A stretch of DNA of 64,000 nucleotides from Pristiophorus japonicus. Lineage: Eukaryota. The notes under the pieces are model-generated. The model ran no database searches, was not told the origin of the DNA, and saw only the letters and a list, made by a program, of their open reading frames with translations. The position numbers and the translations under genes are program-made. Positions 1-64,000 of the stretch are shown here, in pieces (the first letter of the stretch is position 1; each line of letters opens with the position of its first letter). Where the stretch lies: the NCBI RefSeq assembly GCF_044704955.1, contig NC_091999.1:10292001-10356000 (forward strand), written 5' to 3'.

Positions 1-1549
1 AAGACTGTAGGATGCAGGCCATCTGGTAAAGTGGACTTATCCACATTTAGTCCCATTAGTTTGCTGGAAGAGCCAATGGTATTTATTTCTGTTTGCAGCC
101 AGAGATTAGACGTAGATTTTTAGAATGATAGAAAGGCTTGAGCGGATAAATTAGCGACTGCTAAATTTCTACTGCTTTATTATGTTTGGATACAGAAATA
201 AATATAATCAATTTTGTCTCCATTTTCAAAATTAATAACATGTATAATAACATGTTCTCCTTTAGGATAAATGATCCTACTTCACAATGTCGCTTATTAG
301 CCGATTTGAGGAATTGGTCATAAACAACCTACTGAATCAAGGAATACTTAAAGAGTTAAATTTCATTTTCTTCCCATTCTTATTCGAAGTCCCATCAACT
401 CTCCGAAAGTATCGAAACAAACAGAAACAAGTCGGGCTGTTCCAGGCCCTTTTAAGAACTGGTATCCCATTGTCACAACCCTGAGTCAGGGGTCACAGAC
501 TGCACCAAATGGGGCTCGTGAGCTCTGCAGGAAACGACTTGTGCCCCTTGACCCTGAATCAATGGAAGAAACAGCCAATCATGACGCTATAACGTGGAAC
601 ACGACTGTGGAGTCATCCACTGCCAGGCACACTGGCAGGCAGCATTGTATGACGTACAGTCCATCATGTTTGTGTGACGTGATACGTTGTGGTTGGTTTC
701 CGTTCATGTACATACAATGGCTCGATTGAAACGAATAGTTACGTCAATTTACACGAAAATAATTTCGGTATCTTAATCGATAAAAGAGAGAAATATACGG
801 TTGTCGCTAGAAAGGTTGCTGAGGTGCGTATGTGTGAACATTTCTCCCAGAGTACAGCGGGACGCGTGTCATAGATAGTGGCTTTATCTCCACCAATGTG
901 AACTGTGGGAGCCGCAGCTCTCCATGGCCTGGACATCAACAGAGCAAATCCGGCAAAAGAAACATTTTTGTCGTGAGAAAAGCAATTCTTTACACAGAAG
1001 CAGCTGATACTGTGCAATAACTACACGAGTTATTTTAATAGGTAAATTGGATATGAGTCGCTAAAGAGGAGTTTAAAGGGTGTGAGGAGCGAGAACGGAA
1101 TTGCAGACTGGATGGACTTATTCACTCCCTGAAACTTACCGAACCCGGTGTCAGTGGAAACAGGACAGCCAAATAAGATGAGACTAGAGTGGAGGACGGC
1201 CCCCGAAAGCGGGTGTAGGGGAAAAGGGATTGACGCAAAGACATAATTTAATCCTCATCTGCACCTATTCCCAAACAATTCCTTCCACTCCCTATTTAAG
1301 AGTCGTTAATGTTTCCCTCCCTTAAACAACTGTCTGAATAAACCTCAGGACACATCATGCCAGAACTCCAGCAGTTTAGAAGAAAAGGAGTGCCGCACCA
1401 GCAAAAAAGCAGGATGGTACTCAGGTCTGATTAGAAATATCTGGAGATGTTCCCCTCGCCAGGAGGAGCCTAAGAAATCCGATGAGGCGGCAAAGGACAC
1501 GCAGTGAAACTTCAGTGAAACAAGGTGCGAAGGTCTGAGGGACAATGGT

Positions 1550-3450
1550 GGGAAAGCAGAGACAGCGTCTAGTGTAATACAAAAAGAGACAGGGTCCAGT
1601 GCATTAATTACTGAGACTGCGTCTAGTGCAATGCAAAAAAAGACAGGCTCTAGTGCAATATAAACAGAGACAGGGTCTCATGTAATATAAGCAGAGACAG
1701 CGTCTAGTGTAATACCAACAAAGACAGGGTCTACTGTAATATAAACAGAGACAGGTTCTATTGTAGTATAAACAGAGACAGGGTCTAGTGCATTAGTAAC
1801 TGCGACTGGGTCTAGTGCAATACAAACAAAGATAGCCTCGAGTGTAATACAAACGGAGACAGGGTCCAGTGCATTAATTACTGAGACTGCGTCTAGTGCA
1901 ATACAAACAAAGACAGGCTCGAGTGTAATATAAACAGAGACAGGGTCGAGTGTAATATAAACAGAGACAGGTCTACTATAATACAAACAGAGGCACGGTC
2001 TAGTGCATTAATAGCTGAGACTAGGTCCAGTGTAATATAAACAGAGATAGGGTCTGGTGCAGCGATAACTGAGCAGAACCTAGTGCAACATCAACAGAGA
2101 CAGGGTCTAGTGAAACATCAACAGATACAGCGTCTAGTGTAATACAAATAGAGACAGGGTCTAATGTAATATAAACAGAGACAGGGTCTAGTGCATTAGT
2201 ACCTGAGACTGGGTCTCGTGCAATACATCAAAGACAGGGTCTAGTGTAATATAAATAGGTACAGCGTCTAGTGTATTACAAACAGAGACAGGGTCTAGTG
2301 TAATATAAACAGAGACACAGTCTAGTGTAATTTAAACAGGGACAGGGTCTTGTGTATTATAAAGAGAGACAGGGTCCAGTGTAATATATACAGACACAAG
2401 GTCTAGTGTAATATAAACAGAGAAAGGGTCTACTATAATACAAATAGAGGCAGGGTCTAGTGCAGCAATAACTGAGCAGGGCCTAGTGTAATATAAAACG
2501 GAACAGGGTCCAATGTAGTATAAACAGAGACAGGATCTAGTGCATTAGTAACTGCGACTGGGTCTAGTGCAATACCATCAAAGACAGGGCTAGTGTAATA
2601 TAAACAGAGACAGCGTCTAGTGCAATATAAACAGAGACAGTATCTAGTGTAATACAAATAAAGAGAGGGTCTAGTGTAATATAAACAGATTCACAGTCTA
2701 GTGTAATATAAACAGGGACAGGGTCTAGTGTAATATTATGAGAGACAGGGTCTAGTGTAATATATACAGAGACAGGGTCGAGTGTAATAGAAACAGAGAC
2801 AGGGTCTAGTGTAATATAAACAGAGGCAGGGTCTAGTGTAATCTAAACAGTTACAGGGCTTGGCGTAATGTAAACAGAGATCGGGTCTGGCGCAGCAAAA
2901 ACTGAGCAGGGCCTAGTGCAACATAATCAGAGACAGGGTCTCGTGTAATATAAACAGTGACAGGGCTTGGTGTAATGTAAACACAGACAGGGTCTGGTGC
3001 AGCAATAACTGAGCAGGGCCCAGTGCAACATAAACAGAGAGAGGGTCTAGTATAATATAAACAGAGACAGGGCCCACTGTAATATAAACAGAAACAGGGT
3101 CGCGTGTAATACAAACAGAGACAGGATCGACTGCATTAATAACTGAGATTGCGTCTAGTGTAATATAAACAGAGATAGGGTCTGTTGCAGCAATAACTGA
3201 GGGGGGCCTTGTGGAACATAAACAGAGACGCGGTCTAGTGTAATATCAACAGTGACAGGCCCTGGCGTAATGTAAACAGAGACACGGTCGAATGCTGTAA
3301 TAACTGAGTTAGGACCTAATTTATTATAAACAGAGACAGGGCCTCGTGTAATATAAACGGAGACTTGGTCTCGTGTAACGTAAACAGATATAGGGTCTGG
3401 GGTAATATAAGCAGTGACAGGGTCCAATGTACTATAAAGAGAGACGTGGC
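1550..3450. repeat. Tandem satellite, ~27-bp unit (aaacagagacagggtctagtgtaatat)
   Basis: Dozens of head-to-tail degenerate copies; explains the DPVSVYITL-repeat ORFs on the minus strand. Confidence 0.95.
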
Positions 3451-3799
3451 AACTTCAACTTAAATCTTGGTGATTCCCTTTGTTTATTTTTAATACCAAG
3501 ACACAACTGATGAAAGAAGCTCCGTCAAAACAACATGAAAACGCACACATTCCAATTCTGTGGAAAAGATGCAGATACAGGGGGTGTGGACCCGACTCAT
3601 GATTACTACTGAATGACTAAACGTTTGAATCTTGATGTGAATGCTGCCATTTAAAATATTTCACTGCGCTTTAGTGATATTTTATAAATTATAAATTATA
3701 CGATCAATGGAGCACCTTGTTGTGTTGAAGCTAGAGATTTAGGCAAATTGGAACAAGTCAGGGAGAGCTAACGGAATACAGTGACAGACACATACACAC

Positions 3800-6080
3800 C
3801 GTATTCAGAGAATCATAAATTACGACATACAAGGGTAACCATTCGACCCCTCGTTTTGACAAATAGCGATGCTGCCTGTTCCCAATTTCCGGCATCATGT
3901 ACATAGCCCTGTCGGTCTCGGCTTTTTCACTAACATCCAAGTACTTTTTAAATGTGATGAGGGTTTCTGCCTCTACCACCCTTTCTGGCAGTGAGTTCCA
4001 GATCCCCACCACCCTCTAGGTGAATTTACTTTTCCTCCTCTCCCCTCGAATCCTTCTACCAACCATTTTGATCCCATGCCGCCTGGTTAATGACCATCTG
4101 CTAAGCGAAATAAATTCTTACTATCTATTGTATCTAGGCCCCTCATAATTCAATACAACTAAACTAAATTTCCCCTCTGACTCCTCCGGTGGAAAAAAAA
4201 CTACCTCGTCCTATCCAATCTATCCTCATAGCTAAAGAACTTCCAGTCCTGGCAACATCCTTGTAAATCTCCTCTGTACGCACTCGAGTGCCATCACCTC
4301 TTTCCTTTAATGTGGTGACCAGATCTGTATGCAGTACTCAAGCTGTGGGCTAACCAGTTTTGTTCACAGTTCTAGCATAGCTTCACTACTCTTTTATTCT
4401 TATGTTCTTATTCTATGCCTCGGCTAATAAAGAAAAGCATTCCATATGCCTTTGAAGTACCTTATCGGCCTTTCCTGCAACCTTTAAGGATCTGTGGACA
4501 TACAGCCCAGTAACTAGTGGGGTGCTGCAAGGATCAGTGCTTGTACACCAACTATTGACAATCTATATTAACGACTTGGAAGAAGGGACTGAGTGTAACG
4601 TAGCCAAGTTTGCTCAGGATACAAAGATAGGAGGAAAAGCAAGGTGTCAGGCGGGCACAAAAAATCTGCAAAAGGACATTGAGAGGCTAAGTTATTGAGC
4701 AAAAATTTGGTAGATGGAGTATAATGTTAGAATGTGTGAGTTCAAGTACGTTGGCAGAAAAAAATCAAAGTGCAAGTTATTATTTAAGTGGAGAAAGATT
4801 GCAAAGTGCCGCAGTAAAGCGGGACCTGGGGCTACTTGTGCATGAAACACAAAAGGATAGTATACATGTACAGCAAGTAATCAGGAAGGCCAATGGTATC
4901 TTGGCCTTTATTGCAAAGGGTATGGGGTATAAAATTAGGGAAGTCGTACTACAGCTAGATAAGGCATTGCTGAGGTCACACCTGGAATATTGCATGCAGT
5001 TTTGTTATCCATATTTACGACAGGATATACTTCTTCTGGAGGGAGTTCATAGAAGGTTCACTGGACTGATTCCGGGGATGAGGGGATTGACTTATGAGGA
5101 AAGGCTGAGTAGGTTGGGCCTCTACTTATTGGAATTAAGAAGAATGAGAGGTGATCTTATCGAAACGTATCCGATTATGAGGGGGCTTGACAAGGTGCAT
5201 GCAGAGAGGATGTTTCCACTGATGGGGGAGACCAGAACAACAGGGATCAATTTTCGAAGAAGTGGCCGCCCACTTAAAACAGAGACAAGGAAACATTTCT
5301 TCTATTAGGGGTTGTAAATCTGTGGAATTCGCTGCCTCAGAGAGCTGTGGAAGCTGGGACTTTGAATAAGTTTAAGACAGAAATAGTTTCTTAAACGATA
5401 AGGGGATAAGTGTTTATGGGGAGCGGTCGGGGATTTGGGGCTGAGATCATGATCAGATCAGCCATGATCTTATTGAATTGCGGAGCAGACTCGAGCGGCC
5501 ATATGGCCGACTCCGGTTCCTATTTCTTGCATTCTTATGACCCTCCGTACCTCCACACCTCTCAGAATCCTCCATTTGTTATGCGATCCATTCTCTTGTT
5601 GCACCTCCCCAAGACCATGACTTCACACTTCTCCTGATTGCATTCCATGTTCCATTGTTCTGCTCAACTGACCAGTCCATCGATATATTCCTATAGTCTA
5701 AAATTTCCTCCTCACAAGGCCAATGTTTGTATTATCTGCAAACCTCTTTATCATGCACCCTACATTTAAGTATGAATTATTAATCTATAATTACAGACAG
5801 CAAGTGACCGGGCACTGATACCCGAGGAGCCCTACTGGAAACAACCTTCCAAACGCAACAGCACTCGCCAACTATTACACTTTGCTTCCTGACACTGAGC
5901 CAATTTTTGATCGAATTTTTGATCCCATGGGCTTTTACTTTTTTGTTCAACCTGTCACGTGGGACCTTGTTCAAATCCTTGCTAAAATTCATGCAGATGA
6001 CATCAAACACATGGGTTCATCGACAACCCTTTTTACCTTCTCAAAAAATTCAATCAAATTCGTCAGACACGACTTTCCCT
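3800..6080. mobile_element. Nested CR1-type LINE fragments: older minus-strand copy interrupted by a plus-strand 3' fragment at ~4510-5540
   Basis: ORF 4724-5308 has CR1 RT C-terminal motifs (RDLG, HLEYC, LELRRMRGDLIETY); typical 3' UTR and ttcttatg tail; many stops. Confidence 0.9.
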
Positions 6081-6341
6081 TAACATTGCTGAAACAAAGA
6101 GAGAAGTAGAGACACCGACAAAGTCAGAGACAGAAAGAGAACTCGGCAGAGAAATTAATTGGTCTACAACTGATTGGTGCACACAATTGTCGGTTCTGAG
6201 AGTAGCCAATCCTGTCCCGAGGAAACGCCTCTCAGTCACCCAATCAGTGAATTCTGTGCCTGATCGACGTTTCATCCTGAATAAACGACTAGAATATTGA
6301 AAAATTTCTGCTATTTTATGTCGAACTTTATACAATTCACC

Positions 6342-6774
6342 ATGTGCTCCCCATGTTTGTTCCTCATAATAATGTTCGTGCTGCCCGGTGAGATACGTTC
6401 AACTGGCCAGTTTGAATTCGATTGGGTTATATTCCCGCGCAGAAGTTTTGATAAATTCTCTGATTTGTTACAGGAATCAATGGCGAAGATAAGGTGCTTC
6501 AGGATCCGCCTGAATTATCGGTTCAGGAAGGACAGAACATAATACTAAGCTGCGGTTACTCGAAATCTGGTTCAACTCTGTTCTGGTACATCCAGTATTG
6601 CGGAGAAGCTCCGAGATATTTACTGAAGAGATATAGCTCAGAAGACGGAGACACATCTCCAGGTTTACCAGACAGGTTCTCGGCTGATATGAACACAATA
6701 AATAAAGCGGTTCGTTTAAATATCACCGGGTCGCTTGTCTCCGATGCTGCCGTGTATTTCTGTGCCATGCAGCC
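6342..6774 (+). CDS. TRAV: TCR alpha/delta V segment, apparently functional (leader 6342-6387, V exon 6474-6774)
   Basis: Leader MCSPCLFLIIMFVLP, GT..AG phase-1 intron, V with C23 (ILSC), WYIQ, DAAVYFCAM; RSS follows. TRAV versus TRDV cannot be decided from sequence. Confidence 0.9.
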
Positions 6775-6814
6775 CACAGTGCTGCAGAGATACAGCGGAC
6801 CCCGTACAAAAACC
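6775..6814 (+). promoter_or_regulatory. RSS CACAGTG-24-ACAAAAACC
   Basis: Consensus heptamer and nonamer; spacer counted as 24 nt. Confidence 0.92.
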
Positions 6815-6837
6815 GATACTGAGAATATCAGTTAGTG

Positions 6838-6854
6838 CTCACCAGAGGGCGCTC
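6838..6854 (+). promoter_or_regulatory. CTCF-like site just downstream of RSS
   Basis: ctcACCAGAGGGCGCtc matches the CTCF core consensus; same motif recurs at the same place after the V genes at ~22 kb, 47 kb, 49.5 kb and 55 kb. Confidence 0.7.
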
Positions 6855-7689
6855 TTACACTGATAAACAGAAGCGGAAATTTGGACTCCACAGTGAAAAT
6901 CACAGGGACTTTCGTAAAAGGGTGACAAAACACAACTCTGAACAAGAACAGGTGATATCTACTTGTAGAATTTTATTAATTGATTTGATCTCGTATGTTT
7001 ACGAAAAATGTATTTTATACATGCATTTGTTTCGTCTTGATTTACACTTTATCCTTTGATGCTCTTTTGGTACGTGCTTCAGTTGACACATCTCCCATGT
7101 TAGTTTCCAGGACCCAGTGTTCGCGGTCTGTAGACAAGGTTTATTTGATCAGAATATGTAGCTGGGTCGGAGCTTTTTATACCCAATCAACAGATTTCAC
7201 AAGGTCGTGACTGTGCTCTTTAAAACAACCCCAAGCACATAATTCCCCAATGCCAACGTTTTTCAGCAAGTCACTTCAATTCTGGAATGTTTCCTGTCAC
7301 CATTAACAATCGTGCAACTTGCGGTTTGCAACACACAGACAAGGGGCTCGGTCTCACTCCCTGTCTCAAAAATTTGAACCATTTCCCTCTTAAATCATTG
7401 ATTGTGGCCCAGTTCAGGGTGTTTGCATTCAGTGCTAACCAACTCTCCACCTACCAGCCTGACAGCACCACTTGGGACACATGGAAGTGAGATGAGAGCT
7501 TCCTGAGACATGACAGCAAATTATTGATGGTGGGGATTAGAACGGCTGTCTCCAAACATCCAAACCACCTTTTAGAGAGTGGACAGCGTCAATTTGGCTA
7601 CTCAGCATCTGGCTTACGTGGAGCTTTTCTGACAAATAATTGTACACCAAACACATTTCATATTTTTTCTCTCTTCCACAGTGCAGAGA

Positions 7690-7980
7690 TCTTGAGGGTT
7701 GCAGGGCTGGAGGAGGGCCCAGAGATAGAGAGGAGCGGGGATTTGCAAAAAAGAGAGTACATTTTAATGACGAGGCTTTGTCGGACTAGGAGCCAATGTT
7801 GGTCAGCGATCACAGATGTGATGGGTGATGGAACTTGGCACGAGTTTTGATACGGGCAGCAGAGTTTTGGATGAGCTAAAGTTTACTGCGTGTGCACGCG
7901 GGGAGGCTGGCTATTGGAGCACTGGAATAGATGAGTTCAGAGGTACCAAACGCAAGGATGGGGGTTTGACTGTAAGATAA
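7690..7980 (-). mobile_element. L2-type LINE fragment
   Basis: Degenerate match to the L2 ORF2 motif IHAFVTSRLDY..QLIQNSAAR; inverted paralog at ~20790-21090. Confidence 0.65.
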
Positions 7981-7999
7981 GCTGAAGTAAGGGCGGAGT

Positions 8000-9860
8000 G
8001 AAAATGCCCAGGCCCGGATGAAATGTATCCCAGGCTGTTAAGAGAGGAAAATGATGAAATAGCACAGGCTCTGACCATCATTTTTATAACCTCTCTGGCT
8101 GCAGGTGTGGTGCTGGAGGACTGAAGGACTGCTAATGGTGTATCTTTGTTTAAAAAGGGAGAAAGGGAAAGATAGATTAATTACAGGCCAGTAAGCGTGA
8201 CCTCGGTGCTGGGAAAAGTATTGGAAGAAACTTTGAGGGATAGGATAAATGTGCATTGAGAAAGATACAGATTAAACAAGGGCAGCCAGCATCGATTTGT
8301 TAAGGCAAGGTCGTGTCTGACTAACCTGATTTATTTCTTTTGAGGAGGTAACAAGGAGGGTCGATCAAAGTAGAACTTTTTATAAAGTGTATATGGATTG
8401 TAGCAAGTCTATTGAGAAGATGCCACATGGCAGAATTGTCATGTATGTAAACGCCCATGTGATCCATGCCAAAGTGGCAAGTTGTATCCACGTTTGGCTC
8501 AGAGGCAGGAAGCAAATGATAATGATCGTTGTGTACTTTTTGTGATTAAAAGGCTGTTTCCCGTGGGGCTCTGCAGGGGTCAGTAATAGGTTCCCTGCCT
8601 TTTGTTGTATATATCAATGATTTAGATTTGAATGTAGGTATATGAATAAGAAGGTTGTAGATGATACAAAACATTTTCGTGTGGTTGATACTGAAGAAAA
8701 AATATGTAAACTGCAGGAATATATCAATGAAATGGTCAGGTGGGCACGACAGTGGTAAATGGAAGTCAAACATGAGAAGCGTGAGGTAATGCATTTACGG
8801 AGGGCTAGCAAAGGCAAGTGAATCCACATTAAATGGTAGAGACTGTAGAGTGTGAAGAAGACAGGGACCTTGGAGTTCTTGTCCACAGATCCCTGAAGGT
8901 AGGAGCCCATGTATAAAAGGTGTTTAAGAAGGCATATAAAATACTTGCCCTTTTTAGCCGAGGCATAGAATACAGGAGCACGGAGGTTATGCGTAAACTG
9001 CATACAACACTAGTTAGCCCACTGCTAGAGTACTACGTACAGTTCTGGTCACCACATTACAGAAACGTGACTGCACTAGGGAGGGTACAGAGGAGATTTG
9101 CGAGGATGACGCCTGGACTGGAGAATTTTCGCCATGAGGAAAGATTGGATAGGCTGGGTTTTATTTCATTGCAGAAAGGAAGTTGAGGGGAGATCATATT
9201 GAGGTGTTTAAAATGATGGGGTGGGGGGGCTAGATAGTGTAAATAAACGCACCTATTTCGCTTAGTGGAGGGGTCAACAACCAGGAGGCATAGATTTAAA
9301 TTAATTGGCAGACGGTTTAGAGGGGATTTGAGGGGGAAGGCTTTCATACAGTTGATGGTGAGGGTTTGGAACACATTACCTGACAGGTGGTAGAGGCAGA
9401 AACCATCACAGTACTTCAAAAGTACTTGGATGTGCATTTGAATTTCCACAACCTACAAGGCTACGGACCAAGAGCTGGAAAGTGGGTGAAGACTGGATAG
9501 CTCTTTGTCAGCCGGCGGAATGTGCCGAAATTCTCTCCTTGTGTGCTGTAAATTCTATGATTCTATAATTCACTGATAACATTTCGGCCATTTTGGTCTC
9601 CGGTGAGGAGCAATTTCTCCACTCACAAGATTGTGAACATTTGGAATTATCTAAAACAGAGGCCTGTGGTTGCTGAATGGTTGAGTATGTTCAAGACAGA
9701 GATCTATAGATTATTGGGCAGTAATATAATCAATAGATATGGTATTTGGGCGGGAAAGTGGATTTGGTGTGCAGGTTAATTCATGATCTTATTGAATGTC
9801 GGAGCTGGCTCGATGGGTGGTGTGGTCTACCCCTGCTGCTATTTCTTATGTTCTTACGAA
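8000..9860 (+). mobile_element. Decayed CR1 LINE (RT 3' half plus second short 3' end)
   Basis: PGPD, NYRPVS, QHxF, LEYYVQFWSPHY motifs broken by stops; attctatg tails. Confidence 0.9.
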
Positions 9861-10926
9861 AGTAATTCCATTCTGATGGATTCTTCTAACTTTTCCCAGA
9901 ACCCTTTCCAGCTGTTTATCTGTCGGTCTCTCCCTGAATTTCTCTACCAGTATGTCTATATGTGTTTCTCGCCAGATCTCTCCCTCAATCTTTTCCAATG
10001 TATGTATATCTATTCCTCACTCAGTGTCTCTCAGTAAATGACAGATTTGAAAATCAAGTCGGAACAGCTCACCTCACGTACTGCAGCCTTTCAAGAAGGC
10101 AGCTCATCACCAACTTCTCAAGCATATTTAGGAATGAACAACAAATGTTGGCCCTGCCATCAACAAACCTGTCCCGTGAAATAATAATAACCACGAATGG
10201 GCCGGCAGGTAGTGCTCTTTTTCGGCGACAGTGTTTTTATGCAGTCAAAATATCCGTGTTTTTTTGGGATTCCATTCCCGGGAGATTACAGTCGATTAGC
10301 TGACGGTTACTGTTGTAGAGGCGAGAGTAGTCAATACTATGTAGCCATTGCAAACAGTGCATGACACCTGTATCTCGGCCATGCTGCACCAACACATCTG
10401 AAACCTTCCCCCGTTCATTTAAAGCCCTTCCCATCCAAAACCCATTTTACGAGCTCTATTTGAATGGTGGAAAATACTAGTGATAACACAGCTAATCTTC
10501 TCAATCCCATCAGATATAATAGATCTCCATCCTTTCTGCCCCCACTGTTTTCTAAACCGTTCCCAGAGGGAGATAGGTCAGTGTTTGACCCACAGCCCTA
10601 TCAGACGGAGGAGACTTCTGTGCTCTGTTTGGGTGGAGTTACTTTAGTTACCCGCCAGAACTGCATGAGTTGACGGTAAACTTGGCAGCATTTGATCAAG
10701 ACAATAAATGATAATCTGAGCAACCAGAGCGCGTGGTAGTTATTTAAAGCGTCAGCACGTGCAATATTCCTTGCTCCTGAAGTGAGGACCGAAAAGAGTG
10801 CCATCATTATACCTGAAAATGATATCATCGATTGAACATCAGAATATCCCCGAAGTAATCGAGTTTGCAATAATATTCTCGATCTATCAGGGTAAACTAG
10901 AAACGCGCATAAACTTGGAAACTGCC

Positions 10927-11341
10927 ATGAATGGAATTGTTACTTTCACATTTTTATTTTAGGTGAGTGTTTTGTGCATTCGCTGATAAAACATATATAT
11001 CGTGATTAATTTCCCACCTCGTTTTATCCGCAGTCATCTGCAGCGAGGCTGTCATCCATCAACCACAGCCGGTGTATGTACAAGAGGGAGAGTCGATTGA
11101 AATCCAGTGCAATGCAAGCACCAGCGGGAGTGAGCGCATCATCTGGGACAGACAACTACTGAACCATGCCCTGAAATGTATCATTTCTGCTATCCAGGGC
11201 AACACCACTGTCAGACGATTCAGAGACTTCATTGCCCCGACAAGAGGTTACAACATTCTCGATATGCACGGAACCGCGGTATCAGACACTGGAGTAGTTA
11301 GGCACCGTGAGACAAAAACTGAGCGCTGCAGTACAATACCT
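10927..11341 (+). pseudogene. TCR V pseudogene, family B (frameshifted leader, YYC deleted); RSS CACCGTG-23-ACAATACCT
   Basis: Exon from 11034: VIHQPQPVYVQEGESIEIQC..IIW..SDTGVVR lacks the second Cys. Confidence 0.85.
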
Positions 11342-11870
11342 CCTGGTTTCTATTAGATAATCGCTACATCGCTGATCTCCTCTGCTGCTGGTTTTGACTA
11401 TTCTGTGAGGTACATTTCCACAGTCCCAAATCCTCCTGTAATGAAAGGGTTAATCAGACTATACTCAATGTGTTGACGCCTCTGCGTGGTACAGTAAAAC
11501 AGGCTACATTCTGTAAGGTACAAGTGATATAGAGATTGACTCGGTTACAAATACCCAGCGCCAGGTATGTCCCGTTAGAGAGTCACTATCACAAAGGGTT
11601 GACGTTTACCTCACTACCCTCCATAAGGAGGAGAGGAACTTGCTGCTCCTTCGACAACTGACTTGTCCGGATATAAACCACGCATGAAAAATATACATTT
11701 CCAGCCAATCTCAGAACAGCAAATCCACGTGATTGAGACATTAACTGGGAGGCGCTGACTTTACTTAACCGCATGTTCAATGTCTTCACTCGGTTTGGGG
11801 TCTTGTGATGCGAGCTGTGTGTCGCTTTCTTCTTGACATTGTAATTGCCAGGATGTATTATTCGGTACAA

Positions 11871-12282
11871 ATGAATCTATTCCCCGTTATTCTGCTGCTG
11901 CTAACATGTAGGTACAGGAGCTGAGCTCAATAACCCGCAGTGTTTCTATTTATGCAAGTTGCTTCTGTGTTTTAATATCTCAATGTTTTTTTAGGTCGGT
12001 GTCTCTCGGACCAAGTGCTGCAGTTTCCCCCTGTGATGACAGTCCGGATCGGTCATTCGCTGCAGATTAACTGCAGCTATGACGCTCACAGCTTTTACGC
12101 CATGCACTGGTACAAACATAAATCCAGTCAGGGAATCGAGTGGTTAATAAGGCGGTTATCGGCTGGCAGAGAGAGTAGGGATCGATTTGAAATTGATCTT
12201 TCCACTGCAGACAAACGCGGCCAATTGGTGATGACAAGCACAGTGAGCTCGGATACCGCTGTGTATTACTGTACGATAGAAT
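11871..12282 (+). CDS. TRAV: TCR alpha/delta V segment, apparently functional (leader 11871-11907, V exon 11995-12282)
   Basis: Leader MNLFPVILLLLT, in-frame splice, DQVLQFP..INC..HWYKH..DTAVYYCTIE; RSS CACACTG-23-ACAAATACC at 12283-12321. Confidence 0.88.
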
Positions 12283-14259
12283 CACACTGATAGGAATTGC
12301 TGCAGTCTCTGTACAAATACCTTCCTCTTGTTTACAGTCGCTTAACAGCTGCAGCAATCTCTGTAATGATGCAGGGCAGGCAAAGTGGGTCAGAGGGAGA
12401 GCAGCTGACGGAAGTTGTAGGCGGGGCTGACACAGGCAGTGTGTCTGCAAGGGTTGTCTCTACAATTTCCATTTAACAGCGGGTTTCATCAGAGATATTG
12501 ACAGTCACAACATAAAATGTCTGCAGGTGGAGCCAGTCACACAATGGGTGCAGCCTTTGGTGTGAGGAAAGCATCAGCATTGCCTAATAGTTAGATTATA
12601 TTCACCGGGCTGGAAACGCTCACAATGATTGTTTTTCATGTTATGCCGGTGTGTGACGATACACCAAGAGCATTAGGTTCATTCTCCAGTAACTTTCATG
12701 TTCACTTTGAACTATCCGGTAGATTTGCTCTTGTAGATATTTCAAATGAAATAGTCAACGCATTCTAAATGATTGTGAGTGTGATTAGAAAAAACAAATT
12801 TCAGCTAATATTTACACAGAGAGACGAGGGGAAACCTTCCCCTTGTTTGTCCCCAGCAGAAAGTTAATGGAACCTGAAGACGTGTCAAGCAGCCCAGTCT
12901 GATTGGTGACTGTGTGTGAAATAAACTGAACATCTACCTTAACATTCAAGCCAATATATTGCCAGTTCGAGATAATATCACGCCGCTTTCATCAGATTGT
13001 GTTGATAAATGTTCGGAGGGGAACATGACCCCTCCTGCAAATGGCTGATAAAACGGTTCTACCTCTGCCTGAACTTAACATGAGGCGCCTTTCCCCTGTG
13101 CTGATATCAATGACATGGGATGAAATATGATGGTTATTGACATGGGACAAACTCCTTATCCTGTCTCTATGCGTGTGTCCTTCATTCCAGCAGTTAGCGC
13201 ATTTCTTTCAAATGGCAGCTTTACAAAACGACCCATTCCTTCCGTCTTATTTGGTTTAATCTTTTCATTATCAGCAAATAATTCTAAAGTGTGGTATGGA
13301 GAGATTGTGACGATGAGTTTCAGACAATGCAAGGCGTGAGGAGGGCGGGGGGTGGCGGAGCGGGGTCGTTTTTGCTGTACTCTACGAACTTAAACACAGA
13401 TATAACTAGATGCCAAATGTTGATGGATTTAAAGGAATTAAAGGATCTAAGGATCCCAAGGGAGCAGCGAGATATATATGAGCACGTCGCCTTCTCATGG
13501 ATATGTCACTGTCACGCTGTTCGGATACTCGGTGAAAACAGACAGTGAATGTATCAATTGAGCAGTTTGCAGCGCCCATTTTGGCGAGATGTGTTGGGTG
13601 AGTGTCAAGCCTTGTACATCAACACTTATGTGGACAGATATCTAATCAGATGAATTGGAGCTTGGAAATTAAAAGCCTCAAACCCTTCCCGGTTATTTTC
13701 AAGTCCTTTCCATCCAAAACCAAATGCTGCCTTTACTCATTTTATGATCTCTATTTGAATGGGGGAGACATACCAGCGTTAAGCCAACTGATCTTGTCAG
13801 TCCACATGAGACACAATAGATATCCATCCTTTCTGTCCCCACTACATTCCAAAACAACTCCCAGAGAGTGAAATCTCAGTTTCTGACACACTGACCCATC
13901 CAGTCCCCTGTCAGAGGGAGTGGAGACCTTGATCCTCCTCTGACTGAGCTAAATTAGAACTCTGATCCCAGAGAATGAATGGTCAATGTATGACCCACCA
14001 GTACAGCATGAGTTAACGATAACCTTAACTGCTTTTGCTCAAGAGGATAAATGAGTAAAAGCGACACCAGAGGGTGTGTCAGTACGAATAAAGCGTCAGC
14101 ACTTGTATTATTACCTAACATTCAGTGAAGATGTAAGGTATAAGTAGCATCATACTTGGTAGAAAATAATACAATCGATTGCACATCAGAATAACCCGGA
14201 ATAAATCGATATTCTAGTAATATTCTTGATCCACCGTGCGCTGAAATCAGGAAAACACA

Positions 14260-14691
14260 ATGAATGAAATTTAAACTTTCAATGTTTTGATTTTGGTGAG
14301 TGAATTGTGCAGAAAAGCATTAATCGTTAAAACATATTTCTTCGTTCTAATTTTCTGTCTCTTTTGTATTAGTAGTAATGGGCGGCGAGGCTGTGATCCA
14401 CCAACCACAGCTGATATTTGCACAAAGGAGAATCGATTGAAATCTAGTGCAATGCCAGCACCAGCGGTTCTGAAGGTATATTCTGGTGCAGATAACTACA
14501 GAACCGTCGTCTGAAATTTAGCATATTTACCATACTGGACAACGCCACAGATGGACGATTCAAATCTTCATTGACCCAGAAGAAGTTAATACATTCTCAA
14601 TATGGACAGCACCGCGATCTCAGACGCTGAATTTTATTACTGTGCAGTGAGGCATAGTGAGATAAAGGCTGGGCGCTCCAGTATAATATCT
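14260..14691 (+). pseudogene. TCR V pseudogene, family B; RSS CATAGTG-23-ATAATATCT
   Basis: Stop in leader, frameshifts in V, ends YYCAVR; paralog of 10927 and 30413. Confidence 0.85.
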
Positions 14692-15442
14692 ACTGCACGT
14701 TCCCATCAGAAAATCTAAACATCCTTTCTCTTCTCTCATGAAGGGATAGACTCATTTGTGGTGTACAGTTCCATTCATCGAGAAGTAAAGGATTAATCTT
14801 ATTTACGGCAAAATGGTAACTCTTTTGGGCTGTGCATTTCCACATGCTCTATTCTTCTTGGAAAGGAATGGTTATTCAGACTGAGCTGAATACTATTAAT
14901 TTAACTTGCTACTCATTTCTGATCATGTTGCAATTAATTTCATTCATATAATAGGTGGCTTTTATCGAATTTATCATGTCCTTGTGTTCAAATTCCTCAA
15001 TACGCGCTGGCCTTCTATCTCCCCTTTTCTATTGGTTGTGGTTATTTCTAATAGTAAGTGAGCATCTATTTCAATGGGAGACTCCCAGACTGGTACGAGA
15101 AGTAAATTAACTATTTCCCTGCACTGCCGCACCTCATCTGCTAAAGAGCCAAACATTGGGTTTAATTCCCGTTCAGTTGTCTTTTGTGAGGAGAACAATT
15201 TCATTCCATTCCGCGCTCCTCGCTCTGATGTCATGAATTGGAGAACAAAAGGAGCTTGGAGATGATTCGTTGAATTGGAGAGCATAGAACACGTGAGGTG
15301 ATTGGATAATACCTGCTGACTCTTCCAGGAATGAACCAATCAGCAACGACACCAGATATTAATCAACATCTTCGCAACTCTTGACTAAAATAATTTCAGG
15401 TTCACCCGTTCTGTTCAAATTTGCCGCATACTATCTGTAAAC

Positions 15443-15948
15443 ATGTTGGGTGTCACTTTTTACTCAGCCGTCACAGCTGCAGCTCTCTTAACTGGTAAAA
15501 ATTAAAGTTACACAATGTTCCTCTTCCAGGTGTCATTGCCAACCTTTTAACGGTGCTGTCTCTGTATTTGCAACGTATTCTGTCACATGATGATTTAGTT
15601 ATAATTAAATTATGAAAACATGTTCATATATTTCTGCAGGTGTTAGTGGTGCAGACTCTGTCTCAAAACGGCCGGTTACACTGATGCAGTTTGAAGGAGA
15701 CTCGGTGACAATTAATTACAGCTTTTCTACGACTGCTGGTTCGTATTCCTTACAACTCTACCGTCAGGATAGGAATAAAGGTCCCAAAATCCTAATCATC
15801 CGTCCTTCCTTTGGGGATGTTGTCAGGGCACCGGGGCTCAATTTTATGCATCTCTCGATACTTCGAAAAGGGAGGGAAACTTCACCATCGGCGGTCTGCG
15901 GCTGACAGACACAGTGATAGGAATCGGACGGTGCCTCATACAATAAGA
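15443..15948 (+). pseudogene. TCR V pseudogene, family C (intact leader 15443-15494, exon from 15640); RSS CACAGTG-23-ACAATAAGA
   Basis: GADSVS..EGDSVTINYSF..LQLYRQ; frameshift in FR3 and YYC region deleted. Confidence 0.85.
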
Positions 15949-16289
15949 CTGCTGCCTTCTGACATGGTCAACGGAATAGTGCGCAAAGTGGATAGAACTT
16001 ATCGCAGGAGAGTCTCCATGTAAACCAAACAAATAGACAGCTACCCAACTAACAATACAGAACTGGTGTAAAATGTATTATTATTATTAATAATAATCTT
16101 GCAGTTAATTTCATAATGCATTTTCTGGTTGCACAATGCTTACAATCTCTGTTCATTTCATTGACACATCAACTTTAAATCTTAGTGAAAAGTATATAAA
16201 GCAGTTTCATATTCAGTGTCAGAATCGCACTCAGACCTGCCGCTCCAATTTGCAGGAGATGAAATAAATGGAGATATACTTCCAGTAAC

Positions 16290-18190
16290 GTTTAACATTA
16301 AAACATAGGAACATAGAATATAAATGCAGGAGTAGGACATTCGGCCCTTCGAGCCTGCACCATCATTCAATAACATCATGGCTGATAATTCCCTCAGTTC
16401 CCCTTTTCTGCTTTCTCTCCATACCCCTTGATCCCCTTAGCTGAAAGGGCCATATCGAACTCACTCTTGAATATATCCAATGAAGTGGCATCAACAAAAT
16501 TCTGCGGCAGGGAATTCCATAGGTTAACAACTCTCTGAATGAAGACGTTTCTCCTCATCTGAGTTCTAAATGGCCGACCCCTTATCCGAAGACAGTGTCT
16601 CCTGGTTCTGGACTTCCCCAACATCGGGAACATCCTACCCACATCTAGTCTCTCGCGTCGCATTAGAATCTTGCATGTTTCTATGAGATCCCCTCTCATC
16701 CTTCTAAAATCCAATGTATAAAGGCCCAGTTGATCCAGTCTCTCCTCATATGTCAGTCGAACCATCCCGGGAATCATTCTGATGAAGGTTCGCTGCACGC
16801 ACTCAATTGCAAGAACGTCCTTCCTCAGGTTAGGAGACAACAACTGAACACATTATTCCAGGTGAGGCCTCACCAAGGCCCTGTGCAACTGCAGTAAGAC
16901 TTCCCTGCTCGTTTACTCAAATCACCTAGCTATGAAGGCCAAGATACCATTTGCCTTCGTCACCACCTGGTGTACCTGTATGCCAACTTTCAATGACCGA
17001 TGAACCATGACACGTTGCACCTCCCCATTTCCTAATGTGCCACCTTTCCGAAATTATTTTTTCTTCGCGTTTTTGCTCTCAAAGTGGATAACCTCACATT
17101 TATCCACATTATACTGCATCTGCCATGCATTTGTCCACTCACCTAACCTGTCCAATTCAGCCTGCAGCCTCCTAGCTTCCCCCTCACAGCTCACACCGCC
17201 ACCAGTTGAGTGTCATCTGCAAACTTGGAGATATTACACTCAATTCCTTCATCCAAATCATTGATGTATATTGTAAAGAACTGGGGTCCCAGCACTGAAC
17301 CCTGCGGCACTACACCATTCACTGCCTGTCATTCTGAACAGGATCCGTTTATCCAGACTCTCTACTTCCTGTCTGCCAACCAGTTCTCTCTCCACTTCAG
17401 TATATTATCCCCAATACCATGTGCTTTGTGTGGGGCCTTGTACAAAGCCTTTTGAAAGTCCAAATTGACCACATCCACTGGTTCTCCCTTGTCCACTCCA
17501 CTAGTCACATCCTCAGAAAATTCTAGAAGATTTGTCAAGTATGATTTCCGCTTCATAAATCCATGCTGACTTGGACCGATCCTGTCACTGCTTTCCAAAT
17601 GCGCTGCTATTTCATTCTTAATAATTGATTCCAACATTTTCCCCACTACTGATGTCAGCCTAACCAATCTATACTTAACCGCTTTCTCTCTCCCTCCCTT
17701 TTTAAAAGGTGGTGTTACATTAGCTACCCTCCAGTCCATTGTAACTGATCCAAATTCTATAGCTTGTTGGAAAATGATCACCAATGCATCCACCATTTTT
17801 AGGGTCACTTCGTTAAGTTCTCTGGGATGCAGACGATCAGGCTCCGATAATTTATCGGCCTTCAATCCCATCAATTTCCCTAAGACAATTTCCTGCCTAA
17901 AAAGGATGCCCTTCAGTTCCTCCTTCTCACTATTCCCTCGGTCCCCTAGTTCTTCCGGAAGGTTACTTGTGTCTACCTTAGTGTAGACAGAGCCAAATTA
18001 TTTGTTCAATTGTTCTGCCATTTCTTTGTTCCCCATTATACATTCACCTGAATCCGACTGCAAGGGAACTACTTTTGTCTTCACTAATCTTTTTCTCTTC
18101 ACATATCTATAGAAGCTTTTGCATTCAGTTTTTATGTTTCTGGCAAGCTTGTTCTCGTCCTCTAATTTCCTCCCTCTTAATTAAACCCTT
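16290..18190 (-). mobile_element. CR1 LINE, 5'-truncated
   Basis: ORFs 17362-17874 and 16394-16843 are CR1 RT (QHGF, LDFQKA, RRMRGDLIE). Confidence 0.92.
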
Positions 18191-18586
18191 TAGGAGACCA
18201 TAGAGGCGTCAAAAAACCTTCAGAACAACGAGGTCTCCCCTGAAATGTGACCCCGTGAGATTCAGGATCCACCCTTAGTGGATGGCCAGGACGCTGACTG
18301 TACCAGAACACATTATGTGCAGCACCGCTGATTTTCAATGTGTAGGTTAGTATGACATTACTTTCGTCTTCAACCATCATTTCAGGAACTGGCTGTTCCA
18401 CTGTGTCTTGTTGTCTCCATACTGACATGAAATAATAGTGGTAGTAATTATCCTCGCCATCATCACATGACCAATAATAACATCTGGATTACAGCAGTCA
18501 AAGGGATAATGGATTTTTAGCAGGAGGACAATACTGACTGAGAAGCGATTGTAAATGACCAGGAGCAGTGCGAGACGCTTCCACAT
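18190..18586 (-). pseudogene. Truncated TCR V pseudogene (QQDTVEQ family)
   Basis: Frameshifted leader MWKRLALLLVI; QQDTVEQP..VFWYSQ; 3' half missing. Confidence 0.8.
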
Positions 18587-19297
18587 GATGATACTTGAGT
18601 CTGTAACTGCGCAGTCCGGAAATCCTCTGTCGGAGCAGAAATATAGACAGGGCCCAACTGCACACCTGATTCAAACAATGCCAAACAGGGAACCGAGGAA
18701 GCAATCTCTCAAATAGCACAGGCCTACAAAGGAGGATCAGAAGGAGAGCAGCAAATGGATTATTTGTGTGCAGCTGCCGCAGACACAAAATTGATTGAAT
18801 TCAATTCTATGTATAACCACACAAATTGCACAGCGCCGCTCAGCTGTACGTGGAGCACATGGGGCAGAAAGGGCGGCGGTTGGGTCGAGAAGTCTATGGT
18901 CTAACTGCTTCTGCTTACTGAGCAAGTGACAGGGAATAAACGGAGTTTGGGGGAAATGAAGATATTGCACAGCTTCAGAAATAATAAGCAGCTTTATTCA
19001 GTTCTAATCTATAGCGTTGAAACGCGATATCTGGCACATGTGTTTTATATATAATCAACAAACCCGAAATCCCCACAACGAACTTATTCTGAATAAATTA
19101 CGCCAACAGAGGACGCCAATATGAAAATGGTCATTAGAGAGTCACGTGATGCAAATACCAATGGCAACAGCGATCGAAGCCTCAGTGATGTCACATTGGG
19201 GCCGCACCCTGCAGTGCGATGGTCGAAAAATGGAACAGGACACGGTTTATTTATCACCTTCTCAATCTCTACCTCATTCAATTCAAATCTCTGTGAC

Positions 19298-19854
19298 ATG
19301 TTGCTAATAATCCTGGCGAGTGTGTTGGACCGTAAATGTTGCATTATATTAAACAACACAGGTTAACTGATTAATGCAAACAGGTCGTGCAGGGTATCGG
19401 TGCAATTCGTAATCATAAATATTAATATGATGGTCAGCTGTGTAGATGGGAGAATAAACACACTGGCACAGATAGGCACAAGTTTGAATCGGTGCTGGTA
19501 AACTTCCTGTTCTTTAACTCCCCAATCTTCACAGGCGAACTTTGTACAGATCCAGCAAATCAGTCTCTGTTGACAATTGCTCTGTCAGCAGGGGGTTCAG
19601 TGAGGTTAGATTGTGAACATACAAACCCGGATATTTGCTACATGGAAATCTATTGGCAGAAACCGGCACAGCACCCAAGCTGGATAATTAGCAAAGTGGC
19701 AGCAGTGGAGGGTGTCGAAATCTCTGGTGAACGCTAACTACTCTAGAAATACGGTTAATTCAAGATAAACGGCCTGAGTGGGGTGGATGGGACGGCCCAT
19801 TATTGTGCCGTGAGGCACTGGATCAGATAAAAGCAAAGGCTTCGTTCAAAAACC
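19298..19854 (+). pseudogene. TCR V pseudogene, family D; RSS CACTGGA-23-TCAAAAACC
   Basis: Leader MLLIILASVL; exon from 19535 GGSVRLDC..YWQKP..stop..HYCAVR. Confidence 0.8.
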
Positions 19855-19899
19855 TCAGTGAGCATTAGCAGCTCCATTACTTCATCGTTGTTGTGTTTA

Positions 19900-20300
19900 T
19901 CTATGGATTTAGCTTGATCCCAAAGTCACGGAGACCGAACACTGTCAGGTTGCTAGATCATAGAGTTGTATTCGTATCCTTCTCTTTGTCCAAATCAGCA
20001 GAGAAGCGGTGTGGGAAATCTGGAGAACTTTCTCGGTTCTTACAAGCGATATTGAAGTACGAACAGAGAGAGGAAAAACGATCCGAAATGGAGATTCAGT
20101 TTAACGGTCTGATCTTCCAGAACCGATAATTCAGACGGATCAAGGGACACTGGGTCTGCGCTACTCATTCCTGAATCAAAATTTAGACTGTCTTAGAATT
20201 CTGGGACTAAATATCACCCATGAAGCACATGCGAATCATTGAAGCAAAGACACACCGGGCATGATGACCATTATCATCAGTAAGTAATATGGGAGCAGAA
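19900..20300 (-). pseudogene. Degenerate TCR V pseudogene related to the 6342/22447 family
   Basis: ADPVSLDPSELSVLE..PDFPHRFSADLDK with stops and frameshifts; leader relic without ATG. Confidence 0.7.
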
Positions 20301-20527
20301 GGTATCTGGTTTAGAGTTCGACAGAACATAGCAACGTTTTGATGCTATGTTGATCCTTCTCGTTTGGAATTAAAGGGTAAACTGAGACCAGGGGCAGGCT
20401 TCACATATTTGCAGACTGAGGGGCGGTTTCCAGGGTCAGTGTTATAAATCACATAGCGCTCTGTTAACGGCACAGGTTGTGAGCGATTAGCTCCACCCCA
20501 ACCCGCATCCCCACCCCGAGCTGGACA

Positions 20528-20566
20528 GGTTTCTGTACGTTCTGTGCTGATCTTTGCCGCACTGTG
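20528..20566 (-). promoter_or_regulatory. Orphan RSS CACAGTG-23-ACAGAAACC with no V exon attached
   Basis: Near-perfect RSS; the paralogous RSS at 35391-35429 is attached to a V. Confidence 0.85.
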
Positions 20567-22014
20567 TAACCGTACGACATGGGCTTTATTCTATCTTCAT
20601 CAAAAACCCCTTTAAATACAGTTATATTTCCCAGTGCCACACGTTGCACTGAATAAATTGAGCAACTTTCCGATAGGAATATCTAACAGATGATGAGGGA
20701 GTATGCCCTGCAATTGTGCTGCTGGTAAACGGGACCGAAGGAATTAATTGACTGACAGCATTTTGATTCCGCCCCTGCTTCAGCTCATAGTCCGATTAAA
20801 CCCTCATCCATGCCTTTGATACCTCTAAGCTAGACTATTCCATGCTCCACTGACCGGCCTCCCAGGGTGCACCCACCGTAAACGTTAGCTCATCCAAAGC
20901 TCTGCTGCCTGTATCATAACTCTTGCCAAGTTCTGTTGGCCCATCACGTCTGTGCTCGCTGACCTACATTGGCTCCCAGTCTGACAATGCCTCGTGTTTA
21001 AAATTTACATTCTTGTTTAAAAATATCCACATTGTCTCGCTCCTCTCTATTTCTGGGCCCTCCTCCAGCGCTCCCAGCCTCAAGATCTCTGCACTGTGGA
21101 AGAGAGAAAAAAATGAAATATGTTTGGTCGACAATTATGTCAGAAAGGCTCCACATAAGCCCGATGCTGAGTAGCCAAATTGAAGTTGTATACTCTCTAA
21201 AATAATTTTTGGATGTTTGGAGTCATACGTTTTCATCCCCATCCTCAATAATCTGCAATCATGTCTCAGCATGCTCTCACCGCACTTCCTTGTGTCCTCA
21301 GTCGTGCAATGAGGCCGGTAGGTGGGGGACTGGCTACCAGTCAATGAAAACACACTGAGCTGTGCCACAGTCTGTGTCCTAAGAAGGGTATGGTTAAAAT
21401 TGTAGAGACAGGGAGTGGGAACGAGTCACTTGGCTGTGTGTTGCAAACGAGAAGCTGCGGGATTCTTAATGGTAACAGAAAACATTCCAGAATTAAGAGA
21501 CTTCCTGAAGGACGTTGGAGATTGGGAGAACTCTGTGCTTGGGGCTTGTATGGAAGAGGGTAGTAACGACGTTGTGAAATCTGTTGATTGTGTATGAACA
21601 GACTCCGACCCAGCAACATACTCTGATCAAATAAAGTCTGTGTACAGGCCAAATCACAGGGTCTTGGAAACTAACAGAGGACATGTGTAAACAGATGCAC
21701 AATACTGGTGGTTGGTACCGAAAGAGCATCAAAGGATAAAGTGGAAATTAAGGTGACAGAAGTGGATTTATAAGTTCATTTTTAGTACAAATACGAGTTT
21801 AAGTCACTTAATAAAATTCTACAAGTGGACCTCACCCCTTCTTGTTCAGAGTTGTGTTTTGTCACCCTTTTAAGAAGGTCCCTATTACTCTCACTTTGGA
21901 GGTTAAGTTTTCACTTCTGTTTGTCAGTGTGAGGGCGCCCTCTGGTGAGCACTGATTTTGGAATTCTCAGTTTGAGTTTTTGTCCGGGGTCTGCTATATC
22001 TCTGCAGTAGTGTG

Positions 22015-22447
22015 GGCTGCATGGCACAGAAATACACGGCGGCATCGGAGACAAGCGTCCCAGCGATATTTGAAGGAACCGTTTTATTCATTTTGTTCAT
22101 ATCAGCAGAGAACCTATCTGGGAAACCTGGAGACTTTACTCTGCCTTCTGAGCTATATCTCGTCAGTAAATATCTCGGAGCTTCCCTGGGATATTGTATG
22201 TACCAGAACAGAGTTAAACCAGCTCTCGAGTAACTGCAGCTCAGTATTGTGTTCTGTCCTTCCTGAACCGTTAATTCAGACGGATGCTGGAGCACATTAT
22301 CTTCACCACTGACTTCTGTAACAAATCAGAGAATGTATCAAAACTTCTGCGCGTGAATATAACCCATGGAACTCAAACTTGCCATTTAAACGTGGATTCA
22401 CCGGGCAGCACGAACATTATTATTAGGAAGAAACATGGGGAGTACAT
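22015..22447 (-). CDS. TRAV: TCR alpha/delta V segment, apparently functional (leader 22447-22402, V exon 22315-22015)
   Basis: Leader MYSPCFFLIIMFVLP; EDNVLQHP..ILSC..WYIQ..DAAVYFCAM; RSS CACACTA-24-ACAAAAACT at 22014-21975. Confidence 0.88.
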
Positions 22448-22709
22448 AGTGAATTGTATCGCGTTCGACAGAAAATAGCAGAATGTTCTCAATATTCTTG
22501 ACGTTTATTCAGGATTAAACGTCGGTCTGGCGCAGATGTCACTGATTGGGTGACTGAGGGGCGTTTCCCAGGCACAGGATTGGCTATTCTCTATGAACCG
22601 ACAATTGTGTGAACCAATCAGTTGCGGACTAATTACTTTCTTTGTCTATTTCTTTTTCTGTCTCTCTCTTTGGCTATGTCTCTACCTCTCCCTTTGTTTC
22701 GGCGATGTT

Positions 22710-25075
22710 AAGCTAAGGTCGTGTCTGACTAACTTGATTAAATTTTTTGAAAAGGTGACAAGGATTCTCGAGGAACCAGTATGTTCGATGTCGTCTACAT
22801 GAATTTTAGCAAGGATTTTGAAAAGGTGCCACGTGGCAGGCTGAACAAAAAGTTAAAGCCCATGGTAGAATGGCAAATTGGATCAAACATTTGCTCAGTG
22901 GGAGAAAGCAAAGTGTAATAGTTGGCGAGTGCTTTTTGGGTTGGATGGTTGTTTCTAGTGAAGTTCCACCGGGCTCAGTGCTCGGTCACTTGCTGGCTGT
23001 AATATATATTAATACTTTATGCTTAAATGTAGGGTGCATGATAAAGAGGTTTGCAGATAATACAAATATTGGCCTTGTGGTTGACAGTGAGGAACAAAGC
23101 CTTAGACTGTCGGAATATATCGATCAACTGGTCAGAAAAATGGAAAATGGAATGCAATCGGGAGAAGTGTGAGGTCATGCTATTGGGGAAGTGCAACAAG
23201 AAAATGGATCGCATAACAAATGGAGGGTACTGAGAGGTGTGGAGGTACGGAGGGATATAAGAACATGAGGGGGTTACCTTATGATGATAGATTGAGTAGA
23301 CTGGGTATTTACTCGTTGGAGTTCAGAAGGATGAGGGGTAATCTTACAGAAACATTTAAAATAATGAAAGGGATAGACACGATAGAGGCAAAGAGGTTGT
23401 TCCCACTGATAGGGGGGACGAGAACGAGGGGGTACAGCCTCAAAATATGGAGTAGCCAATTTAAAACCGAGTTGAGAAGGAATTTCTTCTCCCAGAGGGT
23501 TGTGAATCTGTCAAATTCTCTTGCCAAGGAAGCAGTTGAGGCTAGCTCATTGAATGTATTCAAGTCACAGATAGCTATATTTTTAACCGATTAGGGAATT
23601 AAAGGTTATGGGGAGTGGGCAGGTAAGTGGAGCTGAGTCCACGGCCAGATCAGCCATGATCTTGTTGAATGGCGGAGCAGGCTTGAGGGGCTAGATCGCC
23701 TACTCCTGTTCCTAATTCTTATATAACATAAGAACATAAGACATGGGAACAGGAGTATGCCACGTGGCCCCTCGAGCCTGCTCTGCCATTCAATCAGATC
23801 ATGGCTGACCTGATCATGGACTCAGCCCCACTTCCCCGCCTGCTCCCCATAAACCCTTAACCGCTTATCGTATAAAAAACTGTTTCTGTCTTAAATGTAT
23901 TCAATGTCCCAGTTTCTACAGCTCTTTGAGGCAGCGAATTAAACAGATTTACAACCCTCTGAGAGAAGAATTTCTCCTCATCTTTGTTTTAAATGGGCGG
24001 CCCCTTATTCTAAGATTATGCCCTCTAACTCTGATTTACCCCATCTCTGCATCCACCTTGTCAATCCTCCTCATAATCTCATACGTTTCGATAGGATCAC
24101 CTCTCATTCTTCTGAATTCCAATGAGTAGAGGCCCAAACGACTCAAACTTTCCTCATAAGTCAACCCCCTCATCTCTGGAATCAACCGAGTGAACCTTAT
24201 CTGAACTACCTCCAGAGAAAGGATATCCTTTCTTAAATATGGAAAACAAAACTGCACGCAATATTCCAGGTGTGGCCTCAGCAATACCTTCTATAGCTGT
24301 CGGAAGACTTCCCTGTGTTTATACTCCACCGCCTTTGCAATAACGGCCAAGATAACATTGTCCTTCCTGCTCATTTGCTATACCTGCATAAGATCCTTTT
24401 GTGTTTGATGCAGAAGTACCCCAAGTCTCCGCTGTACTGCAGCACTTTGCAATCTTTCTCCATTTAAATAATAACTTGCCTCTTGATTTTTTCTGCCAAA
24501 GAGCTATCGCAGAACTGTATACAAAACGAGTTAGTCCACAGCTTGAGTTCTGCATACAGATCTGGTCACCACATTACAGGAAATATATAACTGCATTTGA
24601 CAGCGTACAGAGGAGGTTGCCAGGACTGGAAAAGTTTTAGCTATGAGGAAAGATTGGATAGGCTGGTGTTGTTTTCTTTCGACCAGAGGAGGCTGAGGGA
24701 AAACTTAATTAAGGTGCATAGATTTATGAGGAGCCTAGATATAGTAGATAGGAATGACCTACTCCCTTAGCAAAGGGTCAATAACCAGGGGTGATAGGAT
24801 CAAAGTGGTTTGTAGAAGGATTAGAGGCAAGATGAGGAAAAGTAAATTCACCTAGAGGGTGGTGGGGGTCTGGAACTCACTACCAGAAAGTGTGGTTGAG
24901 GCAGAAACACTCATCACTTTTAAAAAGTACTTGCATGTTCACTGAAAGAGCCGTGCCTGACAGGGTTGTGTACATAATGCCGGAAATTGGGAACAGGCAG
25001 GATATCTATTTGTCAACACGATGGATTGAATGGCCACCCTTGTATGTTGTAATCTATGACTCTATGATTCTACCG
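22710..25075. mobile_element. Nested CR1 LINE fragments in both orientations
   Basis: ORFs 22870-23172, 23220-23594 and 24036-24284 carry CR1 RT motifs. Confidence 0.88.
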
Positions 25076-25819
25076 TGTCTATGTGTGTCACTCTCTTCCG
25101 TTCGCTCTCCCTGCTGTGTTACGATATGCCTGAATCTCTAGCTTCAACACAACAAGGTGCTCCATTGATAGTATCAGTTATAATATATAAAACATAACTA
25201 AAGCTCAGTAACATATTTAAAATGGCAGCACTCACAGCAAGATCCAAACGTTTATTCATTAAGCAGGGATCATCAGACGGTTCTACACCCTCTGTATGTG
25301 CTGCGGTTCCTCAGAGTTGAATCTATGTCATTGCATGTTGTTTTGACCGAGCTTCATTCATCAGTTGTGTCTTGGATATTAAAAATAAATAAAGGGAATC
25401 AACAAAATTTAAGCTGAAGTTGCCATTAACGCAGGGTTTTTCTCTTTCTGCACTAAAGTGTACAATAATAATAGAAAAAAAAACAAGAACAATGTGTCAT
25501 AATCGTTCAACAACATCCACCTGTCGTTCGAGAATTCCGTGTTGCCTCAAAAGAGTTTTCTCAGGCAGATGGCTGGTTACCTCATTTCGCCACCAGAGGG
25601 AGCTCCGGCATGTGCCTGCGGTTTCACTGCAGTAAATCAGTCACAAGATCACAAGTTTATGGAGGATGAGTAACGCCGTTCGTCCAATCATAATTTAATC
25701 TTCCAGAAACGCGACACACTAAAAGATGCTTTATTTGTTAATAGGTGCTTATTAATCTTGATATTCAACGTGATTTGCGTACCAAGCACAGAAAGTTATC
25801 ATGTATTTACAACAAGCTT

Positions 25820-27000
25820 TGGAAGACAAATGGTATATTAATCTTTATTGCAAGGCGTTAGAGGATAAGAGTTAGGAAATCTTGCTGCAAATAAATTGAC
25901 TCTTGGTGATACCATACCGGGAGTACTGTGTTCAGTTTTGTTCTCCTTATCGGAGAAAGGAAGTACTTGCCATATGGTCAACGACGGTTCCCTAGATTTA
26001 ATTCCTGTCAAGAAAAGGCTCTTCTATGAGAAGAGGTTTCATGGAATTATATTATCTGCCTTTTAGAAGAATGAGAGGTGATCTCATTGAAACGTATGAG
26101 ATTTTTAGAGATCTTGATTTGATAGATGCTGGACGGTTGTTTCCCTTGCCTGAAGAATCCAGAACTAGGGTTCATAAGAACATAGAACATAAGAAATATG
26201 AGCACGAGTAGGCTTTTTGGCGCCTCACACCTGCCCCACCATTCAATAAGATCATTGCTGACCTGATCATGTGCTCAGCTCTACTTCCCTGCCCGCTCCC
26301 CTTAACCCATCACTTCCTTACGGCCCCAAAATATGTCTATCTCCATCTTAAATATATTCAATGTCCCAGCCTCCACAGATCTCTTGGGCAGAAAATTCCA
26401 CAGATGTACAACTATTTGAGAGAACAATTCCTCCTCATCTCAGTTTTAAATGGGCGCCACATTATTCTGAAACTATGGATCCTAGTTTGAGATTCCCCCA
26501 GAATGGAAACGTCCTCTCTGCATCTACATTGTCGAGACCCCTCAGTGTCTTATATATCTCAAAAAGATAAAGTCTCATTATTTTGAACTCCAATGAGTCC
26601 AAGCCCAACCTGCTCAACCTTTCTTCATCTTCATCTCAGGAATCAATCTCGTGAACATTGTCTGAACTGCCTTCAATGCAAGTATATCCCTCCTTAAATA
26701 TGGAGAAGAAAACTGCACGCATTACTCTAGGTGTGGGCTCACCAGTAATCAGTACAGTTGTAGGAGGAATTCTCTGCTTTTATACTCGACCCCCTTGCAA
26801 TAAAGGCCAACATTCAATTTGCCTTCCTGCCTATTTGCTGTAACTGCATACTAACCTTTTATGCTTCATGCACATGGACTCCCAGGTCCCTCTGCACTGC
26901 AGCATTTTGCAATTTCATCCATTTAAATAAGAATTTGCTTTTTTATTATTTCTGCCCAAGTGGATAACCTCACACTTTCCCACATACTCCATAGTCTCAG
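25820..27000. mobile_element. CR1 LINE fragments (plus-strand piece followed by a minus-strand 3' end)
   Basis: RRMRGDLIETY motif; cataagaa tail. Confidence 0.8.
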
Positions 27001-27209
27001 ACTCTTTGCGGAACCGGTAACAATATCCTCGCACGGGTGGTGGTGGTTGCTAATGCTGATGGGGAGGATGTGAATAAGCTTGACACGGTGGTGGGAACCC
27101 GAGAGTAGATTCAGAAGGAAGATAAGCAACGATGGAATTTGATAGCAGCAAATGTGAAAATTAAATTGTAGGCAGGGGAAACAAAGGCTGGAAAATAAAT
27201 GGTGTTTGG

Positions 27210-29330
27210 TACCGCTAAAGGGTGTATACTCAAGAGAAGTGTGTACGGAATAATGCAGATGAGATGAGAGCACATATAGACAGTTGGGAGTATGATATTA
27301 TAGCTATTACTGACAAATGGTTGAAAGAAGGGCAGGTATGTCAGCTCAACATTCCTGTTTACTGGGTTTTCAGAGGTGACAGAAAGGAAGATAAAACGGA
27401 GGAGGGGTTGCAGCATGGATTAAAAATTCAATTACAGCTGTTAGGAGGGAAGATATGCAGAAGGATCATCAAGTAAGACCATATGGGTTGAATACAAGAA
27501 CTAAAAAGGGGCAATTACACTGCTGGGAATGCACTGTAGACCCTCAAATAGTCAGCGAGAGACAAGAGCAAAACGTGCAGGCACATTTCTGAGAACTGCA
27601 AAAACTATTGGACAGTAATCTTAGGGGATTTCTCCTACCCTCATATTAACTGGGATAGAATAAGTGTGAAAGATATAGAGTTTGCAGATTTTCAAAAATG
27701 CATTCAGGTGAGTTTTTTTAGTCAGTGTGTAGCAAGCCGAGGAAGGGAGGGTTCTGCACTTAATGTTATCGAACGAATCTGGGCAGGTGGAAGGGATATT
27801 TTTGGGAGAGCATGATGGTGATAGTGATCAAAATTCAGTTAGATTAGGGTCGTTATGGAAAAGGACAAAGATAGACAAGGAATAATAATTCTCAATTGGG
27901 GGCAAGCCAAAGTGGATTGGAAACAGCTAATTGAAGGTAAATCATTGTCAGAGCAGTGAGAGACATTCAAGGTGGAGATCCTAAGAGCAAGAATGTTCCT
28001 TTAACGAAAAAGAGTGGGACGAACAAATCTTGAGCACTCGTGATGTCAAGCAGCGTACAGAGTAGGATAAAGAAAAAAAGGGACGTTTATAACAGATACC
28101 CAGGGCTCAATATGGCAGAAAACCTGGAGGAGTATAGCAAGTGCAGGGGTGAAATTAAAAATGAAATTATGAAAGCAATGAGATGAAAAAAAGTTTGGCA
28201 GGTAAATCTAGGAAAAGCCAAAGAAGTTTTGTAAATACATTAAGAGCAAGAGGATAAAAAAGAGTCGGGCCTATTGGAGACCATAAAGGTAATCTGTATG
28301 TTGAGACGGATGCCGTCGGTGTGATTCTTAATGAATACTTTGCGTCTGTTTTCACAATATAGAGGGGTGAAACAGACATTACAATCAGGGAGGAGGAGTG
28401 TGAAATATTAAATAAACACAGCGAGAGAGGAATTGTTAACAGGTTTAGCAGCTTTGAGAGTGGATCAATACCCAGGCTCGGGTGAAATGTATCCCAGGCT
28501 GTAACGAAAAGCACATGTGGAAATAGCAGAGGCTCTGACCATCATTTTCCTAACCTATCTGGCTACAGAGAGGACTGGAGGACTGCTCATGGTGTACCGT
28601 TGTTTAAAAAGGGAGAAAGGGACAGACAGAATAATTACATGCCAGTAAGCCTAATCTCGGTGGTGGTAAAATTATTGGAAGAAACTTTGAGGGACAGGAC
28701 ACATCTTCATTGAGAAAGACACGGATTAATCAAGGATAGTCAGCATGGATTTGTTAAAGGAAGTTCGTGTCTGACTAACTTGATACAAATTTTCGAGGAA
28801 ATAAGAAGAAGGTTCAATCAGGGTAGTTGTTTTGATGTAGTGTATGAGGATTCAAGCAAGGCTTTTGATAAGGTCCCACATGGAAGACATGTCACAATAG
28901 TAAACGCCCATATGATCACAGCGAAAGTGACAAGTTGGATCCAAGTTTGGCTCAGAGGCAGGAAGCCAACCGTAATGCTCATTGGGTGTTTTGTTTGACT
29001 GAAAGGCTGTTTCCAGTACGGTTCCACAGGGGTCAGTAGGATTCTATGATTCTATGATAAGGGCTCAGACATTTAGGTCTGCAGTGAGGAGCAATTTCTT
29101 CACTCAGAAGGTTGTGAAGCTTTGGTATTCTCTACCCCAGAGGCCTGTGGATGCTGAATGGTGGATTATGTTCAAGACTGAGATCTATAGATTATTGAGC
29201 AGTAATGGAATCAAGGGATATGGGATTTGGGCGGGAATGTGGATTGATGTGCAAGTTCAGCCATGATCTTATTGAATCCAGGAGTTGGCTAGATGGGAGG
29301 TGCAATTTTCCCCTGCTCCTAATTCTTAAA
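27210..29330 (+). mobile_element. Decayed CR1 ORF2 including an APE endonuclease remnant and RT
   Basis: RAHIDSWEYDIIAITDKWL (endonuclease-like), QHGFVKG, SKAFDKVPH; many stops. Confidence 0.85.
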
Positions 29331-30412
29331 TTCTTACAAAAGCAATTCCATGCATGTGGATTCTTCTAACTTTTCCCAGAGCGCTATCCAACTGTTTATC
29401 CCGCGGTCTCTCACTTAATTTCTCTCCCATTATCTCTATCTGTGTTTCTCGCCCTATCTCTCCCTTAAACTGTTTCACTGTATCTATAACGATGTTTCTC
29501 CCTCTGTCTCTTAGTTAATGACAGATTTGAAAAGTAAGTAGGAAGACGTCACCTCATGTACTGCACCATTTCAAGAAGGAAGCTCATCACCAACTTCTGA
29601 AGGGCAATTAGGAATGAGCAACAAATGCTGGCCTTGCCATTGACGCCCCTCTCCCATGAAATAATAAAAACCCCGAATGGGCAGCCAGATAGTGCTCTTT
29701 TATGTCAATAGTTTTTGAGCAGTTAAAATATCCAAGTGTTTTTTTTTTCGGATTCCTTTCCTGGGAGATTACATTCGATTAGCTGACGGTTACTGTTGTG
29801 GAACGCCAGTGTAGTCAATACTGTGTTGCCATTGCAAACAGCGCATGACACCTATATCCTGCCCCTGCCACAACAATATATCTCAAACCTTCCCGCATTC
29901 ATTTCAAGTCCTTCCCATCCAAAACTCACTTTATCGCCTCTATTTAATGGTGGAGAAGTATTAGCTTGAAACCAGCTAACCTGTGCAGTCCCATGAGATA
30001 AAATAGATCTCCGTTCGTTCTGCCCTCAAAGTTTTCGAAACCAAATCCGAGAGGGAGATAGGTCAGTGTTTACCCCACTGCCCAATCATACAGAGGATCC
30101 CACTGCGCTCTGTTTGGGTGGAGTTATTTTAGTTACCTGCCAGTACAGCATGAGTTAATGGATAATTTGGCGGCTTTTGTTCAAGAGGAGAAATGATAAT
30201 CTGTGCAACCAGAGGGCGTGTTCGTTAGAATAAAGCGTCAGCACTAGCATTCTTCCCTGGCCCTCAGTGAGGAAATATAAGATACTTACCATCATACCTG
30301 AAAATCATATCATCGACTACACCTCAGCATAACCCCGAAATAATGGAGTAGTCCAATAATATTCTTGATTCAGTCGGATAAACTAGGAACTGGCATAAAC
30401 TAGGGATTCGTC

Positions 30413-30857
30413 ATTAATGGAATTGTAGTTTTCACTTTTCTGATTTTAGGTGAGTGTCGATGTGCTGAAAAGCATTCGCTTTTAAAAATAATTTATTGTG
30501 TTTAATTTTCCACCTCCTTTGTATCTGCAGTTTTCGGTGGCGAGGCTGTGATCCACCGACCACAGCAGGTGTTTGCAGAAGAGGGGGGATCGATTGAAAT
30601 CCCGTGCAATGCAAGCACCAGCGGCTCTGATGGTATATTATGGTACATCCAACTGCAGGACCGTGGCCTGAAATTTATCATACCGACTATCCTGGCCAAC
30701 GCCACTGAAGGACGATTCAAATTCTTCAGTGAAGCAATACAAAGTTAAGAAGTTAAAACATTCTCGTTATGGACAGCAATGCGGTCTCAGAGGTTGGTGT
30801 ATATTAGTATGCAGTGAGGCACTGTGAAGAAAGGCTGGGCGCTCCAGTACAATATCT
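30413..30857 (+). pseudogene. TCR V pseudogene, family B; RSS CACTGTG-22-ACAATATCT
   Basis: ATG to ATT in leader; EEGGSIEIPC..LWYIQ; stop in FR3; YYC reads TAT TAG TAT. Confidence 0.85.
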
Positions 30858-31643
30858 CCTGCAATTTCCTATCAGACAATCTTAGCACCCTTCCACAACT
30901 CTCCTGAATGGGTAGTCCCCTTTTTTGTGTAAAGTTCCATTCATCCAGTAAGGAAACGGTCAATCAGAACTTCTTGCAAGATTTTGACTCATTTGTTCTG
31001 TACAGTTTGACAAGCTCTATTCATCGTGCAAGGGAAGGGTTCATCACACTGACCTGAACTCTATTAATGTTCTACTGCGACTTATTTCTCTTCATATTGT
31101 AATTAATTTCTCTCATATTATAGGTGACTTTTGTCGGATTTACAACATCCCTGTGTTCAATTCCCTCGGGACTGATAGGCCTTCTATATCACGCTTTCTA
31201 TTGGCTATGGCTAGTTCTAATAGTAAGTGAGCAATACTTTTAATGGGAGTGGCCTACACAGATACCAGAAGAGCATTTACTATTTCGCTTCACTGCCTCC
31301 ATCTCACCTGTTAAAGGACCGACATTGGGTTTAATTCCCGTCCAGTTCTCTGTTGTGAGAACAATTTCACTCCATTTAGCGCTGCTCGCTGTGATGTACT
31401 GAATTGGAGAACAGAGGAACTGTTAGCCGATTGGATCAATTGGAGAACAAAGGAGCTGTGAACTGATTCGACGAATAGCAGAACAAAGGACCCGTGATCT
31501 GATTCGATATCACCTGCTGACACGGTCATGAATGAACAATCGGCAAAGACACTGGATATTAATCAACAAATTCCCAAATCTTGGCTAAAACAATTTCAGG
31601 TTCAAATCGTTCTGTTCCAATCCGCAATCAACTCTCTGTAAAT

Positions 31644-32203
31644 ATGTTGGGTATGACGTTTTTATTAAATTTCCACAGCTGCAGCTCTCTTAACTGGTAA
31701 AGTTTACAAGTTACACAATCTTCTTCTTCCAGGTGTCATTGAAATACTTATAACGTTGTTCTCTCTCTATGTCCAATGTATTCTGTCACGTAATGATTTA
31801 GTTACAACAAAGTGATGAAAAAAGGTTGAAGTTCTGTATTTCTCAATTTCTGCAACTGTTAGTGGCGGAGACTCGATCTCACAGGGGCTGGTTGCAGAAA
31901 CGCAGTTGGAATGAGACGCGTTGACAATTAATTACAGCTTTTCGACCACTGATCATTTCCATTTCTTACAGCTGTACCGGCAGAATGGCGAAAAAGGACC
32001 CACAATCCTAATCTATATCCTATCGTATGGGGATGTTTTCAGAACAGATGGCATGCCTGCTCAATTTTCCACATCTCTCGATACTTGGCAATGTGAGGGG
32101 AATTTCACCATCGGCTACTTGCGGCCTTCTGACAGCGGGGTGTATTACTGCGGGCGGAAACTGACACAGGGGCAGGAACCGAAGGGAGCCTCGTAAAAAA
32201 ACG
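31644..32203 (+). pseudogene. TCR V pseudogene, family C; RSS CACAGGG-23-AAAAAAACG
   Basis: Frameshifted leader, lost acceptor, TGA in FR1; TINYSF..LQLYRQ..DSGVYYCG. Confidence 0.85.
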
Positions 32204-32559
32204 CTGCTGCAATCTGACAAGTTGAAAGGGACAGTGTGAAAAGTGGGGAGAAACGGGGACTGTCAGTAGGTATTGCAGGAGAGTGTCCATCAAAATCAAA
32301 CAAATAAGTAGCTATCCAGCTTACAATCCAGAACTGGAATAATGTTTATTATTAATAATAATCTTGCTGTTACTATCATAATAAGTTGTTTGATGGACAA
32401 TGCTTCCAATCCATGTTCATATAATGGTCACCTCAACTTTCAATCTTAGTGAAACAGATGTAAAACCAGTTCTCATTCAGTGTCAGAAACGCAATCAGAC
32501 CTCACACTCCGGTCATCAAGAAAATAAGTTAATGGTGGGGGCAGTTCAGGAATGAATTT

Positions 32560-32940
32560 AGAAATCATTTGAGGGTTTCAAAAACATCGGAACAACGCAT
32601 CCTCCCCTGAAATGTGACACACAACCCATATTTTGGCGGCTGCACGGGGAGCTGATGGTACCAGCACATATAATGTGCCACACCACTTGCTTTCAAAGTT
32701 CGTGTGACATTACATTCCCTCTTCAACCGTCATTTCTGGAACTGGCTGTTCTACTGCTCCTTGGAGGTCGACTTCTGACATAAAATAATAGTAATAGCCA
32801 TTATCATCACTGTCATCACTGGATCAATGATAACATCTGGGTTGCAGCAGTCTGGGGAGAATGGATTTTTACTGGGAAGGAAATGCTTACTAAGAAGTTA
32901 TATAATGACGAGGAGCGATGTGGGATGGTTCTACATCATC
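32560..32940 (-). pseudogene. Truncated TCR V relic, paralog of 18190-18586
   Basis: Leader ATG TAG; VEQPVPEMTVEE..CWYHQ; truncated at a similar point. Confidence 0.7.
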
Positions 32941-33872
32941 CTCCCTGAGTCTGATACACTGCAGTCTGGAAAATCCTCTGTCGGGACGGAAATACAGATC
33001 CCCGCTCCACTGTACTTCTGATCCAAGCAATGGCGAAGAGGGAGCAGCGGCAGCAATTTCTCCAATAACATAAGGCTGGTCAGAGCAAGAGCAGCAAACG
33101 GAAGCTGTGGGCGGCGCAGCCGCAGATACACATTGAGTGAATTCAACTCTCTGTGCACCTGCAGAGTCTGCGCAGCGCCAATGAACTGCAATCGCAACTG
33201 ATGGAGTGGAAAGGTTGTTGGCAGGGTGGAGAAGTCTGTGGCCAAACTGATCCTGCACACTGAGCAAGTGACTGGAAATAAATAGAGTGGGAGGGACAAG
33301 AAGTGATTGCACAGCTTCAGAAATATTCCTATTTAACCAACTCAATACTAGAGTTTTGAGACACAATATCTGCCACTGGTGTTTTATATATGATCCAAAA
33401 AACTTAAATCCCCTCAATGACTTTAATTTAAATCGAATTGAACAAATACCGCCAGTAGACGGCGCCAAACTCAAGCTTGGTTATGAGAAATTCACATGAT
33501 GCATACATCAAAGCCAATAATGACCGCAGGCAAAGGAAGTCATAATGGAGTCGACCTCTGCAGCGTGTGGGTTGAACGGTGAGCTGGACAGGCGGCGGGT
33601 TACCTCTCCCACTTTCTCAATCTCTGCCTCAAGTTACTGCGAGTGATTCAATCAGACTTATTTCTCATAATACTGGTGGCTATGCAGTAAGTACTGAATT
33701 ATATGAAAAACCCAGGTTAGCAGACTGATGCAAAGAATTTGTGCAGGCAATCTGAACTATCCATACAATGAAGAGCTGGGTTCATGTGAGGTAACATACG
33801 CACACACAGATAGACAAAAATTGTAATCGACACTGTGTCAGCTCCTGTTCTACTGTCTTCCTTTCTTCACAG

Positions 33873-34186
33873 GCGATTATGTGCGAATCCAGCAGCGCAG
33901 TCTCCGGTGACAATAGAGGTGTCATCAGGGTGTTCGGTGCAGTCAGATTGCGAACATACAACCCCGGATATTGACATCGTACAATGGTGCCGGTAGAAAC
34001 CGTCAGAGCATCCAAGCACAATAATTAGAAAATATCCGCACTATTGGGAGTCGAAACATCAGGAAAATAATCGGCGGCTGCAAGCAAGTGTAGAAAAAAC
34101 ATTTATCAATTTGTGCAGGACGGGCGGTCAATTACAATGCAGTGAATTACAGCGTCAGATAAAAGCAAAAGCCCCAGACATAAATC
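33873..34186 (+). pseudogene. TCR V pseudogene, family D; RSS TACAGCG-23-ACATAAATC
   Basis: Paralog of the 19535 exon (SVQSDCEHT..QWCR-stop). Confidence 0.72.
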
Positions 34187-34204
34187 TCAGCATGTATTTA
34201 TAGT

Positions 34205-34725
34205 TTCATAAGAACATAACAACATAAGTAATAGGAGCAGGATTAGGCCAGACGGCCCCTCGAGTTTGCTCTGCCGTTCAATAAAATCATGGCTGATCCG
34301 ATCATGGACTTAACTCCACTTCCCCGCCCGCACCCCATAACCCCTTATCCCCTTATCATTTAAGAAACTGTCTATTCTGTCTCAAATTTATTCGATGTCC
34401 CAACTTCCACAGCTCTCTGTGGCAGCGAATTCCACTGATTTACAACCCTCTGAGAGAAGCAATTTGTCCTCATCTCTGTTTTAAACGGGCGGCCACTTAT
34501 TCTAATATCATGCCCTCTAGTTCTATTCTCCACCATCAGTGGAATCATCCTCTCTGCATCCAGCTTGTCAAGCCCCCGCATAATCTAATGTTTCGATAAG
34601 ATCACCTCTCATTCTTCTGAATTCCAATGAGTAGAGGTCCAACCTAATCAACATTTCCTCATAAGTCAACACCCTCATCGCCCAGAATCAACCTCGTAAA
34701 TATTCTCTGAACTGCCTCCAAACAT
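34205..34725 (-). mobile_element. CR1 LINE 3' fragment
   Basis: ORF 34372-34581; cataagaa tail. Confidence 0.85.
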
Positions 34726-34739
34726 GTGATCTTTCGTGC

Positions 34740-35185
34740 TTTTCTGTCTCGGCTCAGTTTGATCACAAAGTGATGGAGACCAAATTCTGTCAGGTTGCTA
34801 GATGAAGTCCGTGCTTGCATTCGTGTTCTTATCCTTGTCCAAAAATGCAGAGAATGTTCTCGGAAATGCAGCGAATTATTACACTGCCCCGAGCAATATC
34901 TTCCTGGAAGTATCTCGGAGCTTACAGGGGTGCTGATGTAGCAGCAGAGGGAGGACAAACTCTCAGATCTGGAGAACGTACAGCTGAGTATTATGGTCTG
35001 TTCTTCTAACCGTCAGTTCAGACGGATCCTAGGACACTGAGTCTGCGCCCCAGGTTCCTGTAACAAAACACAGAAAGTGTGAAAATTCATGGAGTGTACA
35101 TAACCCATGAAACACATACTGAGCATTTAAACATAGACTCACTGGGCAGCAAGACAATTGTCAGCAAGGAACATGGATAGTACAT
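34740..35185 (-). pseudogene. Degenerate TCR V pseudogene, paralog of 19900-20300
   Basis: Leader MYYPCSLLTIVLLP; ADSVS-stop-DPSELTV..IILSCTF. Confidence 0.72.
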
Positions 35186-35390
35186 GGGAAGGAGCCCTTC
35201 TTAGAGTGGGACGGAAAATAGCAAATTTTTTATAATATGTTGGATCTTCTCGTCTGTTAATAAAGAATAAACTGAGATCTGGAGCAGGCTTCCCTTCTTG
35301 GGAAACTGAGGGGGCGTTCACAAGGACAGTATTATAAATCACCCAGCGCTCTGATAACGGCAGAGAATAGGAGTCTTGAGGCCCCCGGAT

Positions 35391-36050
35391 GTTTTTTTTA
35401 CTGTCTCTGCCGATCTTTGCTGCACTGTGTTATCACTGCACAGAAATAGGTGGCGGCGTCTGTTGCTCAAGCGTCACAAGCATTCAGATCACTGCGCTTC
35501 TCTGCTGAACTGAACCGAGCCTTGATCCTGCTCTGATCGCTGGTACCAGATGCCACGTGCTGCATGGATCGCCTCGGGTATTGTCTGTACCATTGCAGGA
35601 TCGGTCCTGCTACTGTCATGATGCAGGTCAACGATGCAGTTTTTCCCTCGTTTAAAACCACTGACTTTGGAAACTGCGATACGTCTTCTCTACCTGTGGC
35701 ACCTAAGAGGGGTATGTAGATATTAATATGATATAAAATAACATCATGCGATATAATATATCATACAGAAGTTGATATAATATTATCGAATATGCATTGA
35801 ATTATCATGTCATATAAGTAATGCAATGTAAAAATATAGTATAATTTTATAACGTAATAAAGTAGAATAGAACATAATATAACCTAATACAATATAGCAT
35901 AATACAACATAATATAATACAATGTAATAAAATACAAAATAACATAACATAAAATAATAATATATAAACAATAAAAAATACATTTAAGATGTAAAATATT
36001 TCCAACAGATGGATTGTGACCACACAGGCAGGAAGGGGAGAGTAAGACAT
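35391..36050 (-). pseudogene. TCR V pseudogene with one in-frame TGA; RSS CACAGTG-23-AAAAAAAAC
   Basis: EDVSQFPKSVVLNEGKTASLTC..WYRQYP..DA-stop-ATDAATYFCAVI; leader MSYSPLPACVVTIHLL at 36050 without a clear donor; intron filled by an AT-rich repeat (~35720-35990). Confidence 0.85.
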
Positions 36051-37614
36051 TCGGGAAGATAATCACTAAAGTAAAGTCCAGCTTCATGTCGGATCCTTTT
36101 GACTTGTGTAAAGTAACTGCCAGCAGAGCTACGCTGAGACAAGTTCCTGGAGAAGGCAGCGCTGTTGTGTATCAATCTGAGCCGAATATCCCACTGTGCC
36201 CGGCACAAACGGGCCTCTGGGACTCAAGGGGTGAACCTGTGAGGGAGGCTCAGAGCTCAGCATTGATGGGGGTTGGGGGACGGGTACCGTGCATGTGTCG
36301 GGACATCCGCGAGTGATTCTGAATGAAATAGGCAGAGGGAGAGCACAAATAGTGAACAATGTCTGCGAGTTCAGCTCAAAGAGGGCCCTGTCACCAGATG
36401 GCGGTGACTGACCATTGTTTCCCACGCGGGTCACGTTTCATCAGCACATACAGACTAATTTGATTTTGATATTAATTAATAGGAAATTCCTCCTCACCTT
36501 TCAGATTTATGGTCACTTAATTTACATCGTCCACTTACAGTTGAACAGTTCCACACATTACTTGACTGTAAATGAGCTTGTCAACTCAAGTTGATAGTTT
36601 TGATAAATATATTTCTCATTATTAATTACAATTCAGAATGCGTTGGTCTTGTGTTATATTATCCAACATCTGATTTCACCCTCAAAATGTAACCCCAAAT
36701 CAGTGATGAAGTTGATTGTAGCTAAAATAATTACTCTGGAAATCCTTTTGCAAGCCTGGAAATAACAATTCTTTTCGAGAAGTCGAGTTACATTGTTCGC
36801 AAAGGGTACGGCATTATTGAGGTAATTTCCTTGCACATGTATTGTCTGTGTTGTACAGCTGAATGCTGCAATTAAACAAACGGCGCCAACAGATATTAAA
36901 TCAGTTTGACCTGTCAATGTGAATATCGCTTGTATAGCGACTCTAGATACTGGCGAATATCCGACCGGTTCTCCGCTGCATTCCTTGCACATGTGGGGTA
37001 TTTATCCCGCTCTCTTTTAAATTCACCGCTAGCTATTTAAACACCACTCGTGAAGTATTTATGTTCTTCATTGTCCCTTCTCATGTACAATACTTTACAC
37101 TTTTCTAGAAAAAGTTACATCTACCATAATCGTCTTTAGTTTTTCTGTCTCGCGTAGATGGGTCCATTCATCGGGATCGCTACTCTTAATTTCTCCCCAT
37201 GTATTGTGCAGCCGCTGAAGCCTGATCAGTGAATCTTTCTGATACACGGACCACCTCAGTCACCAACAGAAATGGAGACGCATTTATCCCTTTTGTCTGG
37301 ACAGGTTTTGAACGCAGAATACCACAGCATGATAGGATTGCTCCGGACCCATTACCAGGACCCACTATATTGAAGAGACACCAATCGCTTCTGACGTTTA
37401 CAAAGGGACACCAGACCAAATATCGGGTGCGTCGGTGAGAAACTCGTCAGGCATCTGTTTATTGGATACAGAAGAAGCTCGTTATAAGGATCAGACACCT
37501 TTGCCAGTCGCTGGCAAATTATAACATCAGTTATAGATCTGACCAACCATACAGACATATTTTCAGACAATCGATATCGCTAGAATTTGCAGAACCAATA
37601 CCTTGTATTAAAAT

Positions 37615-38034
37615 ATGTCGAATTGGGACATTCAGATTCTTATTTCCATGTAACTATTCAGACTTAAGAAGACTGGATTGGAAAAAAACCTGTTGAACGT
37701 GTTGCGTGTTTGTCTTTTTTTAGCAGGAGACAGTGGTGAGGACGGAACATCCCAAACCGAGCAGGTGACGGCGGCGGAGGGACAGTCTATTCAAATACAG
37801 TGCTATGTGACCACCAGCAGCAGCGATATGGTTTTGTGATACCGGCACCGGAATTTACAGTCTCCGCCTGTCAGACTAATATAACCGATGAGTGGCGACG
37901 GTTCGATTTGTTTGTTGACAAAAAGAGTGTTATATTATTTTCGGTGTGCTGAAAATCGCGGCTTCAGACTCCGGGCTGTTTACTGCATGAAGATCCGCAC
38001 TGAGACAAACGGTGATACATCCTGTACAACAACT
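37615..38034 (+). pseudogene. TCR V pseudogene; RSS CGCACTG-23-ACAACAACT
   Basis: Exon from 37727 EQVTAAEGQSIQIQC..VL-stop-YRH..SDSG..YC. Confidence 0.78.
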
Positions 38035-38639
38035 CTCATTCCTCTCAATCATCGCGATCAGGATATTTATTCTCATTATCTTGTGTCTCCCTTTGTAAAA
38101 CAAAGATTCAGAATTGCATTATTGTAATTTAGTGTCATCTGACAAAGATATACAGGATTAAAGTATTGGTGAATGAACGGATTTAGTCATTAACTGTGAT
38201 TTGACTGGGATACATCAAATATGGTGACCTCATATTATTAAATAATCATTTAGGAAGCTCCAGGGATTGCCAATAAATGCTGGCCTTCCAAGCGACGCAG
38301 GCATCCAGCGAAGAATTCAAAATAAGTTTGTATAACAGTATATGGCGTTTTCAGTTTTATTATTTAGTGTTACTTCAAATGAATTAAATGTAAATGGAAG
38401 TTACTACAATATTTAGATCTGCGAGGGTTTAATGTCTCCCTGCAGTAAACATCTTCTTCACAGTAAATAAATAGGAAAGCAATCCAAATAATTCTGGGAG
38501 AGAATTCTTCGTTTGACAAATTCGACAAATACACATTTATCCGAAACCACCACCAGCTGGCGCGCCTGTCCATCAGGAATTTTCACGTTGATACAGAACT
38601 TAAAGCACAATCAAAAAATTGCCGGTTCTCTTTGTCAAA

Positions 38640-38695
38640 GACTACGAAAGCATCGTGTCCGGAGACCATATGAACCTTACGGTAACGAGGTAAGT
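38640..38695 (+). other. Possible degenerate J-segment relic with splice donor
   Basis: DYESIVSGDHMNLTVT then GTAAGT, resembling xYxKxxFGxGTxLTV; no RSS found upstream. Confidence 0.35.
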
Positions 38696-39265
38696 ATTCA
38701 CTTAAAGGAGTAAAGGAGGAGTAAAATTTAGGAATTCAGATTCTGAAAATTTGGAACAAGCTGGAAAATCCTATGATTCCAAGATCGCGATTACTATTTC
38801 AGATTGAAATGCGACACAGATCAAATCTTTGTGAACAATTTAATCTGTTGTTGCACATAGCTGTCAGAGGCATTCCTGGTTCAAGAATTAGTTGTTTTGA
38901 GAGACAGCGAATTCACGCCTGGGACTGGGAATGACGTCAGGTGACAACATTCAATAATAGGCCGATTGGTGAGAATGTCGCCCATCAGTGGCACACTGTA
39001 TGGGGCGAATATAAAGCTCTCCCCTCACATCCCCGTCACCATCATTAAAATTCTGGTATTCGGCAGCACGGTCCAGTGTGGAAATCAGACCATAATTGAT
39101 CCGCTTTTGTCCACCTTTATCGTCATGAACAGGAACCTCCGCAAGGACCAATTTCCAGTTCGATGGTGCTGTTGATGTTGTATGAGTTTATTTATCCGAT
39201 CAGACGCCTTGGCTTTAGCAATTTCTTATTACCTTGTGTTGATGAGTGACATTGTTTTTTCACAG

Positions 39266-39585
39266 CCGTTCGGTGCGAGGATCAGAGCTCACATCCTCAG
39301 CATTTAGTGTCTCGGGAAGGACAACGGGCTGAACTGAACTGCCGGCTCTCCTTTTGTGCTACGGATATCGCAGCTTGGTAGAAACAAGTACTGACAGGGC
39401 GGCCAACATTTATCTGCTCCATATACCAGGGGAATGAGACCACAGGGCGCTACAAACTGTCTTTGACCGAGCGAAGAAGTCCAACTCCACCTCGATAGAA
39501 GGCACTGTGAGCAGAGACGCCGGAGTGTATCACTGTGTGGTGCAGACATGGTGAGGGAAAGAGCGGCTCCAACAGCACAATATCA
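39266..39585 (+). pseudogene. TCR V pseudogene; RSS CATGGTG-23-ACAATATCA
   Basis: REGQRAELNCRLSFC..AW-stop-KQ..frameshift..DAGVYHCVV. Confidence 0.8.
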
Positions 39586-39789
39586 TGTTTGTTGTCGTCT
39601 TTCTGCTGCAAAATCAACCTTTCCCCGAATCAAGTTCTTTAGAGATGCCGGTGTTGTACAGAAATCGCACTTTCACATGTTTAAGCATCCGTCTGCTAAA
39701 ATTATTACATTTTATAGCTGTAACAACCAACATAGTGCATCGAACCGTATTAACTAAGGTTTTCTATGTTTGGTTGTACAATACAGAGT

Positions 39790-39860
39790 GAATAGATAGA
39801 TCGATAGATGGAAAGATAGATAGATAGGCAGATAGATAGATAGACAGGCAGATAGATCGA
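39790..39860. repeat. (GATA)n microsatellite
   Basis: Direct reading. Confidence 0.85.
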
Positions 39861-39944
39861 TTAGTCCAGGATTCCCATATCCACCCATTTTATTACATTC
39901 TCCTTGGATGTATCTTCAGTTTAATTCTTATTCCTGCTTTGGCA

Positions 39945-40264
39945 GCAGCTCCTTGTCACTCGTGGGAGTTGAAATATCGATGTATTGGGAAACCGAAAGA
40001 CAAACCATATTGATTCATCACAAAATTACATTCACTACAAATGACTTTGCATTGTGCTACTGACAGTTCACCAATCAATCTCCCTAGTATCCCAGCTCCA
40101 CATTCAGAAAGGAAGTAGTTCAGCTCAAGTTTAAAGTGTCTATTGACCGTGAGAAATTCTGCAACACTCTCACCATAAACGCGGCGGGGCTATCAAATGC
40201 CGCAGTGTATTGCACTGCAGTGAGACAAGGTAAAACAAAGAGGTGAGGAGCCTGTATCAGAACT
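39945..40264 (+). pseudogene. Highly degenerate TCR V pseudogene; RSS-like CAAGGTA-23-ATCAGAACT
   Basis: KFKVSIDREKFCNTLTINAAGLSNAAVYCTAVR framework 3; stops upstream. Confidence 0.65.
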
Positions 40265-40479
40265 CACTCATTACGGGGACTGAGAAGACCACGGGTGGCA
40301 GGATCCAATGCGATACAAGTAAAATCAGCAAGGGGGTACTTCAGATAAGTAAAGGACTTTATCAGTGCTATTAGTTTTAACAGAATAAAAATTAGATTCA
40401 TTGTTTAGTTGAAAATGCAAGTTTTCTTTTCACAATTTCACAAAATTACCCCCTGAAATAGGCAGAAGCTTAACTTACC

Positions 40480-41000
40480 CCGTGCTGTGCTTGCCCTGGG
40501 AGTCTTTAATTCGATAGTACAGAGAGTGGGGGGCGGGGGACTGGGGGCGGAGTGGTGGGGAGTGGTTACTGTGTATCTAACCCGTGCTGTACATGCCCTG
40601 GGAGTGTTTGATGGGACAGTGTAGAGGCAGGTTTAGTCTGTATCTAACACGGGCTGTACCTGCCCGGGGAGTGTTTCAAGGGACAGTGTTGAGGGAGATT
40701 TATCTGAATCAAAAGCCTGCTGTACCTGCCCTGCGAGTATTTGATGAAAGAGTGCAGAGGAAACTTTACTGTGCATCTAACTCGTGCTTTACCTGTCCCG
40801 GAGTGTTTGATAGGACAGTGTAGAGAGAGCTCCATTCTGTATGTAACCTGTGCTTCAGCTGCCCTGGGAGTGTTTGAGGGGCCAATGAAGTGGGAGCTTT
40901 ACTCTGTATCTAATCTGTGTTGTACCTGTCCTGGGAGTGTTTGATGGGACAGTGTAAAGTGAGCGTTACTATCTATCTAACCCATGCTGTTCCTTTGTGG
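40480..41000. repeat. Tandem satellite, ~67-bp unit (tatctaacccgtgctgtacctgccctgggagtgtttgatgggacagtg...)
   Basis: About 7 copies with ~67-nt periodicity. Confidence 0.9.
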
Positions 41001-41779
41001 GATTGTTTTATATAAAATGTTGATGAACTTGATGAGGAATTTATGTTGATTGTGTTTTGATTCAACTTTCAAATTCATCGTCAAGTGCGAAACGTTAATC
41101 ACTTTGATTCATGGAGTTACTGTGCTTGGTCTCCGTATTGGATGATTAGGAATGTCGAATCACTTCCATTTTTACGAAATTAACATTTCATAGTCATCAA
41201 TAGTGATATTATTCACGTGAAGTCTATCTAGTTTATGCAAATGAACGCATATTTGTGTTGGTGACCTGAGCATAGTAAAACACTGAAACATGACATTTCA
41301 GAATAATTGTAAATAGCGAGGTAGCAAAACCAGGACAATAAAATGGCAGAAGTTACAGTCATAATCTTAACAAAATAATAACAGGAATAACCTGGCATAA
41401 TAATTATCCAGAATAATCATGCAGCAGTGTTCTTTATAAATTGAGAATTAATGTATCACAGAGCGGATTCCCTCTGCCTCCTGTCACCACTGGATGGTGC
41501 TCCAAAATCTCATATGTGTCCAACATTTACAGATCCGAGTTTCACGGTTTCAACGGTGACAGCTGGGGATTTCCGGACACACTTCTGTGTCTTATCACCG
41601 CACATAGGTTTGTATTTTGGGCAAGAGTCTATACACAAACAATAGGTGTTACGGAGCTGGACAAGAGAATGACAGTGAACCCGCAGTGTTTCTCTATTTC
41701 AGGGTCCAATGTCACTGCGAGGTCCGATGGGGGAGGGTAGCAATTCTTCAATCCAACAGACAGTTGTGTCGATCTTACA

Positions 41780-42900
41780 CTAGGCCCTGTATCAGCTTTT
41801 ACTGCACAAGACATGTATCTATTTATATTACACAAATCCCTGTCTCAGTTGTTCCTCTGCTAGACCATGTTTCTATTTATATTACATTAGATCCTGTCGC
41901 TGTTTATATGACACGAGACCATGTCTCTGTTTATATTCCACTGACAGTGTCTCAGTTATTACTGTGCACGACTACGTCTCTCTTTATATTACATTGCATC
42001 CTGTCGCTGTTTATATTATGCCAGACCCTATATCTGTTCACATCACATTGGACCAAGTCTCTATTTATATTACACGAGGCCCTGTCTCTGTTGATATTGA
42101 AATAGGTCCGACAACTCACCAACCTTTCCAGCGACAACTGTATATTTCTCGCTTTTAGCGATTAAGATACTGAAATTATGTTCGTGTAAATTGACATGTA
42201 AATTTCAATCGAGCCATTTTATGTAAATGAACGGAAGCCATTCGCAACGTGTTATGTCACACAAACATGGCGGACTGTACGTCACAAAATGTTGCCCGCT
42301 GGTGTGCCCAGCAGTGGATGACGCCACAATCCTTTTCCACGTTACAGCACCATGATTGGCTGCTTCTGCCATTGTTTCAGGGTAAGGGGTCACGGGCCGT
42401 TTGCTGCAGAGCATAGAGTCCCATTTAGTAAGGTCTGTGACCCCTGACGAAGGTCTGTGACCGCGGGATATCAGCTCTTCAAAGTGCCTAGCGCCGCCCG
42501 AGTTGTTTCTGTCAGATTTGATACTTGATGGGAATTTGAATAAGAATAGGAATGGGAAGAAAATTAAATTTAATTCTTTAAGTATTCCATCATTCAGTAT
42601 GTTGTTTAACAGCAAATATTCATATTGGCTAATAATCGACATGTGAAGTAGGATCATTTATCTAAAGTCGAACATGTTATTGTAAATGTAATTTTGAAAA
42701 TGGAGACAATATTGATTTTATTTATTTCTTGATCCCAGCATGATAAACAGTAAGAATGTAGCCGCAGGTAATTCATCCGCTCAAGCCTTTCCATCATTCT
42801 AAAAATCTACTGCCAATTTCTGGCAGCAAACAGAAATGAATTCCATTGCCTCTTACAGCAAACTAATGGGACGAAATGTGGATAAGTCCCCTTTATCCCG
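41780..42900 (-). repeat. Inverted paralog of window start (~25-830) joined to a short inverted array of the 27-bp satellite
   Basis: ORF 42205-42657 is homologous to ORFs 287-484 and 541-729; satellite units are reverse-complemented. Confidence 0.85.
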
Positions 42901-45670
42901 ATTGCCTGCATGTTATGGTCTTAAAGAGGTTGGCTGCAGAGATAGTGGATCCAATGCTTGTAATCTACCAAGATTCCCTGGATTCTGGCGAGGCCCCAGT
43001 AGACTGGAAAACCGCAAATCTGATGCACTTATTTAAGAAAGGAGAGAGACAGAAAGCAGGAAACTATATCCCAGTTAGCCTAATATCTGTCATTGTAAAA
43101 ATGCTGCAGTCCATCATTGAGGACGTAGTAGCAGGTCTTTTAGAAAATCAGAATGCAGAAAAGCAGCGGCAGCATGGTTACATGAAAGGGAAATCATGTT
43201 TGACGAATTTGCTCCAGTTCTTTCAGGAACTAACGCGCAGGGTGGATATAGAGGAACCAGCAGATGTCGTGTATTTGGATTTCCAGAAAGCATTCAATAA
43301 GATGCCACATAAAAGATTATTGCACAAGGTAAGAGCTCACGGGGTTCGGAGTAATATCTTAGCGTTCATCGTGGATTGGATGACTAACAGAAAAGCAGAC
43401 AGTCGAGATAAATGGGTCATTTTCAGGTTGGCAAACAATAACTAGTGGTTTGCCAAAGGGATCAGTGCTGGGGCCTCAACTATTTACAATTTGTATTAAT
43501 TACTTGGATGAAAGGACCGAGTGTCATATAACCAAATTTACGAATGACACAAAAATTAGTTTGAAAGCAAGTTGTGTGTCGGAAGCAAATAATCAACAAA
43601 GGAACAAAGATGGGGTAATTTATTAGGCAACAATTTGAACAATTGAATATATTGTGGAAAAATGTCAGGTTATCCACTTTGGTAGGAAAAATGAACAGCT
43701 AATTATTATTTTAAATTTGGAGAGAATACAAAATGCAATGGTACAGAGGGATCTGGGGATCTTTGTTCAGGAAACTCAAAAACGCTAGCATGCAGGTACA
43801 AGTAATTAGTAAGGCAAATGCAATGTTGGCCTTTATTGTAATGGGGATAGAATATAAAAGCAGAGAAGTCCTGCTACTACTGTACAGATTATTGGTGAGA
43901 CAACACCTAGTGCATTGCGTACAGTTTGTTCTCCTTATTTAAGGAAAGATACATTTGCATTGGAGGCAGTTCAGAGATGTTTCACGAGATTGATTCCTGA
44001 GATGAAGGGGTTTTCTTCTGAAGAAGGTTGAGTAGGTTGGTCATGTACTTATTGGAGTTCCAAAGACAGAGGTGTTCTATTGAAACGTATACGATTCTGA
44101 GGGGACTTAACACAGTACATGCAGAGTGGATAGTTACCCCAGTGCGGGTATCTAGAATTCGGGGGCATAGTTTCAGATAAGGGGTCGCCCCTTTAAACAT
44201 AGAAACATAGAAAATAGGTGCAGGAGTAGGCCATTCGGCCCTTCGAGCCTGCACCACCATTCAATATGATCATGGCTGATTCTGAAACCTTCGTACCCCA
44301 TTCCTGCTTTCCATCCATATCCTTGATCCCTTTAGCATTAAGGGCCACATCTAAGTCCCTTTTGAATATATCCAACGTACTGGCCTCATAAACTTCCTGT
44401 GGTAAAGAATTCCACAGGTTCACAATTCTCTGAGTGAAACAGTTTCTCATCATCTCGGTCCTAATTGGCTTACCACTTATCCTTACACTGTGACCCCTGG
44501 TTCTGGACTTCCCCAACATCGGAACATTCTTCCTGCATCTAACCTGTCCAATTCCGTCAGAATTTTAAATGTTCTTCTCAATTCAAGTGAATAAAAGCCT
44601 CTTCGATGCAGTCTTTCTTCATATATCACTCCTGCCATTCCGGGCATCAGTCTGGTGATCCTTCGCTGCACTCCCTTAATAGCAAGAATATCCTTGTTCA
44701 GATTAGGAGAACAAAACTGTACACAATATTCAAGGCTTGGCATCAGCAAGGACCTGTACAACTGCAGAAAAACCTCCCTGCTCCTATACTCAAATACTCT
44801 CGGTATGAAAGCCAATATGCCATGTGACTTCTTCACCGCCTGCTGTACCTGCATGCCAACTTTCAATGACGGATGTACCATGACACCCAGGTCTCGTTGC
44901 ACCTCTCTTTTTCATAATCTGTCAAAATTCGGAAAATATTCTTGCTTCCTGTTTTTGCCACCAAAGTGGATAATCTCACATTTATCTACATTATACAGCA
45001 TCTGCCATGCATTTGCCGACTCAGCTAACCTGTCCAATCACATTGCAGCCTCTGAGCATCATCCTCACAACTCACACGACCACCCAGCGGAATGTCACCT
45101 GCAAACTTGGAGATATTACATTCGCATCCTTCCTTTAAATAAATAATGTAAATTGTGAATAGCTGAGGACCCAGCACTCAAACCTGTGCTACCCCATTAG
45201 CCATTCTGAAAAGGACCCGTTTATTCCTACCCTTTCTTTCCTGTCTGCCAACCAGTTCTCTATCCACATCAATACATTAGCCCCAATACCATGTGCTTTA
45301 ATTTTGCACACTAATCTCTTGTGTGGAACCTTGTCAAAAGCCTTTTGAAATTCCAAATACACCACATCCCCGGATCCTCCCTTGTCCACTCTACTAGTTA
45401 AATACAAAGTAAGGAGGAATTTCTTCTCTCAAGAGGTCGCGAATCATTGGGATTCTCTACCTCAGAGAGTTGTGAAGTGTCGTTCATTGGATTTATTTAA
45501 GGTGGAGATATACAGATTTTTGAACGATTACGGAGTCAAGGTTTATGGGGATCGGCCGTGGAAGAGGGGTTGAGGCCAGAATCAGATCTGCCATGATATT
45601 TTTGAATGGCGGAGCAGGATCGAGAAGCCAAATGGCCTACTCCTGCTCCTATTTCTTATTTTCTGATGTT
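42890..45670. mobile_element. Three CR1 LINE pieces (+ ~42890-44195, - ~44196-45400, + ~45405-45670)
   Basis: RT motifs NYIPVSL, QHGY, YLDFQKAF, LEYCVQF. Confidence 0.9.
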
Positions 45671-46259
45671 GTTATGTTTTCCTTACTTAATAATTCTCTT
45701 GAGGTCGCTGAGGATCCCAGGATTTATTGGCCATTCCGCAGATTCCCCTTGATAAGCTGATGGTGGTCCTTTTTCTTGGACTGGTGTATTTCTGCTCTTT
45801 ACACCGTTTGATACAATTGACTGGCTTACTAGGCCAATTCACCGAACAGTCAAGAGATAACTAATGTTGTGTGTGGCAACGGAGTCCCATAAGGGACAGA
45901 GGCGGATAAAGCGGCAGTTTTCCTGCCCAATTAAGAACATTGGTGATGGAGTTGGGGTTTTACCACAATCCGAGTTTCCGGATCATTTTTACCAACCACT
46001 GCTTCTTATTTATTTGTAAAACATTTGAATTCAAATTTCTAAACTAGCATAGTAGAAGTTGAACAAGCACACTCTAGATTATTAGCTCACACCTCGGGAT
46101 TATTTGTTGAGTAAGAGAAGCAGCACACTACTACACGCCTTAAAACTTCATTTTCTTTGCATCAACCAATCGATATGACAGTGTCAAGAGTAATATAAAC
46201 AGAGAGTTGGTTTAGTGCAGCCATAACTCAGACAGGTACAAATGTAATGTAATACGAGA

Positions 46260-46600
46260 TATTTAGATAGAGACAGATGGAAAGAAATAGATAGAGAAAC
46301 AGATTGAAATGAAGAGAATGGAAGAGAGTAAGAGATAATGAGAGAGTGAAACAATGCGAGATTGAGACAGAGAGAGATACAGAGCGAAGAACAGAGAGAG
46401 TGAGAGCGAGAGAGATACAGATAAAAGGACATTGTGAGAGACAGAGAGACAGGTAGACAGCGAAATAGGCAGACAGAGACACGAAGAAAATGAGATACAT
46501 ACAGTGAGAATCAGATTGAGACGAGAGACACAGAGATTGTGAAAAAAATAGACAGTGACATAGAGTGACAGAGAAAGGACCACAGCGAGAGAAACAGATA
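46260..46600. repeat. GA-rich simple repeat (duplicated at ~54460-54800)
   Basis: Direct reading. Confidence 0.85.
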
Positions 46601-46992
46601 GATGAGCTGAAGCAATTGTTTTACATCGTTAAACTAAAAAAAGGAAGAAGAGATATCAAATAATTATGAATAAAGACTGGATACAAAGGGTGAGATGGGA
46701 AAGGCATGCAAAGAAAGGGCATTGAAAGAAAATGTGCCACAGATGCCGTTGCGCTGTGTATTTCTATTTTAAATATGCTTTAAATTCACCAGCTAATTAC
46801 ACCAGTGACCGTCACCGCTTCTTGTTCAGAATTGTGTTTTATTTGACTTTTAAGAAAGTCCCTGTGAGTCTCACTCTGGAGGCTGAATTATCGCTTCTGT
46901 TTATCAGCGTGAGAGCGCCCTCTGGTGAGCACTGACTGGAATTCTCAGTGTGGGTTTTTGTACGGGCTCTGCCATATATCTGCACCAGTGTG

Positions 46993-47439
46993 GGGCTCAT
47001 GGCACAGAAATACACGGCGGTGTCTGAGATCAAGGCCTTGCTGATCGTTAGCTTGGTAATCTTAGTCGTTTTATGAAACACAGAAGAGAATCGGTCAGTG
47101 AAGTCGGGGTTTCGATTTACTGTCGTTCCAATAAGGTAAAACACGTACTGAGGGTTCTGCCCGTGGTGCTGACTGTACCAGAACACAGAAGGGTTAGCAT
47201 AGCTGGTTTTCAAGCTGCAGTTTAGTGTCACATTCCTTTCCTCTTCAACCATCATTTCGAGAACCAACTGTTCCACTGTGTCTTGTTGGCTCCATTCTAA
47301 AAAAAAATAATAGTAATTGTCATCATCACATTATCAATTTACCAATAATAACATCAGGGGCAGAATTATTACTTATTCAAAGGAAATACTGACTGATAAG
47401 TGATATAATGATGAAGAGCGGTGCGAGACGTTTCCACAT
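46993..47439 (-). CDS. TRAV: TCR alpha/delta V segment, apparently functional (leader 47439-47394, V exon 47296-46993)
   Basis: MWKRLAPLFIIISLI; QQDTVEQ..TLNC..FWYSQ..DTAVYFCAM; RSS CACACTG-24-ACAAAAACC at 46992-46953. Confidence 0.9.
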
Positions 47440-47947
47440 GATGTTCCCTGAGTCACGCACTCTGCAGTCCTGGAAATTCTCTGTCGGAGCAGCAATACAG
47501 ATCCCTGCTCCACTGCACTGCTGGTCCAACCAATGTGAAGCAGGGAACAGCGACAGCGATCTCTCCAATTACACAGGTGAGGAAAGGCGTGGCAGAGCGA
47601 CAGCAGCAAATGGAAGCTGTGGGCGTGGCTGTCACGTGCAGTGTTTTCATAGGTAGGATCCATCTGTGAGACACGAATTGCAAAATGATTACATTATTCG
47701 ACAGTTACCGAAATCTTCAACAGTGAAGTCGGTTAAAACTAGGTGCTGAATTCAGCGATGGGAAAGAGAACAAAACTGTAAGGAAAAGTATAACATTAAT
47801 GAGCTGAAATGTGAAATCAAAAGTAATTTTATCCTAATTTATATTGAATAATATAATTGCGGATTGACCACTGTCCTTTGACTGAACTGGCCATTTTCGG
47901 AACAGATTTGTCTGTTACCCAATCTATTCACACTTTGCTCAGAGAGG

Positions 47948-48270
47948 AGAAGTTGTACCAGAGCGGGACGTTTCCCCATACTCTGGCACTCAGCACAGCA
48001 ATAGGTTCCGGTATCCACAAACTCTGCATGGACGAAGCCCAGTGTGCTCAGACTTTGATCCCGGTTGGTACGGATATTAAACCGGATTTGATCGCGTTCT
48101 GATTTGAATCCACAATGGATGTATCTCGGGGCCGTGCTCACTAGCCGGCTGTCCCAATAGATGTTGTCAGTCTTGCTCAACCCACGCTGGATTCTGACAG
48201 GATTTCCTTCCACTGTCAAGTCTCAGGCAGGTAGAGAATTCATGGCCAAACTCGGTGCAACTTTCGACAA
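47948..48270 (-). pseudogene. Degenerate TCR V pseudogene; RSS-like CAGAGTA-22-ACAACTTCT
   Basis: EGNPVRIQR(C lost)..IYW..APRYI..RFNI..DTGTYCCA. Confidence 0.65.
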
Positions 48271-48991
48271 AATGTAATATTTTCCTGGAATGTACAGCAT
48301 AGAAACAGCTCATAGAATCAGAGAACAATTGGGAAATAGAGAAGAGAAAGAGTTAAATAAATTTCGAAATGAACAGGGTTCGAAACATAGGTGGAGGAAA
48401 AGAAAGTGAAACTACGAAAGAAAGAATGAGAAAGACAAAGAGACAAAGCCCTGCAATAATGAGAGTGCAGAGGACAGCAAATGAGAAAAGGGGGAAAGAG
48501 AAGTGAAAGAAGGTGATAAATAATGAGAGAAGGACAACACTAACACGTAAAACATGTTCTTTGCTTTACATTCCCTCACATTTCAGTTCCGCCTATTTAG
48601 ACAGTTGAATTGTCTGAAACAATAGTCTCAAATAATAGGCCGCTGGAAACCACCCAATCGATGAACTCACACTTTACTCTGACCGTTATCCAGACTGTGT
48701 GAAATCCTCAGATTCACCGTCAGAGGGCGCCGGGGACACATGTTTCTCTCCATTATCTCCCGGAAATTCGAGAGACAAATCTTGCTGTAACACTGTCCAA
48801 GGCAGCCCAGCCCACAGCTTCCATTTTCCGCTCTCGCTCAGACCCGTTGCCAGCCTTGTGTTATTGGAGAGATTGCTACCGCTGCTCCCTGTTTGCATTG
48901 GTGGGATCAGCTTTGCAGTGGCGCGGGGATCTATAATTCTGCTCCCACAGAGGATTTCCCGGACTGCAGAGTTACAGACTGAGGGAGCAGC

Positions 48992-49534
48992 ATGGGGAAC
49001 CGGCTCACAGCACTCCTCATCGTTATATCACTTCTCAGTAATTCTTTCCTTGTCATTAAAAATCCATTTTCATATGGACTGTTGTAACTAAGCTGTTATT
49101 ATTGGTAAAATGATGTTGATGATTATGTTGATTGGGATTATGGTGATGCTGATGATGAAGATGGTGATGATTACAATTATTTTATTTTATAATGGAGCCA
49201 CCAAGACACAATGGAACAGCTGGTCCATGAAATGACAATTGAAGAGGAAAGTAATGTCACACTAACCTGCAACTTGAAAACAGGCGATACTGCCCCTTAT
49301 ATGTACTGGTACAGTCAGCACCCCGGGAAGCAGCCATCGTCCGTGCTTCACCTTATCGGAGGGGATGTACACAGGAACACTGACATCACTGATGGATTCT
49401 TCTCTACGTTTATTAAAATTACCAAGATTACCGTGCTCACGATCGGCAAAGCCCTGATCTCCGACACCGCCGTGTATTTCTGTGCGATTGAACCCACACA
49501 GCTACAGAGTTATTGTGGATCCCTTACATAAACC
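48992..49534 (+). pseudogene. TCR V segment with intact frames but splice acceptor AG mutated to AT (ORF/pseudogene); RSS CACACAG-24-ACATAAACC
   Basis: Leader 48992-49037 MGNRLTALLIVISLL; exon 49191-49494 open; ttttat|aatgg versus ttttag|aatgg in paralogs. Confidence 0.82.
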
Positions 49535-49829
49535 CCCGCTGAGAGTTCCAGTTGCTGAGAACCAGAGGGCGCTCTCACAGAAGCAATAATTCAGCCTGCT
49601 CAGTCAGTATCACAGGGAGATTCTTTAAAGGCGACAAAACTAAACCAACGACGAGTCTGCCATTCGGCTTCTGTCTTCATGACAGCGTCGGAGTGACACA
49701 ATCTCCATGATTTAGGTCTTAAAATACATGTTCCATCGGGGAAAGAACAAACCATCGAGTGTTTGCAATTCAGAACCTAAAAATGTTGCAAATTAGAGAA
49801 AAGAGAAAACGTGTTTCATGCAGAATCAT

Positions 49830-49959
49830 CAGTGCCATCGATTTACCAATAATAACACCTGGGTCACAACAGCCCGGGGGAGGATGGACTTTTTTCTGGG
49901 AATGCAATATCACTGCGAAGTGATATAATGATGAGGAACGGTGCGAGACGGTTTGGCAT
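49830..49959 (-). pseudogene. Orphan V leader exon and partial intron with no V exon
   Basis: MPNRLAPFLIIISLR, same family as the 47439 and 55637 leaders. Confidence 0.7.
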
Positions 49960-50244
49960 GATACCCTTGAGTCTGGATTTCTGCAGTCTGCGAAATTCAC
50001 ATTCGGAGCAGAAATAAAGATGTTCGCCCAACTGCATTGTTAATCCAACCAATGTTAAACAAGAAACGGCGGGAGCAATATCTCCAATAACTCAGGGCAG
50101 GCATGGTGGGTCAGAGTGTGTGGAGCAAATGTAAGCTGTGAGTGGAGCTGGTAAAGTGGGAGGGAGAATAAATAAATAGTCACCTGATCTCTTCGTCTGA
50201 TCCATCTGCACCTCATCTCATCCCATTCTGCTGAAACATGTCAG

Positions 50245-51245
50245 TCATAGAAACATAAAACATAGATGCAGAGAAAATAGATGCAGGAGTAGGCCATTCG
50301 GCCCTTCGAGCCTGCACCGCCATTCAATGAGTTCATGGCTGAACATGCAACTTCATTACCCAATTCCTGCTGTCTTGCCATAGCCCTTGATCGCCGTGGT
50401 AGTAAGGACTACATCGATTCCTTTTTGAATATATTCAGTGAATTGGCCTCAGCAAATTTCTGTGGTAGAGAATTCCACAGGTTCACCACGCTCTGGATGA
50501 AGACGTTTCTCCTCATCTCGGTCCTAAATGGTTTACCCCTTATCCTTCGACTGGGGCCCCTGGTTCTGGACATCCTCAACATTGGGAACATTCTTCCTGC
50601 ATCTAACCAGTCTAAACCTGTCAGAATTTTAACGTTTCTATGAGATCCCCTCTCATTCTTCTGAACCCCAGTGAATACAAGCCCAGTTGATCCAGTCTTT
50701 CTTGATATGTCAGTCCCGCCATGCCGGGAATCAGTCTGGTGAACCTTCGCAGCACTCCCCCAATAGCAAGAAAGTCCTTCCTCAAGTTAGGAGACCAAAA
50801 CTGTACACAATACTCCTGGTGTGGCCTCACCGAGGCCCTGTACAACTGTAGTAACACCTCCCTGCACCTAAACTCAAATCCCTCGCTATGAAGGCCAACA
50901 TGCCATTTGCTTTCTTAACTGCCAGCTGTACTTGCATGCCAACCTTCAATGGTTGATGTACCATGTCACCCAGATCTCGTTGCACGTCCCCTTTTCCTAA
51001 TCTGTCACAATTCAGATCATAGTCTGTCTCTCTCTTTTTACCACCAAAGTGGATAAACTCACATTTATCCACATTATACTTCATCAGCCATGCATTTACC
51101 CACTCACTTAACCTATCCAAGTCACTCTGCAGCCATATAGCATCCTCCTCGCAGCTCACACAGCCACTCAACTTAGTGTCATCCGCAAATTTGGAGATAC
51201 TACATTTAATCCCCTCGTCTAAATCATTCACGTGCAATGTAAACA
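50245..51245 (-). mobile_element. CR1 LINE 3' fragment
   Basis: KFADDTKL, QRDLG, EYCVQFWSP motifs. Confidence 0.92.
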
Positions 51246-51859
51246 TAATTCCCAATTTCATTCATATAACAGGTGGCGTTTTTATAATTTACCATATCGT
51301 TGTGTTCGAATACCCCAGGACCGGCTTGCTGTCTTTATTAACCTTTATATCACCAGTGGGTAGATCTAATGGTCAGTGAGCAGCTCCTGCAGTTGGAGCC
51401 CGTTCTGATACGTGTACAACAGTAACTGTTTCCCTTTCCTGCCCCAAATTGATGGATTGCACCAGATTCGAGAATTGAGACCCCGTTGCATCTGAAAACA
51501 GTGAGCGATTTGCTGTCGAAACAATGTGAAATTTATATTTCTATCCGTTCAAGGACCTGTACTCATCAGTTCAAGGCGGCAGCAAATAGATTGCACCGAG
51601 GGAATGTGGCTGTGCTGATTGTGTCCAGAAAGGGAAGCAAGATATGAAAAACAACCTATGACTCAGGAATGAGTGGGTGCAGATTGTTATATGATCTTCT
51701 GGAATTGTCTGACGGATTGTTAAAAGTGTTGGCGCATTGCTGAGACGTAAGGAATCCAATTCTGGAATAGTTTGCTTCGAGTCTATTCCTCATTCATCTC
51801 AAAATATTGACAACTGAACATACATCAGTATCCTCCTTAAGATATCAATCATTGTGTCC

Positions 51860-51942
51860 CCGTCTGTGTTTATTCTGGTATGTGTGTCTGTGTATGTTTG
51901 AGCGTGTGTCTATCTATTTTTCTCTGTTTCTGTGCATTTCTG

Positions 51943-51988
<46 letters not shown>

Positions 51989-52150
51989 TGCCTATGAGTG
52001 TGTGCGGGAGAGAGAGAATGTGGTTGTGTGTTTGAATGTGTGAATGGGTGTGCATGTGTGCCTGTGTGTGGTTGCGTGTGTGTGTGTATATCTATGTGTA
52101 TGAGTTTGTGTGTGTGTCTGCGTGTGTGTGTTTGAATGTTCCTGTGGCTG
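51860..52150. repeat. (TG)n microsatellite and degenerate flanks
   Basis: Direct reading. Confidence 0.92.
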
Positions 52151-52409
52151 TGCCTGTGGTAATGTATTTTTTCCTCCAATGCTCTGCATGATGCTTGTAT
52201 TTGACAGAAGGGTGCGCATCTGATTACTTTTTAAAGAACTTGCATCTCAAGCAAAGTACAAGTAAATATACGTCAATAAGCTCCAAATATGTCAAACATT
52301 GTGTGTATTTTTGTTAATGTTGGTATGTGTGTGTAACCTGTATTTTTATGACTGCAACTATTAATGCGACGCATTGACGGCAGGAATGTCTTCACATTAC
52401 CTTAAAAAC

Positions 52410-55400
52410 AAAGAAACATAGAAAATAGGTGCAGGAGCAGACTATTCGGCCCCTCGAGCCGACCACGCCTTTCAATATGATCACGGCTGATCATTCAGCC
52501 ACTGTACTCCACCCCAGCCTTCTCTCCATACGCCCTGATCCATTTAGCCGTAAGGATCTAATTCCCTTTTGAATAGATCCAATGAACTGGACTCAAAAAA
52601 CTACTGTGGCAGAGAATTCCACAGGTTCACAACTCTTTTGATGAATCAGTTTCTCCTCATCTCGTCCTATGTGGCTTACCCCTTGTCCTTAGACTGTGTG
52701 CAATGGTTCTGGACTTCCCCAACATCGGGAACATTCTTCCTGCATCTAACGTGTCCAGTCCCGTCAGAATTCTTTATGTTTATAAATTCCAGTGAGTATA
52801 AGCCTAGCCGATCCAATCTTTCCTCCTATGTTAGCCATCCCTGGAATCAGTTTGGTTAATCTTCGCTGCACTCCCTCAAAGGCAAGCACGTCCTTCCTCA
52901 GATTCGGAGACCAAAACTGCACACAATATTCAAGGCTTGGCCTCAGCAAGGACCTGTACAACTGCAATAAAACCTCCCTGCTCCTATACTCAAATACTCT
53001 CGCTATGAAGGCCAATATGCCATGTGCTTTCTGCACCGCCTGCTGTACCTGCATGCCAACTTTCAATGACTGATATACCATGACATCCAGGTCTCGTTGC
53101 ACCTCCCTTTTTCATAATCTGTCAAAATTCGGAAAAAATTCTGGCTTCCTGTTTTTGCCACCAAAGTGAATAATCTCACATTTTTCTACATTATACAAAA
53201 TCTGCCATGCATTTGCCCACTCAGCTAACCTGTCCAATCACATTGCAGCTTCTTAGCATCATCCTCACAACTCACACGACCACCCAGCGGAATGTCACCT
53301 GCAAACTTGGAGATATTACATTCGCATCCTTCCTTTAAATCATTAATGTAAATTGTGAATAGCTGAGGACCCAGCACTCAAACCTGTGCTACCCCATTAG
53401 CCATTCTGAAAAGGACACGTTTATTCCTACCCTTTGTTTCCTGTCTGCCAATCAGTTCTCTATCCACATCAATACATTAGCCCCAACACCATGTGCTTTA
53501 ATATTGCACACTAATCTCTTGTGTGGAACCTTGTCAAAAGCCTTTTGAAATTCCAAATACACCACATCCCCGGATCCTCCCTTGTCCACTCTACTAGTTA
53601 AATACAAAGTAAGGAGGAATTTCTTCTCTCAAGAGGTTGCGAAACTTTGGGATTCTCTACCTCAGAGAATTGTGAAGTGTCGTTCATTGGATGCATTTAA
53701 GGTGGAGATATATACCGATTTTTGAACGATTACGGAGTCAAGGGTTATGGGGATCGGGCGTGGAAGAGGGGTTGAGGCCAGAATCAGATCTGCCATGATA
53801 TTTTTGAATGGTGGAGCAGGCCCGAGAAGCCAATTGGCCTACTCCGACTCCTATTTCTTATTTTCTGATGTTGTTATGTTTTCCTTACTTAATAATTCTC
53901 GTGAGGTCGCTGAGAATCCCAGGATTTATTGGCCATTCCCCAGATTTCCCTTGATAAGCTAATGGTGGTCCTTTTTCTTGGACTGCTGCATTTCTGCTCT
54001 TTGCACCCGTTTGATACAATTGACTGGCTTACTAGGCCACTTCACCGAACTGTCAGGAGATAACTAATGTTGTGTATGACACCGGAGTCCCACAAGGGAC
54101 AGAGGTGGACAAAGCGACAGTTTTCCTGCCCAATTAAGAACGTTGGTGATGTAGTTGGGGTGTTACCACAATCCGAGTTTCACGATTATTTTTACCAACA
54201 ACTGCGTCTTATTTATTTGTAAAACATTTGAATTCAAAATTCTAAACTAGCATAGTAGAAGTTGAACAAGCACACTCTAGATTATTAGCTCACACCTCGG
54301 GATTATTTGTTGAGTAAGAGAAGCAGCACACTACTACACGCCTTAAAACTTCATTTTCTTTGCATCAACCAATAGATATGACATTATCAAGAGTAATATA
54401 AACAGAGAGTTGGTTTAGTGCAGCCATAACTCAGACAGGTACAAATGTAATGTAATACGAGATATTTAGATAGAGACAGATGGAAAGAAATAGATAGAGA
54501 AGCAGATTGAAATGAAGAGAAGAGAGTAAGAGATAATGAGAGAGTGAAACAATGCAAGAAAGAGACAGAGAGAGATACAGAGCAAAGCACAGAGAGAGTG
54601 AGAGCGAGAGAGATACAGAAAAAGGGACATTGTGAGAGACAGAGAGACAGGTAGACAGCGAGATAGGCAGACAGAGACACGAAGAAAATGAGATACATAC
54701 TGTGAGAATCAAATGGAGACGAGAGACACAGAGATAGAGAAAAAAAGAGACAGTGAAATAGAGTGACAGAGAAAGGACCACAGCGAGAGCAACAGATAGA
54801 TGAGCTGAAGAAAAGGTTTTACATCGTTAAACTAAAAAAAGGAAGAAGAGATATCAAATAATTATGAATAAAGACTGGATACAAAGGGTGAGATGGGACA
54901 GGCATGCAAAGAAAGGGCATTGAAAGAAAATGTGCCACAGATGCCGTTGCGCAGTGTATTTCTATTTTAAATGTTCTTTAAATTCACCAGCTAATTACAC
55001 CAGTGACCGTCACCGCTTCTTGTTCAGAATTGTGTTTTATTTGACTTTTAAGAAAGTCCCTGTGAGTCTCACTCTGGAGGCTGAATTATCGCTTCTGTTT
55101 ATCAGCATGAGAGCGCCCTCTGGTGAGCACTGACTGGAATTCTCAGTGTGGGTTTTTGTACGGGCTCCGCCATATATCTGCACCAGTGTGAGGCTCATGG
55201 CACAGAAATACACGGCGGTGTCTGAGAACAAGGCCTTGCTGATCGTTAGCTCGGTAATCTTAGTCGTTTTATGAAACACAGAAGAGAATCGGTCAGTGAA
55301 GTCGGGGTTTCGATTTACTGTCGTTCCAATAAGGTAAAACACGTACTGAGGGTTCTGCCCGTGGTGCTGACTGTACCAGAACACAGAAGGGCTACGATCG

Positions 55401-56030
55401 CTGGTTTTCAAGGTGCAGTTTAGTGTCACATTCCTTTCCTCTTCAACCATCATTTCGAGAGCCGACTGTTCCACTGTGTCTTGTTGGCTCCATTCTAAAA
55501 TGAAATAATAGTAATTGTCATCATCACATTATCAATTTACCAATAATAACATCAGGGGCAGAACTATTATTTATTCAAAGGAAATACTTACTGAGAAGTG
55601 ATATAATGATGAAGAGCGGTGCGAGACGGTTCCACATGATGCTCCCTGAGTCACTAACTCTGCAGTCCTGGAAATTCTCTGTCGGAGCAGCAATACAGAT
55701 CCCTGCTCCACTGCACTGCTGGTCCAACCAATGTGAAGCAGTGAACAGCGACAGCGATCTCTCCAATTACACAGGTCAGGCAAGGCGTGGCAGAGCGACA
55801 GCTGCAAAAGGAAGCTGTGGGCGTGGCTGTCACGTGCAGTGTTTTCATAGGTAGGATCCATCTGTGAGAACAGAATTCAAAATAATGTCTACTTCGCAAA
55901 TTATACAACTCTTCCTCTCGAGAAGAGCTGCGTTAATTTCACATTTATTACAAAATTGGTGGCAAGCAGATTGGCGACATGATGTGCAAAATGATTACAT
56001 TATTCGACAGTTCCCGAAATCTTCAACAGT
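52410..56030 (+). repeat. Recent direct duplicate of ~44200-47724 (CR1 pieces, GA repeat, V gene, promoter)
   Basis: Near-identical sequence, ending at cttcaacagt where the ERV LTR begins. Confidence 0.92.
55191..55637 (-). CDS. TRAV: TCR alpha/delta V segment, apparently functional (leader 55637-55592, V exon 55494-55191)
   Basis: MWNRLAPLFIIISLL; QQDTVEQ..TLNC..FWYSQ..DTAVYFCAM; RSS CACACTG-24-ACAAAAACC at 55190-55151. Confidence 0.9.
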
Positions 56031-56571
56031 TGTCGAGGAAATTTCTAAGTTAAAGTAACTCAAGCGGAGATTTCAGAGTCTTGCTTCAAGAGATTCTTTT
56101 AATATGTACAGGCGAGATATCTCGGAGAGCTGCTTGGTCCTTACCAAGGCAATACTCTCAAATTCTATAGAAACTTGTTCCATCTTTATACAGAAAAAAA
56201 GGAATTTTATCTCTAATTGACACCTACATTATTCAGGAACATTACCAGTTCTAAACAGGGCACAAAGGTCAGTTTACACAGCCCAACAGTATCTTGTCAC
56301 GTCATTATTCAATCTTTTCGAGGGTCAGCAAGATCATCACTAAAAGCCCCTCTTATCAGAGAAATCAGTTTGTCCAGGCAATGGGGGTATCTTAACATAT
56401 ACAAATACCAGATGTACAGCTTTCATGTTATCTGTTCTTTTCTAACAAAGAAGAGACATCAAGTATTTTCTGGCCTTGCAGGATTCTGCAGTCTCAGCAC
56501 AGAATTAAACTTACTAAAAGGAAGAGAGAAATTTAACCCCTTCCTATATCGTGAACTAAAGTTCTTCCACA
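56031..56571 (-). repeat. ERV 3' LTR (~541 bp)
   Basis: TGTGGAAGAA...TTCCTCGACA imperfect terminal inverted repeat; PPT aacaaggagggag immediately upstream; TATAAA 56190-56185; ATTAAA 56103-56098; end matches the break from the paralogous empty site. Confidence 0.85.
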
Positions 56572-56621
56572 ACTCCCTCCTTGTTGATCTTTTATCTTTA
56601 ATGATCAGCATGCTTTCCTTC

Positions 56622-58670
56622 TTAGAAAGAAAAGGGAGGCTCATACCCCTCGGGGTAAGGTCTCATCTCTAAACATTCTTTTTCATTATAGTCATCTAAC
56701 TGTCCCTCTATTCTGTTTAACCTTCCTTTCACGATCACATTTTTCTGCTCTATTTTTTCTACTAGGTTCATTACTTGTCCTAACAGGGATCTTACTTTCA
56801 GCCCCATTCCACAGACAATTAGCAGCAGAATCAGCAAAATTACACCAAGTACTACTATCGGGTGTATTGCCAGTTTTAATACCGCTGTTGCCCTGGGGGA
56901 CCAGCCTAGGAATATATCCCACCAGTGATGCGCTGTTATAGAGGTAACTGTGTTTGCTATTCGTACTAATTGTCCCTTTTTAAAACTCATTTCTATCTCA
57001 AATTGGTGAATATCTCTGCCCCGCTTGGACAATGCCTTTTCTATTTCTTTGTCATTTTGTATTAAATTATGCAGTCGGGTTAAATTAATTGTAGGTGGTA
57101 ATGGTTCAATTCTGTGCACCGTTAAATACTTTTCCACATTTTTCCACTGTCCAAAAGTATAAGTTCTTTTTTCTTCTGGGTTATATAGAGTGTAAACTCC
57201 TTTCACACAAATATTAATAGGAGGTATATATAAAATCCCGTCTAAGTAGACGGGTTTATTTCCTGTTAGGCAAACTTCGTTTTGGCCTATCTCTGAGACC
57301 TCTGTGTCATTGGCTTGTTTTAGTTCCCACTTGCATATTCCTGTCGAGTGCTGTAAAGAACATGGTTCGTGGATGGCGGTTCGGTAAGGACAAACCATCC
57401 CGAATGGCCATTTAACACATCCCCTGTCATGATGTGTTAGATTTCTTTCATCGACCCAGTCCCCTTTAAATTTTGGATACCAAAAGTTCTGTCCGAATAA
57501 TTGGGGTATTACTTGATACTGACACCAAATTTCCTTCTTAGTCATACTTATTATTTCCATTGTGATATTACATCCGTCTATATCACAGCTAGTGTATTTT
57601 TCTTGAGGTTTGAGGGCAAGATCTGGAAACTTATTGATTCCCAGTAATCTTTCCCAGGTCTCAGCGTGGAAAGATAGTATTTTCCTTTCTAACTCGGCTC
57701 TCAATAACTGTCTGATAGTCTCCTTAAACATGCAGCTGGTGTACCAATTTACCCCTTTCTGTTCCTTCATCAGGTTTTCGATTTCCTTTTCTATTTCTTT
57801 ACTTTGCCTCCACGTCATTTTGTCTGTTATGTAGCCAGATACCTGTAGTTGCTGTAGCCCTTCATCCCACGCGTTTCTCAACTCTATACTTTCTCCTATT
57901 AGTCCTCCTACAACCTGGATTTTGTTTTGCAGGGTCTCTATATCTATTGTGTTCAAGGCTCCCATTCCTACTCCTACCCCACCTAATACAGTTCCCAGCA
58001 CGTCTCGCTTTTTTCTCAAGGATCGGTCCAGTGTGACTCCAACACTGGTCGTGTTGCAACCATCCCTCTCCCTTAGCGGATATAGGATTTGTATGGTTAA
58101 ATTTACTATACCTGGGGATCTTACTACCGATATGCAGGTGGTCAATATCCGTTTTAAATGGCCCGGATCTCTGGGGGAATGCCTATTTTTATTATGTGTC
58201 CACTGTTTAATATAGGTTCCCCCATGTAGTATTTTTGTACGGTTCATGCACTTTACCCATCCTCTGTTTTCTATTTTAAAATGACAATCTTCTTCGGGGT
58301 CACAAAACGTGCCATTAGTTTCTTGGCTCTCAGCTATTTCCTTGCTGGTCAGGCATGTCATATGTACCTTCCATTTCAAGGTTATGTTAAATCCTTCCTC
58401 ACTGGTTATTTTCACTTCCCCTGATCTTGGGTCCACCCCTATTCCGCAGGCCTCACACCTTACTGTGAAGTTCCCCACTTTGCAATCCTCTTTTTCCGAA
58501 CATACATAAGTGTCCTGCTGTCCTGCTTTGTCAATCGTGCCCCAGGCCATTTCTCCTTTCCATATTTTACCTTCTTTTATAAACCTTTCTTCTGTTTTAA
58601 CTCTTCCCACTGCCAGAAGGATTAACATACCCAGTGTCCCCTGATAGTTTTGCCAGGAGTCCTTCCTCAT
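56622..58670 (-). CDS. env: Envelope glycoprotein, 682 aa
   Basis: Signal peptide, furin site RKKR (aa 219-222), Gly-rich fusion peptide, Cys-rich ectodomain, Trp-rich membrane-proximal region, TM helix, 58-aa tail. Confidence 0.92.
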   Translation of the reverse strand: MRKDSWQNYQGTLGMLILLAVGRVKTEERFIKEGKIWKGEMAWGTIDKAGQQDTYVCSEKEDCKVGNFTVRCEACGIGVDPRSGEVKITSEEGFNITLKWKVHMTCLTSKEIAESQETNGTFCDPEEDCHFKIENRGWVKCMNRTKILHGGTYIKQWTHNKNRHSPRDPGHLKRILTTCISVVRSPGIVNLTIQILYPLRERDGCNTTSVGVTLDRSLRKKRDVLGTVLGGVGVGMGALNTIDIETLQNKIQVVGGLIGESIELRNAWDEGLQQLQVSGYITDKMTWRQSKEIEKEIENLMKEQKGVNWYTSCMFKETIRQLLRAELERKILSFHAETWERLLGINKFPDLALKPQEKYTSCDIDGCNITMEIISMTKKEIWCQYQVIPQLFGQNFWYPKFKGDWVDERNLTHHDRGCVKWPFGMVCPYRTAIHEPCSLQHSTGICKWELKQANDTEVSEIGQNEVCLTGNKPVYLDGILYIPPINICVKGVYTLYNPEEKRTYTFGQWKNVEKYLTVHRIEPLPPTINLTRLHNLIQNDKEIEKALSKRGRDIHQFEIEMSFKKGQLVRIANTVTSITAHHWWDIFLGWSPRATAVLKLAIHPIVVLGVILLILLLIVCGMGLKVRSLLGQVMNLVEKIEQKNVIVKGRLNRIEGQLDDYNEKECLEMRPYPEGYEPPFSF

Positions 58671-58797
58671 CTTCCTCCCTTTGTTTTCTTCTATAATGCT
58701 CCTGAACCAATTCGTTAAAATAATAGCTTACTAGTACAATAGTAACAGTGATCTACAAGACAAAGACCCAAATTGGTATACAGGCAAGTTCTGACAT
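58597..58797 (-). pseudogene. Putative small membrane accessory ORF (66 codons, one internal TAG) overlapping the env start
   Basis: MSELACIPIWVFVL*ITVTIVLVSYYFNELVQEHYRRKQREEDEEGLLAKLSGDTGYVNPSGSGKS. Confidence 0.55.
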
Positions 58798-58892
58798 CTA
58801 GCTTGATACTTCGGGGTATTATGCTCTTAGTCCAGCCTGTCTCGGTAGAAACAAAAGGGGATGAGTACAGTTCTTTTCGGGGTGTGTCCGCC

Positions 58893-61800
58893 CTAGCTCG
58901 GTATTTCTTCTTCTTGCTGTGTTTCGTCTGGAAGGTAGTATTTACATCGGGTGGCGTGTATCCAATTTGGATGTTTTTCCAGTTTCAGGGCGGTTCTTGT
59001 TGTGAGGATTATCTGATATGGTCCCTTCCACCTAGGAGAAAAAGATTCCTTGTTTAGAGTTTTCACTAATACTTGCTCTCCCGGCCTGAAAGGGTGCATG
59101 TTTCCCTCTGACGGAGGTACTTGGGTCTGTTTTATTCGCTCATGCAGGCTTCTCGCTATTTCACACATGGCCTGAGCATATTTTAGCGACTTTTCGTCAT
59201 TCCAAATTAATGCTACCTTTTCTGCTCCTAGTGGCGGTTTCACACCAGTAGGCATTGGCCTTCCTAATAAGGCTTCATGGGGTGTCAAACCAGTATTTCG
59301 GTTCTTTTGGTTTCTTATGGTATATAGTACCAATGGAAGGGCATCTGGCCATTTTAGTCCTGTTTCTTGACATACTTTAGTAAGGGTGGACTTTATCACT
59401 CCATTGACTCTTTCCACCATGCCTGAGGACTGAGGTTGATACGGTATGTGCAATTTCCACTGGAAACCTAGCGCTTCGGCTAGATTCTGCACTATTTTTC
59501 CTGTAAAATGTGTTCCTCTGTCACTATTGATTCCCATAGGTATCCCATATCTTGGCACTATTTCTTTAAATAGGATCTTCACTACTGTTCGGGCATCATC
59601 CTTCCTTGTTGCATATGCCTCTACCCACCTTGTAAACATATCTACTATTACTAATAGATACTTAAAGCCTAATACTGGAGGCATGTGGACAAAATCAATT
59701 TGCAAATTTTCAAAGGGCATGCTTGGTTGGGGTAGATGGTCATATTCTGCAGGCGTCTTTCCTCTATTGTTTTGTTGGCAAATTTGGCAGGTTTTAGCAA
59801 TTTTCTCAATTATTACTGTTATTCCTGGTGCATACCATTGCGCATTGATAGCATGTATCATCCCTCCTTTGCCCATGTGAGCCTGACCATGAGCTAGGCG
59901 AGACAAGGGCAAAAACAAAGACCTGGGACATACAGTTCGTCCGTCAGGATGGGTCCAGATATTATTTTTTAAAAAACATCCTTGTTTCTCCCATGTTTTT
60001 CTTTCCTGCACTGTAACTTGTTGCTGTGCTATTTCAAGTTGTTGGGCGCTCAGTGTTGGCAGAGGGGAGACTGAGGCTGCCTGTAGGCAGCACGTCTGTT
60101 CCAAAGCGGCTCGTCGGGCCGCCTCGTCGGCCCTCCTATTTCCTATTGATACTTCATCTTCACCAGTTGTGTGGGCTGCGCATTTAATAACAGCAACCCT
60201 TTTTGGCAATTGAATGGCATCTATCAGGTTAAGCACTAATTGTGAGTGCTTAATATGCTTCCCGCCAGAGGTGATGAAGCCTCTGTTTTTCCATAGTTGT
60301 CCAAAATCATGGACTACACCAAATGCATATCTTGAATCGGTATATATATTAGCAGATTGATTTTTAGCTAATATACATGCTCTAGTTAGGGCGAACAATT
60401 CAGCTGCCTGTGCCGAGGTTCCGGGGGGCAAGGCAAATGCCTCAACAATTTCATATGGGTTCACAATAGCATAGCCTGCCAGGAGCAAATTGTCTGATGG
60501 TCTGTGAGACGACCCATCTGTATAAAGAATGAGATCGGGATTGTCCATTGGTTCCGTAAGCAAATCTGGTCTAGGCATGGTAGCCATCTCCACTGTTGAC
60601 AGACAGTCGTGCTGGTCTGGGTCCTCTATTTCTCTAGTGGAGCTGGTAGGAACAAAAACAGCAGGGTTTACTGCAGGCGCACGGCGAAAAGTGTAGTTAG
60701 GGTGTGACAACAGCAGCACCTCGTAGCCTGTCCTTCGGGATGCTGTGAAATGCTGAGTTGCTGCGGAATTCAACAATAACAGCACCGCATGCGCGGTGAT
60801 AACAGTGCACGGATAGTCCAATACAATTGGTACTGATTTTTCCACCATGACCGCAGTAGCGGCTACAGCACGCAGACAAGCAGGCATTCCTCGTACTACT
60901 GGGGGGAGCATTACCGAATAATAAGCAACTGGTCTATTTCCCCCACCATGTTCTTGGGTTAACACTGCTGTTGCGAATCCTTCTTTTTCATTCACATACA
61001 TTTGAAAAGGTTTCGAATAGTTCGGAAGTCCCAATGCTGGAGCGTTAGTAATAGCATTTTTTAACTGTTTAAATGCTTCTTCCCTCTCAGGGGTCCATTC
61101 CACTTTAGGTGGGGCTTCTTTTAGGGCAGCTGATCGTAGAGCCGCATCCCATTCCCGATAGTCGGGGATCCATTGTCTACAGTATCCCACCATCCCTAGA
61201 AAAGATAAAACATCCTTCTTTGTCCTTGGTGTGGGGGTGTTTTGGATGGTTTGAATTCTTTCAGGTCCCAGCTGCCTCTGCCCCTGGGATATACGAAACC
61301 CTAGGTACTGCACTTGGACTTGGCAGAATTGTAACTTTTGCAGTGAAACCCGATGCCCTCTTTCACATAGGTGCTGTAAAAGCTTTATAGAGTCTTGCAT
61401 ACATTCAAACCCGTGGCTGGAGGCCACGAGCAGATCGTCAGCGTATTGTAATAGCACCGACTGATCTGATAATGAGCAGTCCTCGAGGTCTCTTTTTACG
61501 GCTGCCGCATAAACTGCGGGGCTTTCGGTATACCCCTGGGGCAGCCTAGTCCACGTATACTGTTGTTTCTTATACGTGAAGGCAAACAAATATTGACTTT
61601 CCTCCTTTAAAGGGATGGAGAAGAATGCCGAACACAGATCTACTACAGTAAAGACAGTAGCTGTGGGTGGGATAGCGGATAGTATGATGTTGGTGTCCGG
61701 TACCACAGGTGTGATAGGGACTACTATCTTATTTATAGCTCTTAGATCTTGTACAAATCTCCACTCATTTGGTCTATTAATCTTCGGGATAGGCAGTATC

Positions 61801-63041
61801 GGCGTATTACACGGGCTCTGTGTCTTTTTCAGGACGCCTTGCTCTAACAGTGCTAAGATGACTGGCTCTATCCCTTCTTCCGCCTCCGGTGGCAGTCTGT
61901 ACTGCCTTATACTTGGCAATACAGCATTTTTTATCAACTGTACCCTATGGGGCACCGCAGAATAGACTTGTCCAACATGGTTTTTATGTTTAGCCCAGAG
62001 TTCGGGGGACACTTGACTCAGTGCCATTGGTATGTTAGGGCTAGTTTGTCCGGGGGGTTGCTGTTTTTCAAACGTAGCATCGTGCCCTTTTCTCTCCCAG
62101 TGGAGAATTCCTCTGTCACGGGTGATAAATTCTAGCCGTATATCCTGCAGTTCTATCATCGCCCATGGTTGATAACCTGGTCGCTGTCTTTTCTCTTCTA
62201 TGTCTAAGATCATTCCGCCCATGTCTTTAGGTTTTGCTGGGGGCTTTACAGCCAATGTCAGATGGGGTGTCGTATTTTCTTCTTTAAATCGTTTTTGTTG
62301 TAACGGTGTTAGCTCCACGGCCACCCCCAACCCTTCAGATCCGAAATAAATGTGGGGAGTAGCTTCTATTACTTCGTTTTTATTTAAGAACGGTTGCACA
62401 AAGCGCTGATAGTCTTCAGCCCTGTGTCGAGTATACCAGGCTGTACAGTGAAGCTGAACTGCCTCAAAGCTTGTTAAGATGATATACAATAACTCTTTAA
62501 TATTAGGGTCAATTTTAATCTTTAAGTTTTCCACTGCCTCTTTTATCAGGGGGGAGTAGAAGTTGCCACTCAGTTGCCAACTATAAAGGGCAGCACTTTC
62601 TTCATTCTTTTCCTCTTTCTCTCTTTCTATCCCATTAAAGAACTGATGAATGTTATTTGGAGGGATCTCCATAAACATCCCTTCCTTTGTGCAATATATT
62701 GTGGCTCCTAGTTTGCACAAAGTCTGTCTTCCTAATAGAGGGAGAGGCGTTGTCTTAGAGACTATCAGGGTTTCGTCATTAACTTGTTGTCCTTCAATTG
62801 TCAATTTAGTAGGTTCGGATAAAAAATCTTTCAAGGGGACGCCGGCCACACCCATGCTTAAAACAGTGGTGTTGCTTACGGGTAATCCCACAGAGGGCGG
62901 TACAGAGGACATAGTGGCGCCGGTATCCACCAGGAACTTTACATAAGTGTTTCCTACTTTTAGTATTGCTAAGGGATTTTCTTCTATGTCCGTTGATAAG
63001 CGAAGAGTCGCTGCCTGTACCGTTATGCCTCTGGGGCATCC
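58893..63041 (-). CDS. pol: Pro-Pol: protease, 2H-phosphoesterase-like insert, RT, RNase H, integrase
   Basis: FLVDTGA protease, LPQG and YADD RT, YTDGS/AQAAEL/YTDS RNase H, HHCC and D-D-E integrase with GPY; in frame with gag across its TAG. Confidence 0.96.
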   Translation of the reverse strand, partial: GCPRGITVQAATLRLSTDIEENPLAILKVGNTYVKFLVDTGATMSSVPPSVGLPVSNTTVLSMGVAGVPLKDFLSEPTKLTIEGQQVNDETLIVSKTTPLPLLGRQTLCKLGATIYCTKEGMFMEIPPNNIHQFFNGIEREKEEKNEESAALYSWQLSGNFYSPLIKEAVENLKIKIDPNIKELLYIILTSFEAVQLHCTAWYTRHRAEDYQRFVQPFLNKNEVIEATPHIYFGSEGLGVAVELTPLQQKRFKEENTTPHLTLAVKPPAKPKDMGGMILDIEEKRQRPGYQPWAMIELQDIRLEFITRDRGILHWERKGHDATFEKQQPPGQTSPNIPMALSQVSPELWAKHKNHVGQVYSAVPHRVQLIKNAVLPSIRQYRLPPEAEEGIEPVILALLEQGVLKKTQSPCNTPILPIPKINRPNEWRFVQDLRAINKIVVPITPVVPDTNIILSAIPPTATVFTVVDLCSAFFSIPLKEESQYLFAFTYKKQQYTWTRLPQGYTESPAVYAAAVKRDLEDCSLSDQSVLLQYADDLLVASSHGFECMQDSIKLLQHLCERGHRVSLQKLQFCQVQVQYLGFRISQGQRQLGPERIQTIQNTPTPRTKKDVLSFLGMVGYCRQWIPDYREWDAALRSAALKEAPPKVEWTPEREEAFKQLKNAITNAPALGLPNYSKPFQMYVNEKEGFATAVLTQEHGGGNRPVAYYSVMLPPVVRGMPACLRAVAATAVMVEKSVPIVLDYPCTVITAHAVLLLLNSAATQHFTASRRTGYEVLLLSHPNYTFRRAPAVNPAVFVPTSSTREIEDPDQHDCLSTVEMATMPRPDLLTEPMDNPDLILYTDGSSHRPSDNLLLAGYAIVNPYEIVEAFALPPGTSAQAAELFALTRACILAKNQSANIYTDSRYAFGVVHDFGQLWKNRGFITSGGKHIKHSQLVLNLIDAIQLPKRVAVIKCAAHTTGEDEVSIGNRRADEAARRAALEQTCCLQAASVSPLPTLSAQQLEIAQQQVTVQERKTWEKQGCFLKNNIWTHPDGRTVCPRSLFLPLSRLAHGQAHMGKGGMIHAINAQWYAPGITVIIEKIAKTCQICQQNNRGKTPAEYDHLPQPSMPFENLQIDFVHMPPVLGFKYLLVIVDMFTRWVEAYATRKDDARTVVKILFKEIVPRYGIPMGINSDRGTHFTGKIVQNLAEALGFQWKLHIPYQPQSSGMVERVNGVIKSTLTKVCQETGLKWPDALPLVLYTIRNQKNRNTGLTPHEALLGRPMPTGVKPPLGAEKVALIWNDEKSLKYAQAMCEIARSLHERIKQTQVPPSEGNMHPFRPGEQVLVKTLNKESFSPRWKGPYQIILTTRTALKLEKHPNWIHATRCKYYLPDETQQEEEIPS

Positions 63042-64000
63042 CTATGCTGATTGATACGGATTGGGGTTAGAAAAGGAAAATTGAGGGGCTGGTGGAGGTG
63101 GAGGTTCGGAAAAGTTCCCTTGCGACCCTCTATTCTGTTTGGGCGGGCATCTACAGTCGCGAGCCCAATGCCCTATTCTTCCACAATTTCTACACTCATC
63201 TTGAGAGCGATCTCGCTGTGACCACTGTCCTCTTCCTCTTCCTCCACCCCTAAATCCCCCTCGATTCTGCGCCTGCCCTCCGCCTCTCTGCTGGTAATAT
63301 TGACCTGTTGCTTTGGTTTTACTTACGTAATTGAACAATCCCTCCCTGTCCATGTTTGCCAAGACAGTGACTGTCTCTTTCCAGGTTTTTCCTTGCCAAT
63401 CTAAAACTTTAATTTTGTAGGTCTTTGCATGCTGTGGTAACATGCAGTTCAGCAGTGTTTGTACTGCTAAAGGTTCATTCGTATCTAAGGGTATTCCTGC
63501 ATACTCCTCCCAGCTATTTTTCCACCTGGCTGCGAAATCTATCATTGATTCTTCCGCTTTCTGCAAACAGCGAGTAACCTCCCCTATATCCCCATGTTGT
63601 CTAGCCCCTTGTAGAATTGCATTCCGTCCTCTATTCTGTAGCCAGTGTGTTAAAGATTCGTTTCCTTCATTTAGCAAATCATTATTAGCTCTCCAATCCC
63701 CTTCTTCTCCGGGCGGGATATGGAACATATCTTTTACTCCCTGCCAGGAAGATCCGTACGCTGCTTGTAATAATAGTTTAACATCCCCTGGTAGCGGATT
63801 ATAAATTGTACAGGTCTGCTCAAGCCAGTTATGAAATGCAACAGGTTTCTTTACCGGGTTTGGGGCTGCAGAGATCATATCTCTGGCCTCTCCCGGAGAC
63901 CAGGGTTTTAAAACCGCTGTGGTTCCTATCATTACTCGGGGATTTTGGAGGAGGAGGGTAGAGTCGGCTTCTGCCTGAGCTGGGGTTGTTTGTGACCTTA
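63042..64000 (-). CDS. gag: Gag, 5'-partial (capsid and nucleocapsid)
   Basis: Frame open to the window edge; MHR-like QKAEESMIDFAARW; RGG-rich stretch; single CX2CX4HX4C knuckle. Confidence 0.93.
   Translation of the reverse strand, partial: RSQTTPAQAEADSTLLLQNPRVMIGTTAVLKPWSPGEARDMISAAPNPVKKPVAFHNWLEQTCTIYNPLPGDVKLLLQAAYGSSWQGVKDMFHIPPGEEGDWRANNDLLNEGNESLTHWLQNRGRNAILQGARQHGDIGEVTRCLQKAEESMIDFAARWKNSWEEYAGIPLDTNEPLAVQTLLNCMLPQHAKTYKIKVLDWQGKTWKETVTVLANMDREGLFNYVSKTKATGQYYQQRGGGQAQNRGGFRGGGRGRGQWSQRDRSQDECRNCGRIGHWARDCRCPPKQNRGSQGNFSEPPPPPAPQFSFSNPNPYQSA

What the first reader, a model, noticed from the sequence alone, without database searches (positions are those of the whole stretch)
58597..58850. 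Hidden Vpu-like accessory ORF between pol and env of the ERV
Seen: the 222-nt pol-env gap holds an ATG (58797) opening MSELACIPIWVFVL*ITVTIVLVSYYF-NELVQEHYRRKQREEDEEG-LLAKLSGDTGYVNPSGSGKS. This is an N-terminal membrane anchor, a highly charged cytoplasmic segment and a D-T-G motif, overlapping the env start in another frame. It is the first ATG after a pyrimidine-rich candidate acceptor (~58837) and has weak context (tagATGt), whereas the env ATG is stronger (aagATGa). One TAG (58755-58753, one change from TGG) splits the helix, which is why the ORF track misses it. Known: HIV-1 vpu/env has this bicistronic leaky-scanning layout and a DSGxxS degron. Inference: a convergent membrane accessory protein, here either mutated or read through.
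Basis: partly seen in the sequence, partly recalled or inferred. Interest (0 to 1): 0.85.

Follow-up and report, generated by a model that had tools for sequence, protein, structure and literature searches.

The report
Shark retrovirus membrane gene before env
A young shark endogenous retrovirus family keeps a short extra reading frame just before its envelope gene, broken in this copy but open and under selection in most relatives, which likely encodes a small membrane protein made from the envelope RNA, an HIV-vpu-like layout whose function is untested.

Summary
The ORF is real, but this copy is broken. ATG 58797 (-) opens the frame as described, with a stop at codon 15. Of 90 genomic copies matching this site, 59 have a sense codon and 31 the stop, which marks one sublineage, so no readthrough is needed. 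A 51-codon core (N-terminal hydrophobic helix, then a basic/charged tail) is kept in four subfamilies. Its start lies 127 nt before the env ATG in 36 of 39 loci measured, while the upstream spacer varies by frame-breaking indels. Internal-branch dN/dS is 0.46 (p=0.007), terminal 0.99, and the other five frames show no significant constraint. The ATG context is weak and env's strong in all 67 copies scored. The splice acceptor in use lies inside integrase (59032|59031), not at ~58837. The DTG 'degron' is not conserved: it is env's signal-peptide codons read off-frame in one subfamily. No homologue was found, and Vpu (Pfam) is not matched. Verdict: likely a lineage-specific, single-pass membrane accessory gene, co-expressed with env by leaky scanning, in a class I retrovirus with an F-like envelope. 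It is vpu-like in layout only; function untested.

The parts
58597..58797 (-). Small ORF (66 codons in subfamily A; 51-codon core shared by four subfamilies); interrupted in this copy
58753..58755 (-). In-frame stop at codon 15, carried by 31 of 90 copies matching the site; linked to site 58840, so one sublineage
58729..58785 (-). Predicted transmembrane helix (codons 5-23), no K/R before it; dN/dS 0.39 for codons 2-26
58672..58719 (-). Charged juxtamembrane tail (codons 27-42); constraint not significant on its own (0.58, p=0.25)
58600..58644 (-). Subfamily-A-only C-terminal extension holding D-T-G; it is the env signal-peptide coding region read in another frame
59031..59055 (-). Splice acceptor inside the integrase 3' end (pyrimidine tract, AG at 59033-59032, exon starts 59031)
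58942..58947 (-). Met-stop mini-uORF in weak context, formed by integrase codons; first ATG after the acceptor in this copy
56622..58670 (-). env, 682 codons, own signal-like hydrophobic stretch and RKKR site; no Pfam hit, F-protein-like by language-model features (lead)
58893..63041 (-). pol (PR, RT, tether, RNase H, integrase with MLV-type C-terminus), in frame behind the gag stop; RT closest to gammaretroviral RT among solved structures
63042..64000 (-). 3' part of gag (zinc knuckle); gag start, leader and 5' LTR lie beyond the window
56031..56573 (-). 3' LTR, 543 bp, 100% identical to the 5' LTR; 5-bp target-site duplication

Best explanation
This is an accessory reading frame of a young shark class I retrovirus family, interrupted by a stop in this copy but open and under purifying selection in most relatives, and it likely encodes a 51-66-residue single-pass membrane protein (predicted N-out, C-in) that would be translated with Env from one spliced RNA by leaky scanning. 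Shown: conservation, selection, weak ORF start before a strong env start, the acceptor at 59031, and one contig joining an ATG-free leader donor to it. Inferred: translation, topology, and palmitoylation of the helix-end cysteines in B subfamilies. Committed guess for function: it acts through its helix on a host or viral membrane protein to help infectious particles leave or hide, is needed in infectious spread, and is dispensable for copying within the germ line, which would let the stop-carrying sublineage expand.
For: 59 of 90 copies have a sense codon 15; 18 of 20 such copies fetched (of 59) have the full 66-codon frame. Of 61 loci picked by env or integrase motifs rather than by the ORF: 36 full-length, 9 broken, 8 start region deleted, 3 without the anchor motif, 5 identical duplicates. 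ATG-to-env-ATG spacing 127 nt in 36 loci, 124 in 2, 97 in 1, not called in 7, against 11 different upstream spacer lengths. Branch-class codon model on 38 real copies: internal dN/dS 0.46, p=0.0066, terminal 0.99; env frame 1.60, third frame 1.22; antisense frames p>=0.17; holds for codons 5-39 (p=0.017) and on dropping A, B1 or B3. Pyrimidine at -3 and T at +4 for the ORF ATG, A at -3 for env, in 67 of 67 copies. Acceptor use.
Against: Only 41 codons are informative; dropping subfamily B2 removes significance (0.69, p=0.29), and the tail alone is not significant. Constraint is far weaker than on integrase (0.01) or the env start (0.27). About a third of subfamily A carries the stop, in copies with identical LTRs and open gag, pol and env (this one), and a further A-like group is frameshifted (L079, L103, L104, L115). 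No homologue outside this clade. No protein or ribosome data. Weak ATGs from integrase codons precede the ORF ATG. The leader-donor joint rests on one 60-nt contig from a run of unrecorded kind.
Confidence: 0.62

Rival explanations
1. The frame is a regulatory overlapping uORF that dampens Env synthesis; its start, length and overlap matter, the peptide much less.
For: Fixed 127-nt spacing, overlap with the env ATG and a conserved weak start. The codon-15 stop ends the uORF 82 nt before env, which would allow reinitiation, and that allele expanded to 31 of 90 copies. HIV-1 uses elements in the vpu region to tune env (PMC5220186, passages).
Against: Amino-acid-level constraint is strongest in the hydrophobic half (0.39, p=0.0125) and the helix/charge pattern is kept at 59-98% identity; a pure uORF need only stay open.
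Confidence: 0.18
2. It is a true functional analogue of Vpu: it removes tetherin or another immune or receptor membrane protein through helix-helix contact.
For: Same position, size class, predicted topology and start-codon logic as vpu (PMC5220186, passages). Tetherin is reported to predate the split of cartilaginous fish (PMC6002735, passage). Loss in germ-line-amplified copies fits an anti-host role.
Against: No DSGxxS in 10 of 10 aligned copies and DTG only in A; tail only about 25 residues in B; no Vpu Pfam match in 10 of 10 at E<=10. No target evidence.
Confidence: 0.15
3. It is a viroporin or small fusogen, like paramyxovirus SH or FAST-like sORF2, paired with an F-like envelope.
For: Under 100 residues, one helix, basic juxtamembrane patch, helix-end cysteines in B copies; env is F-like by features. 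Viroporin and FAST features from PMC4517115 and PMC11952523 (passages).
Against: Ectodomain about 4 residues, no N-myristoylation motif, shorter than the 63-107 aa sORF2 range; few polar residues in the helix; other families in this genome carry the same env type with no such ORF. Oligomerisation not tested.
Confidence: 0.1
4. It is a chance open frame in a T-rich then A-rich spacer kept for RNA-level reasons.
For: Subfamilies are close (about 90% integrase identity), so shared descent explains much of the likeness; one leave-out test is not significant.
Against: Frame-specific dN/dS below 1 on internal branches only, indels confined to the upstream spacer, shuffle rate <=2 of 2000, and no strong shared RNA fold (-6.4 kcal/mol, 4 of 27 pairs with two-sided change).
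Confidence: 0.1

Closest known systems
HIV-1 Vpu (PF00558 recalled; vpu/env bicistronic mRNA, PMC5220186 passages)
   Same: Small ORF overlapping the env start in another frame, weak start ahead of env on a spliced RNA, N-terminal helix and charged tail.
   Different: No sequence match; shorter; no DSGxxS; class I (gamma/epsilon-like) pol rather than lentiviral; function untested.
Snakehead retrovirus ORF1-3 (52, 94, 76 aa; PMC12193657 passages)
   Same: Fish retrovirus with small ORFs on subgenomic RNAs; ORF1 is of similar length, and the gag-donor splice here would give a 76-codon frame.
   Different: SnRV is a separate clade. The primary paper (PMC190236) is not held, so ORF1's position and hydrophobicity were not checked; equal sizes may be chance.
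sORF2/FAST-like proteins of MDG1 retrotransposons and nackednavirus smORF2 (PMC11952523 passages)
   Same: Small single-pass protein, N-out/C-in, basic patch after the helix, Tyr near the helix end.
   Different: Those have a ~30-residue ectodomain, mostly N-myristoylation, 63-114 aa and occur in env-less elements; this ORF has none of these and sits beside a full env.
Lokiretrovirus Env (PMC7947760 passages)
   Same: Env resembling paramyxo/pneumovirus F (top cluster 0.95, PF00523 on 18% of members; a lead).
   Different: RT here is closest to gammaretroviral RT and integrase has the MLV-type C-terminus; the passages read mention no accessory ORF other than smc.
Epsilon-like ERVs of cartilaginous fish (PMC4422223, part 1 of 2 read; bioRxiv 10.1101/2021.11.23.469661 passages)
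   Same: Class I pol in a cartilaginous fish, gag-stop-pol in one frame.
   Different: The preprint states its epsilon-related class I ERVs had gamma-type env and no accessory gene; this clade has an F-like env and the extra ORF.

Membership tests
Vpu | Sequence match to the Vpu family | tested here: not met
   0 of 10 members match Vpu at E<=10; only scattered weak membrane-protein hits
Vpu | ORF overlapping env start on a bicistronic spliced RNA, weak start codon | tested here: met
   translation itself not shown
Vpu | N-terminal single helix, N-out/C-in, charged cytoplasmic tail | tested here: met
   hydropathy and charge, 10 of 10; AlphaFold gives one helix 6-50, pTM 0.45; prediction only
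   no DSG in 10 of 10 aligned; DTG only in A; one A copy has DSG without the second serine
Vpu | Down-modulates tetherin/CD4, aids release | not testable with these tools
   needs cell assays
FAST / sORF2-like fusogens | ~30-residue ectodomain, N-myristoylation motif, 63+ residues | tested here: not met
   helix starts at residue 4-5, second residue Ser, core 51 aa
FAST / sORF2-like fusogens | Basic patch after the helix | tested here: inconclusive
   3-5 K/R against 1-3 D/E in residues 27-41
Viroporins (SH, Vpu, M2) | Homo-oligomeric pore | not tested
   no complex prediction was obtained; conductance needs experiment
Class I (gamma/epsilon-like) ERV | Gamma-like RT, MLV-type integrase C-terminus, gag-stop-pol in frame | tested here: met
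   no RT tree with named references was built
Lokiretrovirus | RT sister to all other retroviruses | tested here: not met
   RT best matches gammaretroviral RT (E 1e-58) over foamy (1e-37) and Ty3 (1e-23); by similarity, not by tree

The most novel reading that the evidence does not exclude
A shark class I retrovirus independently evolved a Vpu-like membrane antagonist of a host restriction or immune surface protein, in the same place and with the same leaky-scanning logic as HIV-1, and shed it once it spread inside the germ line.
Probability: 0.17. Interest if true: 0.85.

Novelty: new variant of a known kind. Interest (0 to 1): 0.6.

Why it matters
Class I ERVs are usually read as simple gag-pol-env viruses. 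A selected, homologue-free membrane ORF in the vpu position of a very recently active shark lineage would show that this accessory-gene layout arose more than once, and it gives a concrete handle on virus-host conflict in cartilaginous fish. Natural open and stop-carrying copies sit side by side in one genome, so the gene's dispensability after endogenisation can be studied by comparison alone.

Tried and rejected
1) My first idea, that the codon-15 stop is itself the env splice acceptor: rejected, as 59 of 90 copies lack that AG and no joint lies there. The first search (29 of 30 share the stop) was biased toward the window allele. One search had the wildcard misplaced and gave 3 hits. 2) Readthrough: not needed. 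3) Long env leader: env frame closed upstream of 58727 and dN/dS 1.60. 4) RNA structure: weak. 5) Homologue searches: 17 candidates, none at E<=1; 3 profile hits, of which the 2 inspected are repeat-rich proteins and 1 was not inspected; Atlas best 0.76. 6) More distant pol lineages with the ORF in this genome: none surfaced among 150 scored of 79,960 candidates, 30 fetched. 7) Processed copies in B subfamilies: 18 hits, all contiguous with pol; leader-donor processed copy: 1 hit, a donor variant. 8) No RNA holder listed; runs X1-X3 are of unrecorded kind, one study. 9) No fold search: a single helix is uninformative. 10) No complex prediction was obtained. 11) Env: no solved-structure or Pfam match; one homologue, horn shark, 40%. 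12) Literature searches listed no paper describing this ORF; only listings and the passages cited were seen, no supplements, and subscription papers are not held.

Full report
Setting. The finding lies in a minus-strand provirus from window 56031 to about 1.6 kb beyond the window end. Its two 543-bp LTRs are identical and it has a 5-bp target duplication, so the insertion is very recent. gag, pol (1382 codons) and env (682) are open. RT is closest to gammaretroviral RT and integrase has the MLV-type tail, which makes it class I. Env has no Pfam or PDB match, one shark homologue, and F-protein-like features in the Atlas (a lead only). The host is a shark by the env homologue and by unchecked earlier notes on this genome.

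Observation. The translation, the stop at 58755-58753, the 222-nt gap and both start contexts are as stated.

Is the stop typical? The 30 best DNA matches mostly share it (29 of 30), but they were ranked by likeness to the window. A pattern with wildcards at the codon gave 90 places: 31 with the stop and 59 with a sense codon (counted from the listing). Of 20 sense copies fetched, 18 carry the full 66-codon frame. The stop travels with the window allele at 58840 (28 of 28 stop copies scored against 2 of 21 sense copies; one locus dropped for a motif mismatch), so it is one expanded sublineage. Most A copies of both kinds have env deletions.

Conservation. An env motif search found related families. 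Three sister subfamilies (B1-B3, about 90% integrase identity) keep the ORF as 50-51 codons, 59-98% identical in an alignment of 10; 430 places match its start pattern. The ORF-to-env distance is 127 nt in 36 loci, 124 in 2, 97 in 1 and uncalled in 7, whereas the spacer upstream takes 11 lengths that differ by non-triplets. Among 61 loci chosen by env or integrase motifs, 36 are full-length (one with an inverted helix segment), 9 broken, 8 deleted at the start, 3 unanchored and 5 duplicates. Two other pol lineages use the same env type with pol abutting env and no ORF, so the gene belongs to this clade, not to the env.

Selection. Pairwise dN/dS between subfamilies is 0.22-0.57 (0.37-0.82 with transition weighting), lowest of the three frames in 5 of 6 pairs; shared variants fall 17/16/27 on codon positions 1/2/3 (p=0.04). 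A branch-class model on 38 real copies with 127-nt spacing (two with a local inversion left out) gives 0.46 on internal branches (p=0.0066) and 0.99 on terminal branches, as expected if selection acted during viral replication and not after insertion; the other sense frames give 1.60 and 1.22. The helix half gives 0.39 (p=0.0125), the tail 0.58 (not significant), integrase 0.01, the env start 0.27, and antisense frames p>=0.17. Leaving out A, B1 or B3 keeps p<0.02; leaving out B2 does not (p=0.29). The tree was fixed and recombination was not modelled. The evidence is moderate, from 41 codons.

Protein. One strong hydrophobic stretch starts at residue 4-5 with no basic residue before it and 3-5 after it; B copies have 2-3 cysteines at its end, A none. 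This predicts an N-out, C-in signal anchor. AlphaFold returns a single helix. The D-T-G lies in an A-only extension that is the env signal-peptide region read off-frame, so the degron analogy fails. No homologue was found.

Expression layout. The acceptor in use is in integrase: a pyrimidine tract and AG ending at 59032, present in the 18 of 19 copies where the site was found, one of which lacks the AG. One X3 contig joins a gag donor (L032:6705) to it with canonical ends, and three genomic copies carry exactly this deletion, i.e. likely processed copies of a spliced RNA; the contig may therefore come from DNA. One X2 contig ends at this acceptor with 17 letters matching the leader donor of B copies, upstream of the gag ATG; that joint was not found in the assembly. 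The leader between primer site and donor has no ATG in the two loci where it could be read. On such an RNA a scanning ribosome would meet a weak integrase-derived ATG, then the weak ORF ATG, then the strong env ATG. That is the vpu/env logic described in PMC5220186 (passages). Translation is inferred. Nothing supports an acceptor at ~58837.

Verdict. The ORF is most likely a real, lineage-specific membrane accessory gene (0.62), with this copy a natural null. It works like vpu in layout but is not a Vpu family member. A regulatory uORF (0.18), a true Vpu analogue (0.15, a special case of the best reading), a viroporin or fusogen (0.10) and chance (0.10) remain. The paper searches listed under Tried and rejected showed no description of it.

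Noticed in passing
G000:C3:232.76-232.92 Mb (L119): Tandem array of about two dozen B3-type elements, period about 5.35 kb; in the one copy read, a deletion fuses the small ORF's helix in frame to the env C-terminus (199 codons). A similar fusion is in L111 (281 codons).
   Followed up: partly
L133, L135, L136: Three genomic copies lack exactly the gag-donor to integrase-acceptor intron; that splice would give a basic 76-codon Gag-leader frame (47+29 codons), open for 29 codons past the acceptor in all 18 copies read, though this overlaps integrase.
   Followed up: partly
window 56622-58670; L033-L061, L083-L092: The same F-like env type sits behind at least three different pol lineages in this genome, suggesting envelope exchange.
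   Followed up: partly
window 55037-55528: The provirus is inserted next to an immunoglobulin V-set exon in a duplicated (about 8.2 kb) antigen-receptor-like cluster.
   Followed up: no
L065, L072: A short local inversion replaces the second half of the helix-coding region in some B3 copies while keeping length.
   Followed up: no
L031 about 2093-2075: Primer-binding site a few bases behind the 5' LTR; it looks like tRNA-Ser from recall, not tested.
   Followed up: no
window 1461-3507: 27-bp minisatellite array.
   Followed up: no
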